64,000 bases of DNA. It comes from Alphaproteobacteria bacterium. GTDB taxonomy: Bacteria; Pseudomonadota; Alphaproteobacteria; MPNO01; UBA830. The notes under the pieces were generated by a model, which ran no database searches, had not been told where the DNA came from, and was given only the letters and a program-made list of their open reading frames with translations. Positions 1-64,000 of the stretch are shown in pieces; the first letter of the stretch is position 1, and every line of letters begins with the position of its first letter. A program made the position numbers and the translations under genes. The stretch covers positions 192,001-256,000 of the forward strand of contig OZ219791.1 of assembly GCA_964291215.2 (NCBI GenBank). The letters are read 5' to 3'.

Positions 1-627
1 CATGTCAGCGTGCGCCACCCTGACCACCCCGACCGCTATCTCATGTCGCGATCCCGCAGCCCCGAGCTCGTCACGCCGGACGACATCATGGAATTCACGC
101 TCGAGGGGGAGCCAGTCGGAGCCGGCCGGGGAAAGCCATACGCGGAACGGCATATCCACGGCGCGATACTCGAGGCCAGGCCGGATGTCGGTTCCGTCGT
201 CCACAATCACTCTGAGGCCATCATCCCGTTCGCGGTCACCGACCAGCCGCTCAGGCCGCTCATGCACGTCACCGGCGTCATCGGCGACCGTGTTCCGGTC
301 TGGGATATTGCCGACCAGTTCAACGACACGAATCTCCTGGTCACCACCATCGAGCAGGGAAGGAGCTTGGCGGCGGGCCTGTCCGACGCGCGCGTAGTAC
401 TGATGCGGGGGCATGGCTGCGCCGTCGCCGGCGCCAGCATCCGGGAGGCCGTGCTGACGGCGGTCTACACCCAGGTCAATGCCCGCATACAGCTGCAAGC
501 GATGTCCCTCGGGGCGGTCAGGTATCTCAGTCCGGGAGAAATCCGGCGTACGCCGGAAACGCTGATCGGTCCGCTGGCGATTGAGCGGGCGTGGGAGTAT
601 CTCGCGCGCCGGGCAATGGAGGCGTGA
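1..627 (+). CDS. Class II aldolase/adducin family protein (5' partial)
   Basis: Frame open from base 1 (HVSVRHP); ERHIHGAIL, VVHNHS and LMRGHG metal-binding motifs. Confidence 0.85.
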   Translation, partial: HVSVRHPDHPDRYLMSRSRSPELVTPDDIMEFTLEGEPVGAGRGKPYAERHIHGAILEARPDVGSVVHNHSEAIIPFAVTDQPLRPLMHVTGVIGDRVPVWDIADQFNDTNLLVTTIEQGRSLAAGLSDARVVLMRGHGCAVAGASIREAVLTAVYTQVNARIQLQAMSLGAVRYLSPGEIRRTPETLIGPLAIERAWEYLARRAMEA

Positions 628-647
628 TAGGGCCCGTCGGCCGCCCG

Positions 648-1112
648 TCAGGCAGCTTTGGGATGGGCGTGGCCCGCAAGCAGGCTGAGGACCGTCTCCT
701 GGTTCGGCGCCGATCTCAGAGCGTCGCATGTTGAACGGTCCCTCAGAAGACGGGAGACCCGCCTCAACACCTTGAGGTGGTCCGCGGCCGCGGTTTCAGG
801 AGCCAGCAAAAGAAAGACGAGATCGACGGACTCGTCGTCGACGGATTCGAAGTCCACGGGCGCGTCGAGCCTGGCGAAACAGGCATAGAGCCGGTCCAGC
901 CTCGCGAGCTTGCCGTGCGGCACGGCTACACCGCCGCCGATGCCCGTGGTGCCGAGGCGTTCGCGTTCCTGGAGAACGTCGAATATCTCCATCTTCGAGA
1001 GGCCGGTGGTCGCGGCTGCGCGCGCCGAGAGGTCTTCAAGTACCTGACGCTTGCTGGTGACCTTCAGGGACGGGATGACCGCGTCCCTGTCCAGAATGTC
1101 CGTGATTTCCAT
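648..1112 (-). CDS. ptsN: PTS IIA-like nitrogen regulatory protein EIIA(Ntr)
   Basis: RERLGTTGIGGGVAVPHGK motif; ATG at 1112 (MEITDIL); downstream of rpoN. Confidence 0.92.
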   Translation of the reverse strand: MEITDILDRDAVIPSLKVTSKRQVLEDLSARAAATTGLSKMEIFDVLQERERLGTTGIGGGVAVPHGKLARLDRLYACFARLDAPVDFESVDDESVDLVFLLLAPETAAADHLKVLRRVSRLLRDRSTCDALRSAPNQETVLSLLAGHAHPKAA

Positions 1113-1398
1113 TTCGTCCCCTGCGCCCGGCCTGATTTTCTTGTATTTGGCCGAGCCATAATGTCCGTCCGCGTGGTCCCGTTCGTCCAATACGCACACC
1201 CCGGCGCGGACACTCTGCACGGCGAGGCGCCGGGCTTCCGCCAGCCCCGCGCCGGCATCACGTGTTCCGCTCCGCGGGATCATGATCCGAATGTACGCCC
1301 CGGCAGACTGATGGAGCACGCCGACATCCCGGAGCCCGCTGATCAGCCTTCCACATTCCAACATGGGATTGTCGAAGATAGCAGTATCCGCAACCACG

Positions 1399-2775
1399 TC
1401 AAATGTTGCCGCCCCGGGACTGTCCTTCGGCGGCGACACGCTTGCGCCGGCGCCGAAGGGCGGATGGCGGAATCCGCATCGCGTCGCGGTACTTGGCAAT
1501 CGTGCGCCGCGCGATCCTTATCCCGTCCTGCTGCAGAATGGCCGCTATCCGGCCGTCGGAAACGACGGCCGCCGGCGTCTCGGATTCGACGATGGCCTTG
1601 ATGCGACTCCTGACCGCCACTGCCGAACAGTCTCCTGCGTCGCAACGGAAGCCGCCCGCAAACAGGGACCTCATCGCAAACATGCCGCAAGCCGTCGCGA
1701 GATACTTGTTGGCCACGGCCCGCCCGACAGTGCTCTCGTGGACGCCCATGGCGTCGGCCACGGTCCGAAGCGTCAACGGCTTCAGATGCGACAGGCCATG
1801 CTCGAGGAATGGTTCCTGGCGCGAGACGATCTCTGCGGCAACCCCGAGCAGCGTCGCACGCCGCCGCTCGAGCGCGCGGATCAGCCAGTTCGCCGACCGC
1901 AGCTGGTTGCGGATGAAGTCCCGATCCCGGTCCGTGCGCAGGCGACCGCGCGACTGCGCGTAGAAACTGCGATTGACGGCGAGCGCCGGCAGGAGGTCGT
2001 CACTGAGTTGGATGCGCCACCTGCCGGCGGCGCGGTCGACCACCACGTCGGGGACGACCGCGGGAACGACATCATGCCCGAAAGCCGCCCCCGGTCTCGG
2101 ATCGAGACTTCGTATCTCCCGCATCCTCCAGAGAAGCTCCGCCTCGTCCACACCGCTGAGCCCGCTTAGCCGCGCCGTCTCGCGATCCGCTACCAAGTCG
2201 AGATTGTCGAGAAGAACGCGGTAGGCGCCGTCGAGACGCCCCTGACGGTCGAGCTGGATGGCTAGGCACTCCTCGAGCGTGCGTGCGAACACGCCGGCGG
2301 GATCGAGGCGCCGACACTTGTCGAGAACCGCGTCGAGCAATCCGGCGTCGCAACCGAGCGCCCGGGCCGCGGCGGACGGATTGGCCTCGAGCCGCCCGTT
2401 GCCGTCGAGCATGTCCACCAGCTCGCGCGCGATGGTCCGTTCCCGCGGGTCCCGGAAATCGGCGTTGATCTGGCTGATCAGGTGATCCCTCAGCGAAGGC
2501 CCCGGCTGGACGATGCTGTCGATGTCCGCGGAAACGCCGGCGACCCCGCCATAGCCGCCGCCCGCGCCGGCGCCCGGCCGCGGGAGGCCAACGGCGGGAC
2601 CCGCGCTGCCGGCGTTCGCCCGCTCGAGAAACGCGTTCTGTTCGAGTTCCTGCGCCACAAACGCGCGAAGCTCGGCATTGGCCATCTTCAGGAGCCGGAG
2701 AGATTGTTGCTGGAATTGCGGCATGACCGCCGGCGACGGGACCTGCAGCAATGCTCCACGCCGGGCGGATGTCAT
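1399..2775 (-). CDS. rpoN: RNA polymerase sigma-54 factor
   Basis: QQSLRLL region I, HESTVGR HTH, RpoN box ARRTIAKYR; start approximate. Confidence 0.95.
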   Translation of the reverse strand: MTSARRGALLQVPSPAVMPQFQQQSLRLLKMANAELRAFVAQELEQNAFLERANAGSAGPAVGLPRPGAGAGGGYGGVAGVSADIDSIVQPGPSLRDHLISQINADFRDPRERTIARELVDMLDGNGRLEANPSAAARALGCDAGLLDAVLDKCRRLDPAGVFARTLEECLAIQLDRQGRLDGAYRVLLDNLDLVADRETARLSGLSGVDEAELLWRMREIRSLDPRPGAAFGHDVVPAVVPDVVVDRAAGRWRIQLSDDLLPALAVNRSFYAQSRGRLRTDRDRDFIRNQLRSANWLIRALERRRATLLGVAAEIVSRQEPFLEHGLSHLKPLTLRTVADAMGVHESTVGRAVANKYLATACGMFAMRSLFAGGFRCDAGDCSAVAVRSRIKAIVESETPAAVVSDGRIAAILQQDGIRIARRTIAKYRDAMRIPPSALRRRRKRVAAEGQSRGGNI

Positions 2776-2821
2776 GAGTCCTGCTTTCCGCAGACGCGCC
2801 GGCCGCGTCTTCGAACCAGGC

Positions 2822-3598
2822 CTAGAGCCGGAACTGTTCGCCGAGATACACCCGCCGGACATCGCGATGATCTATGATTTCCTCAGGCGTGCCGCGCATC
2901 AGGACATGCCCGGCATGGAGGATGTAGGCCCGGTCCACGATGGCCAGGGTATCGCGCACATTGTGGTCGGTAATCAGGATGCCGAGCCCCATGTCCCGCA
3001 GCACCGTCATCAGGTTGCGGATCCCGTCCACGGCGATCGGATCGATGCCGGCGAATGGCTCGTCGAACAGCATGTATTTGGGCCGCGAAGCCAGGGCGCG
3101 GGCGATCTCGACGCGCCGGCGCTCGCCGCCCGACAGCGCCAGCGCCGGCGTGCGGGCAAGATGAGTCAGCGAGAATTCGGCCATGAGCGCCTCAAGGCGG
3201 TCCTCCAGGTGGTCGGGATCGTCCCCCGCGATCTCGAGGATGGCGCGAATGTTGTTCTCGACCGTCAGGCCGCGAAAGACGGAGGCCTCCTGCGGCAGGT
3301 AGCCGATACCAAGCCGCGACCGCCGGTACATGGGAAGATCCGTCACGTCGAGCCCGTCGAGCACCACCGAACCGTAGTCCGGCGCTATCAGCCCGCTCGC
3401 GATATAGAAGCTTGTGGTCTTGCCGGCGCCGTTGGCGCCGAGGAGGCCGACGACTTCGCCCCGCTGCAGATCGATGCTGACGTCCTGAAGGATCTGGCGC
3501 TTGCTGAAGAACTTGCCGACGCTGTGCATCTGCAGGCCGGCATTGTCCGCAACGAGCCTGGGCCCGTCCGACGCCGGGACTTCGTGCCTCTCGGTCAC
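2822..3598 (-). CDS. lptB: LPS export ABC transporter ATP-binding protein
   Basis: GANGAGKTT, LSGGERRRVEIARAL, DEPFAGIDP, ITDHNVRDTL. Confidence 0.96.
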   Translation of the reverse strand: MTERHEVPASDGPRLVADNAGLQMHSVGKFFSKRQILQDVSIDLQRGEVVGLLGANGAGKTTSFYIASGLIAPDYGSVVLDGLDVTDLPMYRRSRLGIGYLPQEASVFRGLTVENNIRAILEIAGDDPDHLEDRLEALMAEFSLTHLARTPALALSGGERRRVEIARALASRPKYMLFDEPFAGIDPIAVDGIRNLMTVLRDMGLGILITDHNVRDTLAIVDRAYILHAGHVLMRGTPEEIIDHRDVRRVYLGEQFRL

Positions 3599-3609
3599 CG
3601 CGCGCTCCG

Positions 3610-4446
3610 TTAGCGTTTCGTGTTCGGGCTGGACTGCTGTTCGGGAACGATAAGCCCCCTGACCTTCCCGCTGCCGCCACTGAACAACTGGCTTACGCCG
3701 GTCAGGAGATTAACCGTCGCACGGTCGCCGTTCAACTGACTGGACCCGCGGGTGATCTTAACTGATCCCGCGAGCGTGACAACACCGCTGTCGATGTCGT
3801 AGGCGCCCGTACGCGAACGGACGATCTCGTCATTCGTCATGACGACGACATCCTGCGCCGCGCTGATATGCTTCACGCGCACCTTGCCGTCGGCATCCTC
3901 GGCGAGCCGCGCCCTCAGGACGCCCGCCCGAAGCGTGTTGTCCTGCCGTCTGGCCGTTGCCTTTCCGCGCGCGATCACCAGGTTGTCACGCTCGCGATAC
4001 TCAAGGCTGTCCCGGGCCGTGATCCGGTCGGTTTCCGTGACCAGCTGGATGTTGCCGGTCAGCACGAAGATGCCGGAGCCCACATCGTAGACGCCGTTAT
4101 CCCCCGAGGCTTCCTGGGTTGGCGTCGCGATCTTCACGTTGCCAAGCGCTTCCATCCGCCGGATTGACATGCCGCCGGCGGCGGCGGCGTCCTGGTAGTT
4201 CACGGTGAGCACATCGGCGTGAATCACCACATCTCCTTGGGCCGCCCGCACCTCGCCGCGGGCGGTGTAGGTCTTTGTCGTGCGGTTCCACTCCAGACCG
4301 TCCCTGGCGTCGATTTCGATCGGGAGATCACGCGTCTGTTGCGGCAACCCGATGCCCTGGCCATGGCCTGGCGCGGTCCAGAACAGGATCGCGACAAGCC
4401 CGGCTGCCACCCGGTACAGGCGATGGCGATGGAGCGTGCGCGTCAT
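3610..4446 (-). CDS. lptA: LptA/OstA family periplasmic LPS transport protein (tandem OstA domains)
   Basis: Signal peptide, PIEIDA, beta-jellyroll repeats, position between lptC and lptB. Confidence 0.85.
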   Translation of the reverse strand: MTRTLHRHRLYRVAAGLVAILFWTAPGHGQGIGLPQQTRDLPIEIDARDGLEWNRTTKTYTARGEVRAAQGDVVIHADVLTVNYQDAAAAGGMSIRRMEALGNVKIATPTQEASGDNGVYDVGSGIFVLTGNIQLVTETDRITARDSLEYRERDNLVIARGKATARRQDNTLRAGVLRARLAEDADGKVRVKHISAAQDVVVMTNDEIVRSRTGAYDIDSGVVTLAGSVKITRGSSQLNGDRATVNLLTGVSQLFSGGSGKVRGLIVPEQQSSPNTKR

Positions 4447-5144
4447 CTCGAATCCGCCGGATGGCGGGCCCGGCGAAGGAGAACCAGTTCCACGGGCCCC
4501 GTGAACAGGATGGTCGCGCCGTTGTCGAGAATTCTGAAACCCCCGGCCGCGATCGATCCGATCGCGCCTTCTCCCTCAACCGCGGTGTCGCTGGCTGCGG
4601 TGCCCGCCGAGAAATCGATCACCGCGTCCCCGGCGCGGATCCCGTATCCGGAATCCGACTCCAGCTCCACGCCGCCGGACAGGTACAGCTTGGCCTCGGA
4701 GCGCCCGTACATCCCCGTCGGCGCCGAGAGGGTCGCCCGGTCGCCGCCGGCCAGCGACACGTCGGCCTCCGGCCGGTCAAGGCGGAATTTCGTGCTGCCG
4801 TCATCGGCCTGCGTGATGGTCCGCGCCATCACCAGGAAGCGCCGCCCGTGGCCGTCGATCCCGCTCAGGCGGGGACTGGTTGCCACTTGGCGGCCTGCCG
4901 CCACGCCCGGACCCGCGTCTGGCAGACCCGGAGATATCGAGCCGAACCGGGCCTGCATTTCGGGCCAGATGCCCACCAGAAGGGTGAGGAGGACCGCGGC
5001 GAGGATCAGGATCCGCTTCACGAGCGAGAGCGTAGCGGCGCGCCTGTGCCTGTAGCGCGGCAGACGCGATTGTGCGCGATCCGAAGGTTGCTGCGCTGCA
5101 GACAACGCCGTCCCGGATCCGACGTATGCGGAAATCGTTGCCAT
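4443..5144 (-). CDS. lptC: LPS export ABC transporter periplasmic protein LptC
   Basis: Single N-terminal TM then PRLSGID..RRF; synteny kdsD-lptC-lptA. Confidence 0.8.
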   Translation of the reverse strand: MATISAYVGSGTALSAAQQPSDRAQSRLPRYRHRRAATLSLVKRILILAAVLLTLLVGIWPEMQARFGSISPGLPDAGPGVAAGRQVATSPRLSGIDGHGRRFLVMARTITQADDGSTKFRLDRPEADVSLAGGDRATLSAPTGMYGRSEAKLYLSGGVELESDSGYGIRAGDAVIDFSAGTAASDTAVEGEGAIGSIAAGGFRILDNGATILFTGPVELVLLRRARHPADSR

Positions 5145-5147
5145 GGT

Positions 5148-6146
5148 TCAGGCTGCCGTCATGCTGAGCACGTCGTGAATGTGAATGATTCCGATCGGTT
5201 TGCCGTCCCTTACCACGAAGACGTTGGTAATCTTGTTGTCGTTCATCATCGCGAAGGCTTGGGCCGCAAGAATGTCGGCGCCCACGGTCTTCGGCCTCGT
5301 CGTCATGACATCGTCCGCCGACATGCGCAAAAGGTCGTTTTCGATGTGGCGCCTGAGATCGCCATCGGTGATCATCCCGTCGAGCGTGCCCCCGGGGCCC
5401 AGGACCCCGACACATCCGAACCTCTTGCTGGTCATCTCCAGTACGGTCTCGGTCATCAGCGTGTCCAGACCGACGAGCGGCATTTCGTGTCCAGCATGCA
5501 TGACGTCGGATGCCTTGAGCAGGCGCCGGCCAAGCTGGCCGCCCGGGTGCAGCATCCGGAAATCTTCGGGAGAGAAACCGCGCCGTTCGAACAGGGCTAC
5601 GGCGATCGCGTCGCCGAGTACCATCATGACGGTCGTCGATGTGGTCGGCGCCAGATCAAGGGGACATGCTTCGGGACTGTTCGGAATCACCAGCGAGATG
5701 TCGGCGGCGCGCGCAAGCGCGCTGTCGGGCCGGGCGGTAACGGAAACCAGGCGGATCTGCTGGAGCTTGACGTAGTGCAGGAGATCCGAAAGCTCGGAGG
5801 TCTCGCCGGAATTGGAGAGCGCAATAACGGCGTCCTCCTTGGTGATCATGCCAAGGTCGCCGTGGCTGGCCTCCGCCGGATGCACGTATTGTGCGGGCGC
5901 GCCGGTTGACGCGAGCGTCGCCGCCATCTTGCGCGCGACATGACCGCTCTTGCCCATGCCGGTGACAATGATCCGTCCGTTCACGCGTTCGAGCAGGTCC
6001 ACGGTCCGGACAAAGCACTCGTCGAGCCGCCCAGACAGTGCGCTCAGGCCTGCGATCTCGGTTTCCAGCACACGACGCGCCGACGCCAGCGCCGAGGCAT
6101 CCTCGCCAGCTTGGCAGTCGCGCAACTGGCCTGCTGAATTCGCCAT
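5148..6146 (-). CDS. kdsD: KpsF/GutQ arabinose-5-phosphate isomerase
   Basis: GMGKSGH, HPAEASHGDLG, APTTSTT, HPGGQLG, C-terminal CBS pair. Confidence 0.93.
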   Translation of the reverse strand: MANSAGQLRDCQAGEDASALASARRVLETEIAGLSALSGRLDECFVRTVDLLERVNGRIIVTGMGKSGHVARKMAATLASTGAPAQYVHPAEASHGDLGMITKEDAVIALSNSGETSELSDLLHYVKLQQIRLVSVTARPDSALARAADISLVIPNSPEACPLDLAPTTSTTVMMVLGDAIAVALFERRGFSPEDFRMLHPGGQLGRRLLKASDVMHAGHEMPLVGLDTLMTETVLEMTSKRFGCVGVLGPGGTLDGMITDGDLRRHIENDLLRMSADDVMTTRPKTVGADILAAQAFAMMNDNKITNVFVVRDGKPIGIIHIHDVLSMTAA

Positions 6147-6215
6147 TTCCGACTCCGAATTCCGCAACCCTACAGGCTTTTCCGGGTGCAGGCCAGCCTG
6201 TCGGCACCGCACCGG

Positions 6216-6827
6216 CTAGTGCGCGAAGAGGTCGACGTCACGCCAGCCGGCGAGGTCGAGTTCGACCCGGTGGGGAAGAAAGTCGAAACAGGCGGCCGCA
6301 AGTTCGGCGCGTCCCTCCCGGACCAGAATTTCGTCGAGCCGAGCCTTCAGCGCATGGAGATGAAGCACGTCCGATGCCGCATATTCGAGCTGCTGCGGGG
6401 TTAGTTCCGGCGCGCCCCAGTCCGAAGATTGCTGTTCCTTGGACAGGTCGACACCGAGCAAATCCCTGCACAGGTCCTTGAGGCCGTGGCGGTCGCTGAA
6501 GGTTCTCGCCAACCTCGAGGCGATCTTGGTGCAATAGACAGGCCGGCACGTCACGCCGAAGGTCTTCCGGAGCACGGCGATGTCGAACCGGCCGAAATGG
6601 AAGAGCTTCTCCACCGAGGCGTCTTCCAGAAGCCTGACGAGATTGGGCGCTTCCCGCGTTCCCGGGCCGATCTTCACGACATGCGCATCGCCGTCGCCGG
6701 CCGACAGCTGCACAAGGCAGAGCCTGTCGCGGCGAAGGTCGAGGCCCATCGTTTCCGTGTCGATTGCGACGGTGCCCCCGAACTCGAGGCCGGAAGGCAA
6801 ATCGCCGAGATGAAGCGTGGCGGTCAA
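6216..6827 (-). CDS. rnd: Ribonuclease D (3'-5' exonuclease)
   Basis: DTETMG, RLCLVQL, CTKIASRL, QQSSDW, YAASDV; TTG start. Confidence 0.9.
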   Translation of the reverse strand: MTATLHLGDLPSGLEFGGTVAIDTETMGLDLRRDRLCLVQLSAGDGDAHVVKIGPGTREAPNLVRLLEDASVEKLFHFGRFDIAVLRKTFGVTCRPVYCTKIASRLARTFSDRHGLKDLCRDLLGVDLSKEQQSSDWGAPELTPQQLEYAASDVLHLHALKARLDEILVREGRAELAAACFDFLPHRVELDLAGWRDVDLFAH

Positions 6828-6883
6828 GACATGTCACCCCGATCGCTCCACGGCTAGGCCCCGCCACGCGGCAGCGCCGAGAA

Positions 6884-6970
6884 TGGTGCCCAGGAGAAGA
6901 CTCGAACTTCCACGGCCTTGCGGCCACAGGTACCTGAAACCTGCGCGTCTACCAATTCCGCCACCTGGGC
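6884..6970 (-). tRNA. tRNA-Leu(CAG)
   Basis: GCCCAGGTGGCGGAATTGGTAGACGCG-CAGGT-TTCAGGT-ACCTG, long variable arm, GTTCGAGTC, encoded CCA. Confidence 0.96.
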
Positions 6971-7223
6971 ATCCGTCCGAGCGACAGGGATATGCGCCAG
7001 CCTCGCGGCGATGTCAACCGCCGCGGCGTCCGGGGCCACGACAATCCCACGCTGCTAATCCGGTGACGACTGGCGAGATTTTCTCAGTTTGCGTCGCGTT
7101 GCAATCGTGCCGCCAAGGCTCGATGGAACCTTCTTGGCACGAAAATTGCGATCAAGGAGGAGATCTGTGATGAGCCCCAACGCATTCGGATTTCGCGTCT
7201 CTGAATTAGCATGGGATCGTCGT

Positions 7224-7320
7224 GCTGCTCACCTCCTAGTTCCGGCTTGATGTCGGGGTAGAGCAACGAACGGGTTTTCGTGGAGATCTGACACTGCAGA
7301 TCTATTCGGTTAGTGTGAAC
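7224..7320 (+). repeat. Left-end segment of the IS66-family element (also at about 10080-10172 and 60311-60410)
   Basis: Near-identical GTTCCGGCTTGATGTCGGGGTAGAGCAAC...GTGGAGAT stretch in three places. Confidence 0.8.
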
Positions 7321-7579
7321 TTCCTGGGCTGCCTCCGCCAAATCCTGATCCTGGCTGAATGTCACGGCCACATCGAGAGCGCCGTTACGCGCGATTTGCA
7401 CCGTGTCGAGACCAATCCGAAGGTCTGTTTCCTTCTCGCGCTGTGCCGGCACACCATGCGTCGTACCGTCCGGAAGCGGGACCCGCTCGGAGCGCGGTTT
7501 CCGGGAGGTCACGAGAATCCCGACGCGGCTCATTGCGGTCAGGTACCGCGCCCGGCACGCCGGATCTTTCCTGACGTCG

Positions 7580-8030
7580 GGGCATCTCCTAACCCCTCCG
7601 CAGAGGCGGGTTTGGCGTTGTGCATCTTGATCATGTCGGCGGCGAGTGCGATCCGGATGGCGACGAGCGGGCTGTAGCCGAGTGCGGCCATGGAGGCGAG
7701 ATAGCTTGAGCTTTGGTACCGGGCCTCGGCGTGAAACCAGGTTCGGAAGCGTCCGGACACCTTGATCCTGACCTTTGCCATCCGGATTTTCTGCTCGCCG
7801 GTGTCGTTTGTGAGGCTGATGTTCGAGTCGCTCATGAAGCGCAGGATGGACTCTTCGTGCCTTGCGAGACGCTCCTGGAGGTTGTGCGCGTCGGATTTCG
7901 CGATCGGTTCGCGTTTTCCTTTCTGTCGGAGCGGGATTTCAGGCAGTTCCTTCGCCGGGTGAGAGTTTCGTATGGCACAGTTGCAGGCTCAGTACCATTT
8001 GTTCATCTCACAGTGCCGGGGTGTGATTTG
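7580..8030 (-). pseudogene. IS66-family transposase 3' fragment with right end
   Basis: SLTNDTGEQKIRMAKVRIKVSGRFR, homologous to 63079-63318; degenerate IR GGGGTTAGGAGATGC. Confidence 0.75.
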
Positions 8031-8342
8031 GGCTGATGTTGTCGTTGGCTGGTGCGTCGTCTGCACCGATCATGGCCGTCCACGCGCTCTCGAAGCGGCC
8101 GGATTCGAGCAGGGCGCGGAAGATGATTGTCCGCCGACGATGCGCCAGCGCATCCCGGAGCGTTTCATGCGCTGTGTGACGAGGGTCTTGTTTGCCGCCT
8201 CGACAATTCCCGAGCCGGTTGCTTCAGCGCGTGGTAGCGCATGCGATGGCGATGCTTGCGGAAGAAGGACAGTTCCCTGTCGATGTTGGCGCCGCGGTGT
8301 CGCGAAGGTGGCGCAGCGCCCGGATCACCCTGTCGATGCCGC
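8030..8342 (-). pseudogene. ISKra4-like transposase C-terminal fragment
   Basis: GSGIVEAANKTLVTQRMKRSGMRWR..GGQ motif. Confidence 0.6.
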
Positions 8343-8470
8343 GGGGGTCGTGACAAAATCCTGTCCCGAAACGGGCGATTGTCACGAAAACCCGTTTTCG
8401 CCGCTACCTCGCAACCGTACAACCGTGTTAAATCAATGACTTGGATTCGTCATACGAGAACTGCACCCCC
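8343..8470. mobile_element. Possible Tn3-type miniature element with res-like and IHF sites
   Basis: GGGGG...CCCCC ends with partial IR, TGTCACGAAAACCCGTTTT, IHF-like AATCAATGACTTG. Confidence 0.35.
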
Positions 8471-10172
8471 TTCGCCCCCCGGATCAGGATGGTCCGGTAT
8501 CGCTTGATGACGCTGCGGCGGTCGGCCTCGTTCGTTCAGGATCCTGGATACGCTCTTGTCAACCCTGTGGCAGGCAGCAGTTTCTTCATCACGCGTGCCA
8601 GCGGTAGCCGTTGGAGTCGATGATGAAGGTCAGTTCCCCGAGCAGGTGGGACCTGCGCAGCTGGTGGGTGCATTGATCACAGGCCGGGTATGCGGCCAGC
8701 AGTCGTGGACCAGCGTGCCGGTGTAGCTGATGCCGATCTCCTCGATCGCCTGCCTGCCGCGCCTGCGATGCAGGAACTTGCACGTCCCGTCGGTGAAGAC
8801 ATGGAGCGATCGGATCCTGCCGTCGACCCGGAAGCCGGTTTCGTCGACATGCAGCGCCGTGCGTTCCGGCAGCTCGGCGATGGCGGCATGGAGTGCAGCG
8901 CGTCATGCAGGCGCCTGACGTAGCCGAGGCAGGTGGCCTCGGAGAGCCCGGAGATCGCCTGCACCAGAGCGACGGCCCGGCGCAGGGACAGCATTTGGGC
9001 GACCGGCAGGTTGATGACGAAGGCCTGCAGATCGACGCCGTACTGCAGCGGTCCGGGCATGGTCTCGGGAAACCGCCCCCGGCTCCGGCATTCCTTGACC
9101 TCGGCGCGGCGCTCGATGATCTCGAAGACGATGTCGTGCGACGCTCCCGGTCGACAGCCTCGACGCCGTCGGCGCCGCAGGCCTCGACGGCGACCGTCTC
9201 CTCGACGACGGTCTTCCGGAGGTTGTCGCCTGTCTGCAGGTTCGGCTTCGGGCCCTTGCCGCTGGCGCCGCTCGTCCTTGTCCGTCTGCGACGGCGCAAG
9301 GCCGGAGTTGGCGCGGGCCGTCTTCTCCAGCAGGACGGCAATCAGGATGCTCACCAAGGTGGACAGCACGCGGATTACGTCATCGGTCTCTCCGGATATC
9401 TTGCCGGCCGCGCCGCGGTCCTGGCCGCCTCGAACTCCTCGCCCGTCGCCATCATCCGGCCTCGCCGCGAGCATCGCCTGGCGCTCGCCCGGCAGCATCT
9501 TCCGGTACCCCGCCTTGCGCTTGATGCGCTGACGGTCCGTGCGGTTCCGCCCGACATCGCCGGCCGAGTGCATCCGCCCGGGCTCGAAGTCGAGCCACCT
9601 CGGTGCGGACCCGGGGCGTCACCTGCACGGCGATGCGGCGCCAGTCCCGCAGCAGGTCGTCGTACAACGCCGAGGGGTGGCCCGAGACCATCGCCTGACA
9701 CGGCAGCCCCAGTTCAAGGAGTTCGACATGGTCGGCTTCGGTGCAGTCGTGGCGGTACCGCCGGTCCGACCGGCGGGTCGCCTGCAGGGGTCGCTGCAGA
9801 CCAGTTCCGTGCCCCGGAACGCAAGGCCGGCGGGAACGCGTGGGCGCAGCCGTGGATCAGTTCCACCGCATAGTCGCACCCGAACCCGTCCAGCGCTCCC
9901 GATCGATCCCGATAGAGCACGGCGCCTTGCGCTTCATCAGCGCGCCGCCGCCTCCCGGATGCGTTTCCACAAACAGATCATGCGGGGGCTGGAGCCCCGA
10001 AAGCAGCTGGCACAGCCCGCTCGTCGCCTTCGATCCAAAGTGGCCCACTGGTGGTCCCCGTCGTTCTCGATGCCCACCACTGAACGAATCGGGCTGCAAT
10101 GTCAAATCTCCACGAAAACCCGTTCGTTGCTCTACCCCGACATCAAGCCGGAACCAGGGGGTGAGCAGTTAC
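8471..10172 (-). mobile_element. Decayed single-ORF IS66-family element, with unrelated DNA at about 9500-9930
   Basis: Left IR GTAACTGCTCACCCCC at 10172; fragments NSGLAPSQ, PGPLQYG, HVDET, HQL..SHLLGEL; many frameshifts. Confidence 0.75.
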
Positions 10173-10624
10173 GAAGGAGGCGAGGTTCGGGAATGTCCCC
10201 GGCGCCGCAAGCACCAGCAGTCGCGTGTTGTTCGCGATCAGATCAAGCCACTGCTGCTCCGGCTTCCAGCCAATCCACCGGTCGTGCGGACGACACTTGA
10301 AGGCCGCGTTCTGCCACGTCGCCAGACCCGGCCACTACCCCCTGAAGGACGCAATATGGCGCAGCCCCGCCAGACGGCGAAACCCGAGATAGTCGTCCAT
10401 CAACGCAGCGGACGCTCCTCAGGCTTCGCGAACCTCGGACAGACCCTTCCGGAGCTGCGACGTGAATCGGACAGGACGCGATGTGCTTGCGAACCGACAT
10501 CCCCGCACCATGACAACTCCAGTGCAGGAAAGCCAGCGAAAACTGCAAAAAAATCTCCTCACACCAACCCGCGCCCCCCTAAACCCAGGTGCTGCCTTGA
10601 AAAACAAACAGAATTTAGCGTAGG
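10173..10624 (-). mobile_element. DUF4338-ISAs1 element, left end and DUF4338 start (copy A), truncated at IS66
   Basis: About 190 bp nearly identical to 54015-54203; DUF4338-like fragments (YLGFRRLAGLR, RWIGWKPEQ). Confidence 0.65.
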
Positions 10625-10705
10625 ACCTTCCCGAGTCCGGGGACGGGCGATTTGCGTACCGGACGGCGCGGTGATAAGCGACAGGGCAGCGACGGCAACG
10701 AGGAC

Positions 10706-11623
10706 ATGATCATGATTGCCAGCACCGATCCCCGATCCCTGCGGTACTGCTTCCCGCCGAACCCCAATCCGCGAAAGCCGTCCTATGCCCTGCCGCCGGG
10801 TGCAGTCGACACCCATTTCCATATCTTCGGACCTCCGGAAATATTCCCCTGGGCGCCGGCCGAACAGAGGGTCTACACGCCGCCGGCCGCGCCTTCCGGG
10901 CACTACCGGAAGCTCGCGGAGCATCTGGGGCTGACGCGCGGGGTCGTCGTGCAGCCGATGGCGCACGGCATGGACAACTCGGCAACCCTCGACGCCATCG
11001 CCCGGTCGGAAGGGCGCTTCATGGGGGTCGCCAAGGCCAACGACCACACCAGCGAGCGCGATTTCGAGGCCCTCCATGCCGGCGGCATCCGCGGCGTCCG
11101 CTTCAACCTGCATGTCGACGCGGGCGGATCGACGGACAGAAAGGTGATGGAGACGGTGATCGACCGCGTGCGACCTCTCGGCTGGTCTATCACCTTCCAC
11201 ACGCGCGCCCGGGACCTCGTCGGCGAGACCGACTGGTTCGCGCGTATTCCGCTGCCGGTGATCATCGACCATTTCGGCCGCGTGCCGTTCGGCGACGGAA
11301 TCGACCAGCCCGCGTTCCGGAACCTGCTAGCGCTCGTACGCAACCACGAACATATCTACATCAAGATTTCGTGCATCGAGAGATGCTCGGCGCAGGGCTC
11401 GCCCTACGACGATTCGATCCCGTTCGCCCACGCCCTGCTGGAAGCCGCCCCGGACCGCCTGCTCTGGGGGACCGACTGGCCGCACTCGCAGCGCTTCGAA
11501 ATCGGCCAGCAATGCGATACCGGCGAGCTTGTCGACATGATTCCCGCGCTGATCCCCGACCAGTCGCTGCGCCACGCGATCCTGGTGGAGAATCCGCTCA
11601 AGCTGTTCCCGTTCGACGCCTAG
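10706..11623 (+). CDS. Amidohydrolase_2 family, 2-pyrone-4,6-dicarboxylate lactonase-like
   Basis: DTHFHIFGP, GIRGVRFN, IDHFGR, LWGTDWPH, ILVENP. Confidence 0.85.
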   Translation: MIMIASTDPRSLRYCFPPNPNPRKPSYALPPGAVDTHFHIFGPPEIFPWAPAEQRVYTPPAAPSGHYRKLAEHLGLTRGVVVQPMAHGMDNSATLDAIARSEGRFMGVAKANDHTSERDFEALHAGGIRGVRFNLHVDAGGSTDRKVMETVIDRVRPLGWSITFHTRARDLVGETDWFARIPLPVIIDHFGRVPFGDGIDQPAFRNLLALVRNHEHIYIKISCIERCSAQGSPYDDSIPFAHALLEAAPDRLLWGTDWPHSQRFEIGQQCDTGELVDMIPALIPDQSLRHAILVENPLKLFPFDA

Positions 11624-11652
11624 AATACGCAGCGCCGGGAGCACCCGGCGGG

Positions 11653-12330
11653 TCAGGAGAGTTCGGGGACCTCCATCGTCCGGCAGGCATCGCGGCCGCC
11701 GAGCGGTGCGCCGGTGCGGCTCTGCAGCTCGTCGAAGGTGATGCCGGCGACGGCTTCCCGCGCCACCAAGCCTTCGGGAGTGACGTCGATGACGGCGATG
11801 TCCGTGAAGATCCGGTCGACCGCGCGCTCGCCGGTCAGCGGCAGGGCGCAGTCCTGCACGATCTTGAAGCCGCCGTTCCGCGTGTTGTGCGTTGTCATCA
11901 CCAACACGCGCCGCGCTCCGACAGCAAGATCCATGGCGCCGCCGACTGCCGGCACCGACCGTTCTCCGCCGGTGGACCAGTTGGCGAGATCGCCGACAGC
12001 GGAGATCTCGAAGGCGCCGAGGACGCAGATGTCGATATGCCCGCCCCGGACCATGGCGAACGAATCCGCGTGGTGAAAGAAAGCCCCTCCAGGCAGCAGC
12101 GTCACCGGCTTCTTGCCGGCATTGATCAGATCGTAATCGACCTCGTTGCCGCCCGGCTCGGGCCCCATTCCCAGGATGCCGTTCTCGCTGTGAAAGATGA
12201 TCTCGCGGCCCTCCGGAATGTGGTTCGCCACCAGTTCCGGCATGCCGATACCGAGATTGACATAGCTTCCCTCGGCAATGTCTTGGGCCACCCGCCATGC
12301 GATCTGGTTGCGTGACAGTTGCGCCGTCAT
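11653..12330 (-). CDS. pcaJ: 3-oxoacid (3-oxoadipate) CoA-transferase subunit B
   Basis: YVNLGIGMP, HSENGILG, INAGK, GGAMDL. Confidence 0.85.
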   Translation of the reverse strand: MTAQLSRNQIAWRVAQDIAEGSYVNLGIGMPELVANHIPEGREIIFHSENGILGMGPEPGGNEVDYDLINAGKKPVTLLPGGAFFHHADSFAMVRGGHIDICVLGAFEISAVGDLANWSTGGERSVPAVGGAMDLAVGARRVLVMTTHNTRNGGFKIVQDCALPLTGERAVDRIFTDIAVIDVTPEGLVAREAVAGITFDELQSRTGAPLGGRDACRTMEVPELS

Positions 12331-13052
12331 TCCATTCCTCCCGGCGCGTAGCGCACGCCCCGATCTATCAGGTTCCGTTCGACCGCCGGTTCGGCGACTT
12401 CCACCACCCTGTCGACGAAAATGCCCGGCGTCACGACGTTTTCGGGCGGGATGGCGCCGAGCACGACGACCCGCCGCGCTTGGACCACCGTCGTTCGCGC
12501 CGCCATGCACATGACCGGCCCGAAATTGCGCGCCGCCAGGCGGTAGGTGAGGTTGCCCCAGCGGTCCGCCTGTTCCGCCTTGACGAGGGCGAAATCGGCG
12601 TGGAGCGGCTCCTCGAGCACGTATTCGACGCCATCCACGATCCGCGAGTCCTTGCCCTCGGCCAGCGGCGTGCCAACCGTCGTCCGGGTATAGAACCCGC
12701 CGATTCCGGCACCGGCCGCGCGCAGCCGTTCAGCCAAGGTGCCCTGGGGCACGACCTCGAGCTCGATCCGGCCCTCACGGTAGAGGGTCTCGAACACCTC
12801 AGAATTGGTCGACCTCGGAAACGAGCAGATCATCTTACGCACGCAGCCATGGGCAAGCAGGGCGGCAAGGCCGACATGCCCGTTTCCGGCATTGTTGTTG
12901 ACCAGGGTGAGGTCGCGGAGGCCGCGGTCGATGAGCGCATGCACGAGCTCGGTCGGGTTGCCCGACTCGCCGAAGCCGCTGACGAGCACCGTCGACCCGT
13001 CTTCGACCGTTGACACCGCCTCATGCACACTGTCGACGATCTTGTTGAGCAT
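12327..13052 (-). CDS. pcaI: 3-oxoacid (3-oxoadipate) CoA-transferase subunit A
   Basis: NNNAGNG, ICSFPR, PQGTLAERLRAAGAG, ARNFGP. Confidence 0.85.
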   Translation of the reverse strand: MLNKIVDSVHEAVSTVEDGSTVLVSGFGESGNPTELVHALIDRGLRDLTLVNNNAGNGHVGLAALLAHGCVRKMICSFPRSTNSEVFETLYREGRIELEVVPQGTLAERLRAAGAGIGGFYTRTTVGTPLAEGKDSRIVDGVEYVLEEPLHADFALVKAEQADRWGNLTYRLAARNFGPVMCMAARTTVVQARRVVVLGAIPPENVVTPGIFVDRVVEVAEPAVERNLIDRGVRYAPGGME

Positions 13053-13169
13053 ATCGATCCTAGGAGTTCGCGCCCCGGTCGGGCCCGGATCCCATGACGG
13101 GGCGAGCGCCGCGGAAGATAGCGGTTTCGGAAACCGAAACAAGCCTTGCCCAGCGCCGCGCAAGACTTT

Positions 13170-14950
13170 CCCACGCTACGTCTGATCTTTCGCGAGACCG
13201 ACGAATCGAGGCCAAATCGGGATGTCCTGGGCGGGTTCCGTGGCGCCGCCCGTGCGCCGACATCGGCAGCGTTTCCGGCCCGGATGCTTCGTTCTTGATG
13301 TTCTGGCGGCGTCCCGGACGCTCGTGGCGTCTCAGGGCCGGATCAAGGCCTCGCGGCGGTCGAGTTGCAGGCGGCGCCGGGTTTCGGCCTTGCGGCGGTT
13401 GGCGAAGATCACCGCGAGCGCGATGTTGTTGCGGCAGGCCCGGTTCGCCGTTTGCGGTGCGGGTCAGGCAGGCGTCTTCGCCAAAGACACACTCCCTTTG
13501 TCGATGGTTCAGGTTCTCCACGGCCCAGTGACCGCGGCAACTTTTCTGGCGACATCGTCTCTGCATCGAGGGAGGTGATGATGTAATCGGTTTCCGTGTA
13601 CTCCTTCCCTTCCTTCCCGGCGTCGCCGGAGCCTTTCTTCAACGGCTCCCGGTAGCGGGTGACCTGACGGACCCCCGGATCAGGCCGTCAGATGGGACGC
13701 TGATCGAACGCTGCTCCAGTCGGCGGTGCGCCTTGTCGAGCTTCTCCGTGAAGCTGCCGGTGGCGTCCCTCTGCCAATTGATGCTGTCGAAGGTCTCCGG
13801 GGCGTTTCCCTTGACGACGAAGACATGATCCGCGCGTTGTGTGCCTCGCGGTCCGGCGTGTGCAGCGCGTCGAGGGTGATCACCTTGCCGCCGATGTCGC
13901 TGCGCTCCAGGAGATCGTGCATGGCCGCCAGTTCGCCGCCGTCGAAGTTCAACAGCGCAAAGGGTGCGCCGCTCTCATGAAGGGCCACGGTCTCGTGATG
14001 ACCATCGCCGTTGCGGTTGGCGCCCCGGATGCGCTTGCCGTCGGCGGCGAGCGCCCGGGCGATGTGAAGCCGGGGCCGCGAGCACATCCTCCAGAGCCTC
14101 GGGGTCGATCAAGTGAATGGCCCGGTGGTTGGTGGACTTGGAGACGGGCTCGCGAAGCCCCGTCTTCGGGTTCCGCCACGCGCCTCCAGCTCCTCCCGGG
14201 GCAGGGACTTCGCGAACTGCGCGGCGGCGACACAGCCCTTGATGTTGGCGAGCTCGGCGAGCACGTGTGAGCACGGAGGCCGCGGCATGCTTCCTTCCCT
14301 GCCCCCGGCGGAAGTCGGGAATGGCCGCAAGCTCGGCGTGGAACGAGCGCAGCACCTCGGGGCGCCAGCCCGGGGCGCGGCGCCACGTCGGGGGGAAGCG
14401 GCGGCGGGCTCGACAAAAGCGCCCGGGCCTCAGTGCCGTAACGTGATCTCCTTGCCGTGGGGATAGCGCCCGTCGGAGCGGGCAAACCCCTTCGTTGAGC
14501 CCGGACATTGCCAGCCCTCAACATCGTGCCAGCAAAGAACTCCGGGGCGCAGAACGTCTCCGCCAGCAGCACCGTGCACCTTCAGCCAGTCGTCGCACAG
14601 CCGGCGCGTCATGCACGCAAGGAAACGGGAGGTAAGGTTCGCAAACACCCCGGGCTCGGAGAGGATCAGGAAACGCGTGTTGTTCGCCACCATCGAGAGC
14701 CGCTGCTCCGGCTTCCAGCCGGTCCACCTGTCGCGGGGAGCGCACTTGAAGGCGCCCACGCCGCCAGCCACTGGCCCCTGAAGGTCGCAACGTAGCGCAG
14801 GCCCGCCAGACGACGGAAACCGAGATAGTGGTACTTGTTCATCAGCGCGCCCCACAGCGGACGCTCATCCGGCCTGACCAAGCGTAATCACCTCGGACAG
14901 GGAAAACCCTCGGGAGTTTCCCGATGGATCGGGTGGGCTTCCATGCGCTT
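13170..14950 (-). mobile_element. Decayed DUF4338-ISAs1 element (copy B)
   Basis: DUF4338 motifs YHYLGF, RDRWTGW, VANNTRFLIL, LLAETF; ISAs1 motifs LAADGKRIRG, ITLDALH, RGHWAVEN, VFGEDAC. Confidence 0.75.
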
Positions 14951-15155
14951 GTGAATCGACATGGCCGGACCGTCGCACATCCAGCACTGGATGGACAGCG
15001 GAAACTGCATTCATGCGCGCGCGTACAACATTCGATTCCCCGACGTCAAGAGAAATCAGACGGAATCTAGCGTGGGACTACCCCGAGCGCCGCGACGGCC
15101 TCTGCGGGCGGACGGCCGGTTTGACGCCGCGACGGCCGGGATACAGGATTCCGCC

Positions 15156-16415
15156 ATGCGTACGCTCTGCCGCGATTGCCGCGCCGTGCATGCCGGCAAC
15201 GAGATGACGTCATGCGTGGCCTGCGGAGGCGGCCGGCTGGTCTCGCATGTCGAGCTCGAAAGCCTCGCCATCGCTCACCTCGACTGCGACTCCTTTTACG
15301 CCAGCGTCGAGAAGAACGACGATCCGGCGCTGCGCGACCGGCCGGTGCTGGTCGGCGGCCGACGCCGCGGCGTGGTGATGGCGGCATGCTACGTCGCGCG
15401 CCGCTACGGGGTCCACTCGGCAATGCCGATGTTCAAGGCCCTGCGCGCCTGTCCCGAGGCCGTCGTGATCGCCCCGGACATGGCCAAGTACAGCCGTGTC
15501 GGACGCCGGATTCGCACCATGATGCGCGAGGTGACGCCGCTGGTCGAGCCGATCTCGATCGACGAGGCGTTCCTCGACCTCGCCGGAACCGAGCGGCTTC
15601 ACGGCGGCAGCCCGGCCCGCACCATGGCGGCCCTCGCCGCGGAAATCGAGAACCGGACCGGGATCCCGGTGTCCGTCGGCCTGAGCTGCAACAAGTTCCT
15701 CGCCAAGTTGGCCTCCGGCCTCGACAAGCCGCGCGGTTTCAGGATCATCGGCCGCGCGGAGGCGGTCTCCGTGCTGGCAGCGCTGCCGGTGGAACGAATC
15801 TGGGGCGTTGGCGTGGTGATGCAGAAACGCCTTGCCCGCGACGGGCTGACGACGATCGGCCAGCTCCAAGCCGTGGCGGAGAGCGAACTCGTCCGCCGCT
15901 ACGGCGAACTCGGGCTCCGTCTCGCGCGGCTGTCTCGGGGCGAAGATGCGCGCGCGGTCGACCCCGAGACGGAACGCAAGAGCGTGTCGAGCGAAACGAC
16001 GTTCGAAACCGACATCTCGGATCCCGGACGGCTCGAGCGGATCCTGTGGCGCCGGGCGGAAGCTGTTTCCGCCAGCCTCAAGAAAGAGGGCATCGGTGGG
16101 CGGACCGTGACGCTCAAGCTCAAGACGGCGAAATTCGCGATACGCACGAGGTCGCGAACGCTCAGCCACCCGACCCAGATGGCCGACGTAATCTATGCCA
16201 CCGCGCGCCACCTGCTGCGGCGTGAGGCCGGCGGGGAACGGTTTCGCCTGCTCGGCGTGGGCCTCTCCGATCTCGCATCGGCGGATATGTGCGATCCGTT
16301 CGACCTTGCCGATCCGGACCTTGCCCAGCGCAAGAAGATCGAAAATGTCGTCGATGACCTTCGCGAGCGGTTCGGCGGCAACGCGATTGCCAAGGGGCGC
16401 ACCCTGGACTCCTGA
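15156..16415 (+). CDS. dinB: DNA polymerase IV with alphaproteobacterial N-terminal Zn ribbon
   Basis: CRDC..CVAC, HLDCDSFYASVE, SIDEAFLD, KLASGLDKPRG. Confidence 0.95.
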   Translation: MRTLCRDCRAVHAGNEMTSCVACGGGRLVSHVELESLAIAHLDCDSFYASVEKNDDPALRDRPVLVGGRRRGVVMAACYVARRYGVHSAMPMFKALRACPEAVVIAPDMAKYSRVGRRIRTMMREVTPLVEPISIDEAFLDLAGTERLHGGSPARTMAALAAEIENRTGIPVSVGLSCNKFLAKLASGLDKPRGFRIIGRAEAVSVLAALPVERIWGVGVVMQKRLARDGLTTIGQLQAVAESELVRRYGELGLRLARLSRGEDARAVDPETERKSVSSETTFETDISDPGRLERILWRRAEAVSASLKKEGIGGRTVTLKLKTAKFAIRTRSRTLSHPTQMADVIYATARHLLRREAGGERFRLLGVGLSDLASADMCDPFDLADPDLAQRKKIENVVDDLRERFGGNAIAKGRTLDS

Positions 16416-16555
16416 GATCCGACGAGGCCAGGAAGCCGCCGGAGGGCGCCGGGAGACGCGATTTCGATTGCGGGAGATGACGGGCCAGTCGCCGGTCCGG
16501 GGTCTTGCGGGTGAACGCAAGCCCGCGGAGGCGGACGCATCCGTCACGAGCGAGG

Positions 16556-16981
16556 CTAGCGCACCACCAGTACGGACCTCGACGAATGGCGGACGACACG
16601 GGCGGCATTGGGCCCGAGCAGGTAGTCCTGAAGCTCGGGCCGGTGCGCACTCATGATGATCAGGTCTGCATCAGCCCGGTCCGCGATCTCGATGATCGCC
16701 TTGTAGATCGTCCCGCTCTCCACGATTTGGCGCACCTTGACGTTTGCCGGAACGCGGTCGGCGACAAATCTCGTCAGCAGGCCCACGGTGTGTTCGCGCA
16801 TCCTCTTTTCGTGGTCTTCCGGAAAATAGTCGGAAACCATCGGGAGCCCGAACTCCGGGACCACGGTCAGCACGTCAAGCCGGGCATCGAACGTGGTGCA
16901 GTACCCGACGGCAATCGGCAGGGCCTTGACCCACGAGCTTTCGTTTCCGAGGTCGATCGGCAGCAGGATCTTGCTGTACAT
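16556..16981 (-). CDS. Universal stress protein linked to the TRAP operon
   Basis: MYSKILLPID, LLGPNAARVVRH. Confidence 0.9.
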   Translation of the reverse strand: MYSKILLPIDLGNESSWVKALPIAVGYCTTFDARLDVLTVVPEFGLPMVSDYFPEDHEKRMREHTVGLLTRFVADRVPANVKVRQIVESGTIYKAIIEIADRADADLIIMSAHRPELQDYLLGPNAARVVRHSSRSVLVVR

Positions 16982-17017
16982 CGCATGCGCTCCCCGTGTT
17001 TCACCGCGCCCCGACGC

Positions 17018-19618
17018 CTAACCGGCGGCCGGTCCGCGTTCCCGCCGCCGTCGCTGAAGCCACCAGACGCCCGCCAGGAGCACCAGGGCCGGAATGACGA
17101 ACACCTCCTTCGGCATGCGGTCCCTGTCGAGCTCGATCGACGTTATCTGCCAGTCGAAATCGAGTTTCGCATCGGCCGCCGGGCTTCCAGGAACGACGTT
17201 GTCGATCAGGACCTTGCCGTCCTCGACGCGGATCTCGATGCCAGCCACGGCGAGCCGCTTCGGCGCGGCGGCAGCCGGGCCGAGCGGCAGGACGGCCGTC
17301 GTCGCGACCGCCTTGCCGTCTATGGTTTCCCCTTCCACCCGGATCCTGAGACTGGCGTCGGCGGGCATTTTTTCGACGATCTGGACGATTGGCGCCGGAT
17401 CGGTGTCCACATAGGGAGCCTCTACCATGTCGAGCCAGAAGCCCGGCCGGAACAGGGTGAACGTCACCAGAAGCAGGACGGCCGTCTCCCACAGGCGACT
17501 CCTGACGATGAAGTAGCCCTGGGTCGCCGCAGCAAATGCCAGCATCGCAACTGTGGCCACGGCAAAGACCAGTATCGCTTCGCCCCAGCCGACATCGATC
17601 AGCAGAAGGTCGGTGTTGAACACGAACATGAACGGCAGGATTGCGGTCCGGATGTCGTACATGAAGCCCTGCAGGCCGGTCTTGATGGGGTCCCCTCCCG
17701 AAATCGCCGAAGCGGCGTAGGCCGCGAGGCCGACCGGTGGCGTGTCGTCGGCTAGGATCCCGAAATAGAACACGAACATGTGCATCGCGATCAACGGAAT
17801 CACCAGCCCGGACTGCGGCGCCAGAACCTGCATCACCGGAACCATCATGCTGGCGACGACGATGTAGTTCGCGGTCGTCGGCAGCCCCATACCCAGAATC
17901 AGGCAAATCAGCGCCGTGAACAGGAGGACGAGGATCAGGCTGCCGCCGGAGATGAACTCGACGAAATCCGCAAGCACCCACTGTATGCCGGTCAGCGACA
18001 CCGTGCCGACCACGATGCCGGCCGTGGCCGTGGCGACGCCGATCCCGATCATGTTGCGGGCGCCGGTCTCGAGGCTCACGACAAAGTCGTTCCAGCCGCT
18101 GCGCCACGCGGCGGAGAGGTTTCCGGAGCCGTCGAACATGGCGCGCAGCGGCCGCTGGGTGAGAACGATGACGACGAGGAACACGGTCGCCCAGAACGCC
18201 GACAGGCCCGGCGAGAATTTTTCGACGCCGAGGCACCAGACGAGCACCACCACCGGAAGGAGATAGTGCAGCCCGGACTTCACCGTGGGCCCGACCTCGG
18301 GAATCTCGGTGACATCGCCGAACGGATTGTCGGGCTCCGGATACCGCGCCGCGTAGCGGATGAGGCCGACATAGGCGGCGACGAGCAGGATCGAGGCGAT
18401 CACCGGCGAGGCCGGACCGGTCGCGGTCTTGATCCAGCCGAGCCCGTAATAGACCACCGCGCCGATGACGATAAGCGCGATGAAGATGCTGAGAAAGGTG
18501 ATCAGCGACTGGACCAGGCGGGGCGGATTCTTGCGCGGAAGGCCCTTCAGGTCGGCCTTGAGGGATTCGAGGTGGACGATATAGACGAGCGCGATATAGG
18601 AGATCAGCGCCGGCAGCAGCGCATGGGTGATGACCTCGATGTAGGAAATGCCGACATACTCGATCATCAGGAACGCGGCGGCGCCCATGATCGGGGGCGT
18701 GAGCTGGCCGTTCGTCGACGACGCGACCTCGACGGCGCCCGCCTTCTCGGACGGAAAGCCGATGCGCTTCATGAGCGGAATAGTGAATGTGCCGGTGGTA
18801 ACCACGTTGGCGATCGAGGAACCCGATATCAGGCCCGTCATTCCCGAGGAGATGACCGCGGCCTTGGCGGGGCCTCCCCGCATGTGTCCAAGCAGCGAGA
18901 ACGCGACGCGGATGAAGTACCCGCCGGCGCCGGCCCGCTCGAGCAGGGCGCCGAACAGCACGAACAGGAACACGAAACTCGTTGAAACTCCGAGCGCGAC
19001 CCCGAAAACGCCTTCGGTGGTGAGCCACTGATGGCCCATCGCCTTGGAGAAGGTCGCGCCCTTCCAGCGCAGGGCATCGGGGACGATCGAGCTGTCACCG
19101 AAGAAAACATAGGCCAGGAACACGGTCGCGACGATCATCAGCGGCGGGCCGAGGGCGCGCCGCGTGGCCTCGAGAAGCGCGATCAGGCCGATGCCGGCGA
19201 CCCACAGGTCGAGGGTGATCGGGGCGCCCGGGCGCCCTGCGAGCGATTCGTAGAACAGAAACAGATAGGCGGCGCAGAACGCGCCGAGGAGCGCGAAGAT
19301 CCAGTCCTGCAGCGGCACGCGGTCACGCGGCGACCGCTTCAGCGCCGGAAACGCCATGTAGGCGAGGAACACCGCAAACGCGAGATGGATCGAACGGGTT
19401 TCGGAACTGTTCAGCACCGGGAGCACGCCGGCGACCATGAACGGAAGCGGCGAGGCAATCCACAGCTGGAATAACGACCAGACGATCGCCGTTCCGGCGA
19501 GTATGCGGCCGACCGGACCGGTCGGCGAGCGGGAACCGGTGTCTACCGACGCGACGATGTCGTCGGCGCCCCCGCCGGGGTCCGCCGAGCGCGATTGAGC
19601 CTGATCCGACATGGCCAT
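17018..19618 (-). CDS. TAXI-TRAP transporter fused 4TM/12TM permease
   Basis: GGPAKAAV, SGSSIANVVTTG, PPIMGAAAF, LGMGLPTTANY, DDTPPVGLA. Confidence 0.93.
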   Translation of the reverse strand: MAMSDQAQSRSADPGGGADDIVASVDTGSRSPTGPVGRILAGTAIVWSLFQLWIASPLPFMVAGVLPVLNSSETRSIHLAFAVFLAYMAFPALKRSPRDRVPLQDWIFALLGAFCAAYLFLFYESLAGRPGAPITLDLWVAGIGLIALLEATRRALGPPLMIVATVFLAYVFFGDSSIVPDALRWKGATFSKAMGHQWLTTEGVFGVALGVSTSFVFLFVLFGALLERAGAGGYFIRVAFSLLGHMRGGPAKAAVISSGMTGLISGSSIANVVTTGTFTIPLMKRIGFPSEKAGAVEVASSTNGQLTPPIMGAAAFLMIEYVGISYIEVITHALLPALISYIALVYIVHLESLKADLKGLPRKNPPRLVQSLITFLSIFIALIVIGAVVYYGLGWIKTATGPASPVIASILLVAAYVGLIRYAARYPEPDNPFGDVTEIPEVGPTVKSGLHYLLPVVVLVWCLGVEKFSPGLSAFWATVFLVVIVLTQRPLRAMFDGSGNLSAAWRSGWNDFVVSLETGARNMIGIGVATATAGIVVGTVSLTGIQWVLADFVEFISGGSLILVLLFTALICLILGMGLPTTANYIVVASMMVPVMQVLAPQSGLVIPLIAMHMFVFYFGILADDTPPVGLAAYAASAISGGDPIKTGLQGFMYDIRTAILPFMFVFNTDLLLIDVGWGEAILVFAVATVAMLAFAAATQGYFIVRSRLWETAVLLLVTFTLFRPGFWLDMVEAPYVDTDPAPIVQIVEKMPADASLRIRVEGETIDGKAVATTAVLPLGPAAAAPKRLAVAGIEIRVEDGKVLIDNVVPGSPAADAKLDFDWQITSIELDRDRMPKEVFVIPALVLLAGVWWLQRRRRERGPAAG

Positions 19619-19679
19619 CCCGTCTCCCGTTCGACGCTTTCCGGCGATTGCTGCGAGTTCGCCACGCCGGCAGGATTCA

Positions 19680-19701
19680 GGGGAAGGCGTCCGCCTTCCC
19701 C
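19680..19701 (-). terminator. Intra-operon stem-loop after the substrate-binding gene
   Basis: GGGGAAGGCG-TC-CGCCTTCCCC perfect hairpin. Confidence 0.5.
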
Positions 19702-19714
19702 CGGAACAGGCTGG

Positions 19715-20695
19715 CTACATCCAGCCCTTCTCCTTGTAGTACTTGGCCGCCCCGTCATGCAGAGGCGCCGAAAGACCGTCCTTGATCATTTCCTTTTCCT
19801 TCAGCACCTTGAATGCGGGATGGAGCTTCTTGAAGCTGGCGAAATTCTCGAAGACCGCCTTCACGACCTCATAGGCCACGCGCTCGGGCACGCGCGTCGA
19901 TGACACGAAGGTGGCGCCGACGCCGAACGTCTTGGTGTCGTTGGCATTGCCGCTATACATGCCGCCCGGAATCGTGGCATGGCGATAGAAGGCGTTGTCC
20001 TTCACCAGCTTGTCGATTGCCGCGCCGGTTACGTTGACGAGCACCGACTTGCACGATGTCGTTGCTTCCTTGATCGAACCTGACGGATGCCCGACGGTGA
20101 ACACCATGGCGTCGATCTTGTTGTCGCACAGCGCCTGGCTCTGCTCGGCGGACTTGAGCTCGGAGGCGAGCTTGAACATGTCCTTGTTCCAGCCCATGGC
20201 GCTCATCACCACTTCCATGGTGCCGCGCTGGCCGGAACCGGGATTGCCGATATTCACCCGCTTGCCCTTGAGATCGCCAAAGTTCTTGATCTTGGAATCG
20301 GCCCGCGCAACCACCGTGAAGGGCTCGGGATGAACCGAGAAGACGGCCCGCAAGTCCTTGAATGCACCGGCCTTATTGAACTTAGAGGTGCCATGGTAGG
20401 CGTGGTGCTGCCAGTCCGACTGGGCGACGCCGAAGTCGAGCTCGCCGGCGCGGATGGTGTTGATGTTGTACACGGAACCGCCGGTCGATTCGACCGAGCA
20501 GCGGATGCCGTGGGCCTTGCGGCCCTTGTTGACGAGGCGACAGATCGCGCCGCCCGTGGGATAGTAGACCCCGGTGACACCGCCGGTGCCGACCGAGATG
20601 AACTGTTGTTGCGCTTCAGCGGCGCTGCCGGTCGCGAGACCGTGAACGCCGATGCCGACCACCGCAGCCGAAACCGCGCAAATGATCTTTCTCAT
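19715..20695 (-). CDS. TAXI family TRAP substrate-binding protein
   Basis: Signal peptide, [36 protein letters not shown]. Confidence 0.93.
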
Positions 20696-21360
20696 GGTCA
20701 AGAGCCTTTCTGTTCTGGTTGTCGAGATCCGAAAGACCGCCTCCCGGATGGGCGATGCGCAGGTTCCGGACAACCGGACGGCCGCCCGCGCCAGCGGATG
20801 ATGACCCCTGATGCCGTCGTCGGGAAGGCCCGTATGGCAGCCCGAACGCATCGCTGCGGCGACTGTAGACAGCGGCTTCCCCAGCGTCAAGGTCGGCGAC
20901 CGCACAGCCAAGGTGATCCCATGCTTGTTGATGTGATGTGATCGGAGTCCTGATCGCGGCGCGGGTCGACGCGTTCGAGGCTGCGATTTTGAGATTGCTG
21001 ACGCGCTGTTGCGGCGCGGGGCGCGATTGGTCGGCGTATCCGGGGCGAGCAAGAGGCCTTGGTTGCCGGGCTTGAAAGCTTGCGGTTTCTGTCGGGGAGA
21101 GAGGCGCGGTCAGCCTGGTCTTGTGATTGCGTGCAGGACCTGCTTGCGCTTGTCGGCATGGTGGGAAGCTGTTGAAGGGTTTGGGCAGCTTGCGCTTGTT
21201 GTGGATGATGATTGCGAGGGTGATCGCGTTGTTTGCGGGCGCGTTCGGAGCATGGAGTCGTCTTCGCGGAAGGTGGCGTCGCGGACATGATGATGGCTCT
21301 CGGCTACCCGGTGTCCACGATTCCATGCGAGCAACTGTTGCGGCGAGGCGCGCTCGACCG

Positions 21361-22662
21361 AGCATCCATGTTTCTTGGCAAGGTTTTTGCGGGTGTCTGT
21401 GGTGATGTTTTCTGTGGTTGTCCACAAGCGGTGTGGGATTTGCTCTGCGAGCGAGGCGACATGAAGCTTGTGGTCCCGGCGGCGGGTTGCCGTCCATTGG
21501 TCACGTGAACGCGGCTACCTTGCCGTCCAGCGTCTCCGGGCATGGTAACGTGACCGTCGTCAATTGGGTTCCAGGTGTCCCAAGGCGGTTCGATCTCCTC
21601 GATGTCGGCCTCGACGATGATCTGCAGACATTCTCCCCAAGTCGTGTCGTAGAGGGAGACTGTCGAGACAGTCCCGATCGCGCTCTCGGCAGGGCCGTGT
21701 CTCCTTCGCTCACTCACCGGTGCTTCAGGCAACGCTGCTGTCGCAGCAAGGTGTTCGCCAGAGCTTGCGCATCACGGCGACAATCGCGACCTTGCTTGCC
21801 GGCAGTCTTGAGGCGCACCAGGTCCGCGTTGAAGCGTGCCGGTTGCGGCCAGGAGATCACGTGGCCTGCCCGCCACGGATGTGCCGAGCACCGTGGTCGT
21901 TGGCGCCACCCCGATCAAGGCTGCCGACGCTGCCGAGTTCGGGCATCCAGCAAAGAAAAGCCGTGGCGGTCACCGGATCGAGGTCAGGATGGCGTAGCTC
22001 TGCTCGGGATCACCGGCGATCACCGCTTTGATCGCCGCGCCGGCGGTCATCGAGATCGGCCGCCGAGGCCCTTGTGACGGTCTCGCCATCCACCTCATCT
22101 GCCACGCGTCGACAAGCGCGGCACCAGGAGATCCTCCAGGCTCTTGAGGAAGGCGGAGCCACAGGCTCACCGTGCCAATCCTGGCGTCGACGCGGTTGGC
22201 CCATCGCCTCGGCGAAGCGCCCGCAACGGGTTGACGAGAATAACCTCGAAGCCCCGGTCATGAAGACACTGGTAAACCTTGCGGTGATAGCGGCCTGTCG
22301 CCCACCACCCGGCTCACCCCGAGGCCGCGAAGCCACCTGCTCGTGGCGTCGTTCGCAAAACAATGCGCCAGATGTCCAGACTGGCTGACCCCTGCTACTA
22401 CCTTGACCATCGCTCCTCGCCTTGTGATGATACGGGTTCAGGCATCCATGCGAGGGACGTCAAGGGAGGTTGCCAAACTCGGACGCGGCTCTGTCAAGGT
22501 CAAAACGGCAACCTCCGCGGAGATCGTTTGATCCCCTGTGCGTGTTCGCTCAGGGGAGCGGAATCTCTCTGCAACCATAGCTCTCCCACAGATCCACATT
22601 TTCCCGCCCCCAACTGCTGTGGATGATTTCATCATCAAGGGGACAAAACCTGGTCATATAAG
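21361..22662 (-). mobile_element. IS110-family element, copy 1
   Basis: Homologous to 54202-55634; CT core at both ends; Tnp remnant 21714-22410 (MVKVVAGV, RFAEAMG, MPELG, VAIVAVMRKL). Confidence 0.85.
22411..22660 (-). ncRNA. Predicted IS110 bridge RNA region, copy 1
   Basis: Left non-coding end carrying TGACCT/GTCCGAG (target-like) and CATGGATGC/ACAAG (donor-like) segments. Confidence 0.65.
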
Positions 22663-23996
22663 GTCATGGCGTGTTCGGTTTTCCTGAATTCGACGCGCCG
22701 GGTGACGCGGAAGATCTGCTAGTTGATCATCTTCGCCAGCGGGGTGAAGATGGTGCGCTGGCGGCCATGCGCGGGCTTTTCACTATAGCGTCCCGTGCTC
22801 GCGGTCTTCCGGTTGATGCTCTCGAAGGCGCGTTGCCCTTGACCATCAGTCCGCGCGATGGATCTCGACGATCAGCCTCGCAGGTGGTGTGGAGCGCATC
22901 GAGGGTGAGCAGACGGCCGGCAACCGACGCCGTCTCGAGCGCAGCGTGGACGGCAGCGATCTCCCCGCCGTGACAGTTGAGGATCGAATACCGGCCAGCG
23001 AGGCCGTCTCGTAATGATCCTCGCCGGTGCGGCCGCGCTTGCCGTCGACCGCGTTGCCGACCTGCGGCTGCGCGCCGCATCCTCGATCCATCCCGGGTCG
23101 GTAGCACCCGGTGCACGGTGGAGACCGGCTTGTCCCTGTTCTTCCACGCCGCTCCAGCTCTTTCTGCGTCGTAGTGCGCCACCGCGCCGGTTCGCAAGCC
23201 GCGCCATCACGCACAGTACCGAGGCGATGCCCCTGCGCGCGCCGGAAAGCGCCGCTGATAAATCGAGCGCAACTCCTGCGCCGACCAGCGGCGCCCGCAA
23301 CTCCCACGCCACAGGAAGCGGCGAACGATCCCGCGTCACGACGCAGCGGAAACACGTAAGGATCCTTCGCCTCCCCGGTCGGCGCCCGCTGGCGCGCGCA
23401 TGGCTCCTGCCAACGCACTCCCGGTTCGCCGCCTTGTACATGGTGCCGCTGAACTTCGTCGGCGAGACAAACTTCTCCGCAACAAGCAACGGCAGCCTCC
23501 CGGTCGCCGCCGCACCATCCGCGACAACGCAAAAGAGGCCCGGAAACGACCACCAGGAACAACAAACCTCGTGTTGTTCCCGGCAACCGCCTGAACTGTT
23601 CCTCGCGGCGCCAGCCAATCCAACGGTCCCGCAGCTGAGGGCGCCCGTCTGCCAGCCCGCAGCGCCAATCCACCGCCCGCGCCAGGTGAACACGCAGACC
23701 TCGACCGGCAAACTGCTTGAAACCAAGGATGACGGTCAACGACACGATTCCAGCGACATCAGGCCGCGCAAGGCGCACAACCACATCCCGGAGCGCAAAA
23801 CCCTCCAGAGTCGTCTCAAAAAAATCCACTGCCTCCACGACAACGGATACTGCGCCGCTTCACAAAAAGCCGGCAAAAATGCGAATCATCTGGAACAAGC
23901 GAAACCGACCCCTCCAACAAACTTGGCGTGGGATCATCGTGCCGCACAGCACTCCCGCGACGCCGCCGCAGGATGCGTTTCTGGTATAGTCGGGGC

Positions 23997-26765
23997 ATGT
24001 CGTCAGCCCTCCCGAACGCCGTTTCCCGACCTCCGCCCATTGCTGTCGCCGCCCTCGCCGCGGGCCACAGCGCGGCCGCGCTGGCGGATCCGTCCGGCGC
24101 CTGCGAGGTCATCTCCACCGCCGAGGCGGCGCGGCGCCTCGACGCCGGCCTCGAGCCCGTCGTCTGCCACCTGCCGGCCACCGCCCGGCGCCTTTGCCGC
24201 AATTCCCTGGCCGGCCTCGACCTCCTGGAACTCTTCGCCTTCGCGCGGCCGGCGCAGCCCTGCCGCCCCAGCCCGGCCGGACTCGCCGAGGCGCTGGAAC
24301 TCGCGCCCGCGCCCGACTTCGCCGGCGAGGCCCGCCTCCTCCAGCTCACGGCCGGCGAACTCCTCGCCGACCTTTCCGGCTACGGTCCGGAGGAGCGCAG
24401 GAAGGCAGCCGCCGCCGCGCACATGATGGCCCTCAACGGCTGGCACTGGGCGCCATACGTGCTGCAGGCGCTCGATGCGGAAGAGCCGGACATTCTCGGC
24501 GGATCACCGCGCGAAGCGCTGGAGGTGTGGCGGACTCTCCCGGAATGGTCGGAGATGGCGCCGCCCGCGGCCGCAAGCAATCATGCCGTTTCGCCGACCG
24601 ACGCGCGCGGGCGGCTCGCCGAACTGGTCGGGCCGGGCGCCGAGGACCGGCCGCAGCAGGCCGACTACGCGTCCGCGGTGAGCCACGCCTTCGTGCCGCG
24701 CAGCCGCGAGGATCACCCGCAAGCCGTGCTGGCCGAAGCGGGGACCGGAACCGGCAAGACCCTCGGCTATCTCGCGCCAGCGAGCCTGTGGGCCGAACGC
24801 AACGACGGCACAGTCTGGATCAGTACCTATACCCGCAACCTGCAGCGCCAGATCGACCACGAACTCGACCGGCTGCATGCCGAACCCGCGGAAAAGGCGC
24901 GCAGGGTCGTCGTCCGCAAGGGGCGCGAGAACTATCTGTGCCTCCTGAACTACGAGGAAGCGCTCAACGCGGTTTCCAGCCGGTCCGCGAACGCCGTCGG
25001 CCTCGCGCTGGTGGCGCGCTGGGCGGCCGCGAGCCGCAGCGGCGAGATCCCGGGCGGCGACTTTCCCGGGTGGCTCGTCGATCTCGCCGGCCGGCGCTGG
25101 ACGACGGATCTGGCCGACCGACGCGGCGAATGCATATACGCGGCCTGCGACCACTACCACAGGTGCTACATTGAGAAGACCGTGCGCCGCTCACGGCGCG
25201 CCGACATCGTCATCGCTAACCATGCGCTGGTGCTAGCCCAGGCCGCTGCGGGCGCGGCCGAGGACGGACAGTTGCCGACCCGCCTCGTGTTCGACGAGGG
25301 CCACCACCTGTTCGATGCCGCGGACAGCACCTTCGCGACCTGCCTCGGCGGCCGGGACTGCGCCGAACTGCGGCACTGGCTGATCGGGGCGGAAGGATCC
25401 CGGCGCAGCCGCGCCCGCGCCTTGGAAGGCCGCATCGGGGACCTTCAGGTGCTGGACGAAGCCATCCCCAACCTCATCGGCGAGATCCGGGCCGCCGCCC
25501 TGGCGCTGCCGGGGCCGAACTGGATGGCGCGGATCCGGGAGGGTTCAGGCCGGGGCGCCGCCGAACACTTCCTTCACCACGTCCGCAAGCAAGTCTACGC
25601 GCGCACCCCGGACAACCGCTCGTGGTACGACATCGAGACCGACATCATCGATCCGCTGCCGGAACTGGTCGAAGCGGCGCAGGAGTTCGGGATTGACATC
25701 GACCGGCTCGCCTCGCCCATGAAAGCGCTTTCCGAAAGCCTGTCGCGTCTCCTCGACCGCGAGGCGCGGCAGCTCGACACCGTACTCCGCAACCGCACCG
25801 AGAGCATCGCCCGGGCGCTCGCCACCCGCATCAAGGACCAGCTCGAGGCCTGGCAGTCGATGCTGAATTCGCTGATCGGCGAAACCCCCGGGAAGTTCGT
25901 CGAATGGTTCTGCGTGCGGCGCTTCCAGAGAGACGACGTGGATGTCGCCATGCACCGCCACTGGATCGACCCCATGGAGCCGTTCGCAAGCCGCGTCCTG
26001 GAGGCCGCGCACGGCGTCGTCGTGACCTCGGCGACGCTGCGCGAGGGCTCGGGCGACATCGAGGCCGACTGGCTCCAGGCCGAGGAACGCACCGGCATGT
26101 CGCGGCTCGGGGCGCCGCCGCTGCGCGCCCAGGTCGCGTCGCCCTTCGATTACGAGAGTCGGACCCGCGTCTTCGTGGTGACGGATGTCGACCGCAACGA
26201 CCGGCGCCAGGTCGCCGCGGCCTATCGCGAACTGTTCCTCGCCGCCGGGGGCGGCGCGCTCGGCCTGTTTACCGCCGTCACGCGGCTGCGCGCCGTGCAC
26301 AAGCTCATCGTCCAGGAGATGGAGGCCGCCGGGTATCCGCTGCTGGCGCAGCACGTGGACGGGCTCGACGCCGCCAGCCTGGTCGACATCTTCCGTGCCG
26401 AGGAACGGTCGTGCCTGCTCGGCACCGACGCGATGCGCGACGGGGTCGACGTTCCGGGCCGGAGCCTGCGCCTGATCGTGTTCGAACGGGTGCCGTGGCC
26501 GGTTCCCACGATTCTCCACCGCGCCCGGCGCGCGGCCTTCGGCGGCGCGCGCTACGACGATCTCATCGTCCGGCTGCGTCTCAAGCAGGCCTTCGGACGG
26601 CTGGTGCGGGGCGCCGGCGACAGCGGGGTGTTCGTTCTTCTCGACCCGCGCCTGGCGGCAAGGTTCGCGGGCGCGTTTCCGGACGGGGTGGAGATCCGCC
26701 GCACCGGCCTCGCCGACGCGCTGACCAAAACCCGGCGTTTCCTGGAGGGCGGCCGGGACGCTTGA
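23997..26765 (+). CDS. DinG/YoaA family ATP-dependent helicase
   Basis: RPQQ Q-motif, AGTGTGKT, KGRENYLC, VFDEGHH, TSATL, LKQAFGRLVR. Confidence 0.92.
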   Translation: MSSALPNAVSRPPPIAVAALAAGHSAAALADPSGACEVISTAEAARRLDAGLEPVVCHLPATARRLCRNSLAGLDLLELFAFARPAQPCRPSPAGLAEALELAPAPDFAGEARLLQLTAGELLADLSGYGPEERRKAAAAAHMMALNGWHWAPYVLQALDAEEPDILGGSPREALEVWRTLPEWSEMAPPAAASNHAVSPTDARGRLAELVGPGAEDRPQQADYASAVSHAFVPRSREDHPQAVLAEAGTGTGKTLGYLAPASLWAERNDGTVWISTYTRNLQRQIDHELDRLHAEPAEKARRVVVRKGRENYLCLLNYEEALNAVSSRSANAVGLALVARWAAASRSGEIPGGDFPGWLVDLAGRRWTTDLADRRGECIYAACDHYHRCYIEKTVRRSRRADIVIANHALVLAQAAAGAAEDGQLPTRLVFDEGHHLFDAADSTFATCLGGRDCAELRHWLIGAEGSRRSRARALEGRIGDLQVLDEAIPNLIGEIRAAALALPGPNWMARIREGSGRGAAEHFLHHVRKQVYARTPDNRSWYDIETDIIDPLPELVEAAQEFGIDIDRLASPMKALSESLSRLLDREARQLDTVLRNRTESIARALATRIKDQLEAWQSMLNSLIGETPGKFVEWFCVRRFQRDDVDVAMHRHWIDPMEPFASRVLEAAHGVVVTSATLREGSGDIEADWLQAEERTGMSRLGAPPLRAQVASPFDYESRTRVFVVTDVDRNDRRQVAAAYRELFLAAGGGALGLFTAVTRLRAVHKLIVQEMEAAGYPLLAQHVDGLDAASLVDIFRAEERSCLLGTDAMRDGVDVPGRSLRLIVFERVPWPVPTILHRARRAAFGGARYDDLIVRLRLKQAFGRLVRGAGDSGVFVLLDPRLAARFAGAFPDGVEIRRTGLADALTKTRRFLEGGRDA

Positions 26766-26786
26766 CGCATGTGCCGTCGGCGGCCT

Positions 26787-27371
26787 TCAGCCCCGTCCGC
26801 CGAACAGGCGCCGGATCCAGCCGAGAATCCGTTGCCAGAGGACGGCAGCGGCCATGCCGCCGACTTCCACCGGGGCCGAAGCCGGGGTGTCGGCCGCCGG
26901 CTCGGCGCCGGCGTCCGCCTCCTCCTCGATCCGGGCCGCGAGGTTCTCGGCGAACTGCCCGATGATCCTGCCGGCGAGGTCCTGGATCATGCCGACGCCG
27001 CGGCCGTACTGCGCCACCGAGCCGGAAAGCTGCATGTCGGTGTGAATATTGACGGTCGAACCGGCATCGGACGGCTTGAGGCCGAACGTGATCCGCGCCT
27101 GCGCCCCGCCCCGGCCCTTGGCGTCCGACCCCTGGGCCCGGACCAGCGCCGTGTGAGCGGCATCGTCGACTTCCTCGAAGGCCGCCTGGCCGTCGAAGGT
27201 CAGCGCCACGGGCCCCAGCCGCACGGACACCTTGCCGCGGAACGTGCGTTCGTCGATGATTTCCGTCAGTTCCGCGCCCGGCATGCACGGGGCGATGCGC
27301 TCGATGTCCATCAGCGTTGCCCACGCCCGGTCGGGCGGCAACGGCACTTCGAAGCTGTTGTCTATTTCCAT
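26787..27371 (-). CDS. CoxG/SRPBCC family protein
   Basis: DIERIAPCMPGAEL, AQYGRG..MIQD. Confidence 0.85.
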   Translation of the reverse strand: MEIDNSFEVPLPPDRAWATLMDIERIAPCMPGAELTEIIDERTFRGKVSVRLGPVALTFDGQAAFEEVDDAAHTALVRAQGSDAKGRGGAQARITFGLKPSDAGSTVNIHTDMQLSGSVAQYGRGVGMIQDLAGRIIGQFAENLAARIEEEADAGAEPAADTPASAPVEVGGMAAAVLWQRILGWIRRLFGGRG

Positions 27372-27396
27372 GTCTTTTCCGCTTCCATCTTCGGCC

Positions 27397-29736
27397 CTAT
27401 TCCGCGGCCTCGGCCGGCCGGGCCGAACGGATCGCCTCCCACAGCCGCGCCGAGCTCGCCGGCATGTCAAAGCTCCTGATGCCGAGCGGCGCCAGCGCGT
27501 CGCACACGGCATTCATCACCGCCGGCATGGCGCCAACGCAGCCGGCCTCGCCGGCGCCCTTGATGCCCATCGGATTAGTCGGGCTCGGCACCTCGTTTTC
27601 CTGCATCTCGAACGGCGGGCAGTCTTCGGCCCTCGGCATGGCGTAGTCCATGAAGGACCCCGAAACCATCTGTCCCGAATCTCCGTCCCACAGCATGTTC
27701 TCGCACAGGATCTGGCCCAGCCCCTGGGCAGCGCCGCCGTGAATCTGGCCCGCGAGCAAGAGCGGATTGACCACCGTGCCGACATCGTCGACCATGCAGT
27801 AGCGCACGATCTCGACGGTGCCCGTGGCGGTGTCGATCTCGACCTCGCAGAGATGGCTGCCGTTGGGAAAGGTCGGCGCTGGCGGAGACCATGCCGCCCA
27901 TTCGTCGAGGCCGAGCTCGAAGCCGGGCGGCGCGGTCATGAAGTTGTGCGCATGACGCGCCGCCTCGGTCAGCGTCATCGCCTTGTCGGTGCCGACAATC
28001 GTGAACACGCCGTCGGCGAACTCCAGGTCTTCCGGCGCCGCCTCAAGATGATAGGCGACGAGTTGTCGGCATTTCTCGACGATCCTTTCCGCGGCAAGCC
28101 CGATCGAGGCGCCGCCGACCCCCGACGAGCGCGAACCAAAGGTTCCCGTGCCCATCATCGCGACATCCGAATCCCCCTGGACGATGCGCACCTGCTCGAA
28201 CTCGAGCCCGAGCATGTCGCACAGCATCTGCCGGAAGATGGTCTCGTGGCCCTGGCCGTGATTGTGGGTGCCCATGATCAGGGTCGCGGTGCCCGAACCG
28301 TCGATCCTTATCTGCGCCCACTCGGGCGGGCCGCCCGCCGACTGCTCGATGCAGTTCGCGATCCCGATGCCGCGAAGCCGGCCGCGCGCCGACGCCTCGC
28401 GGCGCCGCGCCTCGAACCCGGCATGGTCGATCATTTCGAGAGCGCTGTTCATGTTGGCTTCGAACTCGCCGGAATCGTAGGTGAAGAGGAAGCCGGTGCC
28501 GTAGGGCTCCGAGATCGGCGGAATCAGGTTACGACGCCGCAGTTCCGCGGGGTCGATCCCGGTCTCGCGGGCCGCGGTGTCGATCACCCGTTCGACGCAG
28601 TAGACGGCTTCCGGCCGTCCGGCGCCGCGGTAGGGACCGGTGGCATTGGTGTTGGTAAACACGCCGGTCACATGGGTGTAGATGGCCGGCGTGCAGTAGG
28701 TGTTGGACAGCGACCCCAGGTTGTTGGTCGATGAATGGGGGCCGAGAAGCGTCAGATAGGCGCCGAGATTGGCGATCGTTGTGACGCGGAGCCCGAGAAA
28801 GATGCCGTCGCCGTCGAGCGCCAGCTCCACGGTCGAGATGTTGTCGCGGGCCTGGTCGTCGGACTGGAACGATTCAGTGCGGTCGCCGGTCCACTTGACC
28901 GGCCGGCCGAGAAGCCGCGCCGTCCACAGGCAGAGGATGTTCTCGGGATAGGGGCCGGAGCGCATGCCGAAGGCGCCGCCCATGTCCTCCGAGACCACGC
29001 GCAGCCGGTTCTGGGGAATGCCGAGGACCGGTTCGGCGATGGCCTGGCGAACTCCGTGCGGGCCCTGGGTGCCGGTATGGAGCGTGTAGCGGTCCTCGAA
29101 ACGATCGTACTCCCCGATGCAGGCCCGCGGTTCCATTGGAGCCACCGAAACGCGGGTGATGTCGAGGTCCAGCCGGGTCACGTGAGCAGCTTCCGCAAAG
29201 GCTCGGTCGGTCTTCTCGCGATCGCCGAGCTCGAAGACGAAGCACACGTTCCCGGGCGCCTCGTCCCAGACCGCGGCGGCGCCTTCCGCGAGCGCGTCGG
29301 CGGTCGCGGTGACCGAGGCGCGCGGCACGTATTCGACCTCGATAAGCTCAGCGGCATCGTGCGCCTGCGCCGCCGTCTCGGCAACCACCCAGGCGACGGG
29401 ATCGCCGACCATCTTGACCGCGCCGCGGCGCAGCGGCGCGTTGGGCGGCGTGAACATCGGCGACCCGTCCGGCTTCTGGCGCGGGACCACGCACGGAAGA
29501 TTGCCGAGTCCGGAGGCCGCGTAGTCCTCTCCCGTCCAGACGCCGAGAACGCCCGGAGCGGCGGCCGCAGCGGTCGTATCGACGGCGGCGATGTCCGCGT
29601 GCGCGTAAGGGGACCGCAACACGTGACCGTAGGCCTGTCCAGGGCGATTCAGGTCGTCGGAGTATCGTCCGCCGCCGCGCAGCAGACGCGGATCCTCCCA
29701 GCGCGGTACGCCTTGTCCCACTCCGAACTTCGTCAT
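27397..29736 (-). CDS. Xanthine dehydrogenase family molybdopterin-binding large subunit (CoxL form II-like)
   Basis: RWEDPRLLRG, MEPR, GGAFG, PYRGAGRPE, GQGHET, GQIHGG, KGAGEAG. Confidence 0.9.
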   Translation of the reverse strand: MTKFGVGQGVPRWEDPRLLRGGGRYSDDLNRPGQAYGHVLRSPYAHADIAAVDTTAAAAAPGVLGVWTGEDYAASGLGNLPCVVPRQKPDGSPMFTPPNAPLRRGAVKMVGDPVAWVVAETAAQAHDAAELIEVEYVPRASVTATADALAEGAAAVWDEAPGNVCFVFELGDREKTDRAFAEAAHVTRLDLDITRVSVAPMEPRACIGEYDRFEDRYTLHTGTQGPHGVRQAIAEPVLGIPQNRLRVVSEDMGGAFGMRSGPYPENILCLWTARLLGRPVKWTGDRTESFQSDDQARDNISTVELALDGDGIFLGLRVTTIANLGAYLTLLGPHSSTNNLGSLSNTYCTPAIYTHVTGVFTNTNATGPYRGAGRPEAVYCVERVIDTAARETGIDPAELRRRNLIPPISEPYGTGFLFTYDSGEFEANMNSALEMIDHAGFEARRREASARGRLRGIGIANCIEQSAGGPPEWAQIRIDGSGTATLIMGTHNHGQGHETIFRQMLCDMLGLEFEQVRIVQGDSDVAMMGTGTFGSRSSGVGGASIGLAAERIVEKCRQLVAYHLEAAPEDLEFADGVFTIVGTDKAMTLTEAARHAHNFMTAPPGFELGLDEWAAWSPPAPTFPNGSHLCEVEIDTATGTVEIVRYCMVDDVGTVVNPLLLAGQIHGGAAQGLGQILCENMLWDGDSGQMVSGSFMDYAMPRAEDCPPFEMQENEVPSPTNPMGIKGAGEAGCVGAMPAVMNAVCDALAPLGIRSFDMPASSARLWEAIRSARPAEAAE

Positions 29737-30010
29737 GCCGTGCTCCCTGCGCAACGGATCGCAAAATCGCGCCCGCGACTGAATACCGCCTGAAGCCTCC
29801 GCTCGCAAGGCGCGGCTCAGGACAGGACCATTCTGTTGTCGCGATCGGCAGCGGACAACCGTGTCAGAGTGGCCGTTCTTGAAGTTGGTGGCACCGTCTC
29901 AAGGTCGGAACCGGCATATCGACAACGAAATCCGCCCCCGAATGGACCTCCAGATCTGCCTACAACGCCCCCTCGTCGGACGGAACCGGACAAAAGAAGA
30001 GCCCTGCGGC

Positions 30011-31255
30011 TCAGGACGCGTTGAGGACCGTGCGAAGGCGCAGCAGGATCACGACGAGAAGCGCCGCAATGCCGACCATCATGAACAGCGAGGCGTCGAA
30101 ATCCCCGGTCCAGTGGGCGACGGCGCCCATTGACATCGGACCGAGCACGCCGCCGACCTCTCCGACCGAGAAAAAGAGTCCGCTGGCGGCGCCCATGCGG
30201 TTACCGCTGCTCCGGTTGTCCATCAGATACAACAGGGCGATCGAGGTCATGGCGCCACGGCACACCCCCTGGAGAACGAGCCCGACCGCGACCAGAGGCA
30301 GCGAGGCCGACCAGATGAGGAGCACGGCGAGTGCGGCGCAGTCGAACAGGGCGAGCAGGATCGGGAAGCGGCGCTCGGGGGTAGCCAACCGCGGAAGCAG
30401 GAGCGACGCCGCCATGCCGAACAGGGTCGGAAGCGCGGCCCAGTAGCCAGCCTCGACCGGCGTCATACCATAGCTGTGCAGCAGGTCCGGCATCCAGTGA
30501 TAGGTACCGTGAATGTAAAACAGGATGAACAGGCCCATAAGGAGGACGATGCGCACCACAGGGTCGCGGGCCAGCCGCAGGAAGACCTCGCGCACCGGCA
30601 GCCTCTCCTCGCCCTTCAGGCGCGCCTCAACGGCGCGGCTTTCCGGATGTGCGCTGATCAGCAGCCATGCCAGGCCGGTGACTACGATCACGCCGGCATA
30701 AATAAACATGACGGTGCGCCAGTCCCCATCCACCGCGGGAAGCATGACGCTGTTGGTCAGCGCCACGGTGAAGATGCTGCCGCACCCGTTACCCGTGAAA
30801 TAGACGCCGAGCGCAAAACCGCGTTCCCGGCCGGCAAACCACAGGCTGACCACCTTCGGGGCGCCGGACGAAATCAGCGGGCCGCCGAGCCCGAACACCA
30901 TCACGGCGAGAAGCAGCGTCCAGTAATCCACGGCGAAGCCACGAAGCATGACCGAGGCGGCGACGACCAACGACGCCGCAAACATCATCCACCGCGGGCC
31001 AAACCGGTCCATCAGACCGCCGCACGGCAGCGAGGACAGGATGTATGTGAGCTGCCAGGCGGCAAGCACCATCCCCATCTCTCCCCTGTGCATGCCGAGA
31101 TCGGTCATCACCACATAGACCAGCGGCGCCAGCGCCACCATCGACATCGCGAAGGAAAAGTAGAGCAGCCACAGCCCAACCAGCATGAACCAGCAATAGG
31201 GGTGGGGCGCGCCGGCGGGACCATCGTCGTCAGCCGTTCCAGGAGCCAGGACCAT
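30011..31255 (-). CDS. MFS transporter (CynX-like)
   Basis: About 12 hydrophobic segments; GGLMDRFGPR motif A. Confidence 0.85.
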   Translation of the reverse strand: MVLAPGTADDDGPAGAPHPYCWFMLVGLWLLYFSFAMSMVALAPLVYVVMTDLGMHRGEMGMVLAAWQLTYILSSLPCGGLMDRFGPRWMMFAASLVVAASVMLRGFAVDYWTLLLAVMVFGLGGPLISSGAPKVVSLWFAGRERGFALGVYFTGNGCGSIFTVALTNSVMLPAVDGDWRTVMFIYAGVIVVTGLAWLLISAHPESRAVEARLKGEERLPVREVFLRLARDPVVRIVLLMGLFILFYIHGTYHWMPDLLHSYGMTPVEAGYWAALPTLFGMAASLLLPRLATPERRFPILLALFDCAALAVLLIWSASLPLVAVGLVLQGVCRGAMTSIALLYLMDNRSSGNRMGAASGLFFSVGEVGGVLGPMSMGAVAHWTGDFDASLFMMVGIAALLVVILLRLRTVLNAS

Positions 31256-31361
31256 CGTCAGCGTGATTCCCGCACGGCGGCGGCCAACCGACGGTTACCA
31301 CCGGTGGAACAGCAACCTGCGTGCACGGGAAGCAGCGGTCGCCGGAGAAAGGACGGAAGTC

Positions 31362-33041
31362 TCAGAACAGGCCCTGAACCTGCCCATCGGCGTCAAGCCC
31401 GATGGAGTTGGCGGCAGGCACCCGCGGCAAGCCGGGCATCGTCATGATCTCGCCGCAGATCGCGACCACGAATTCCGCACCGGCCGACAGCCTGACCTCG
31501 CGCACCGGGATTTCGTGACCCTCAGGCGCGCCCTTGAGATCAGGATCCGTCGAGAAGCTGTACTGGGTCTTGGCCAGGCACACAGGAAGGTGCCCGTAGC
31601 CCTCGTCTTCCCAACGCCGCAACTGGTCGCGGACGCGGGCCGGCGCCGTGGCCTGTCCGGCACGGTAGATCTTGCGGCAAACCGTGTCGATCTTCTCGAA
31701 CAGGCCCATGTCGTCGGGATAGACCGGCACGAAGTCGGCGCCGCCGCTTTCGACGGTGACGACAACCTGGCGGGCGAGCGCCTCGATGCCCGCCCCACCA
31801 TCGGCCCAGTGGGTGCAGGTTACGACCGGAATGCCGAGGTCGGCGAGACCGTCCTCGATGCGCGCAACCTCGGCGTCGGTATCGCCGGTGAACCGGTTGA
31901 TCCCGACGATGGCGGGGACCCCGAAGCGCCCGACATTCTCGATGTGGCGCCGCAGGTTGGCGAGCCCCGCCGATACCGCCTCCGCATTCTCATCCCCGAG
32001 GTCACCCCGGACCACGCCGCCATGCATCTTGAGCGCCCGAACGGTGGCGACGATGACCGCGGCGTCCGGCCTGAGGTCGGCCTTCCTGCACTTGATGTCG
32101 AAGAATTTCTCGCCGCCGAGATCGGCGCCGAATCCGGCCTCCGTCACCACATAATCGGCAAGCCGGAGCGCGGCGTTCGTCGCCATCACCGAATTGCACC
32201 CGTGGGCGATGTTGGCGAAAGGCCCACCATGAATCAACGCGGGCGTGTTTTCAAGGGTCTGGACGAGGTTCGGCATCAGGGCATCGCGCAGGAGCACCGT
32301 CATCGCACCGCTCGCTTCCAGTTCGCGCGCGGCAATCGGCGCCTGAGCCCGGGTCCGGCCGACGATGATGTTGCCCAGCCGCCGCTCGAGATCGCGGAGC
32401 GAGTCGGCGAGGCAGAAGATGGCCATGATTTCCGAGGCCACCGTGATGTCGAATCCGGTCTCGTGCGCGAAGCCGTTGGCCACCCCGCCCAGGCTGGTGA
32501 CGATCCCGCGGAGCGCCCGGTCGTTGATGTCCACCACCCGGCGCCACGACACCCTCCGGGAATCGAGCTCCAACCCGTTACCCCAGTAGATGTGATTGTC
32601 GATCATCGCCGACAGCAGGTTGTGGGCGGCCCCGATGGCGTGCATATCCCCGGTAAAGTGAAGGTTGATGTCCTCCATCGGCACCACTTGCGCGTATCCG
32701 CCGCCGGCCGCGCCGCCCTTCATGCCGAAGCAGGGGCCAAGCGACGGTTCGCGGATGCAGATCGCGGCCTTCTTGCCGATGCGCGAAAGACCGTCGCCGA
32801 GACCGACGGTCGTCGTCGTCTTGCCCTCGCCCGCGGGCGTCGGTGTGATAGCGGTCACGAGAATCAGCTTACCGGACGGACGATCGCCGAGGCCGGCGAG
32901 GAAGTCGTGGTCGATCTTGGCCTTGTCCGAACCGTAGACGCGAAGGGCATCGGGCGGGATATCGAGCTTTGCGCCGATCTCGGCAATCGGAACGGTTTTG
33001 GCTCCGCGCGCGATCTCGATGTCGGTCAGATGCGTACCCAT
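31362..33041 (-). CDS. fhs: Formate--tetrahydrofolate ligase
   Basis: [49 protein letters not shown]. Confidence 0.97.
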
Positions 33042-33358
33042 TCCGCCTGTCCCTCCCGGAGTTTCGCCGTCCAGCCCGCGATCCGTCGAATTGCCTGCCG
33101 GGCGAGGCCACATCGGTGCCCAACCTATCACAGCTGACGGGCATCCAACCAGTTGCACGGGCACGAGCCATCCATCCTCCGGACAGCGCCTCCCCTTCGA
33201 CCGGCATCCGCGGCGCGGAACCTTGGCGTAGAGCCGGCCGGTTGCCGACAACATTGAGGATCGAGGACAGTTCGCCTATCATGCCCGCACTCCCCGCCGC
33301 CTGCGCGCCGATGCAGGCCTTTGCGGAACCGCGGCCGGGGCGGACAGGGACATGACCG

Positions 33359-34159
33359 ATGAGCGATAACGACCCCGCCGCGCCAGAACCGGCCAGCAGC
33401 ACGGATTCGCCGTCCGACGGTAGGAAGAAGGCTCCGCTGTCGGTCAAGCGCCTGATACCGGCGGCGATCCTCATTGCGGGCCTGGTTGCATTCTTCGCGC
33501 TCGGCCTTGACCGGTATCTCTCGCTCGACGCGCTGAAAGAGCACCGCGTGGCCATTCGGTCATGGGTCGGCGAGAACGGCTTCATGGCCGCACTCGTCTA
33601 CATGGCGATCTACGCCACGGCCGTCGCGTTCTCGGTGCCGGGGGCAACCGTGATCACCGTGACCGGCGGCTTTCTCTACGGCCCGTTCCTCGGAACGCTC
33701 TACACGGTCGTCGGCGCGACCACCGGCTCCGCCGCGGTATTCCTCGCCGCGCGCTACGCCTTCGGCGACTGGCTCAGGACACGGGCCGGGCCGGCGATCA
33801 GGCGCATGGAGGCCGAGTTCCGGGAGAACGGCGTCAGCTACATGCTGGTCCTGCGGCTGGTGCCGTTATTTCCGTTCTTCCTCGTGAACCTGGTGCCGGC
33901 GTTTCTCGGCATCAGCTTCAGGCTGTACCTGATCTGCACGCTCGTCGGCATCATCCCGGGCACCTTCGTCTACGCGCTGGTGGGCGACGGGGCGGGAGCG
34001 ATCCTGGACCAGGGCGGCAATCTGGATCTCGGAATCATCTTTTCGCCACGGGTGCTCGCGCCGATCATCGGCCTCTCGGTACTGTCCTGCATTCCGCTGC
34101 TGTACAAGAAGATCCGCGATCGGAAACGTGCGGCCGCATCCCGGACCAAGGCCGGCTGA
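33359..34159 (+). CDS. TVP38/TMEM64 (DedA superfamily) membrane protein
   Basis: SVPGA..TVTGGFLYG, LRLVPLFPFFLVN, GIIPGT. Confidence 0.9.
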   Translation: MSDNDPAAPEPASSTDSPSDGRKKAPLSVKRLIPAAILIAGLVAFFALGLDRYLSLDALKEHRVAIRSWVGENGFMAALVYMAIYATAVAFSVPGATVITVTGGFLYGPFLGTLYTVVGATTGSAAVFLAARYAFGDWLRTRAGPAIRRMEAEFRENGVSYMLVLRLVPLFPFFLVNLVPAFLGISFRLYLICTLVGIIPGTFVYALVGDGAGAILDQGGNLDLGIIFSPRVLAPIIGLSVLSCIPLLYKKIRDRKRAAASRTKAG

Positions 34160-34246
34160 CGACGCCCCGAACTCCGGGCGCGCACGGTGGACGCGCATGG
34201 CGAACGGGGTGAAATCGGGCGCACGCGGATCAGGAGACTCGCCAAC

Positions 34247-35830
34247 ATGCAACCCAACACGGTGAACATCGACCGGTCCGGCACGGCGCCGGTCTTTACC
34301 TTTGCCGACTCGTTCAACGTCTCGACCTGCATGATCGATCGCCACCTCGACGAGGGACGGGGCGAGCGCCTGGCCTATGTCACGGACGGCGGGCAGGTTA
34401 CCTACGCCGAGCTGGCGGCCCGGGTGAACTGCTGGGGCCAGGCCCTTCGCGACGCCGGGATGGCGCCCGGCGACCGCCTGATGATGGTGGTGCGGGACTG
34501 CCCCGAATTTGTCTACCTCTTCTACGGCGCGATCAGAACCGGCATCATTCCCGTTCCCCTCAATACGCTGCTCCGGACCGCGGATTATCGCTACATGTTC
34601 GAGGATTCCGGGTGTAGCGCCGTCATCTACTCGCAGGACTTCGCCGGCGAGGTCGAGCCGGCGCTCGCCGAAGCGTCGCCGAAGCCCGCCTTTACCGCCC
34701 GGCTCGAAGGTCCCGGCGGCATGGCAGAGTGGGTTCCGGCGGGCCCGGTATCGATCGAAACGCACCCGTCAACCGCCTCGGCGGACTGTTTCTGGCTCTA
34801 CTCCTCCGGATCCACCGGCCGCCCCAAGGGCACCGTGCACCGGCAGCGCGACCTCCTAGTTAACACGGTCCTGTACACCGAACCGGTGATGGACATCACG
34901 GAGGACGACATCCTGTTCTCGGCGGCCAAGCTGTTCTTCGCCTATGGGCTCGGCAACTCGATGAGTTTTCCCCTCTTCTACGGCGCGTGCACGATCCTGT
35001 CCGACGAACGCCCGACACCGGAGATGACATTCCGCATCATCAAGAAGTTCCGCCCGACGATCTTTTTCGGCGTACCGACCCTCTATGCCGCCCAGTGCCG
35101 GGCGCTGGAGACGGAGACGCCCGACCTCTCAAGCCTGCGCGCCTGCATTTCCGCCGGCGAGGCGCTGCCGTCGCCGATCTTCCGCCGCTGGAAGGAAAAG
35201 ACCGGCCTCACGCTGATCGATGGAATCGGGTCGACGGAGTGCACGCACATCTTCATCTCCAACCTGCCCGGCGACGCCCGGCCCGGCACCAGCGGAAAGG
35301 CGCTGCCCGGCTACGAGGCCCGGATCGTCGACGAGGACGGCAACGATGTCGCACAGGGCGACGTGGGTCGACTCTGGGTTCGCGGCCAGTCGGTTGCGGC
35401 CCGATACTGGAACCAGCCCAAACGGACGGCCGCGACCATGCTGGGCAACGACTGGCTGAATACCGGAGACACCTACCAGCAGGACGAGGACGGCTATTTC
35501 GTCTATTGCGGACGTTCTGACGACATGATCAAGGTCGGCGGAATCTGGTGCTCACCGATCGAAATCGAGTCGCGCCTGATCGACCATCCGCTAGTTCTCG
35601 AGGCGGGGGTCGTCGGCCGCGAGGACGATGACGGCCTCGTCAAGCCTGAAGCCCATATCGTGCTCAAGGATCCGAATTCCCTGCCACCCGGCCTCAAGGA
35701 CGACCTTCTCGAACACTGCAAGGCGGGCCTTGCACGCTACAAGTATCCCCGCTGGTTCCATTTCGTGGAGGACCTGCCCAAGACGGCGACCGGCAAGATC
35801 CAGCGCTTTCGGCTCCGGACCGGGGAATAG
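34247..35830 (+). CDS. Benzoate-CoA ligase family protein
   Basis: LYSSGSTGRPKG, AKLFFAYGLGNS, DGIGSTE, KTATGKIQRF. Confidence 0.9.
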   Translation: MQPNTVNIDRSGTAPVFTFADSFNVSTCMIDRHLDEGRGERLAYVTDGGQVTYAELAARVNCWGQALRDAGMAPGDRLMMVVRDCPEFVYLFYGAIRTGIIPVPLNTLLRTADYRYMFEDSGCSAVIYSQDFAGEVEPALAEASPKPAFTARLEGPGGMAEWVPAGPVSIETHPSTASADCFWLYSSGSTGRPKGTVHRQRDLLVNTVLYTEPVMDITEDDILFSAAKLFFAYGLGNSMSFPLFYGACTILSDERPTPEMTFRIIKKFRPTIFFGVPTLYAAQCRALETETPDLSSLRACISAGEALPSPIFRRWKEKTGLTLIDGIGSTECTHIFISNLPGDARPGTSGKALPGYEARIVDEDGNDVAQGDVGRLWVRGQSVAARYWNQPKRTAATMLGNDWLNTGDTYQQDEDGYFVYCGRSDDMIKVGGIWCSPIEIESRLIDHPLVLEAGVVGREDDDGLVKPEAHIVLKDPNSLPPGLKDDLLEHCKAGLARYKYPRWFHFVEDLPKTATGKIQRFRLRTGE

Positions 35831-35834
35831 CGAG

Positions 35835-37184
35835 ATGGTGTCGAGCGCCGACACCGGAAGCCTCGTCGCGGCAGACGGCCTCTGCGACCTGACCGCCACC
35901 GAGGCGGCGCAGCAGATCGCGACAGGGGAGATCACCTCCGAGGCCCTGGTTGGCGCCTGCCTCGAACGCATCGGGAAATGCAATGGCGAGCTCCGCGCCT
36001 GGCGGTTCGTCGACCCCGACCTGGCACTCGAACAGGCGTGCGAGAGGGACGGGGCCGCCGGCGCCCGCGAACCGCTGCACGGCGTGCCGGTCGGCGTGAA
36101 GGATGTTCTCGACACGTTCGACATGCCGACGGAGTACGGCTCGGCACTCTACAGCGGACACCGGCCGGCGACCGATTCCAACTGCGTCGCGGCGCTTCGA
36201 AGAGCGGGCGCCGTCATACTCGGCAAGACCACGACGACAGAGTTCGCGAGCCCGGTTCCGGTCGGCGTGCGCAACCCGCACGATGCGGACCGGACGCCTG
36301 GCGTTTCCTCCGGCGGCTCGGCAGCAGCCGTCGCCGCCTTCATGACACCGCTCGCCAACGGCACCCAGACCGGCGGCTCGGTCATCCTGCCGGCGGCCTT
36401 TTGCGGAGTGGTCGGATACAAGGCATCGCTCGACGGTCTCGACCGGGGCGGCATCCGGAGCCTCAAGCCACATCTCGACACGCTCGGCTATTTCGCAAGA
36501 TCGGTGGCCGATATCGGGCTGGTCTACAGCGCGGTGACGGGAGAGAGCGCCGCCACAGCCGATACGCGGCCGCGCATCGGGTTATGCCGCACCGGAGCCT
36601 GGAACGAAGCGGAACCCGCGACGAGGACGGTGCTCGAGAATGCCGCCGCGGCACTCGGCGCGGCCGGCTATGACGTCGCGGACATCGACCTGCCGCCGGA
36701 GTTCGACGTCATCGAGGGCGCATTCCGGGTGATTTCCAATTTCGAGGGAAAACAGGCGCTGGCGGAAGAATACCGCACCGGCATCGACGGCATGAACCAC
36801 TGGCTTCAGGAGACAGGCAGATCATCCTGGACGCAGGACGACTACGATGGGGCGCGCGCCACGGCGGCGGCGGCCCGGACCGCCCTCGGCAAGATCTTCG
36901 AGACGTTTCCTGTCCTTCTGACGCCGTCGACCGCGGGAGAGGCGCCGACAGACCTCGAGGGCGTGTCGATATCGTCGTTCAACCGCACCTGGACGCTGAT
37001 GCACGGGCCCGCGATCACGCTGCCCGTCGCGACCGGCCCTGCCGGGATGCCGCTCGGCGTGCAGCTGGTGGCGCGTCCGGGGGCGGACGCCGCGCTGATT
37101 TCATGGTCGGCCGAAATCGCGAATATCCTGAGTCGAGTCGCCCCGGAAAATCTCACCCCGAGGCGCTCACGAAACTGTACATGA
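35835..37184 (+). CDS. Amidase (amidase-signature family); last 17 codons come from the inserted element
   Basis: PLHGVPVGVKD, GKTTTTEFA, TPGVSSGGSAAAV, TQTGGS, GMPLGVQ. Confidence 0.9.
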   Translation: MVSSADTGSLVAADGLCDLTATEAAQQIATGEITSEALVGACLERIGKCNGELRAWRFVDPDLALEQACERDGAAGAREPLHGVPVGVKDVLDTFDMPTEYGSALYSGHRPATDSNCVAALRRAGAVILGKTTTTEFASPVPVGVRNPHDADRTPGVSSGGSAAAVAAFMTPLANGTQTGGSVILPAAFCGVVGYKASLDGLDRGGIRSLKPHLDTLGYFARSVADIGLVYSAVTGESAATADTRPRIGLCRTGAWNEAEPATRTVLENAAAALGAAGYDVADIDLPPEFDVIEGAFRVISNFEGKQALAEEYRTGIDGMNHWLQETGRSSWTQDDYDGARATAAAARTALGKIFETFPVLLTPSTAGEAPTDLEGVSISSFNRTWTLMHGPAITLPVATGPAGMPLGVQLVARPGADAALISWSAEIANILSRVAPENLTPRRSRNCT

Positions 37185-37290
37185 CAGTCTCCCGTCATAC
37201 GGCTCTTCCTGCCCAAACCTGACGGCTTTTCCTGTGTCATCGGGTTCCTCCTGTTGTCAGTTGTTCCGATTTACCTCCTGTTGTCTTCGT
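37132..37290 (-). ncRNA. Group II intron 3' portion (collapsed DIV, DV, DVI), ORF-less
   Basis: GGAGGAACCCGATG..AAGCCG start region joined to GAGCCGTATGACGGGAGACTGTCATGTACAGTTTC (DV) and DVI ending CTCGAC. Confidence 0.75.
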
Positions 37291-37291
37291 G

Positions 37292-37560
37292 TCACACCTT
37301 GAGGCTGGCATTTTCCATGCGCAGCAACACCACCGTCGACCGCTTCCGCGCGTCGACGCCGGCCTCGGCAAGAAGCCCACCCAGACGCGCAACCTCCTGC
37401 TTCAGCGCAAGAGACTGCTTCGCCGTCCGCCGAACTTCCTTGATCTCCGCACGGGCAGCTGACAGCTTCTCACGATTGCTCTCGAAAATTGCCTTCACCC
37501 AAGTTGGCACTTTTTGCAGCCTTGAATTTTTATCACGTTGCGCGATTTTTTTGCGCCCCA
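37292..37560 (-). pseudogene. Coiled-coil transposase N-terminal fragment (IS66-like)
   Basis: REKLSAARAEIKEVRR..LLRMENASLK; context only. Confidence 0.35.
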
Positions 37561-37565
37561 CTTCC

Positions 37566-37820
37566 AGTCTGAAGTGCAACACCCGGCCCTCATCGCAGTG
37601 AGGGCGTAGCCCGAACGGAGATGAGGGCCGGGTGTTGCGCAAATTTTTCCCCTCTGCCCCTCTCGATTCCGCCTGGGAACAGCTTCAGTTCCTTCAACAT
37701 CGAGCTTATGCAACGCCTTTGTCGGCTTCAAGCCACTATTCCGCCGTCGCGCGGCATGGACCCTGCTGCACGTTGCGGCTTTGGAACGCAGATGGTCAGG
37801 GCGGTTTCACTTCAAGATTA
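37566..37820 (+). mobile_element. IS30-derived miniature element with a 19-bp-arm hairpin
   Basis: TGAAGTGCAACACC ... GGTTTCACTTCA ends; IR GCAACACCCGGCCCTCATC at 37576-37594 / 37620-37638. Confidence 0.5.
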
Positions 37821-38723
37821 CCTCCGTCGGCGATCCCAGGACTTTCCGAGTGTTGAGCCGCACCTTCTGAACATCTTCGTTGCATGTCGCGCGAAAGTCC
37901 ATGCCCTTCGGGAAGTACTCCCGCACCAGGCCGTTGGTGTGCTCATTCAAGCCGCGCTCCCAAGAATGGAAAGGCGAAGAAGAAATCTGCGTCAAGTGCG
38001 ACACGCCTGTGGTCTGCGAACTCCGTTGTCTGACGTGATTGTGTGGACCAATAGCGCACCAGAGCCGAGCAGGCGGATCATACCAACCGTGTCTTTCTGT
38101 CCACCCAGCAAGGTGTATTTCGTGGCACGAGCGACACGACAGCTCCACTGTGAGCTTTGCCGATGATGGCTCCCAGTCGCCGATCCGTTCCTTTGCCTCC
38201 GCAGGGCGCTCGGAAATGTCCACTCGGCCAGAATGGCATCCGCCCTTCCAGTTCGGCTTCTTGCCGCGCCGCCGAAGCTTCAAGACGCCCCCAGCTCTCC
38301 GATCTTCGGCGATCATGGATCCGTTCACGGCCCTCCAGTCGAAAACGGCCGCTGATCTGCTCGGGGCCCTCCCGCAGCTTTTTCTGAGCTTCAGCCCGAG
38401 GCGTCAACCGCCAGGAAACAGACGAAGCTGCCCTGCGTTTCTGCCATCCTTTGCGCCTGCTTGTAACGGTAACCCCGTCCCCCGGTGTTGCGCTTGATCT
38501 CCCGGAAAATTGTTGATCGGCCCAGCTGCCGAGCAATCGCACCTTGTGAAAGACCGCTTTTCTGCCTCAATCTGGCATCGCTCTTCGTAGGTGACGGTAG
38601 CCTTTGGACATGAACAAGCTCCCTCCATCTTGTACAGGAACTTTCGCCGCTGCTGGACAGCTCCGCAACATCATGCGTCTAAAAACACATGGCCACAGCC
38701 CATTATGGGTTGCACTTCACTAT
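37821..38723 (-). pseudogene. IS30-family transposase remnant
   Basis: TYEERCQI, ISERPAEAKERIGDWE, SWERGLNEHTNGLVREYFPKG; left IR TGAAGTGCAAC. Confidence 0.8.
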
Positions 38724-38809
38724 GAAACGGGGGAAGCGTTATAAGCCTGAGAAGATCGTGAGTTTGCTGCGGCAGGCGGAAGTCGTGCACGGGCAGGGCA
38801 TGTCGATGG
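38724..38809 (+). pseudogene. IS3-family orfA fragment
   Basis: KRYKPEKIVSLLRQAEV.HGQGMSMA, homologous to 46990-47073. Confidence 0.7.
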
Positions 38810-38872
38810 CGGGAGACTGTCACGTACGGTTCTGTGAGCGCCTCGGGGTGAAATTTCCCGGGGCGACTCGAC
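38810..38872 (+). ncRNA. Group II intron 3' end (half of DV plus DVI)
   Basis: CGGGAGACTGTCACGTACGGTTCTGTGAGCGCCTCGGGGTGAAATTTCCCGGGGCGACTCGAC. Confidence 0.75.
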
Positions 38873-39092
38873 CTGACGCCGTAGGCGCCCGGTGCCGACC
38901 CGGCAGGCCGCCCGGCTGTGATCCGGATCAGGAAGACTCCCGTCGCATGCCGCCCGGCTTGCGGCCGGCGGGTTGGAGCGTCCCGTGCAGGAGCTGTCGC
39001 GCCGCCCGTGCCAGGATTCGGCCGAACGGCGCCGGCACTTGTCAGAATCCCCAGCCGGCCTATATTCACACCCGTCCTTAGCCGGAGGTTCC

Positions 39093-39983
39093 ATGAGCGT
39101 CGCATCCAACCTCGCCGACATGATCAGGAACAGCAACGAATTTGTCGTCGCCCCGGGCGTGTTCGACATGATCTCAGCCAAGATCGCCGACCGCATGGAG
39201 TTCCATGCGCTCTATATGACCGGATCCGGAACGGTGGCCTCCTATCTAGGGCTGCCGGACGCCGGCATCGCCACCTATACCGATATGGTGGCGCGGGCCG
39301 CGCGCATCGCAGGCGGCACCACGACGCCGCTGATGGCCGATGCCGATACCGGGTATGGCGGGCTCGTCAACGTGCGCGAAACCGTACGCGGCTACGAACA
39401 GGCGGGCGTCGCCGCGATACAGATCGAGGACCAAGACTTCCCGAAGAAATGCGGTCATCTCTCAGGCCACAGGCTGATCGCGGCGGAGGACATGGTGGCC
39501 AAGATCAGGGTCGCCCTCGATTCGCGGCTGTCCGACGACACGCTGATCATCGCCCGCACCGACGCGATCAAGGCCTACGGCAGCGACGAAGCCATGCGGC
39601 GCGCGGAAATGTATGTCGAGGCGGGCGCCGACATCCTGTTCTGCGAGGCACCGGCCGATGTCGACGAGATGCGCGCGATCGCCCGCCGCTTCGGCGGCGT
39701 TCCGCTCCTCGCCAACATGGTCAATGGCGGTGCGACCCCGGTTCTGACGCCAGCTGAACTTGCGGAGATCGGCTACCGCATCGCGATTTTCCCGGCAGCC
39801 GGCTTCCTCGCCACCTGCGAGGCCCTGACCTCCGCCTATACGGCCCTCGGGACGACAGGAAACGTCGAGGACGGCGGCGTGCGCCTGTTCCCGTTCGGGG
39901 AATTCAACGACCTGATGGGATTCGGCGACGTGATCGAGTTCGAAGACAGGTACACGCCGCTGGACGGCGCTGCAGATGGCTGA
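39093..39983 (+). CDS. Isocitrate lyase/PEP mutase family (methylisocitrate/dimethylmalate lyase-like)
   Basis: DADTGYG, IEDQDFPKKCGH, IARTDA, NMVNGG.TP. Confidence 0.9.
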   Translation: MSVASNLADMIRNSNEFVVAPGVFDMISAKIADRMEFHALYMTGSGTVASYLGLPDAGIATYTDMVARAARIAGGTTTPLMADADTGYGGLVNVRETVRGYEQAGVAAIQIEDQDFPKKCGHLSGHRLIAAEDMVAKIRVALDSRLSDDTLIIARTDAIKAYGSDEAMRRAEMYVEAGADILFCEAPADVDEMRAIARRFGGVPLLANMVNGGATPVLTPAELAEIGYRIAIFPAAGFLATCEALTSAYTALGTTGNVEDGGVRLFPFGEFNDLMGFGDVIEFEDRYTPLDGAADG

Positions 39984-40602
39984 CAACCCGGTCAGGGTGA
40001 CCCTGTACCGCTGGGCCGGCCGATGGGGCCCGTTCAGGGTCAACATTCCGTGCGGCGAATGCGCGCTCACGGTCGACGTCATAGAGGACACCTTCGCGCA
40101 CGAACTTACCGGCATACCCGTGGAAATCGATTCGCGCGAATGGCTGAGCGAATGGTGGCGTCCGCTGCCCGCCGGCGGCTGGCACGCCCCGATCGTCATG
40201 GTGGAGGGCCGGGTGGTGAGCCAGGGCCACGCGCTCAATCGCGGCGTGCTGACCGAAGCGGTCATCGCCGCGCATGTCCGTCGGAGCGAAATCCGCGGCA
40301 ACTACGTGTTCGGCAAGGAAGGCTGTCCCCATTGCGTGCGCGCCAAGTCCTATCTCGACGAGGCCGGCATGGACTACGAGTATCACGACGTGGTCCGCGA
40401 GCCCCGAGCGCTCTACGAGATGCTCGGGCGGATCAAGCCCATCATCGGCCCCAAGACCCCGGTAACGGTGCCGCAGATCTGGCTTGACGGCTCCTATGTG
40501 GGCGGCGCCGACGACCTTTCGGAACGGCTTGAGCGATCCGTCGAGCCCAACCCCGACCGCGGCCGGAACTCGCTTTCTCCCGGCTCCGGCGCGCGTGGCT
40601 GA
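39976..40602 (+). CDS. Two-domain glutaredoxin-like protein
   Basis: N-terminal CGEC domain plus CPHC..TVPQIW..YVGG glutaredoxin domain. Confidence 0.8.
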   Translation: MADNPVRVTLYRWAGRWGPFRVNIPCGECALTVDVIEDTFAHELTGIPVEIDSREWLSEWWRPLPAGGWHAPIVMVEGRVVSQGHALNRGVLTEAVIAAHVRRSEIRGNYVFGKEGCPHCVRAKSYLDEAGMDYEYHDVVREPRALYEMLGRIKPIIGPKTPVTVPQIWLDGSYVGGADDLSERLERSVEPNPDRGRNSLSPGSGARG

Positions 40603-40656
40603 GCGCGAAACCGCCGACGACCCCTTCCGGCCGGCGGCAGGCGAGGCCCTCCCCCG

Positions 40657-41586
40657 ATGAACCGCCCCCCCGCAGAACCGCAGACGCCGGCAGGCGAGGG
40701 GATATTTCTCGACCATGTCGGCTGGTTCGTGTCCGACATGGATGCGGCCGCAAATGACTTCGCACGGCTCGGGTTTCCGATGACGCCGCTGACAGTGCAC
40801 GAAAACGCCCAACCTGACGGACGGCGGGTTCCCTCGGGCACCGCCAACCGCTGCGCCATGATCGCGCGCGGCTATCTCGAAGTGCTGATCAGGCTTCCGG
40901 ATCTCGACACGCCGCTGACCCGCCAGATGGACGCTGCGCTGAATCGCTATGACGGGCTTCACCTCATCGCCTTCGCGGTCGCCGACACGGCAGCTGCGGC
41001 GGAGCGGCTGCGCGAGAACGGCTTCGACCCGGCCGCGCCGGTCGCACTTCGCCGCCCGATGCCGCTCGACGCGGGGGGCGAGGCCATCGCGGGATTCTCC
41101 GTCCTTCGTCTGCTACGGGACGACATGCCCGAGGGGCGGATCCAGATCCTCACTCACGAGACGCCGGACACCGTCTGGCAGCCGTCGGTAACCGCCGCCG
41201 GCAACGCCGCCGACATGCTGTCGGGCCTGCTGATCTGCTGCAGCGATCCGGACGAAACCGCCGCAAGATATGCGCGTTTCGCCGGGCGCAAGATGGCGGG
41301 GGAAGCCCCGCTCCGCCGGATCGCTCTCGACCGCGGCGAGATCGCGATCACCGACCCCGCGGCATGCCGCGCCCTGCTTCCGGGCGTCGAAATCCCTTCC
41401 CTACCGTTCATGGCGGCGGTGGCAGTGCGCTGCGCCGACCTCGCGGCGACCCGCGCGTTCCTCGCCGCAGGCAGCGTCCGGCTGCTCGCCGACGAGCCCG
41501 AACGGCTGATCGTGCATCCCGAGGACGGCGCCGGCGCATGCTTCGTAATGCACGCGCACGGGACCGACCCGTTCGGAGCGACATGA
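40657..41586 (+). CDS. VOC/glyoxalase-like family protein
   Basis: LDHVGWFV, GTANRC, GYLE, RYDGLHLIAF. Confidence 0.8.
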   Translation: MNRPPAEPQTPAGEGIFLDHVGWFVSDMDAAANDFARLGFPMTPLTVHENAQPDGRRVPSGTANRCAMIARGYLEVLIRLPDLDTPLTRQMDAALNRYDGLHLIAFAVADTAAAAERLRENGFDPAAPVALRRPMPLDAGGEAIAGFSVLRLLRDDMPEGRIQILTHETPDTVWQPSVTAAGNAADMLSGLLICCSDPDETAARYARFAGRKMAGEAPLRRIALDRGEIAITDPAACRALLPGVEIPSLPFMAAVAVRCADLAATRAFLAAGSVRLLADEPERLIVHPEDGAGACFVMHAHGTDPFGAT

Positions 41587-42119
41587 GCGATATCTGGATA
41601 TTCGGGTACGGATCCCTGATCTGGCGGCCGGACTTTCCTCATGCCGAGGCGCAACCGGCGTCGATTGACGGATGGACACGGCGATTCTGGCAGGGCTCGA
41701 CCGACCACCGGGGCGTGCCCGGATCGCCGGGCCGGGTGGTAACGCTGGTCGAGAAAGCCGGAAGCACGTGCCACGGGCGCGCCTACAGGGTCGGTGCCGA
41801 CGCCAGGGATGCCGTCATCGCCGGCCTCGACCATCGGGAAAAGGGCGGCTACGCGCTCCGGGACGTGGACATCCGCTTCGGGGCGGTGCGCGCGCCGGTC
41901 CGCGGCGTGGTCTACATCGCCACCCCCGGCAACCCCAACTGGCTGGGCCGGGCCGACATGGCGGAGATCGCCGCGCAGGTGGCAGGAGCGACCGGACTGT
42001 CAGGAAGCAACGCGGAATACGTGCTCCAGCTTGCAGACGCCATCCGTTCCATGGGGGCCGAAGACCCGCATGTCTTCGCCCTCGCCGGGCGCCTCGAGCC
42101 TGCCGAGCTCTCCGCATAG
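41583..42119 (+). CDS. ChaC-like gamma-glutamylcyclotransferase
   Basis: WIFGYGSLIW, STDHRG..PGRVVTL, LDHRE, SGSNAEY. Confidence 0.9.
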   Translation: MSDIWIFGYGSLIWRPDFPHAEAQPASIDGWTRRFWQGSTDHRGVPGSPGRVVTLVEKAGSTCHGRAYRVGADARDAVIAGLDHREKGGYALRDVDIRFGAVRAPVRGVVYIATPGNPNWLGRADMAEIAAQVAGATGLSGSNAEYVLQLADAIRSMGAEDPHVFALAGRLEPAELSA

Positions 42120-42237
42120 TGTCGCGGCCGCCGCCGGCGCGGCTTGCGGGCCTTGCTTGACGGATACGGGGCAAAAGCGATACTCACGGGAATGAAAACG
42201 GTCGGCATCCGGAGCGGCCGGCCGAGGGAGAAAGAAC

Positions 42238-43245
42238 GTGCGCGCAGTTGTCCTGCATGAACATGGCGATATCGAAAACCTAGTCTACCACGCGGATTAT
42301 GACGATCCCGAGTGTGGCGACGACCAAGTCGTCGTGCGCGTCAGGGCGACGTCGCTGAACTATCACGACATCTTCACCACCAGAGGCATGCCGGGCATCA
42401 AGGTGCCGCTTCCGATCATCATCGGCCTCGACATCGCCGGCGAGATCGCGGAAATCGGATCGAACGTCGAGGGCTGGAAGATCGGCGACGACGTGCTGAT
42501 CAACCCGCTCGACCCGATCACTCCCGAAAAGGGCCTGATGGGCGAAATGATCGACGGCGGCACCGCCGAATACTGCGCCATCGATGCCACCCGCCTGATC
42601 GCGATTCCGGAGGGGTGCTCCCACGCCCAGGCAGCGGCGCTTCCCGTCGCCTACGGCACAGCCCATCGCATGATGATTACCAACGGCGGCATGGCCGGCG
42701 GCGAAAAAGTCCTGATTCTCGGCGCCTCCGGCGGCGTGGGTTCGTGCTGCGTCCTGCTGGCGAAGATGATGGGATGCGAGGTCGTTGCCGCCGGATCCAG
42801 TCCGGAGAAGCTCGAGGCCCTGAAGAAGTGGGGCGCCGACGAGGTGATCGGCTACGAGGATTTCGAGAAGACGATATACGGACTCTACGGCAAGCCCCAC
42901 CGCCGCAAGCACGAGGGCGGCGTCGATGTGGTCATAAACTTTACCGGCGGCGACACCTGGGTTCCGTCTCTCAAGGCAACCAAGCGCGGCGGCAAGATCC
43001 TGACCTGCGGCGCGACGGCGGGCTACAACCCAGCCGAGGACCTGCGCTACGTCTGGACCTTCGAGCTCAAGATTCTCGGTTCGAACTCCTGGACGATCGA
43101 GGACCTCGAGACGCTGATGCGCCTGATTTCCGAGGATCGGCTCAGCCCGGTCATCGACGAGGTGTATCCGCTGGAACAAACGGCCGAGGGGGTGCGCCGC
43201 CTGCGCGACCGCGAGGTCATCGGAAAGATCATCATTACGCCCTGA
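42238..43245 (+). CDS. MDR-family NAD(P)H:quinone oxidoreductase/dehydrogenase
   Basis: SLNYHD, LGASGGVG, TCGATAG; GTG start with SD. Confidence 0.88.
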   Translation: MRAVVLHEHGDIENLVYHADYDDPECGDDQVVVRVRATSLNYHDIFTTRGMPGIKVPLPIIIGLDIAGEIAEIGSNVEGWKIGDDVLINPLDPITPEKGLMGEMIDGGTAEYCAIDATRLIAIPEGCSHAQAAALPVAYGTAHRMMITNGGMAGGEKVLILGASGGVGSCCVLLAKMMGCEVVAAGSSPEKLEALKKWGADEVIGYEDFEKTIYGLYGKPHRRKHEGGVDVVINFTGGDTWVPSLKATKRGGKILTCGATAGYNPAEDLRYVWTFELKILGSNSWTIEDLETLMRLISEDRLSPVIDEVYPLEQTAEGVRRLRDREVIGKIIITP

Positions 43246-43273
43246 CGCCGTTCATTCCCGGGGCAGATTGGCC

Positions 43274-44806
43274 ATGAGACCGCCCGAGTCCGGAAATCTC
43301 GGAGACATCTTCGAGGAACATGCCGGATCCGACCGCATCGCGGTCATCGATCACTACGATCCCGAAATGCCGCGGGAGTACAGCTTCCGCGAATTCGACG
43401 CGGCCTGCGACGCGGTCGCCAACGGCCTCCTCTATGCCGGCATCGAGCCGGGCGACCGGATCGGCATCCTCGCCCTCAACCGGATCGAGTTCCTCCAGGT
43501 CCTCTTCGGCGCGATGCGGGCCGGCTGCGTGCCGGTGATGGTCAATCTCAAGCTGCCAGACAACACAGTTCGTTACATCATCCGTGACGCGTCGATGAAG
43601 GTGGTGTTTGCCGATCCCGACCAGGTCGGGCGCGTCCCGGAGGATGTCCGCGCCATATCCTTCGGCGACGGCGCAGACACGCTGAAGGACTTCGCGAAAC
43701 CGCTCGACGCAGCACACCCGTCATTCCTTCCCGACCCCGACGACATAGCCGAGCAGCCCTACACGTCGGGTTCGACCGGACGGCCCAAGGGCGTGCTCCT
43801 CGACCATGCGGGACAGGTCTGGATGCTCGGCAGGATCGTCGAGAGCCGGGATCTCGACGCCGGTGACTGTTCGATCATCTCGGCTCCGCTCTATCACAAG
43901 AACGCGCTGCTGGCGGTGAAGTCCGCGCTCGCCGCGGGCGGGCGCATCGTCCTCTTCTCGCGCTTCGACGCCCGGGCGTATATCCGCGCCATAGAGCGCT
44001 ACCGCCTGACCATGCTGACAGGCGTGCCGACGATGTACGCCCTGATCCTGCAGGAACAGGACCTTCTCGCAAAAACGGACCTGTCGTCGGTACGCAACTG
44101 CTCGATGGGATCGGCGCCGGCCTCGGACAATCTTCTCGATTCGCTGGCGGCGCAGTTTCCGGACGCAAAGCTCAACCTCAACTACGGCATCACGGAAGGC
44201 GGCCCCATCCTCTTCGCCTGGACTCACCCCGAGGGCATTCCGCGCCCGCGAACCTCGGTCGGCTACCCCATCGACGGCGTCGAGGTCCGACTCGACGGCG
44301 GGCGCGGCGCCGACCACGGCGTGCTCCATGTTCGCAGTCCCGGGGTCATGGCGGGATATCACGGCCTGCCCGAGGAGACGGCCGCGGTGCTCACGAAGGA
44401 CGGGTGGCTGGATACCGGCGACATTCTCAGGCGCGACGGCGACGGCTGGTACTATTTTGTAGGCCGTGCCGACGACATGTTCGTCTGCGCCGGAGAGAAC
44501 ATCCATCCGGGCGAGGTCGAAGCCATGCTCGAGCGCCACGAGGATGTGCTGCAGGCGGTTGTCGTACCGGCGCCCGACGAACTCAAGGCGCATGTGCCCT
44601 ACGCCTGGATCGTGCCCCGTGACGGCGCGTCGATCGACGAGGACGCGGTCAAGCGCTATGCGCTCGACAACGGCCCGGCCTACGCGCACCCCCGCCGGGT
44701 GTTTCTCGTCGAGTTCCTGCCGCTTGCGGGAACCAACAAGATCGACCGGCGCATGCTGAAAGGCCAGGCCGCAGCTGCAGCGCGCGGCGGATCCGCGGGC
44801 GGATGA
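43274..44806 (+). CDS. Class I adenylate-forming acyl-CoA synthetase
   Basis: YTSGSTGRPKG, YGITE, TGD, GRADD, NKIDR. Confidence 0.9.
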   Translation: MRPPESGNLGDIFEEHAGSDRIAVIDHYDPEMPREYSFREFDAACDAVANGLLYAGIEPGDRIGILALNRIEFLQVLFGAMRAGCVPVMVNLKLPDNTVRYIIRDASMKVVFADPDQVGRVPEDVRAISFGDGADTLKDFAKPLDAAHPSFLPDPDDIAEQPYTSGSTGRPKGVLLDHAGQVWMLGRIVESRDLDAGDCSIISAPLYHKNALLAVKSALAAGGRIVLFSRFDARAYIRAIERYRLTMLTGVPTMYALILQEQDLLAKTDLSSVRNCSMGSAPASDNLLDSLAAQFPDAKLNLNYGITEGGPILFAWTHPEGIPRPRTSVGYPIDGVEVRLDGGRGADHGVLHVRSPGVMAGYHGLPEETAAVLTKDGWLDTGDILRRDGDGWYYFVGRADDMFVCAGENIHPGEVEAMLERHEDVLQAVVVPAPDELKAHVPYAWIVPRDGASIDEDAVKRYALDNGPAYAHPRRVFLVEFLPLAGTNKIDRRMLKGQAAAAARGGSAGG

Positions 44807-44849
44807 CACGGACAGTCGCGGCGCTTGCTGCCGGCGCGCGATAACAGCC

Positions 44850-45951
44850 ATGCGTCTTGGCTTCTTCATCCAGCACGTGCACCCGCCCGCGAAGGACTAC
44901 CGTCAGGTCCTGCGCGAGGATCGCGGGGCCGTTCTGCTGGCCGACCGCCTGGGATACCGCGAAGCCTTCATCGGCGAGCACATCACCGACCGGGCCGAAC
45001 CGATCACATCCAATCTGATATTCATCGCCTCGCCGGCCCACGATGCCCGGCGGATCGCCTTCGGGACCGCGGCCGTCACCCTGCCGTCCTATCATCCGGC
45101 GATGGTGGCGGCGCACATCGCCATGGTCGACCACCTCGTTGACGGGCACCTTATCTTGGGGATCAGCCCGGGCGGATTGCTGTCGGATATCGAGATGTTC
45201 GGGAATCTCGACATCGGCAGCAACCTGAAGATGCTGTAGTCGATGGACAGGATCCTCTCCATATCGTCCGGCAGGCCGCCCTACGAGCTCCACAACGAGC
45301 ACTGGACGGTGTCGACAGCGCCAACGCGCGACGAAGCAATCGGACAAGGCATCGTTTCGGTGCCGCTGCGGAAGCCGCATCCCCCGGTCGTCGTCACGTC
45401 GGTCACGCAGCACTCGACGGGCCTGACCGCCGCGGCAGCGCGCGGCGGAGACCTCATAAGTTCGAACTACGTGCAGCCGCATTCGGTCGCGACCAACCTG
45501 CCAAGATATCTCGACGGCCTCCGCCAGAACGGACAACTCCTCAACGCGAGCGGCAAGCGGATCGCAAAATCGATCTTCATCAACGAGGATGGCAGGAAAG
45601 CCGATGCCTATGCCAAGACATCGGACGGACCGCACGGATTCTATTTCCCGAATATCATGCGGAAAGTCATCGACAACGGACAGCCCGAGGCGTTCCGTGC
45701 CTGGCCGGACGAGACCGACGATCGGATCACGCTGGAGCAATCCCTCGCCACCCAGGTGATCGCCGGAGAGGTGAGTTCCGTGGTCGACCAGATCCTCGCA
45801 TTTCGTGAACTGGTGGGAGAGTTCGGGACGCTCCTCTATACCGGGCATGACTGGATAGATCTGGACCTCGACCGCCGTTCGATGGAACTGGTGGCACGGG
45901 GAGGTGCTGCCGCGGGTCAACGAAGCTCTCGGCAAAGACGATGGCGCCTGA
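44850..45951 (+). pseudogene. LLM-class flavin-dependent monooxygenase with a nonsense codon and a frameshift
   Basis: MRLGFF, IGEH, YHPA motifs; in-frame TAG at 45237-45239; extra G near 45900 displaces the EVLPRVNEAL end. Confidence 0.75.
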
Positions 45952-46909
45952 GACCCTCATCGCCCGACTGACGCCGCCGGCGCTCCTGGCCGGACCGCTG
46001 GCCATCTTGTGCTGGGCTGGCAGTATCGTCGTGGTGCGCGATGTCGCTGGCGTCGTCCCACCCGTCGCCCTGTCGTTTTTCCGGTGCATTGTCGCACTCA
46101 TTATCCTCTACCCGCTGTGCCACCGGCTGCTGCGCGTCCAGTGGCCGCTCATTCGCGCGCACTGGAAACTCATCGCCTTTCTCGGCTCGCTCCTGTTCAT
46201 CGGCGGGAACGGCATGCTTTTCGTCGGACTCCAGTTCACGACGGCGATCAACGGCGCACTGATCAATTCTGCCGAGCCGGTCGTCATCATCGCCTGCGCA
46301 TGGCTGATGTTCCGCGACCGCCTGACCGTCGTCCAGTGGGTGGGGGTGGCGCTTTCGATGGTCGGCGTCCTTTACCTGATTGTCCGCGGCACGCCGGCGA
46401 GCCTGCTGTCGCTTCGCCTCAATCTCGGCGACCTTTTCATCCTGGTGTCAGTCGTGGCCTGGTCCTTCTATGCGGTATTACTGCGACGCGTGCCAAGGGA
46501 ACTCAGCCGCCTCAACCTGGTCTTCGGAATTCTGGCCGCAGGCGCGGTTTCCGTGTTTCCCTTTTGGCTCCTGGAGCATTTCTTCATCGCGCCAGCCCCA
46601 ATAATCTGGGAAACAGTCTGGTCAGTCGCCTTCAACGCAGTATTCGCTTCGATCCTTGCCGTGTTCTGGTGGAATCACACGATCGAGCAACTCGGCCCCG
46701 GCCGGGCCGGCCTTTTCGTTCACCTCATACCCGTCTATACTGTATTTCTCGCAATGGGCTTCCTCGGTGAGACCCTGTTCTGGTTCCACATCGTGGGACT
46801 CGGGCTGATCGGGGCGGGCATCTATCTCACAACGATGCTGAAGACAGGAAAAGCGGGACCGCGCCGCCGCTCGTTCTCCTTCTCGAGATCCTTCAGACGA
46901 CGAAGCTGA
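45941..46909 (+). CDS. EamA/DMT family transporter; tail reads into an IS3 remnant
   Basis: Two EamA repeats, about 10 TM, TTAINGALI, GPGRAGLF. Confidence 0.88.
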   Translation: MAPETLIARLTPPALLAGPLAILCWAGSIVVVRDVAGVVPPVALSFFRCIVALIILYPLCHRLLRVQWPLIRAHWKLIAFLGSLLFIGGNGMLFVGLQFTTAINGALINSAEPVVIIACAWLMFRDRLTVVQWVGVALSMVGVLYLIVRGTPASLLSLRLNLGDLFILVSVVAWSFYAVLLRRVPRELSRLNLVFGILAAGAVSVFPFWLLEHFFIAPAPIIWETVWSVAFNAVFASILAVFWWNHTIEQLGPGRAGLFVHLIPVYTVFLAMGFLGETLFWFHIVGLGLIGAGIYLTTMLKTGKAGPRRRSFSFSRSFRRRS

Positions 46910-47129
46910 TCGCCGCTCATCTCGGCATACTCCTTGCGCCACCGGTAGAAGGTGACCTCGCTGATTCCGAGCTGTCGGATCGCGTCCGCCATCGACATGC
47001 CCTGCCCGTGCAGGACTTCCGCCTGCCGCAGCAAACTCACGATCTCCTCGGGCTTGTAACGCTTCCTTGCCATCGTCGGTCCTCCTCTTTCCATAATCTG
47101 AGGGTGGACCACTTCAACGGGGAAGATCA
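46861..47129 (-). mobile_element. IS3-family (IS407 group-like) left end and orfA fragment
   Basis: TGATCTTCCCC end; MARKRYKPEEIV..TFYRWRKEY..RLKDLEKEN. Confidence 0.8.
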
Positions 47130-47480
47130 GTTTCATCGGCATGGCGCAGCCCCGCCTCGTTCCGGTGCGCGAGGATCGCGTCCCGAAGCGGCTCGAACAG
47201 GGGCAGCATCCGGCTCGTGGAGCTGGCCAGTGTTCCCCCGGCGAAAGCCCCTGGTCGGTCAGCCAGCCCGCGACGCGGCGCAAGGGCCGCATGCACGCAA
47301 ACCGCTCGTGCAGCACATGCGTCCACACCCGAGTGCGGTGCCGGAAAACAGCCGCGGCGCCGCGCGGGCGGACAATCCGCCGCTTGTGCGCCTTGATCTC
47401 GATGATCCCCGATTCATACGAACCGTTGGCAACGTAGGGTGCCGCAGTACGAGCAGATGCGCGCGTCAACGCTGCGCGCA
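47130..47480 (-). pseudogene. IS66-family transposase fragment
   Basis: RRIVRPR, SPGTLA-like, RHADET. Confidence 0.6.
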
Positions 47481-47601
47481 GACCGGTTTTCGGATAGACT
47501 GATCATCTTGCGCAACGGGAACGCGGCACCAGCGCGGCCGGCAGCAGCCTAGCGCGGACACGCGCCCTCACGGCGACCGCATCCTTTTCCCGGGAGAACC
47601 C

Positions 47602-48474
47602 ATGAAACCAAGACGGTACGGACCTTTCCCCTACAGGCCGATCAACCGGCGTCCGGCCATTCGCTGGCCCGACGGCAATCATCTCGCGCTCTGGGTCATT
47701 CCCAACATCGAGACCTTCCCGCTCGACGAGCCGGTGCCCGGCGGGACCGGCGTTACCCCCGACATCATCAACTGGGCACCGCGCGACTACGGCGCGCGCG
47801 TCGGTATCTTCCGGATGATGGAGATCATGGAAGCCCGCGGGATCAGGGGCACCGCCGCGCTCAACAGCGAAGTGTGCGACGACTATCCCGAGATTGTCGA
47901 GGATGCACTCGGCCTCGAATGGGAATTCATGGGCCACAACCAGTCCAACAGCCGCTATCTGCATATCCTCGAAGATGCCGAGGGACGCCGGCTCGTGGCC
48001 GACTCCCTCGACCGGATCGAACGGGCGACCGGGCGCAGGCCGCGCGGCTGGCTGGGTTCCGGCCTCCAGGAAAACTGGACGACGCTCGACGCGCTGATCG
48101 AGAATCGCTGCGCCTATGTCGCCGACTGGGTGAACGACGACCAGCCCTATGTCATGCAACTCGACGGCGGCACCATCTGCTCGATCCCGTATTCTACCGA
48201 GATCAACGACTTGCCGCAGATCTGGCGAAACGGCAAGTCCGCGGATGAGTTCGCCGACATGATCTGCCGGCAATTCGACACGCTGTACCGTGAGAGCGTC
48301 GAGAGCGGTTCGGGCCGCGTGATGGCCATCTGCCTGCATCCGTTCGTGATCGGCGTGCCGCACCGGATCGGCGCGTTCGACCGGGCGCTGGGCCATATCT
48401 GCGGACATGACGGCGTCTGGAAGGCGACCGGATCCGAGATCGTCGATCACTATCTCGCGGGAGAAACCTTCTGA
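47602..48474 (+). CDS. Polysaccharide deacetylase family (PuuE-like)
   Basis: RDYGARVG, EFMGH, PRGWLG, DDQPY, LHPF. Confidence 0.85.
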   Translation: MKPRRYGPFPYRPINRRPAIRWPDGNHLALWVIPNIETFPLDEPVPGGTGVTPDIINWAPRDYGARVGIFRMMEIMEARGIRGTAALNSEVCDDYPEIVEDALGLEWEFMGHNQSNSRYLHILEDAEGRRLVADSLDRIERATGRRPRGWLGSGLQENWTTLDALIENRCAYVADWVNDDQPYVMQLDGGTICSIPYSTEINDLPQIWRNGKSADEFADMICRQFDTLYRESVESGSGRVMAICLHPFVIGVPHRIGAFDRALGHICGHDGVWKATGSEIVDHYLAGETF

Positions 48475-49583
48475 CCACCGGTTTCCGGCCGCTGTGGGCG
48501 CTGGGCCTCATGAGCGGCACCTCGATGGACGGCATCGACGCGGCGATCATCCGCACCGACGGAGAAACGGTCTCGGACTTCGGCCCCGCGCGAACCTTCC
48601 CGTACGATGACGATCTGCGCGAGGCGATACGGGCCGCGCTCGGAAACCCGGATCCCGGCGCGGACCTCGTCCGCCGGCTGACCGACCGCCATGCCGATGC
48701 CATCCGCGATCTGCTAGCTCGGCCGGAGGGTCCGGACGGACGGATATCGGTGGTCGGGATGCACGGGCACACGATCCATCATGCGCCGAGCGAGGGCGTG
48801 ACGGTCCAGGCCGGCGACGGCCCCAGGCTCGCCCGTGCGACGGGACTCGACGTGGTCCACGATTTCCGGAGCGCGGACGTGGCCGCCGGCGGACAGGGTG
48901 CGCCGCTGGCGCCGCTCTATCACAAGGCCCTCTGCCAGGGCCTCGACGGCCCGCTCGCCGTGCTCAATCTCGGCGGCATCGCAAACGTCACCTGGATCGG
49001 TTCCGGCGCCGATCCGGTCGCGTTCGACACCGGACCGGGAAACGCCCTGCTCGACGACTGGATTGCGGCAACGACGGAGCAGCCCTTCGACCGCGACGGC
49101 GCGGTCAGCGCCGGCGGCGTCGCGGATCCGGAGATCGTTGCCGACCTTCTCGGCAACGAGTTCTTCCGCCGTCCTCCCCCGAAGTCTCTCGACCGGCTGG
49201 ATCTGGATATCGGCGGCGTTGCCGGTCTTGCACCCGGCGATGGCGCCGCGACGCTGGCGCGCCTGACCTGCGAGGCCGTGACCCTAGCCGCCACCCACCT
49301 GCCGGCGCCGCCGGCGCGGTGGCTGGTGACCGGCGGCGGGCGCAGGAACCCGACCCTGATGTGCGGACTGGCGGACTGCCTGCAGCAACCGGTTACGCCC
49401 GTCGAAGACGAGGGATGGGACGGCGACGCGCTGGAAGCGCAGGCATTCGCATTCCTCGCGGTGCGCACCCTGCGCGGGCTTCCGTTGAGCCTGCCGTCAA
49501 CGACGGGCGTGCCAGCACCGCAGACCGGCGGGGCCGTGGCGCTGGCGCCCCAGCACCGGCCCGGGAACAGGTTCTCCGCCTGA
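48471..49583 (+). CDS. anmK: Anhydro-N-acetylmuramic acid kinase
   Basis: ALGLMSGTSMDGID, GGQGAPLAP, NLGGIAN, DTGPGN; probable CTG start. Confidence 0.92.
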   Translation: MTTGFRPLWALGLMSGTSMDGIDAAIIRTDGETVSDFGPARTFPYDDDLREAIRAALGNPDPGADLVRRLTDRHADAIRDLLARPEGPDGRISVVGMHGHTIHHAPSEGVTVQAGDGPRLARATGLDVVHDFRSADVAAGGQGAPLAPLYHKALCQGLDGPLAVLNLGGIANVTWIGSGADPVAFDTGPGNALLDDWIAATTEQPFDRDGAVSAGGVADPEIVADLLGNEFFRRPPPKSLDRLDLDIGGVAGLAPGDGAATLARLTCEAVTLAATHLPAPPARWLVTGGGRRNPTLMCGLADCLQQPVTPVEDEGWDGDALEAQAFAFLAVRTLRGLPLSLPSTTGVPAPQTGGAVALAPQHRPGNRFSA

Positions 49584-50237
49584 CTATACGGGACTGACGC
49601 CGATGATGGCGGATTCGAGGTAATTGTCGAGTTCCTGCGCCAGTTCCGCCGTCCTGTCCTTGAAGAAGTGGTCGGCCCCCTCGAAGACACGGTAGTCGAT
49701 GGTGATGTCGCGCTGTTCGGAAAGCCGCTCCACCAGTTCATCGACCACCTCCATGGGAACAATCTGGTCCTCGGAGCCATGCACGAACAGCCCGGAAGAC
49801 GGGCATGGCGCGAGAAAGGAAAAGTCGTAGCGGTTTGCCGGCGGCGCCACGGCAACGAAACCGGTGATCTCGGGGCGGCGCATCACGAGCTCCATCGCGA
49901 TCCAGGCGCCGAAGGAAAAACCGCTGATCCAGCATTGCGGCGTTTCCGGATTGGACGTCTGCAGCCAGTCCAGCGCAAGCGCCGCATCGAGCAGGGCGTC
50001 GGCCTCGTTGCGATAGATTCCCTTGGACTTGCCGACGCCACGGAAGTTGAAACGCAGAACCGAAAACCCCTTGCGCGCGAAACACTGATAGATCTCGTAG
50101 ACGACCCGGTTGTTCATGGTTCCGCCATGTTGCGGATGCGGATGAAGAACCAGCGCAATCGGCGCGTTCTCCTCCTCGCTCGAAAAATAGCGGCCCTCAA
50201 TCTGGCCGTCGGGCCCGTTGAACGTCACTTCCGGCAT
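49584..50237 (-). CDS. Alpha/beta hydrolase commonly linked to alphaproteobacterial isc loci
   Basis: HPHPQHGGTMNN, RFNFRGVG, GFSFG, ADHFF. Confidence 0.9.
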   Translation of the reverse strand: MPEVTFNGPDGQIEGRYFSSEEENAPIALVLHPHPQHGGTMNNRVVYEIYQCFARKGFSVLRFNFRGVGKSKGIYRNEADALLDAALALDWLQTSNPETPQCWISGFSFGAWIAMELVMRRPEITGFVAVAPPANRYDFSFLAPCPSSGLFVHGSEDQIVPMEVVDELVERLSEQRDITIDYRVFEGADHFFKDRTAELAQELDNYLESAIIGVSPV

Positions 50238-50519
50238 CCGGTCTTCCCCGTTTTCCCCGGCATCGGCACCGTCCCAGGCGGCATGGACCACTCCGCAGCG
50301 CCCTTCCGGGGCACATGACGGCAACTCGCCCGGTTTCCTGTTGCGTCCGATCCGTAAAGGCAGTTTACTCGAACTGTGCGAACCCGGATGACCCCTGCCG
50401 GCCCGCACATGCTCCCAATGCGGAGACAGAGAACCGGCCACCGTCGGGAAGCCGGACCTTATAGCACAATCGAAACCGCCTGTTCCAAGGAACCTAGTTT
50501 GCGGGCGGGGCGGCAAGAA

Positions 50520-51650
50520 ATGAATCGGCCCGTATATCTCGACTACAACGCCACGGCGAAGATCCGTCCCGAGGTCATCGATGTGCTCGCGGACGTGTTG
50601 CGCGAGACCGGAAACGCGTCTTCGGTGCACGCCGCCGGCCGCCGCGCCCGCAAGCATGTCGAGGACGCGCGGGAGAGCGTCGGGGCGCTGGTCGGTGCAA
50701 GACCGGACCAGATCGTGTTCACCAGCGGAGGCACCGAGGCCAACAATCAGGTCATGCGCGGATGCAACCCTGCGAAGACCCTCGTGAGCGCGATAGAACA
50801 CGCGGCCGTTCTCGAAGCCTGCCCCGGCGCAGTGCGGCTTCCTGTCGACAGCACCGGGATCGTGGACCTCACGGCCATGGAGGCCGCGTGCGCCGGGACG
50901 GGGCCCGAGTGGATCGCCCTTATGCTCGCCAACAACGAAACCGGTGTCATTCAGCCCGTGGCCGAGGCGGCGGCGATAGCGCATCGTTTCGGCGCGCGAA
51001 TCCATTGCGACGCAGTCCAGGCGGCAGGCAAGGTACCGGTGGACTTCAAAGCCCTGGGCGTCGATTCCATGGCCGTGGCCGCGCACAAGTTCGGCGGCCC
51101 CCAGGGTATCGGCGCACTGATCGTACGCGAACCGGACACGGCCAGTTGTCTGCTGCGCGGCGGCGGCCAGGAGCGGGGCCTCAGGGGCGGCACGGAAAAC
51201 GTGGCGCAGATCGCCGGTTTCGGCGCCGCCGCCCGGATGGCGGGCGAACAACTTTCGTCATACGCAGCGCTGGCCGGCATGCGCGACGGGCTTGAGCGGA
51301 GGCTTGCGGAAAATGCGCCCGGGTTCAGGGTCTTCGGCGCACGGGCGCCGCGCCTACCGAACACGTCCAAGGTCCTCATGCCCGGCGTTCCCGCCGAAAC
51401 CCAGGTCATCGCCTTCGACCTCGCCGGCATCGCGGTCAGCGCGGGGTCGGCCTGCTCGGCCGGCCGCGTCGAAGCACCCTACGTGCTCATGGCCATGGGC
51501 GTCCCCGACGACGAGGCCCGGTGCGCCCTGCGCATCAGTCTCGGCTGGGACTCCATTAACGGGGATATCGAGAGATTCGCCGCCGTCTGGCATGATGTAT
51601 GGGCAGCGATCGGGGCACCGCGAGGGCGCGAAAAGGGATTGATGGGCTGA
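50520..51650 (+). CDS. iscS: Cysteine desulfurase (IscS/NifS family)
   Basis: YLDYNAT, TSGGTEANN, NNETG, HKFGGP, SAGSACS. Confidence 0.88.
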   Translation: MNRPVYLDYNATAKIRPEVIDVLADVLRETGNASSVHAAGRRARKHVEDARESVGALVGARPDQIVFTSGGTEANNQVMRGCNPAKTLVSAIEHAAVLEACPGAVRLPVDSTGIVDLTAMEAACAGTGPEWIALMLANNETGVIQPVAEAAAIAHRFGARIHCDAVQAAGKVPVDFKALGVDSMAVAAHKFGGPQGIGALIVREPDTASCLLRGGGQERGLRGGTENVAQIAGFGAAARMAGEQLSSYAALAGMRDGLERRLAENAPGFRVFGARAPRLPNTSKVLMPGVPAETQVIAFDLAGIAVSAGSACSAGRVEAPYVLMAMGVPDDEARCALRISLGWDSINGDIERFAAVWHDVWAAIGAPRGREKGLMG

Positions 51651-51976
51651 TGCCGAGAATTGTCTTCATTTCCGCGGACGGAGAACGGACCGAGACCGAC
51701 GCGACGGCAGGTACGACTGTACTGCAGCTTGCCTGGGACAGCGACGTGGACATCGAAGGCGCCTGCGAGGGATCGATGGCCTGCTCGACCTGCCACGTAA
51801 TCGTAGATCAGGCCTCGTTCGAACGCCTGCCCGGGCTGTCCGAGGAGGAAGAATACATTCTCGATCTTGCCTGGGGCGTACGCCCGACATCCCGCCTCGG
51901 CTGCCAGATCGTCGTCACCGACGAGTTCGACGGGATGGAGCTGACGCTTCCCGCCGAGACCAACAACCAGATGTGA
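51650..51976 (+). CDS. fdx: 2Fe-2S ferredoxin (adrenodoxin type)
   Basis: GACEGSMACSTCH..SRLGCQ. Confidence 0.9.
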   Translation: MPRIVFISADGERTETDATAGTTVLQLAWDSDVDIEGACEGSMACSTCHVIVDQASFERLPGLSEEEEYILDLAWGVRPTSRLGCQIVVTDEFDGMELTLPAETNNQM

Positions 51977-52017
51977 CCACCGCTTATCGGTGGCCGGCCA
52001 CGCGGGAACCCGAAGAC

Positions 52018-52716
52018 ATGCCGACAGCAGATCCTTATGATCCGGAGTCGCTTTTCGCGCGCCTCCGGGCCGCCTGCCCCGACGAATGGGAAGCCTATAC
52101 GCGACACGCTTTCGTGCGCCAGCTCGGTGCGGGGCAACTGCCGGAGCCGTGTTTCCGCCACTACCTGATCCAGGACTATCTCTTCCTGGTCCATTTCGCG
52201 CGCGCCTGGGCGCTGACGGCCTTCAAGTCCGACACGCGCGCCAATGTCCGGCGCGCCGCATCGTCGCTGTGGGCAATCATCGACAGGGAAATGGAGCTGC
52301 ATGTCTGGTTCTGCGCCAACTGGGGGCTGACCGAGGCGGACATGGATTCGGTGCCGGAGGCGGTCGAGACCACCGCCTATACGAGATACGTCATCGACCG
52401 CGGAATGGCAGGCGATGTTCTCGATCTCCAGGTGGCGCTCGCGCCATGCATCGTCGGATATGCCGAAATCGGTCGCAACCTCCACGACGATCCGTCAACG
52501 GTTCTCGACGGCAATCCCTACCGGGAATGGATAGAGATGTATGCTGGCGACGACTACGGCAGCGTCGCCCACGACGCCGTCCGTTTTCTCGACACCCTGT
52601 GCGCCGAACGCAGGGGAACCGAGCGCCTCGACAGCCTAATCTCAACCTTCACGCAGGCGACGCGGCTGGAAGCGGCGTTCTGGGGCATGGGGCTGGCTGC
52701 AAAGGCCGCCGGATAG
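52018..52716 (+). CDS. tenA: TenA/thiaminase II family protein
   Basis: HYLIQDY.FL, PCIVGYAEIG, NPYREWI, LEAAFW. Confidence 0.88.
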   Translation: MPTADPYDPESLFARLRAACPDEWEAYTRHAFVRQLGAGQLPEPCFRHYLIQDYLFLVHFARAWALTAFKSDTRANVRRAASSLWAIIDREMELHVWFCANWGLTEADMDSVPEAVETTAYTRYVIDRGMAGDVLDLQVALAPCIVGYAEIGRNLHDDPSTVLDGNPYREWIEMYAGDDYGSVAHDAVRFLDTLCAERRGTERLDSLISTFTQATRLEAAFWGMGLAAKAAG

Positions 52717-52739
52717 AAAGCCGCTCTCCGGACGCCCGA

Positions 52740-52765
52740 GCCGGCCGGGGGCACCCCCGGCCGGC
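52740..52765. terminator. GC-rich hairpin between convergent tenA and tctC-like genes
   Basis: GCCGGCCGGGG...CCCCGGCCGGC inverted repeat. Confidence 0.5.
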
Positions 52766-52785
52766 CCTATGGCTGCGGGCAGCGA

Positions 52786-53820
52786 TCAGCTTTCGCCGCC
52801 GAAGATCAGCTTGCGCGCGTGCTTCACGACCTCAGGAGAGGCGTTCTTGACCGCGTCGTTAACGATCTGCTGGATTTCCGCACCCTTCGACGGAATCAGT
52901 CGAAGCCGCCGCTTCTGGAGTTCGGCCGCGAACTGCGGGTCGGCGTTCATCTTGTTGTAGGCGGTGCGCAACGTCTTCACGTTGGCTGGATCGACCCCCG
53001 GAGGCAGCGCGAGCCCGCGCCCAAGCAGGCCGAGCACCTTGATGAAATCGACAACCCTGCGGTCGTTATCGTCGCTCACCAGATCCGAAACCATGGGGAC
53101 CGACTTGGGCAAGTCGGGGTCCCTGAACACGCCGATCTGGGCGACCGGGCTGGCAAACGGCTTTTCGCCCTCGAACCAGTGCGGAACCTTGGAGGCCCAG
53201 GCCAGCCAGTTGAACGCCGCCATCTGGGTTTCCCCGCGTTCGACGGCAAGAATCGACTTGGAAGACCCCTTGTATCCCGTCACCATCTTGATCTTGTAGC
53301 CGAACAGGCCCTTCAACAGGCTCGGAAAGATATAGCCCGTGGACGACTTGCCGCTGGTGCTGCCAATCACCTGCTTGTTCTTCATGTCGTCGAGCTTGGT
53401 GATGCCGGCATCATTGCGCACGACCATGACGATGTTCGTCTGGTTGCTTGAACCTACCCAGATGAATTTCCGCGCATCGAAGCGCATCTTCTCGGGCCGC
53501 ATCAGCTGATTGACGACGGCGTTGTCGAGCGGAACGATCATGTTGAGACCGTCCTTGGGCATGACATTGAAGGCCCAGTTCATGGCTTTCACGCCGCCCG
53601 CACCCGGCATGTGCTGGAGAATAATGTTCGGCTTGCCGGGGATGTGCTTGCCGAGATGATTGGAAAAAACGACGCCATATTTGTCGTAAGTGCCTCCCGG
53701 CCCGTACGGAATGACGATCTTGATCGTTTTGCCCTTGTAATCGGTCGGAGCCGCGAAGGCCACGGTGGAAAAGACGGACGCAGCCAGAATGGCGACGAAC
53801 GCCTGTCTTAGATGTTGCAT
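52786..53820 (-). CDS. Bug/TctC tripartite tricarboxylate transporter substrate-binding protein
   Basis: Signal peptide, PYGPGGTYD, MPGAGG, GYKGS..AVERGE. Confidence 0.85.
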   Translation of the reverse strand: MQHLRQAFVAILAASVFSTVAFAAPTDYKGKTIKIVIPYGPGGTYDKYGVVFSNHLGKHIPGKPNIILQHMPGAGGVKAMNWAFNVMPKDGLNMIVPLDNAVVNQLMRPEKMRFDARKFIWVGSSNQTNIVMVVRNDAGITKLDDMKNKQVIGSTSGKSSTGYIFPSLLKGLFGYKIKMVTGYKGSSKSILAVERGETQMAAFNWLAWASKVPHWFEGEKPFASPVAQIGVFRDPDLPKSVPMVSDLVSDDNDRRVVDFIKVLGLLGRGLALPPGVDPANVKTLRTAYNKMNADPQFAAELQKRRLRLIPSKGAEIQQIVNDAVKNASPEVVKHARKLIFGGES

Positions 53821-54201
53821 GTCACATACCTTCCTGATTCTTGCCGGATTGCCCGACGACCGCGGACTGTCGGCGATTCCCGTAGCAAAAGCAAATTCGC
53901 AAAGGCGACTCCGCAGCCCTCCACTGCCCGGCATAGCGCCGGGAGTTGCGGATCGATGGAAGCAATTGACGACACGCTCGGGGCGGCTGCGTCCGGTCCC
54001 GGGCAGGGCGATCTTACGCTAAATTCTGTATGATTTTTCAAGGCAGCACCTGGGTTTTGCGGGGGCGCGGGTTGGTGCGGGAGATTTTTTACAGTTTTCG
54101 CCGGCTTTCCTGCACTGGAGTTGTCATGGTGCGGGGATGTCGGTTCACAAGCACATCGCGTCCTGTCCGATTCACGTCGCAGCTCCGGAAGGGTCTGTCC
54201 G

Positions 54202-55634
54202 AGAATCCATGTTTCTTGGCAAGGTTTTTGCGGGTGTCTGCAATGATGTTTTTTGTGGTTGTCCACAAGCGGTGTGGGATTTGCCCTGCGAGCGAGGCGA
54301 CATGAAGCTTGTGGTCTCGGCGGCGGGTTGCCGTCCATTGGTCACGTGAACGCGGCTACCTTGCCGTCCCCGGGCATGGTAACGTGACCGTCCGGGTTCC
54401 AGGTGTCTCGTCCACAAGGCGGTTCGATCTCCTCGATGTCGGCCTCGACGATGATCTGCAGACATTCTCCCCAAGCCGTGTCGTAGAGGGAGACTGTCGA
54501 GACAGTCCCGATAGTGCTCCTGCACCGCACCGAGCCACCGCATCGCACCAGCGTTGCGTACGGGAACGACGGGGCTTTCGGTGGTGGAGGTGGGGGCCTT
54601 GCGGCGCGCGGCGCTGCCTCTCGGCAGGGCCGTGTCTCCTTCGCTCACTCACCGGTGCTTCAGGCAACGCTGCTGTCGCAGCAAGGTGTTTGCCAGAGCT
54701 TGCGCATCACGGCGACAATCGCGACCTTGCTTGCTGGCGGTCTTGAGGCGCACCAGGTCCGCGTTGAAGCGTGCCGGTTGCGGCCAGGAGATCGCGTGGC
54801 CTTCGGCGCCCGCCACGGATGTGCCGAGCACCGTGGCCGCTGTCGTTGGCCATCGGCGCCACCCCGATCAAGGCTGCCGACGCTGCCGAGTTCGGGCATC
54901 CAGAAGGGCCGTGGCGGTCACCGGACCGGGGATCGAGGTCAGGATGGCGTACCTCTGCTTGGGATCACCGGCGATCACCGCTTTGATCGCCGCACCGGCG
55001 ATCATCGAGATCGGCCGCCGAGGCCCTTGTGACGGTCTCGCCATCCACCTCATCTGCCACCTGCCTGGCGTCGACAAGCGCGCCACCAGGAGATCCTCCA
55101 GGCTCTTGAGGAAGGCGGAGCCACAGGCTCACCGTGCCGATCCTGGCGTCGACGCGGTTGGCCCATCGCCTCGGCGAAGCGCCCGCAACGGGTTGACGAG
55201 GATAACCTCGAAGCCCCGGTCATGAAGACACTGGTGAACCTTGCGGTGATAGCGGCCTGTCGCCCACCACCCGGCTCACCTCGAGGCCGCGAAGCCACCT
55301 GCCCGTGGCGTCGTTCGCAAAACAATGCGCCAGATGTCCAGACTGGCTGACCCCTGCTACTACCTTGACCATCGCTCCTCACCTTGTGATGATACGGGTT
55401 CAAACCCGGGCATCCAGCGAAGGACGCCAAGGGAGGTTGGCCGACCAAGCTCGGACGCGGCTCTGTCAAGGTCAAAACGGCAACCTCCGCGGAGATCGTT
55501 TGATCCCCTGTGCGTGTTCGCTCAGGGGAGCGGAATCTCTCTGCAACCATAGCTCTCCCACAGATCCACATTTTCCCGCCCCCAACCGCTGTGGATGATT
55601 GCATCATCAAGGGGACAAAACCTGGTCATACAAG
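54202..55634 (-). mobile_element. IS110-family element, copy 2
   Basis: CT core at both ends; Tnp remnant 54649-55372 (SIPG.GPVTA-like, MPELG, KVAIVAVMRKL). Confidence 0.85.
55373..55632 (-). ncRNA. Predicted IS110 bridge RNA region, copy 2
   Basis: Stem GGAGGTTG/CAACCTCC enclosing TGACCT and GTCCGAG; second loop TGGATGC-[CGGGTT/AACCCG]-ACAAG. Confidence 0.7.
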
Positions 55635-56045
55635 GTCGAGGTGATTACGCTTGGTCAGGCCGGATGAGCGTCCGCTGTGGGATGCGTTGATGGACGACTA
55701 TCCCGGGTTTCGCCGTCTGGCGGGGCTGCACCATATTGCGTCCTTCAGGGGGCAGTGGTCTGGCGGCGTGACGGGGCCTTCAAGTGCCGCGGCCGGTGGA
55801 TTGGCTGGAAGCCGGAGCAGCAGTGGCTTGATCTGACAACACGCGACTGCTTGCGGCGCCGGGAACGTTTCCGAACCTTGCCTCCTTCTTTCTTGCGACG
55901 CGGCGGCTGGCCGATGACTGGGCCTGCGGCCACCAGGTGGCGGAGACGTTCTGCGATCCGGAGCGTTTTGCGGGCACAAGGCGGCGGGCTGGCGTGCCAA
56001 GAGGTTTGCCCGCGCCAACGGGCGCTGCACCGACCCCCATGGTAA

Positions 56046-57270
56046 GGGCTCGTCACGAAACAACCGCTTCTGTATTGGGTGTTGGCAAGAGTGAATAGTT
56101 CCACTCGCCTTGGAATTTTGCGCGCTTGATGTCGAGGGCCTTGATCTCGGCATCCTTGATTTCCTTGGGACAGGTGTTTTCGTCGACATCGCAATAGACC
56201 TTGAGGCCGGCTTCGGTGGTGGTTGCGCTGATCAGGCTGACGATGGCGGCGAGGTTGCGCAGCGCGCCAGTTCTGGCTGATGAACGAGAACAGGCGGTGT
56301 GCGGTTCCATTTGCTGGTGCCGGGCGGCAGACCATGATCTCGAGTTCCCTGGCGAGCTTCTGCAGTTCGACCTTCCGCAGCCGGGCCCCGTTCGAGCCGC
56401 CGCAGTCGGCGGTGATCAGCCGCCGCCCCGGGGTAGCGCCCTGGGCGCCGGATGCTTTCCGCCGCAAACGCCGCCGTGTCATGGCTGATCAGCCGATGTT
56501 GTGGGCCACGTCTCCGTAGGGGGCAGCCTTGCCGAGTTCCTTGTCCGCGAAGTCATGAACCTTCACTTCCTCGGGCCGGCCCTTCGGCCGCCACTGGCGG
56601 CCGGCGTTCTTGAAATCGCCGATCAGTTCCTTCTTCCTGGTGTCGGCTCCCCGGCGGCAAGAAACACCGCAACCTGCTCGTTTATATGGCCGAACTGCCC
56701 GGTGCACGCCGCCTTCGCGGGTCTTCGCCTGCAGCGCATACGCCCAGAAGCCGCCCGACAAGCGACGCCGAACAACCCTGCCCCTCAAGACACTTCGCAA
56801 GATGCCGGGTGCTCTTCGAAACCCGAGACCGTTCCGGGTCGCCCCGCGTCGCCGGCGCAACCAGCGCCGCCAGCAAACCCGGCTGACGCTCCGTCGCCGC
56901 CCGCGCGCCGGCGGCGACGTTGTTCCGCTCCTTCAGACCCCGTCCAATCGTCGAACGCGCAACGCCGTCCGAGACTTGCGCTCACGCCCAAGACACTGCG
57001 CCGCAACCGGCGACCCTTCTCGTCAAGATGAGGAGAAAGGAATGCAAACCGGTGCCTCATGCTCTGTTCCATGCTCCGAACATAAACGCCCAACCAGCGC
57101 CGGACAATCAACCGACAACCAAACTGACCGACAAATCATCCCGGAAAGACCCCAACACCAAACAACCGAAGCCAGCAGACTGACCCTTGGGCAAGCGCTC
57201 AACCAAAACCACCAGACAGACAAAAACGCCAACGCAAACAACACGGATTCGATTATTTGGTGACAAGCCC
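56046..57270 (-). mobile_element. Decayed ISAzo13-family element
   Basis: DTRKKELIGDFKNAG, VHDF, LITADCGGSN, GEWNY; IRs GGGCTCGTCACGAAACAA/GGGCTTGTCACCAAATAA; flanking TAA repeat. Confidence 0.85.
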
Positions 57271-57345
57271 TAAGCCTCAGCCCAGCGCCATCATCGCCAT
57301 ACGAGATTCACGCCCCCGCTGAGCTCTGCGGTCCAGTTTCCTTCG

Positions 57346-58302
57346 CTATTCGCCTTCACTCGTACTGTCGCCGGTAGTCAGGCCTTCAAATGCTTCCAAC
57401 AAGTCCAGATGCCGTCGCGGAAAATGCACAAAGAGTTCGCCCTCGTAGCCCAGCTCATCCTTCTGGAGATTGAAAGTACCCCGCTCTTCACGCATCTCGT
57501 AAAACTTGACCGATCTTCCCCTGCACTCCAAAGCCTTCATGATCGTGTACTTGGCCGACTCTTTACACCTCATCCCGAAGATGACTTCTTCCAGTTCCAG
57601 GGGCGAACCCTCAGCCCCCCGACGCCCGATCAGTCGCCACTCCTCTTCGTAAGACCAACTCTCCGCCTTTCTCAGCATCACAGCTTCATCGACCGTTACG
57701 CGGGCTTCATCATCTCCATCCAGCATCGCGCTCACCTCGCTCGCCTTGACCAGCCGAGATCCATCGTACGCTACTTTATGAACATCCCCTGTCACCCGCT
57801 CTGGTACTGAATAGCCTAGGCAAATCCCGCGATGCTGGTCGCCATAGTGGCTCCACATCAGCGGGCAGTCGTCTCGCTCTGCAAACGAAACAATACCCTT
57901 CTCGTATCGCTGAAGCAGTTCCAACTCGATGCGATACGTTAACCTCGCTTCGATATCGAATCCCTCGTCCATCTCGCTGTATTCGATCTCATCCATTCGC
58001 TCATCGGCCTGGTCGCGACTGCAATTCTCGATCAGATCCGTCGTCTTGGGCCCATTAAGCCTCATAGAATCAGCTGCCGCACACATTTCTTTAGCGATGC
58101 GTTGTTCGGTCAGCATCCACAGAATCCTTCCGAGCTCACCAACATCGACATCGTTGTAAAGCGAAGGCTGGGTATCCAGCGGATCGTTGAACGTGCTCGG
58201 GTCGGCAAAGTAAAGCCGGTCTCCCACGACCATATCCAAAGTCCGGGCAGTCAAGTCACGATACTTGTAAAGCCGCGTGGGCAATCCCTTATCTCTTTCC
58301 AT
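57346..58302 (-). CDS. DUF2971 domain-containing protein (intact)
   Basis: LYKYR, FNDP, LMWSHYGDQHRGICLGY, K..SWSYEEEWR; lower GC than core genes. Confidence 0.85.
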   Translation of the reverse strand: MERDKGLPTRLYKYRDLTARTLDMVVGDRLYFADPSTFNDPLDTQPSLYNDVDVGELGRILWMLTEQRIAKEMCAAADSMRLNGPKTTDLIENCSRDQADERMDEIEYSEMDEGFDIEARLTYRIELELLQRYEKGIVSFAERDDCPLMWSHYGDQHRGICLGYSVPERVTGDVHKVAYDGSRLVKASEVSAMLDGDDEARVTVDEAVMLRKAESWSYEEEWRLIGRRGAEGSPLELEEVIFGMRCKESAKYTIMKALECRGRSVKFYEMREERGTFNLQKDELGYEGELFVHFPRRHLDLLEAFEGLTTGDSTSEGE

Positions 58303-60310
58303 GTTTCCCTGTCCGCTTCCGGATACGATCGCTCCTTGGGTCCCGGATCGCATTACGCCAGCGTTGCTGCAACTCCCATGCGAAACGGTGCAGATTGGGC
58401 ACGCTTCGGTCTTCCATGCTGGATGCAAGTCCGATATGTCTATCGTAACCAGTTGATTTATTGAGATTTTGCCTTTGTTTCGGGTTCCCGATTACGGGGT
58501 TTGGTGACAATCGGATTACGCAGCCTCATGTCTGGAAATTGTCGTGAAGCTCTCAGTCATCGAGCTGTTCCCATTTGATGTATGCCTTGGTTTCGGTTTC
58601 CCATTTTTCGTCGATGAGGACTGCGGTTGAGAGGCGCTCCAACGAGGCGATGTTCGGAAAGACCCTGATTTTGGCGGTGCGCCGTTTGAGCTCTTGCTGG
58701 ATCGGTCGCTCGATGCCGTTCGAGGTTCGCATACGTTTGTGGTGAGCATCGGGCAAGGTGAAGACAGCGAGCCCCGCATTCTTTTCCAGCCAGGAAGCCT
58801 GGATGCTTGTCGCTGGCCACGAGGGCGCCCAGTTCAGCCTCGGCGGTTTGGAGTGAGGACGCATGGCTCCGAGCTGTTTTCCAATACGTTTCCTGATGTC
58901 GTTGTTCGGTGCACGGCGTTTTGTGCCAAGTGGAACTGGCAGCGCTGCCACGTCGCCGCGCCCAGCACCGCGCGTCGTGCCGCTTTTAGGCCGATCATCC
59001 GAGACGATGAAGGTTGTGCCATGCAGGCCACGGGCTTGCAAGCTTTCCAAGAAGGCTCTCCAATGGACCTCAGCCTCGGAGAGCGCCACAGAGAGCCCCG
59101 GAACGTGCCTGCAGCCCCTGTTCCGATGGCCGAGAGTACCGCGACATCGCGCACAACGCCGTCATGGCGGGCTTTTTCATGGCACGCATCCAGGTATTTC
59201 ATCAGGGGCCGGTTGCGCGGCGAGTTCTTCATCGAGCAACCTGGTGGCCCGGCTGACCTGAGAAGAGGACAGGCTCCCGAACTCGCGCATTACATCCTGC
59301 CGTGTGGAAACACCCTTGATGTACATCTCGGCTACGGCGCGAGAAGATCGCTGGCCGCGTTCAAGCGACTGGGGGGGGCGTCCCCGTGACCGGCCGTCTC
59401 TGGTACCTGAACGGTAACAGTGGGGGTGTCGATCCGCTTGTAGCCGTTGGCATAGCCCTGTCGCTCCGGTGTCCAGTGGCCCGCTTTCAAGTGCTGCTCG
59501 CGCTCGATTTGCATCGCAAGCTCGAAGAGCTGGCCAAAGACCCGGCCCGGATCCGTTGCTCCGTTTGCGATCAGATGTTCCAAAACGGCCTCAAGCGTCG
59601 TAGTGTGTCGCAAGTCCATTCGCTTCCTCCATGAATGTTTTACAACTCCATGGGATAGCACGATGGCGCCGCGTTTTACTGGGGGGCTAGTAGTTAGACA
59701 TTATTGAATTGATAGATATAGTGACTTCAGTTTCGTCCGGGCATCCTTCGTCGTGAAACGCCAGTCGACAGTGACATCGGCCGCATTGCGCCGTTCCACC
59801 CATGCTGCCGTCTCTCGCCGCATGGTGTCGCGGTCGGGAATGCGTCGCCGAAGGCATTGCCGCGACAGCGCACCGATCTCGGCCATGTTGAGCCAGCTTC
59901 CGTGCTTCGGCGTATAGCGAAACTCGAACCGCTTTCGCACCGCCTCCTCGGGCTCGAAGGCTTCATATAGCGACTGTGCGTGTTCAGATTGTCCAGCACG
60001 ATCTTCCTGTCGGGGAAATGGTCGTCGGCAAGCTCCCGGATGAAGTGCGCCCAGTCCCGCGGCGGTCGGTGACTTTCACCGTGCGCCAGTTCTCGTTGGG
60101 CGCGAAGGCCAGGAAGAGCTTGGCCGTTTCATTCATATTCATGGTCGACCACCTCCGGCTGACCGGAAGGTTTCCTTCGTCTGCTGCCGGCTGGTCTCAG
60201 CACCTCGTTCCCGGCAAAGTCCCGCTGACAAATGTCAAGCACGTCCGCCGCCACGAACTGTGCGCTCCGGTGCGGTGGAATGCACCAGTTCAGCCACGGC
60301 TTGATCTTTT

Positions 60311-63300
60311 GTAACTGCTCACCCCCTGGTTCCGGCTTGATGTCGGGGTAGAGCAACAAACGAGGTTTCGTGGAGATTTGACACTGCATGCCGATTCGCT
60401 TAGTGGTGGTCATCGAGAACGACGGGGACCGCCAGTGGGCTACTTTCGATCGAAGGCGACGAGCGGGCTGTGCCAGCTGCTTCCGGGGCTCCAGCCCCCG
60501 CATGATCTGTATGTGGAAACGCATCTCGGAAGCGACGCGCTGATGAAGCGCAAGGCCGGGTGATGGCGACGGGCGGCGCGCGAGGAGTTCGAAGCGGCCA
60601 AGACCGCGGCGCTGCCGGCAAGGTGGCGGAAGAGGCCGTCATCCGCGTCTTCGTCATCCTGCTCGACATCATCATCGTCGTCCTTCTGGAGAAGACCACG
60701 CACGAGCCGGAACTCCGGTCTGCCGCCGTCACAGACGGACAAGAGCGTGCCGGAAGCAACGGCCCGAAGCCGAACCGGCAGATGGGCGACAACCTGCGCA
60801 AGATCATCGTCGAGGAAACGGTCGCAGCCTGCGACGCCTGCGGCACCGACATCGACGGCCCCGTCGATCGGGAGCGCCGCGTCCTCTATGACATCGTGTT
60901 CGAGGTCGTCGAGCGCCGCGCCGAGATCAAGGAATGCCCGAAGTGCAAGGCCCGGGGCCGGTTCCCCGACAACATCCCGTGCAGTGCGGCATCGGCATTC
61001 AGGCCCTCGTCATCAACCTGCTGGTCGCCCAGATGCTGTCCCTGCGCCGTCGCGCTCGTGCAGGCGATATCAAGCTCTCCGAGGCCTCGGCTATGCTTTC
61101 ACGATGCGTCATGGGAGGAGGCCGCCGTGGCGCACCTCCTGCAACGCCCGATGTCGACGATTTCGGATCAACAGTAAGTGGCTCCATGTCGTGGGACCCT
61201 GACGTGCAAGTTCCCGCACCGCAAGCGCGGCCGGGAGGCAAGAGATCGGCATCATCCCGTGCTACAAGGGCGTCCTGGACCTCGTACATGGGCCAGTGTA
61301 GCCACCAGCTGTGCGGCAGCCACCTGCTGCGCGAACTGACCTTTGTCGTCGAGGCTACCGCGCGACTGATGAAGAGCCTGCTCCCTGCCACAAGGTCAAC
61401 AAGAGCGCATCCAAAACCCTGAACGACGCCGGGCGCAAGCGCTACCGCACCATCAGGGCGCCAAGGAACTGCCCGACATCCCGACGAAAGGAAAACGTGG
61501 ACGCAAGTCCGACGCGCACAACCTGCACGAACGTCTCGTGAAACACGAAAACCTGCGCTTCATAGACAACCATCGCGGTAGGGAACCGGGTTACCCCCCG
61601 CACAGAACCGGACGTGCGCTGTTCGCTCCTCCCCTGACGACAAGGCGCTGGTTTGGCCACGGGCTCAGTGGGCAGCGGTGAGGGTGTCTATGTCCCCGGT
61701 GAAGTCCTTTTGGGAGCGTCGCCGAAGGGCACGCAGCTGTTTGCATTGGTGTATGAACTTCTGCAGGCTGCTTCCTGGAACGGCGTAGTAGCAGCCGTTG
61801 ATAACTCACCACTTGGCCGTTTCGTGCCGGTTATCGTGCCACCGCCTGCGCAAGGCCTCCTTGATCCGCCGCAGGGTGCCCGTTTGCGACCGACCCTGAA
61901 CCTGCCTTTCCTCGTCTGTTCGCAGAAGTGCGTCATGCCGAGGAAGTCGAACGTCTTGCCCACGCTTCCGGCGGTTCGCTCTGGCAAACCGACCGAACTC
62001 GATGATTTTCCGGGTGCAGTTCAAGTGGGCCAGTCTCTCCCCAAGGTCTCAGCGCCGCCCAGATGCTGAAAGCCGCACACGAAGTCGTCCGCATAGCGGA
62101 CAGTGATCGTGTCGCCTCCAGCCATCCGCTTGCGCCAGTGGTTCTGGAACCAGTCGTACGTAGTGCAGGTTCGCAAGGCGCCGCCCCTTGCGGTGTTCCC
62201 TTGCCAGTCGGTCCCTTCCATGACGCCGGCGTCACTTGATGATCAGACCCCCCGATCCGTTTCCCGAGCATCGCGACCAGATGGTCGCGGTTGTCGAAGG
62301 GGCGTCAACGATCCAGTTGACCTTCCGCCGTTCCACCGTGACGGCGCATGATGCGCCCCGGCCGGAAGCCGTAACTAAACCCGAGGAACTCCGTCTCGCG
62401 GCACCAGAATCACACCGCCCGCTGAAGAATCTTGTCCGAGGCAAGTTGCCCTCCATCCTCCTTGGGTATGTAAACCCTGGAGGCGCCCGCCCCTGTGCAC
62501 ACGGGCGTGCAGCAGTTCCACACCCTCCGCGTACGCTTGCCACACAACGCCCCGCCGCCGCGTCCTTCCTCAAGGAATGGAACGCATCGTGCAGAACGTC
62601 GACCGTCACGTGGTGGAGTAAAGACGCTCTTCCGGGTTCCTCTTCGCTACCTGCCGCCTGTGACCCCCGCTTCTGCGCGCGGCGCGGGCCAACCGCATTG
62701 CCCTTCCCTCCAACAACTCCGCAGGCTCCGAAGAACCCTTGTTCGCCGCCTTCAGCGGTACTATGGCCGAATCTGACTTCTCGTTCATCATCGGTTTACG
62801 GAATTTCCTCTGCGGCCCCTCCACGACAGAGGGGCAAGACCTCTCAGGTCCCTGCTTCGGCCCTGGTTCTCGGACCCCGCGGAGTTCCCCTCACCAACGC
62901 GGCTCGCAGGGTGTTGCCCACTCGGACGACCTCGGCACTCCGGTTTCAAAGCATCTCGTGGCTCAATAGCCTGGCCTGCCGCTCCCCAACGCTTCGCCTG
63001 GCGACGCATGGTTCACGGAGAAATTAGCCTCTCTCGGGACTTGCACCCGGCCACATTCCACCAGTTTGCCTGGCGCACCCGATGTCAGCTTCACCAACAA
63101 TGCCGGAGAACAGAAAATCAGGATGGCAAAGGTCAAGGTGTCCGGATGCTTCCGCTCCACGCAAAAGCATGGTGCCGGGGCTCAAGCTACCTCACCTCCA
63201 TGGCCGCACTCGGCTACAACCCACTCGTCGCCACCCAGATCGCCCTCGACGGAAAAGCCGCAGACATCATCAACGAGCACTATGGCCAATCAGAACCCAA

Positions 63301-63318
63301 CAAGGGGTGAGTAGATAC
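60311..63318 (+). mobile_element. Decayed IS66-family element split by a group II intron
   Basis: IRs GTAACTGCTCACCCC / GGGGTGAGTAGATAC; 8-bp duplication GATCTTTT; HQLCGSHLLREL, FTNNAGEQ. Confidence 0.88.
61572..63078 (-). mobile_element. Group II intron with decayed reverse transcriptase/maturase
   Basis: 5' GTGCG at 63078; eroded DV/DVI ending CCCTACCGCGAT; RT fragments GTPQG, RYADDF, TFDFLGMTH, KVNWIVDA. Confidence 0.9.
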
Positions 63319-64000
63319 GATCTTTTTTTTAGCGTCTTCCTGACCGTCTCTTCCGAAATGCGCTCGACGATCTCCACCAGACGGCCGGCGAGCAGCGTCC
63401 ACAGCCCTCGGGCGGGGACGAACAGGCCAGGGCGATCAGCTTCGCCTCCATCGCCCCGTCCAGCCGTTTCGGCCGACGGTTCACCTGCTCCTTGCGGCTG
63501 AGGGCAGCCTCCGGACCCTCCAGAACGCAGCGCAAGCGCTCGACCGTCGCCGTGCCCAGCGCAATGTCGGCATCGACAAGCGCCCCTCAGCATCGGGACC
63601 TGTGCCAGGCGGCCCCGGTGCCCGATCGCCTTCAGATCCCGGCGCTCCTGCGCCGAAAGGGTCACCCGGTAGAGCTTCCTGCCCTGAGAGTTGGCCACGC
63701 TCCTGTCATTGCGCCGAAGACCTGCGGACATGCCCGTTGTCCGGACCTGCGCATGGGGCTGCCTGCCCGTTCGGCATCTTGCCCGTGTGGATATCGACAC
63801 TGTCCGGATTCCAACGGATGCCGACACAGGAATACTACCCACCAAAACCATCAATACAATGCCGGTGGACTACTAGACCCCCCAGTAAAACGCCTCAAAG
63901 CGCAAACCTCAGACAAATTTCCAGACATCAAGTTACAGTACCTCGTCCCATCGATCTATCGGGCTTGCCGGCTCGGGTTCTTAAGGCGCTGACGGGGTTG

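Follow-up and report, generated by a model that had tools for sequence, protein, structure and literature searches.

Results

An amidase gene ends in a mosaic of mobile-element fragments

We analyzed a stretch of 64,000 nucleotides (the window) from an alphaproteobacterial genome, in which an amidase gene runs into a block of inserted DNA (Table 1). The native amidase end ..ILTP-stop is swapped for ..ILSRVAPENLTPRRSRNCT-stop, which is encoded by the inserted DNA. The initial annotation had noted that removal of the block together with one CTGA restores the amidase end and had suggested looking for an empty allele. Indeed, an empty site was found in the closest congener (G001), which reads ...GCGGACGTCCTGACGCCGTAGAGTCC... 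and thereby holds a single CTGA and the amidase end ..ADVLTP-stop. The amidase and the neighboring lyase adjoin in further relatives as well. Measured against the empty site, the insertion comprises 1741 bp and carries a 4 bp target duplication. Both junctions are present in contigs of three sequencing runs of one study, one run representing a slightly different strain, and no older or empty form of the block was found in the contigs of these three runs. A second copy was found neither elsewhere in the same genome nor in four congeners.

Table 1. Features of the amidase locus and of the inserted block. Positions refer to the window.
Feature	Position	Strand	Evidence
Amidase gene up to the insertion point	35628..37131	+	Pfam Amidase 4e-71; ORF 35628..37184
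Left copy of the target duplication CTGA	37128..37131	.	Single CTGA in the G001 empty site
Left arm: group II intron, 3' 140 nt	37132..37271	-	RF00029, 48.9 bits
5' terminal ~25 nt of the left intron (GTGTGACACGAAGACAACAGGAGGT)	37272..37298	-	23/25 identical to the 5' terminus of sister copy C2:2576185
5' exon of the left intron: internal IS66-like fragment, positions 295-488, sense	37299..37497	-	At least 35 copies, 88-93% identity
Tip (~55 bp) of a further repeat (CCCAAGTTGGCAC...) and CGCC	37497..37555	.	Same repeat at two other loci
IS30-family insertion sequence, frameshifted transposase	37556..38733	-	HTH_38 match; in-frame stop codons
IS3-family fragment, orfA codons 4-30, sense	38734..38812	+	95% identical to window 46986-47064
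Right arm: 5'-truncated group II intron of the same lineage, 3' 67 nt	38806..38872	+	60/67 to the left arm
Right copy of the duplication CTGA	38873..38876	.	Native CGCCGTAG next; G001 comparison

The left arm contains domain VI, a complete domain V (37132-37207) and a remnant of domain IV with the RBS and the ATG of a lost reverse-transcriptase ORF. Its portion 37191-37271 is 95% identical to an ORF-less sister copy of the same genome (C2:2576832-2576912). The 5' end of the left intron resembles the 5' ends of relatives in Rhizobium etli, Streptomyces and Azotobacter, and its 5' and 3' parts are fused by an internal deletion at a GGAG microhomology. The left intron is end-complete but internally deleted. 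The IS66-like fragment next to it is not an IS tip; other copies continue beyond both its ends, and the full element measures 2.2 kb and has GTAAGCGTTCG tips and 8-bp duplications. As the intron 5' end (23/25) is fused to this internal fragment in sense, the left arm represents an intron copied together with its donor 5' exon and not one placed on the tip of an IS. The present genome lacks such a donor, which would be an IS66-like element interrupted by this intron at position 488. The CCCAAGTTGGCAC repeat was also seen at IS66-like position 295 at two other loci.

The IS30-family element exists in 41 full-length copies (92-97% identity). By eye, 3-bp direct repeats were recognized at at least seven of these, while the copy in the block has none (flanks ..GCG / AAG..), and a later rearrangement inside the block is therefore indicated. 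The IS3-family fragment is 79 bp long, and its relatives are annotated as IS3-like ISMex5. It meets the right arm, which consists of the 3' half of domain V plus domain VI, within a 25-nt stretch of imperfect homology (ATG[G/A]CGG). Altogether, the block is a single-copy, 1.7 kb mosaic of mobile-element debris at the end of the amidase gene.

We looked for an intact transposase between the ends, as proposed in the initial annotation. The sole transposase inside is the frameshifted IS30-family gene, which has its own repeats, and none acting on the block ends was found; the reverse-transcriptase ORF is lost from the left intron. Neither arm combines a GUGYG 5' end with a catalytic core (domains I-IV): the left one lacks domains I-III and the right one lacks the 5' part. 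Both are dead remnants and not working introns.

The block is bounded by two opposed intron 3' ends and a target duplication

The initial annotation had described inverted copies of a group II intron end at 37132-37194 and 38810-38872 with CTGA outside each, and these coordinates and counts (57/63 identical as reverse complements) proved exact. The inverted repeat stretches further to 67 nt (60/67, 90%), comprising 37132-37198 and 38806-38872. The Rfam check suggested there was positive for the left arm, which matched the whole Intron_gpII model (RF00029, domains V-VI) on the minus strand at 48.9 bits, above the gathering score of 40. Lacking the 5' half of domain V, the right arm reached only 18.1 bits. 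With RF01999 (D1-D4 type), matches were obtained for the sister copy and the R. etli relative.

Both arms run to the final intron base, six positions past the bulged A (GA|CTCGAC). This is the true intron 3' end: when the R. etli and Azotobacter relatives are cut at this boundary, their IS66 transposase frame becomes open again. These full-length relatives lack a target duplication. At either junction of the block, the intron sense strand leads into the 5' end of the adjoining copy of the duplicated target. The view that both junctions are exact intron 3' ends is upheld, and their polarity is the one that would be expected of attack by an RNA 3'-OH or of a cDNA start. A chance 4 bp match had been allowed for by the initial annotation. 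Since the empty site of G001 holds a single CTGA, the CTGA pair is a genuine 4 bp staggered-break duplication.

Group II retrohoming puts one intron in one strand without duplication, and a 4-bp stagger on opposite strands is the geometry of DDE transposases. The block differs from the canonical retrohoming product in having two opposed 3' ends and a 4-bp duplication, and it shares with DDE elements the terminal inverted repeats (67 nt, 90%) and the target duplication (4 bp). The empty site confirms that it represents one insertion with a 4-bp stagger and not ordinary retrohoming.

A solitary intron tail of the same lineage carries a similar duplication

We wondered whether outward-facing intron pairs occur elsewhere. 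An Rfam scan across the family, in which only 5 of 26 genomes had intron matches, returned no other outward-facing pair, and neither a donor nor a second copy of the block was found in this genome or in four congeners. The four contigs fetched from G001 and G016 held no related intron. A scan of a genome-contig database with a 15-mer of the intron end returned 120 loci, two of them with a real intron end, and is uninformative on pairing because the word is too common in GC-rich genomes.

Instead of pairs, a solitary tail of 38-41 nt was found at C2:2836585-2836626. It belongs to the same rare lineage and is the only one of the three lineage 3' ends in the genome that lies outside the block. 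Its locus reads AATCCGC-TTGA-GGC-[tail]-TTGA-AACC, showing a 5'-truncated tail between the copies of a 4(5)-bp duplication in the absence of any IS, and the tail is missing at the corresponding loci of G001 and G004. Three of the five repeated bases might instead belong to the intron (TGAG), and the case for this duplication is slightly weaker for it. A target motif shared by both loci on the plus strand (C|YTGA) was considered and dropped; the primary strands differ. The sister copy at C2:2576185 lies in a locus that is not conserved in G001, G002 and G004 and hence has no empty site. Among truncated introns elsewhere, no evident duplication was seen by eye at 25 listed 5'-truncated copies of the main intron family of the genome, which were viewed without empty-site comparison. 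Likewise, a 115-nt tail of the lineage in E. coli/Shigella has no visible duplication, again with no empty site to compare.

These findings bear on the idea, raised in the initial annotation, that intron ends were co-opted as the terminal inverted repeats of a DNA transposon with a 4-bp-stagger transposase, the solitary tail being its footprint. The 67-nt inverted ends, the 4-bp duplication and the same duplication length at the tail would all agree with this. However, there is one genomic copy and none in four congeners, and no transposase for the ends was found, the IS30-family element being frameshifted and having its own repeats and 3-bp duplications. Moreover, the intron homology at the left end extends far past the repeat to the intron's own 5' end and donor 5' exon, as in a real intron, and the ends start GT...AC, unlike IS3-family tips. 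We consider this explanation close to refuted. A double-ended element able to carry cargo, as also envisaged, is at odds with the single copy, the absence from four congeners, the decayed arms and the lack of a transposase for the ends. We find no support for a new kind of transposon or for a mobile element whose terminal repeats derive from introns.

Could unrelated multi-step rearrangements have recreated CTGA by accident? The genome is extremely repeat-rich and the block itself is rearranged. Against this, two independent opposite-strand insertions give outward ends plus a direct repeat only with a real duplication, the empty site is clean and the same feature recurs at a second locus. Given that both loci carry duplications and that the ends are exact, such an accident is very unlikely.

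Exons, orientation and enzymes of the intron lineage

Relatives of the lineage reside in IS66 and other transposase genes, and four of the five relatives' copies with a readable 5' exon lie inside open reading frames and not at tips. The first base of the 3' exon is T at the left arm, at the solitary tail and at five relatives' introns; it is C at the right arm. The exon-binding site 1 loop could be placed by covariation in 4-5 of six relatives. The loop of the sister copy pairs with no candidate exon, and domain I is missing from both arms of the block. The main intron family displays a regional strand bias on C2, with 13 of its 16 minus-strand copies located below 0.45 Mb and 30 of 30 plus-strand copies above 0.73 Mb. 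The left arm follows this local preference and the right arm runs against it. An endonuclease domain is lacking in all three reverse transcriptases of relatives and in the one main-family ORF that was scanned. Ku was not found in the genome, so that classical end joining is not available.

The initial annotation had suggested that two intron 3' ends attacked opposite strands of one site. In this case two intron ribonucleoproteins would have reverse-spliced into opposite strands 4 bp apart, each cut priming the cDNA of the other. The geometry and polarity are indeed as observed, and the second-strand opening in an endonuclease-less lineage would be accounted for. A second attack is not needed, however: as the solitary tail has the same stagger with one intron end, a 4(5)-bp stagger arises without it. 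In addition, the right 3' exon departs from the T of the others, the right arm is in the disfavoured orientation and the two 5' exons bear no similarity to each other. We therefore judge a double attack quite unlikely.

Discussion

Our preferred reading, held with about even confidence, is that a single aberrant retrotransposition event, by target-primed reverse transcription at a 4-nt staggered break, produced the block, with the two DNA ends of the break each being extended from an intron RNA 3' end. We observe the insertion with its duplication and exact ends, its mosaic make-up, its single copy and a second case with a duplication; the mechanistic steps and the order of the two arms are our inference. 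At CGGCG|TCAGG, the 3' end of an intron RNA of the endonuclease-less lineage would have become attached to the minus strand, without religation of the 5' exon since reverse splicing remained partial. The plus strand would have been open 4 nt further (AATATC|CTGA), and its 3'-OH would have copied TCAG and then the intron RNA. The left arm would be this primary cDNA, passing the intron 5' end into the donor 5' exon (the IS66-like fragment). At the other DNA end, filling in of the 4-nt overhang would have created the duplication, and the filled-in end would have gained 67 nt copied from another intron RNA, beginning at the RNA 3' end and yielding the right arm before synthesis switched to an IS3-family template at a short homology. 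Joining of both cDNA ends may have completed the insertion, whose interior would later have been remodelled by IS30-family insertion and recombination and by internal intron deletion.

This proposal agrees with the G001 empty site, the exact intron ends, the junction polarity and the donor 5' exon of the left arm. It is further in line with the solitary tail as an independent event, with the first base of the 3' exons, with the orientation of the arms and with internal junctions located at microhomologies. What speaks against it is that there are just two events in one genome, that the donor locus is absent, that the relatives' reverse transcriptases have no endonuclease to open the second strand 4 nt away and that Ku is missing. 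The IS3-family fragment in the block and the 4-bp duplication made by a relative of it also count against it, being predicted by the main rival.

This rival assumes nested ordinary events. An IS3-family (IS407-like) element would have inserted at the amidase end, making the 4-bp duplication, and copies of one intron would have homed exactly onto both its tips, pointing outward. Later deletions, IS30-family insertions and a recombination patch from another intron...IS30 locus would have erased the IS tips and most of both introns. The 79-bp IS3-family fragment fits this course, as does the ISMex5 relative, in which one of two copies examined has a 4-bp duplication (GCAA), and the IS30 copy without its own duplication would fit the patch. 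RmInt2 of Sinorhizobium meliloti provides a precedent, with introns in the inverted repeats of ISRm17 and two sites per IS (Martinez-Rodriguez et al., 2014, PMC4615759). However, no IS tip is left, and because the left intron 5' end abuts an internal IS66-like piece, this course requires at least one further exact replacement or a deletion spanning two introns. At the solitary tail the same 4(5)-bp duplication occurs without any IS, none of the three IS3-like left tips in the genome carries an intron, and four of the five relatives' copies with a readable 5' exon lie inside open reading frames. Weak evidence in the same direction comes from a scan of metagenome contigs for an IS3-type tip|intron-5'-end, a narrow pattern, which returned an intron in 0 of 120 loci by BLAST and 0 of 20 by Rfam; the matches represented chance or coding sequence. 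We consider nested events rather unlikely. If they were right, the block would be an ordinary decayed IS capped by introns.

How does the preferred reading, an aberrant intron retrotransposition, relate to known systems? Twin priming of LINE-1, reportedly described by Ostertag and Kazazian in 2001, is alike in that both ends of a staggered break prime cDNA, giving a head-to-head product with a target duplication and 5' truncation. The second LINE-1 primer anneals inside the same RNA, whereas the second cDNA of the block would begin exactly where an intron RNA ends at its 3' side, and the block stems from a bacterial ribozyme intron. The block and the solitary tail display the LINE-type hallmarks of a target duplication and of 5' truncation that leaves the 3' end intact; the block adds the head-to-head arrangement. 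By analogy they may work like the target-primed reverse transcription of non-LTR (LINE) elements, of which they are no members.

Retrohoming of linear introns offers a closer biochemical parallel. According to White and Lambowitz (2012, PMC3280974), linear intron RNA carries out the first reverse-splicing step only and leaves a staggered double-strand break, and the intron reverse transcriptase switches templates end to end, also to or near intron RNA 3' ends. Exact joints of the intron 3' end to the 3' exon, a 5'-overhang stagger, opposite-strand cDNA, extra bases or microhomology at junctions and end-to-end template switching are shared with the block. In their system, a 9-nt overhang cut by the intron endonuclease is lost, giving one intron end and no duplication. 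In contrast, the block has a 4-nt overhang that would have been filled in to give the duplication, stems from a lineage with no endonuclease domain and carries an intron 3' end on the second DNA end too.

In the RmInt2/ISRm17 composite (PMC4615759), one intron can sit at both IS ends in opposite orientation within the IS repeats, the IS is present and its duplication flanks the composite. In the block, no IS terminal repeat lies beside either intron: directly inside the left intron 5' end is the internal IS66-like piece (295-488), and the right intron has no 5' end. The solitary tail moreover has its duplication without an IS. The group II intron-like reverse transcriptase G2L4 (bioRxiv 10.1101/2022.03.14.484287) likewise works on DNA breaks with the help of microhomology, repairing double-strand breaks by microhomology-mediated end joining, but it is a free-standing enzyme that leaves no intron sequence at the repaired site.

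Our search of a literature library returned no group II intron study with such target duplications, twin priming or a double-ended product. To our knowledge, bacterial group II intron insertions have been described as clean and duplication-free. Group II introns are regarded as the ancestors of non-LTR retrotransposons. Here a rare lineage has left two footprints of the LINE kind, a 5'-truncated tail and a head-to-head double-ended insertion, both recognized against empty sites of congeners. We tentatively propose, with somewhat less than even confidence, that an endonuclease-less bacterial group II lineage integrates in LINE fashion at least when integration goes wrong, with a 4-nt stagger, duplications, 5'-truncated tails and one twin-primed head-to-head insertion carrying 5'-exon and other template sequence. 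If our reading is right, the locus is a concrete and testable bacterial case of how the second DNA end is handled in target-primed reverse transcription. If true, staggered-break duplications can come from aberrant intron integration, which can also bring foreign sequence into a gene end and mimic a transposon with inverted ends, a point relevant to the annotation of repeat-rich genomes. The block and the tail would then be a natural trace, left in a bacterium, of the transition that led from group II introns to non-LTR retrotransposons.

Insertion of the block with a target duplication

The block at the end of the amidase gene is bounded by two outward-facing group II intron 3′ ends, a minus-strand end at 37132 (left arm) and a plus-strand end at 38872 (right arm). 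The coordinates and counts of the initial annotation proved exact: the reverse complement of 37132-37194 agrees with 38810-38872 at 57/63 positions, and the inverted repeat extends to 67 nt, 60 of them identical. Its assignment to group II introns was borne out by Rfam, where the left arm matches the full Intron_gpII model (domains V-VI) on the minus strand with 48.9 bits (gathering score 40); lacking the 5′ half of domain V, the right arm scores no more than 18.1 bits. The true intron end is the boundary after GA|CTCGAC, as intron removal at this position in plasmid relatives reopens IS66 transposase frames (KYADH|LPLYRQ and NWL|FSDTPKG; Rhizobium etli and Azotobacter salinestris plasmids). 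CTGA flanks the block on both sides (37128-37131 and 38873-38876, the latter followed by CGCCGTAG).

The empty allele that the initial annotation proposed to look for is found in the closest congener, G001, which reads ...GAAATCGCGGACGTCCTGACGCCGTAGAGTCC..., with a single CTGA and an amidase ending ..ADVLTP-stop. Its flanks are 90-95% identical to those of the block, and a PEP-mutase/isocitrate-lyase-family gene directly follows the amidase; the two genes are also adjacent in the relatives G002, G004, G008 and others. The empty site and this adjacency indicate an insertion of 1741 bp (37132-38872) accompanied by a 4-bp target duplication, which can also be read as 5 bp since C is both the last intron base and the target base before CTGA. 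The insertion swapped the last two amidase residues for 17 others. Both junctions are present in contigs of three sequencing runs from one study, one run representing a slightly different strain. About 140 nt separating the lyase gene from the amidase stop (38885-39025) form a GC-rich, strongly folding stretch that is unique in the genome; G001 has AGTCC there instead.

Outward-facing ends within a direct repeat cannot result from two independent intron insertions on opposite strands, so that one staggered break is required. Of the original interpretation, a single staggered-break event with intron 3′ ends is retained, but a cargo-carrying mobile element is not. The further outward-facing pairs that it proposed to look for did not turn up: a search of the 6.15-Mb source genome (G000) with the 88-nt intron end picked up nothing beyond the two arms, one short tail and an ORF-less intron of the same lineage, hereafter the sister copy. 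No other minus-then-plus pair lay within 5 kb among the intron 3′ ends of G000, and the block repeats were absent from all four other genomes of the genus. Across the family, no more than 5 of 26 genomes gave an intron match.

A mosaic of mobile-element pieces

The interior of the block is a mosaic of mobile-element pieces, as listed in the table. Over 37132-37271 the left arm is 95% identical to the sister copy (G000:C2:2576185-2576912). Its domain IV remnant still has the start codon and RBS that belonged to a lost RT gene, and an internal deletion at GGAG has fused the 3′ part to the intron's own 5′ end. Because this 5′ end is retained, the left arm is a whole but gutted intron and not a repeat unit; that the intron ends serve as terminal repeats of a transposon is close to excluded.

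Features of the block and of related loci (plain coordinates, window positions; C2, a contig of G000)
Feature	Position	Strand	Details
Left arm, intron 3′ 140 nt	37132-37271	minus	domain VI, domain V, domain IV remnant
Left intron's own 5′ end	37272-37298		GTGTGACACGAAG...; 23/25 identical to sister copy
5′ exon of left intron, internal IS66-like piece	37299-37497		positions 295-488, sense strand
Short-repeat tip	37497-37555		same repeat at position 295 in two other IS66-like copies
IS30-family element	37556-38733		one of 41 full-length genome copies; transposase frameshifted
IS3-family fragment	38734-38812		orfA codons 4-30; 95% identical to window fragment 8 kb away
Right arm	38806-38872		joined to IS3-family fragment within 25 nt of imperfect homology
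Solitary tail	G000:C2:2836585-2836626, outside window		between gene end and tRNA gene
Relatives in IS66 transposase	R. etli, Azotobacter		
Relative in IS5-type transposase	B. elkanii		
Relative in YADD-coding site of other intron's RT gene	B. elkanii plasmid NZ_CP126031.1, about 5300-5460 of locus L187	reverse	
Main-family tandem	G000:C2:1319811-1324961		
Main-family tandem	G000:C2:153803-157336		
Main-family tandem	G000:C2:123815-126933		
Main-family tandem	G000:C2:1514779-1517963		
Main-family tandem	G000:C2:2501350-2503043		

The IS66-like element is 2.2 kb long with GTAAGCGTTCG tips and 8-bp duplications, and other copies continue past both ends of the piece found here. No IS66-like copy with this intron in it, the presumed donor locus, was present in G000. 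A repeat with the tip CCCAAGTTGGCAC... (window 37497-37551; G000:C2:2235061-2235117, C2:946225-946245 and C1:354290) was found within IS66-like elements, which it entered recurrently at positions 295 and about 487, the latter within 1-2 nt of the 5′-end junction of the left intron. The repeat load of G000 is very heavy, with at least 17 IS66-like copies, all degenerate-looking, and one 1.2-kb IS behind most of 215 BLAST matches. Unlike at least seven other copies (judged by eye), the IS30-family element in the block lacks a 3-bp duplication (flanks GCG / AAG), a sign of later recombination or deletion.

A second footprint of the same intron lineage

The only remaining 3′ end of this lineage in G000 is a solitary 38-41-nt domain VI tail, the trace of an independent event. 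It is missing from G001 and G004, whose unoccupied locus has AATCCG|CTTGAAACC against AATCCGC-TTGA-GGC-[tail ending CTCGAC]-TTGA-AACC in G000. The tail is 5′-truncated with an intact 3′ end and three extra bases, and has a 4(5)-bp duplication (TTGA or CTTGA), of which three of the five repeated bases (TGA) can also be aligned to intron sequence. No IS was found near it. The two lineage insertions for which an empty site is available, the block and the tail, thus share one stagger. With the empty sites clean at both loci, an accidental multi-step origin of the block is very unlikely. Two simultaneous reverse-splicing attacks on opposite strands, the first option of the initial annotation, become superfluous in view of the solitary tail and agree poorly with the right junction; we consider them quite improbable.

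Intron relatives and their sites

The sister copy, like the R. etli relative, matches RF01999. The numerous remaining introns of G000 belong to a different family (main family) of the Rfam D1-D4 type RF02005. Five related intron copies, carried by plasmids of R. etli, Bradyrhizobium elkanii (two introns), Azotobacter and Streptomyces, were examined. Four lie inside reading frames, and the exon context of the Streptomyces copy is unreadable. As the relatives reside in IS66 and other transposase genes, the IS66-like 5′ exon of the left intron fits the habits of the lineage. In R. etli and Azotobacter, where the intron is full-length and the exon frame readable, no target duplication is present. 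In B. elkanii, exact insertion at the YADD-coding site created a nested intron pair. The RTs of three relatives comprise about 410-420 residues with RVT_1 and a maturase domain; an endonuclease domain was found neither in these nor in the one main-family RT ORF scanned.

The IS3-family fragment inside the block could mean that the 4-bp duplication came from an IS3-family element whose two tips were afterwards capped by introns. ISMex5, a relative of the fragment, has a 4-bp duplication in one of two copies, and RmInt2 is described in both inverted repeats of ISRm17 (PMC4615759). A recombination patch between two intron...IS30 loci would then account for the IS66-like exon and the duplication-less IS30 copy. 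However, neither intron of the block is adjoined by a remaining IS tip, an equal duplication flanks the IS-free solitary tail, and the relatives' introns sit in reading frames rather than at tips. None of three IS3-like left tips in the genome carries an intron, and a metagenome scan with a narrow pattern found no intron at IS3-type tips. We regard this origin, the leading alternative to the model proposed below, as unlikely.

Strand bias and the main intron family

For the left arm (TCAG) the 3′ exon begins with T, as it does for the five relatives' introns and the solitary tail; for the right arm it begins with C. On C2, 13 of 16 minus-strand main-family copies lie below 0.45 Mb, and all 30 plus-strand copies above 0.73 Mb. 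A strand bias of this kind is expected of endonuclease-less introns that depend on replication forks. PMC4615759 makes a remark on the lagging strand in this respect. The distribution suggests replication-linked insertion and a replication landmark between 0.45 and 0.73 Mb. At the block (0.23 Mb), only the left arm lies in the favoured orientation. From this orientation and the 3′ exon base we infer that the left arm came first.

A main-family intron also lies in the window (61572-63100, minus strand; RF02005, 66.6 bits) in the locally favoured orientation, with a weak domain V-VI match at 61572-61630. Main-family copies form seamless head-to-tail tandems (...CCCTACCGCAAT|GTGCGCCAGG...; 7 junctions checked), which could stem from repeated homing upstream of a resident copy, G being the first 3′-exon base at empty and occupied sites alike, or from concatemeric cDNA. 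About 60 main-family 3′ ends in G000 form a ladder of 5′ truncations, with alignment starts from position 232 (full 5′ end) down to a 38-nt tail; no duplications were evident by eye around the 25 truncated copies viewed.

A proposed model of aberrant target-primed reverse transcription

We propose, with about an even chance of being right, that the block arose when target-primed reverse transcription at a break with a 4-nt stagger went astray. The 3′ end of an intron RNA would be joined to the minus strand at CGGCG|TCAGG without religation of the 5′ exon. The plus strand would be open at AATATC|CTGA, and its 3′-OH would copy TCAG and then the intron RNA, passing the intron 5′ end into attached or bound 5′ exon RNA to give the left arm and the IS66-like exon. 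Fill-in of the other DNA end would create the duplication. At the solitary locus, simple joining of this filled end to an abortive cDNA of 38 nt would complete the event; at the amidase locus, the filled end would be extended by 67 nt with the 3′ end of another intron RNA as template, and the right-arm cDNA would then switch to an IS3-family template at short homology. The two cDNAs would be joined, and the middle reshaped later by IS30-family events and the internal intron deletion. Ku (PF02735) had no match in G000, a 99% complete genome, so any end joining there would have to be Ku-independent. The overall product resembles that of L1 twin priming. Each biochemical step has precedent in PMC3280974, which describes a staggered break and partial reverse splicing by linear intron RNA as well as template switching, both end to end and to intron RNA 3′ ends or their vicinity.

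From two events in one genome, we infer that group II intron integration can leave target duplications, truncated tails and a head-to-head product.

Follow-up and report, generated by a model that had tools for sequence, protein, structure and literature searches.

The closest described system to the element analysed here is IS621 of E. coli (PMC11208160, PMC11208158; PDB 8wt6). In the parts of these accounts drawn on here, IS621 combines a recombinase with DEDD and serine domains, a CT core and an RNA encoded in the left end of the element. This bridge RNA is 177 nt long (PMC11208158), and in its loops the 5′ side carries the left half plus the core in sense, and the 3′ side the reverse complement (PMC11208160). 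A second solved homologue, ISCro4 (PDB 9t56), gives a full-length match to the present recombinase and is compared here through its protein sequence. The IS1111 group has a recombinase of the same family and shares the RNA-guided logic (its guide RNA being the seekRNA) but, as outlined in PMC11208160, carries the RNA in the right end and has longer sub-terminal inverted repeats, whereas the guides described here are in the left end. ISPpu10 from Pseudomonas putida, as summarized in bioRxiv 10.64898/2026.03.19.712850, is an IS110 element whose insertions all lie in copies of one repeated sequence; it has one target, in contrast to the several guide classes and targets found here in one genome.

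We analysed a window of 64,000 nucleotides of an alphaproteobacterial genome (contig OZ219791.1, positions 192,001 to 256,000). The element found there shares with IS621 the recombinase type, the CT core and a predicted left-end RNA; the order of 5′ hairpin(s), target module and donor module; the composition of each module (stem, 5′ guide, inner hairpin, 3′ guide); the 5′ guide in top-strand sense plus core and the 3′ guide as reverse complement plus core; a right donor guide that pairs discontiguously, with one bulge in the present family; and, as judged by sequence match, putative promoter halves split between the right and left ends. It differs in its leader, which is ~315 nt against the 177-nt RNA, with ~170 nt and several hairpins preceding the target module, in a shorter left guide (4–5 nt plus core against 7 plus core), in a longer right guide (5–7 nt plus core against 2 plus core), and in having a 96-aa second gene and a right end of ~255 nt; the present family is, unlike IS621, known from sequence alone, and its window copies are dead. 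The first-pass annotation had placed the element in a known class of systems, and it is indeed an ordinary IS110 member with the IS621-type layout. The left end of this dead element very probably encodes the relic of a bridge RNA, which in working relatives would guide the recombinase to its site.

Two copies of the element in the window

Coordinates below are window positions, and guide, target and element strings are read on the minus strand.

54202..55632, minus strand: copy 2, IS110-family element, 1431 nt counting the terminal CT (54203-54202); decayed
55633..55641, minus strand: left target half of copy 2, CCTCGAC (55641-55635), and core CT (55634-55633)
54197..54201, minus strand: right target half of copy 2, CGGAC
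54650..55372, minus strand: remnant of the DEDD/serine recombinase gene of copy 2, with many small deletions; an intact homologue is present in relative L064
54405..54636, minus strand: remnant of the second gene (ORF2), approximate limits; 96 aa in relatives
21361..22660, minus strand: copy 1, IS110-family element, 1300 nt; decayed
22661..22669 and 21356..21360, minus strand: flanks of copy 1, CCATGAC-CT (22669-22661, with CT at 22662-22661) and CGGTC (21360-21356)
10380..10495, plus strand: host-repeat copy carrying the copy-2-type target, uninterrupted, with 6 nt missing exactly at the target

The boundaries of both copies are exact, as the flanks rejoined with a single CT match uninterrupted genomic sites, aligning unbroken to 1–34 other places in the genome with identity of up to 100%. 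The core CT is found at both junctions and the insertion is simple, with no longer target duplication, as is characteristic of the IS110 group. Within the window, no intact empty target of the copy-1 or copy-2 type was found at up to two mismatches beyond chance, the sole matches (at 59068 and 30237) being at chance level; the host-repeat copy near 10430 reads GCGAAC-CTCGGACAG where GCGAACCTCGAC-CT-CGGACAG is expected. Nine long frames from three of the target-bearing host repeats had no match in Pfam.

In copy 2, a recombinase-like ATG lies at 55372-55370. Fragments of one genome copy score 33 bits against PF01548 (cut-off 29) and 33.6 bits against PF02371 (cut-off 21.3), and the intact recombinase of L064 scores 78 and 64.2 bits, respectively. 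The L064 protein aligns with the IS621 transposase (8wt6) at E 5.8e-29 over residues 6-300, with the GID, EATG, KTDxVDA and SG motifs aligned, and with the ISCro4 transposase (9t56) at E 2.1e-25. On these matches, with both the DEDD and the serine domain recognizable, we assign the element to the IS110 family (IS110 group). None of the 56 paired genome copies retains an intact recombinase frame, and both window copies are dead, neither having a working recombinase. When a 230-aa piece of the recombinase was searched against 61 genomes (G000 included) at E ≤ 1e-10, only three others matched, the best (G001) at 54% identity.

A conserved ORF2 of 96 aa follows the recombinase in the intact relatives. 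It had no Pfam match, its named homologues were all 'hypothetical', and Atlas gave unnamed clusters only.

The left end and its predicted guide segments

55373..55632, minus strand: left non-coding end of copy 2, probable bridge-RNA relic, 260 nt (from alignment, structure counts and fold)
55505..55533, minus strand: remnant of the long 5′ hairpin of copy 2 (CCGCTCCCCTG...CAGGGG); helix 1, four pairs changed on both sides
55432..55488, minus strand: target-binding module of copy 2, closing stem GGAGGTTG (55488-55481) with CAACCTCC (55439-55432); helix 3, four pairs changed on both sides
55469..55474, minus strand: left target guide of copy 2, TGACCT; target CGAC-CT, one mismatch at -4
55450..55456, minus strand: right target guide of copy 2, GTCCGAG; exact reverse complement of CT-CGGAC
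55410..55416, minus strand: left donor guide of copy 2, TGGATGC; right end of most copies ...ATGGATG-CT
55383..55392, minus strand: right donor guide of copy 2, TCATCACAAG; ACAAG (55387-55383) is the reverse complement of CT-TGT
22411..22660, minus strand: left end of copy 1, probable bridge-RNA relic, 250 nt
22497..22502 and 22478..22484, minus strand: target guides of copy 1, TGACCT (22502-22497) and GTCCGAG (22484-22478)
22442..22450 and 22421..22430, minus strand: donor guides of copy 1, CATGGATGC (22450-22442) and TCATCACAAG (22430-22421)

The strings named in the first-pass annotation are all present on the minus strand at the positions it gave. In copy 2 the closing stem of the target module encloses both target guides, but its inner hairpin has lost the 5′ half. 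Both window copies have lost parts of the RNA stems, namely half of the target-loop inner hairpin, part of the donor-loop stem and the outer 3′ strand of the long 5′ hairpin. The right donor guide TCATCACAAG also pairs with the left-end ATGA if one base is bulged, and the right end of copy 2 itself reads ATGGATT-CT, as opposed to ATGGATG-CT in most copies. The annotation had further proposed that the guides match both insertion sites, which holds overall but with one mismatch per window copy, on the left in copy 2 and on the right in copy 1, where GTCCGAG faces CGGTC. Its leader of roughly 260 nt is correct for copy 2, but is a shortened form of the leader of intact relatives, and the extra 5′ hairpins that it described are real in close relatives, though the region is poorly conserved in L046, the most distant relative, with the exception of the long hairpin just upstream of the loops.

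A model of 55 pairs accounts for the left end as a long structured region with two internal-loop modules, as in the IS110 group, the model coming from the same alignment. In this model 93.5% of cells pair, versus 36–52% with the partners slid, a control that is flattered because the structure was derived from the very sequences counted. Thirteen pairs are changed on both sides, versus 4.8 in shuffles (0 of 500 reached the observed number), and these compensatory changes include the stems closing the loops. Variability in the alignment, which is conserved elsewhere, is greatest in the guide columns. Folding gave a divided answer: an intact relative forms the target-loop stem (z -3.46), whereas the minimum-energy fold of copy 2 lacks it and barely beats shuffled sequences (z -1.69; 9 of 200 shuffles fold as well). 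RNAalifold predicts that the left donor guide pairs with GCGUCC in an invariant local hairpin, a possible pairing that weighs against the bridge-RNA reading. A search of Rfam 15, which may itself hold no bridge-RNA model, returned no family at the locus at gathering score, and only sub-threshold noise up to E = 10.

Predicted guides and their targets across copies and relatives

For this element, 62 left and 68 right ends are present in the genome, and the loop segments differ between copies, co-varying with each copy's own flanks. In loop 1 the 5′ side corresponds to the left target with the core, the 3′ side to the reverse complement of core plus right target; in loop 2 the 5′ side corresponds to the terminus of the right end plus core and the 3′ side to the reverse complement of core plus the terminus of the left end. 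To count guide–target matches we used 70 records (56 genome copies and 14 relatives), of which 20 were dropped, 19 without a left junction and one (L063) with an unparsable guide. As the copies are not all independent events, the remaining 50 were collapsed to 30 distinct target sites, and further to 19 distinct guide pairs. Over the 30 sites, 228 of 270 guide positions match, compared with 137.7 on average after the guides had been permuted over the sites, and over the 19 guide pairs 144 of 171 match, compared with 95.4; in neither case did any of 10,000 shuffles reach the observed value. The same was true of each guide alone over the 30 sites (left, 96 of 120 versus 69.8; right, 132 of 150 versus 67.8; 0 of 10,000 for both). 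The left guide of C2_261250 was mis-parsed by the script and so scored worse than it truly is.

The right guides fall into at least 11 classes, each with its own target, and in 9 of 11 classes the guide is exactly reverse-complementary to the right target that occurs most often. Among 39 site/guide combinations scored over nine positions, 11 have no mismatch, 12 have one and 16 have two to four. The single target consensus TGAC-CT-CGGAC for which the first-pass annotation had proposed a test does not exist. Many copies sit at CGTC-CT-CGGGA, TCAC-CT-CGCTC or TGAC-CT-CGATC. Insertions at sites lacking GACCTCGG, which had been regarded as counting against the interpretation, formally do occur, yet the guides there are altered to match, which strengthens the bridge-RNA reading rather than refuting it.

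On the donor side, the left end TGT goes with ACAAG in 10 of 10 cases, and TAT goes with ATAAG (18), GTAAG (13, through a G.T wobble) or mismatched ACAAG (3), so that the 3′ side, A[C/T]AAG, co-varies with CT-T[G/A]T. The 5′ side, ATGGATGC, faces ...ATGGATG-CT in nearly all copies and, being nearly invariant, leaves the right donor guide as the only one tested by co-variation.

Intact relatives in other Alphaproteobacteria genomes follow the same guide–target rule at unique sites. L059 has the target TCGC-CT-GGCACAC with guides TCGCCT and GTGTGCCAG; the L064 family occupies six sites around TGGC-CT-CTCTT with guides TGGCCT and GCAAGAGAG; L062 has GCCGAC-CT-CAATG with GCCGACCT and CATTGAG; and the L072 family, with guide GATCAAG, is found at five distinct sites (seven loci), four reading CT-TGATC and one CT-TGTTC. 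In L046 the right target CT-ATCGC faces guide GCGATAG, and its left guide has no match to its own left flank. Thus two loop modules, co-varying stems, and loop segments that track flanks and element ends copy by copy are all present, and the order of target loop followed by donor loop, as first annotated, is borne out by the co-variation, the intact relatives and the compensatory stem changes alike.

It could be argued that the guides are not real and that the likeness of loop and flank is inherited or accidental, the element and its flank having been co-amplified within larger repeats. Many flanks are repeats themselves; many copies share at least 40 nt of flank, the targets lie in repeats of 25–52 copies, and at least nine copies share an 8-nt junction deletion, which means that these spread as passengers or by conversion; among these nine, element and flank distances are weakly correlated (Mantel r 0.28, a value reached in 59 of 2000 permutations). 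However, the shuffles above fail to reach the observed match at either level of collapse, and the relatives elsewhere obey the rule at flanks that are not repeated. Moreover, in the largest group, 11 copies at one site, element substitutions amount to 1.4% against 13.5% in the flanks, a tenfold difference, and the two distances are uncorrelated (Mantel r -0.39); judged from these divergences, the insertions at that site appear to be independent. Co-amplification is therefore largely refuted, and we consider it very improbable.

A slightly less improbable alternative, though still a highly unlikely one, is that recombinase expression is controlled by the left end, acting as a structured 5′ leader or as a protein-binding end, while the protein alone picks the target. 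In the donor-module stem, the 3′ strand overlaps the ribosome-binding region directly upstream of the ATG, and translation could therefore depend on the fold. Recognition by the protein alone leaves unexplained how two short and otherwise unconstrained loop segments shift in step with the left and right target halves across 11 classes although the recombinases of this genome remain very alike, and the homologous IS621 system has been shown to be RNA-guided (PMC11208160, PMC11208158). Least probable of all is an IS1111-type element with its seekRNA in the right end and only secondary matches in the left: the right non-coding end is long for the IS110 group (~255 nt after ORF2 in L064), but the left end, at ~315 nt in intact relatives, exceeds it, the four guide segments are all found upstream of the recombinase in the left end (where they were sought), and IS621 and ISCro4 give the best structural matches.

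In principle, a further IS110 family whose guides can be read adds little. As a bridge-RNA family, it offers a compact natural reprogramming series of at least 11 variants of the right guide and 13 of the left, all with known natural targets, among closely related elements of one genome plus the intact relatives. The specified positions (-4 to -1, the core, and +1 to +5/7) can be read from the series, as can mismatch tolerance, since several variants show natural insertions with one mismatch. Two features may bear on the control of such systems: a 5′ leader of greater length and a small second protein that is conserved.

Proposed mechanism and the decay of the copies

55625..55630, minus strand: TATGAC, -10-like hexamer in the left end of copy 2 (sequence match)
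54217..54222, minus strand: TTGCCA, -35-like hexamer in the right end of copy 2 (sequence match)

These two hexamers would come together only once the element circularises. Joined ends contain TTGNNN, 17 nt and TANNN[TC] in 55 of 63 elements, as judged by sequence match only, and those of L046 read TTGACT-17-TATGTT. By analogy with IS621, we infer that the predicted bridge RNA is transcribed, has defined ends and is bound by protein, in the following way; a search for RNA runs containing the stretch found none. Excision would give a circle in which the right and left ends are joined, with TTGCCA now 17 nt from TATGAC, and this junction would drive an RNA of ~300 nt. The recombinase (DEDD domain plus serine) would bind this RNA, whose loop 2 would hold the joined ends through AUGGAUGC and through UCAUC-A[C/U]AAG with one bulge. 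Strand exchange at the CT core would then give a simple insertion with no duplication beyond the core. Here the guides of the family diversified to form at least 11 right-guide classes with their own sites, mostly inside other repeated elements, after which all copies decayed.

We noted, apart from the question of guides, that deletions of 5–7 nt are in striking excess in the repeats of this genome and not in its unique DNA. Each copy of the element carries 30–53 deletions, with lengths peaking at 5–7 nt, and the same peak was seen in all four of the other repeat families examined; it was absent from unique DNA (147 kb covered) and from the related elements of other genomes. Slippage was rejected as the main cause, as microhomology is lacking in 43 of 89 events and limited to 1 nt in 20 more, and no boundary motif was found in 37 unambiguous events. 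End joining by Ku was rejected because no Ku gene was found in the genome (99.3% complete), and CRISPR self-targeting because the 111 spacers gave no match at other places in the genome with up to four mismatches; the genome has two Cas1 loci. Assembly error is unlikely, since read contigs aligned to the stretch (three runs of one study, which may include the source data of the assembly) show no inserted or missing letters. It is possible, although we hold this only tentatively, that a repeat-directed process repeatedly punches out pieces of 5–7 nt at the same places, disarming mobile DNA including bridge-RNA elements. If so, it would be a bacterial counterpart of fungal repeat-induced mutation and a new bacterial way to silence mobile elements. 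Copies that are two to four substitutions apart differ by four to nine such deletions, and conflicts among deletion characters are far commoner than conflicts among substitutions.

Two decayed element copies and their intact relatives

Two copies of an IS110-family element lie on the minus strand of the window, 95-98% identical to each other in blocks, with small indels between them and an intact reading frame in neither. The strings listed in the first-pass annotation were all found at their positions.

Features of the two copies in the window
55632-54202, minus: element copy 2, flanked by CCTCGAC-CT...CT-CGGAC
55488-55481 and 55439-55432, minus: copy 2 target-loop stem strands GGAGGTTG and CAACCTCC, enclosing TGACCT and GTCCGAG
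55474-55469, minus: copy 2 left target guide, TGACCT
55456-55450, minus: copy 2 right target guide, GTCCGAG
55416-55410, then 55387-55383, minus: copy 2 donor-loop segments, TGGATGC and ACAAG
about 54405-54636, minus: remnant of a second gene, ORF2
22660-21361, minus: element copy 1, flanked by CCATGAC-CT...CT-CGGTC

In the source genome (G000; two contigs, C1 and C2, 6.15 Mb) we counted 62 left and 68 right element ends, and none of the 56 copies that keep both ends retains a recombinase-length frame. One of the longest copies has fragments that reach the Pfam cut-offs of both IS110 domains (PF01548, 33 bits; PF02371, 33.6 bits), and the only two intact PF01548 frames of the genome (429 and 431 aa) are at places without a detected copy. 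A search of 61 genomes, one of them G000 itself, gave matches in only three more, the best (54% identity) in G001, a genome of the same genus. This more distant relative, L046 (G001 contig C47, minus strand, 868-2325; 54% protein identity), is intact. When one genome per species was scanned, uncultured Alphaproteobacteria yielded 28 loci with 70-81% full-length DNA identity, several of them intact. The relative L064 consists of a left end of ~315 nt, a 315-aa recombinase starting MDKVVAGIDVSK, the 96-aa second gene and a right end of ~255 nt. Its recombinase matches the two IS110 Pfam domains (78 and 64.2 bits) and two solved transposases, that of IS621 over residues 6-300 (E 5.8e-29) and that of ISCro4 (E 2.1e-25), with its acidic and serine motifs aligned. 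Judged by sequence, the element has all the characteristics of the IS110 group.

Joining the element ends in silico placed TTGNNN and TANNN[TC] at a spacing of exactly 17 nt in 55 of 63 elements (TTGCCA-17-TATGAC in 44; TTGACT-17-TATGTT in L046); the 8 elements lacking such a promoter-like pair have lost the left end. These putative hexamers fit the split promoter that is among the features reported for IS110 circles (PMC11208160).

ORF2 (96 aa; MALTPAEKQRRYRERRK...GYGRDT) follows the recombinase gene in all close intact relatives (3311-3601 in L064), is open in nearly all related elements at 73-100% mutual identity, and is absent from the more distant L046; G000 has no intact copy. Its 763 database relatives at E <= 0.001 are all unnamed or "hypothetical", no Pfam domain was found in ORF2 or in any of them, and an Atlas search with it returned unnamed clusters only.

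Guides, targets and predicted fold of the leader

We aligned 16 left ends (six relatives, the distant L046 and nine G000 copies). In a left end that is otherwise conserved, the columns of the two target-loop segments vary most, and they do so in step with each copy's own flanks.

Target classes and their guides
Target CGTC-CT-CGGGA: left guide CGTCCT, right guide TCCCGAG
Target CGAC-CT-CGGAC: left guide CGACCT, right guide GTCCGAG
Target TGAC-CT-CGGTC: left guide TGACCT, right guide GACCGAG
Target TCAC-CT-CGCTC: left guide TCACCT, right guide GAGCGAG
Target TGAC-CT-CGATC: left guide TGACCT, right guide GATCGAG

The same rule holds in relatives at unique flanks, namely L059, the L064 family (six sites), L062, L063 (by eye), the L072 family (five sites) and, on the right side only, L046. 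The right guide of L046 fits its right flank CT-ATCGC, whereas its left guide AAGATCCT does not fit the left flank GAATCG-CT, perhaps a case of insertion with only one half matched.

For a count we took 70 records and left out 20 (19 without a left junction, and L063, whose guide did not parse), which left 50 copies with 39 site/guide combinations at 30 distinct sites. Over the 30 sites guide and target agreed at 96 of 120 left positions (shuffled mean 69.8), 132 of 150 right positions (67.8) and 228 of 270 jointly (137.7), and none of 10,000 shuffles reached the observed left, right or joint value. With 19 distinct guide pairs the agreement was 144/171 against 95.4 when shuffled, again with 0 of 10,000 shuffles as high. 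Over nine guide positions, 11 of the 39 combinations (21 copies) had no mismatch, 12 had one, 8 two, 6 three and 2 four, and the commonest right target was the exact reverse complement of the guide in 9 of 11 right-guide classes. Collecting the genomic copies, as the first-pass annotation had suggested, showed guides that track their own flanks. Its claim that the guides match both insertion sites holds overall, with two exceptions: the copy 2 left guide has T where the target has C at -4 (fourth base left of the CT core), and the copy 1 right guide, GTCCGAG, mismatches CGGTC at one position.

In the donor loop, the left guide ATGGATGC faces the element right end ...ATGGATG-CT, and the right guide changes in step with base 2 of the left end. 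Left ends with TGT have ACAAG in 10 of 10 cases; those with TAT have ATAAG (n=18), GTAAG with a G.T wobble (n=13) or mismatched ACAAG (n=3, one of them window copy 1).

RNAalifold recovered the target-loop closing stem from the 16-sequence alignment, with compensatory changes at 4 pairs, and also gave a possible pairing of the left donor guide with GCGUCC in an invariant hairpin. Our manual model has 55 pairs in seven helices. Besides a long 5' hairpin and a short one, it has a target module, with an inner hairpin and an 11-plus-3-pair outer stem, and a donor module that combines a 14-pair outer stem with a small inner hairpin. Under the model 93.5% of cells pair (36-52% with slid partners), and both sides change at 13 pairs (4.8 in shuffles, 0/500); it was derived from the same sequences, which favours it. 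The intact L064 leader folds in the modular way, better than all 100 shuffles (z -3.46), while the minimum-energy fold of copy 2 lacks the target stem and is equalled by 9 of 200 shuffles (z -1.69). The poor fold of copy 2 arises because deletions removed parts of the stems. In the alignment the window copies lack two stretches of ~8 nt each in the 5' hairpins and a further 13 nt where the long hairpin ends; in the target module 6 nt of the outer stem and the 5' half of the inner hairpin are gone, as are 7-8 nt of the donor stem and 7 nt ahead of the start codon.

The bridge-RNA reading of the leader is thus supported by guide/flank co-variation, by relatives at unique flanks and by structure. 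In the IS621 scheme, as set out by Durrant et al. (PMC11208160), loop 1 specifies the target and loop 2 the donor. Each guide includes the core, and pairing is to the bottom strand for the 5' sides of the loops and to the top strand for their 3' sides. The account by Hiraizumi et al. agrees and includes a discontiguous right donor guide (PMC11208158). The guide arrangement of the present element is that of Durrant et al. The element differs from IS621 in its leader (~315 nt, against an RNA of 177 nt), its shorter left and longer right guide, its conserved second gene and its longer right end. Durrant et al. also report bridge RNAs predicted in 85.7% of catalogued IS110s and guide-target co-variation over thousands of elements (PMC11208160), and the element therefore adds a member to a known class. 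Within a family of RNA-guided transposons that is already known, it is an ordinary, dead element with an unusually legible natural guide series. Rfam gave no family match, and we found no description of this element family or its second gene in the main texts of open-access papers and preprints.

Insertion sites in host repeats

With one CT left between them, the two flanks of a copy form a sequence that aligns uninterrupted at 1-34 other places in G000, with up to 100% identity; this fixes the element ends exactly and shows simple insertion at the CT core. The targets sit within other repeats of 25-52 copies each, which had no Pfam match in nine frames. The largest same-site group comprises 11 copies at ACCGTC-CT-CGGGACA. 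Their elements differ by 1.4% substitutions and their 800-nt flanks by 13.5%, with no correlation of distances (Mantel r -0.39), which points to repeated insertion at one site across many already diverged host copies. Another group (n=9) has an 8-nt junction deletion in common; its copies must have multiplied as passengers or through conversion. Some copies combine flanks of different target classes, e.g. at C2:3385613 (CTCCGTC-CT ... CT-CGGACAG), suggesting rearrangement through recombination between copies. At window 10380-10495 an uninterrupted copy of the host repeat that bears the copy-2-type target is missing 6 nt precisely there (GCGAAC-CTCGGACAG), and the target is thereby destroyed.

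Small deletions

The small-deletion pattern is what killed the element, and is the most surprising feature of the region. Compared with L059 as reference, each of 55 G000 copies has 30-53 deletions, only 2-6 insertions and ~7% substitutions. Summed over copies, so that common events are counted repeatedly, the deletion lengths had a sharp peak at 5-7 nt: 1 nt (136), 2-3 nt (6), 4 nt (46), 5 nt (317), 6 nt (568), 7 nt (394) and 8 nt (128). Published pseudogene indel spectra follow a power law in which 1-nt events are the most frequent (PMC6054270). One group of 11 near-identical copies has 38 indel blocks and 70 variable columns, and pairs 2-4 substitutions apart show 4-9 indel differences of 5-8 nt. 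Deletions recur among near-identical copies as a mosaic. The same length peak appeared in all four other G000 repeat families examined; it was not found among related elements of other genomes at 10-19% divergence. In 147 kb of unique DNA aligned between G000 and G001 the pattern is nearly absent: 1-nt gaps are commonest (105 and 79), and of the 5-8-nt gaps 11 are missing from G000 and 0 from G001.

Only 8% of character pairs are mutually compatible for common deletions, against 42% for substitutions, suggesting that deletions recurred at the same sites or that conversion was patchy. Microhomology was absent at 43 of 89 deletion events, no motif was seen at deletion boundaries, and no Ku gene was found in G000. 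Mismatch repair ignores loops larger than ~4 nt, and this limit might set the lower deletion size. Contigs from three runs over the window showed no inserted or missing letters. None of 111 CRISPR spacers matched G000 elsewhere; they lie in two arrays with 36-nt repeats and adjoining Cas1 genes, one Cas1 being within a 599-aa open frame.

CRISPR arrays and other features
G000 C1:574247-581180: array of 95 spacers
G000 C2:2068487-2069543: array of 16 spacers
Window 62865-63043 and 37132-37207, minus: matches to group II intron RNA domains above gathering score (RF02005, 66.6 bits; RF00029, 48.9 bits)
Window 6887-6970: tRNA
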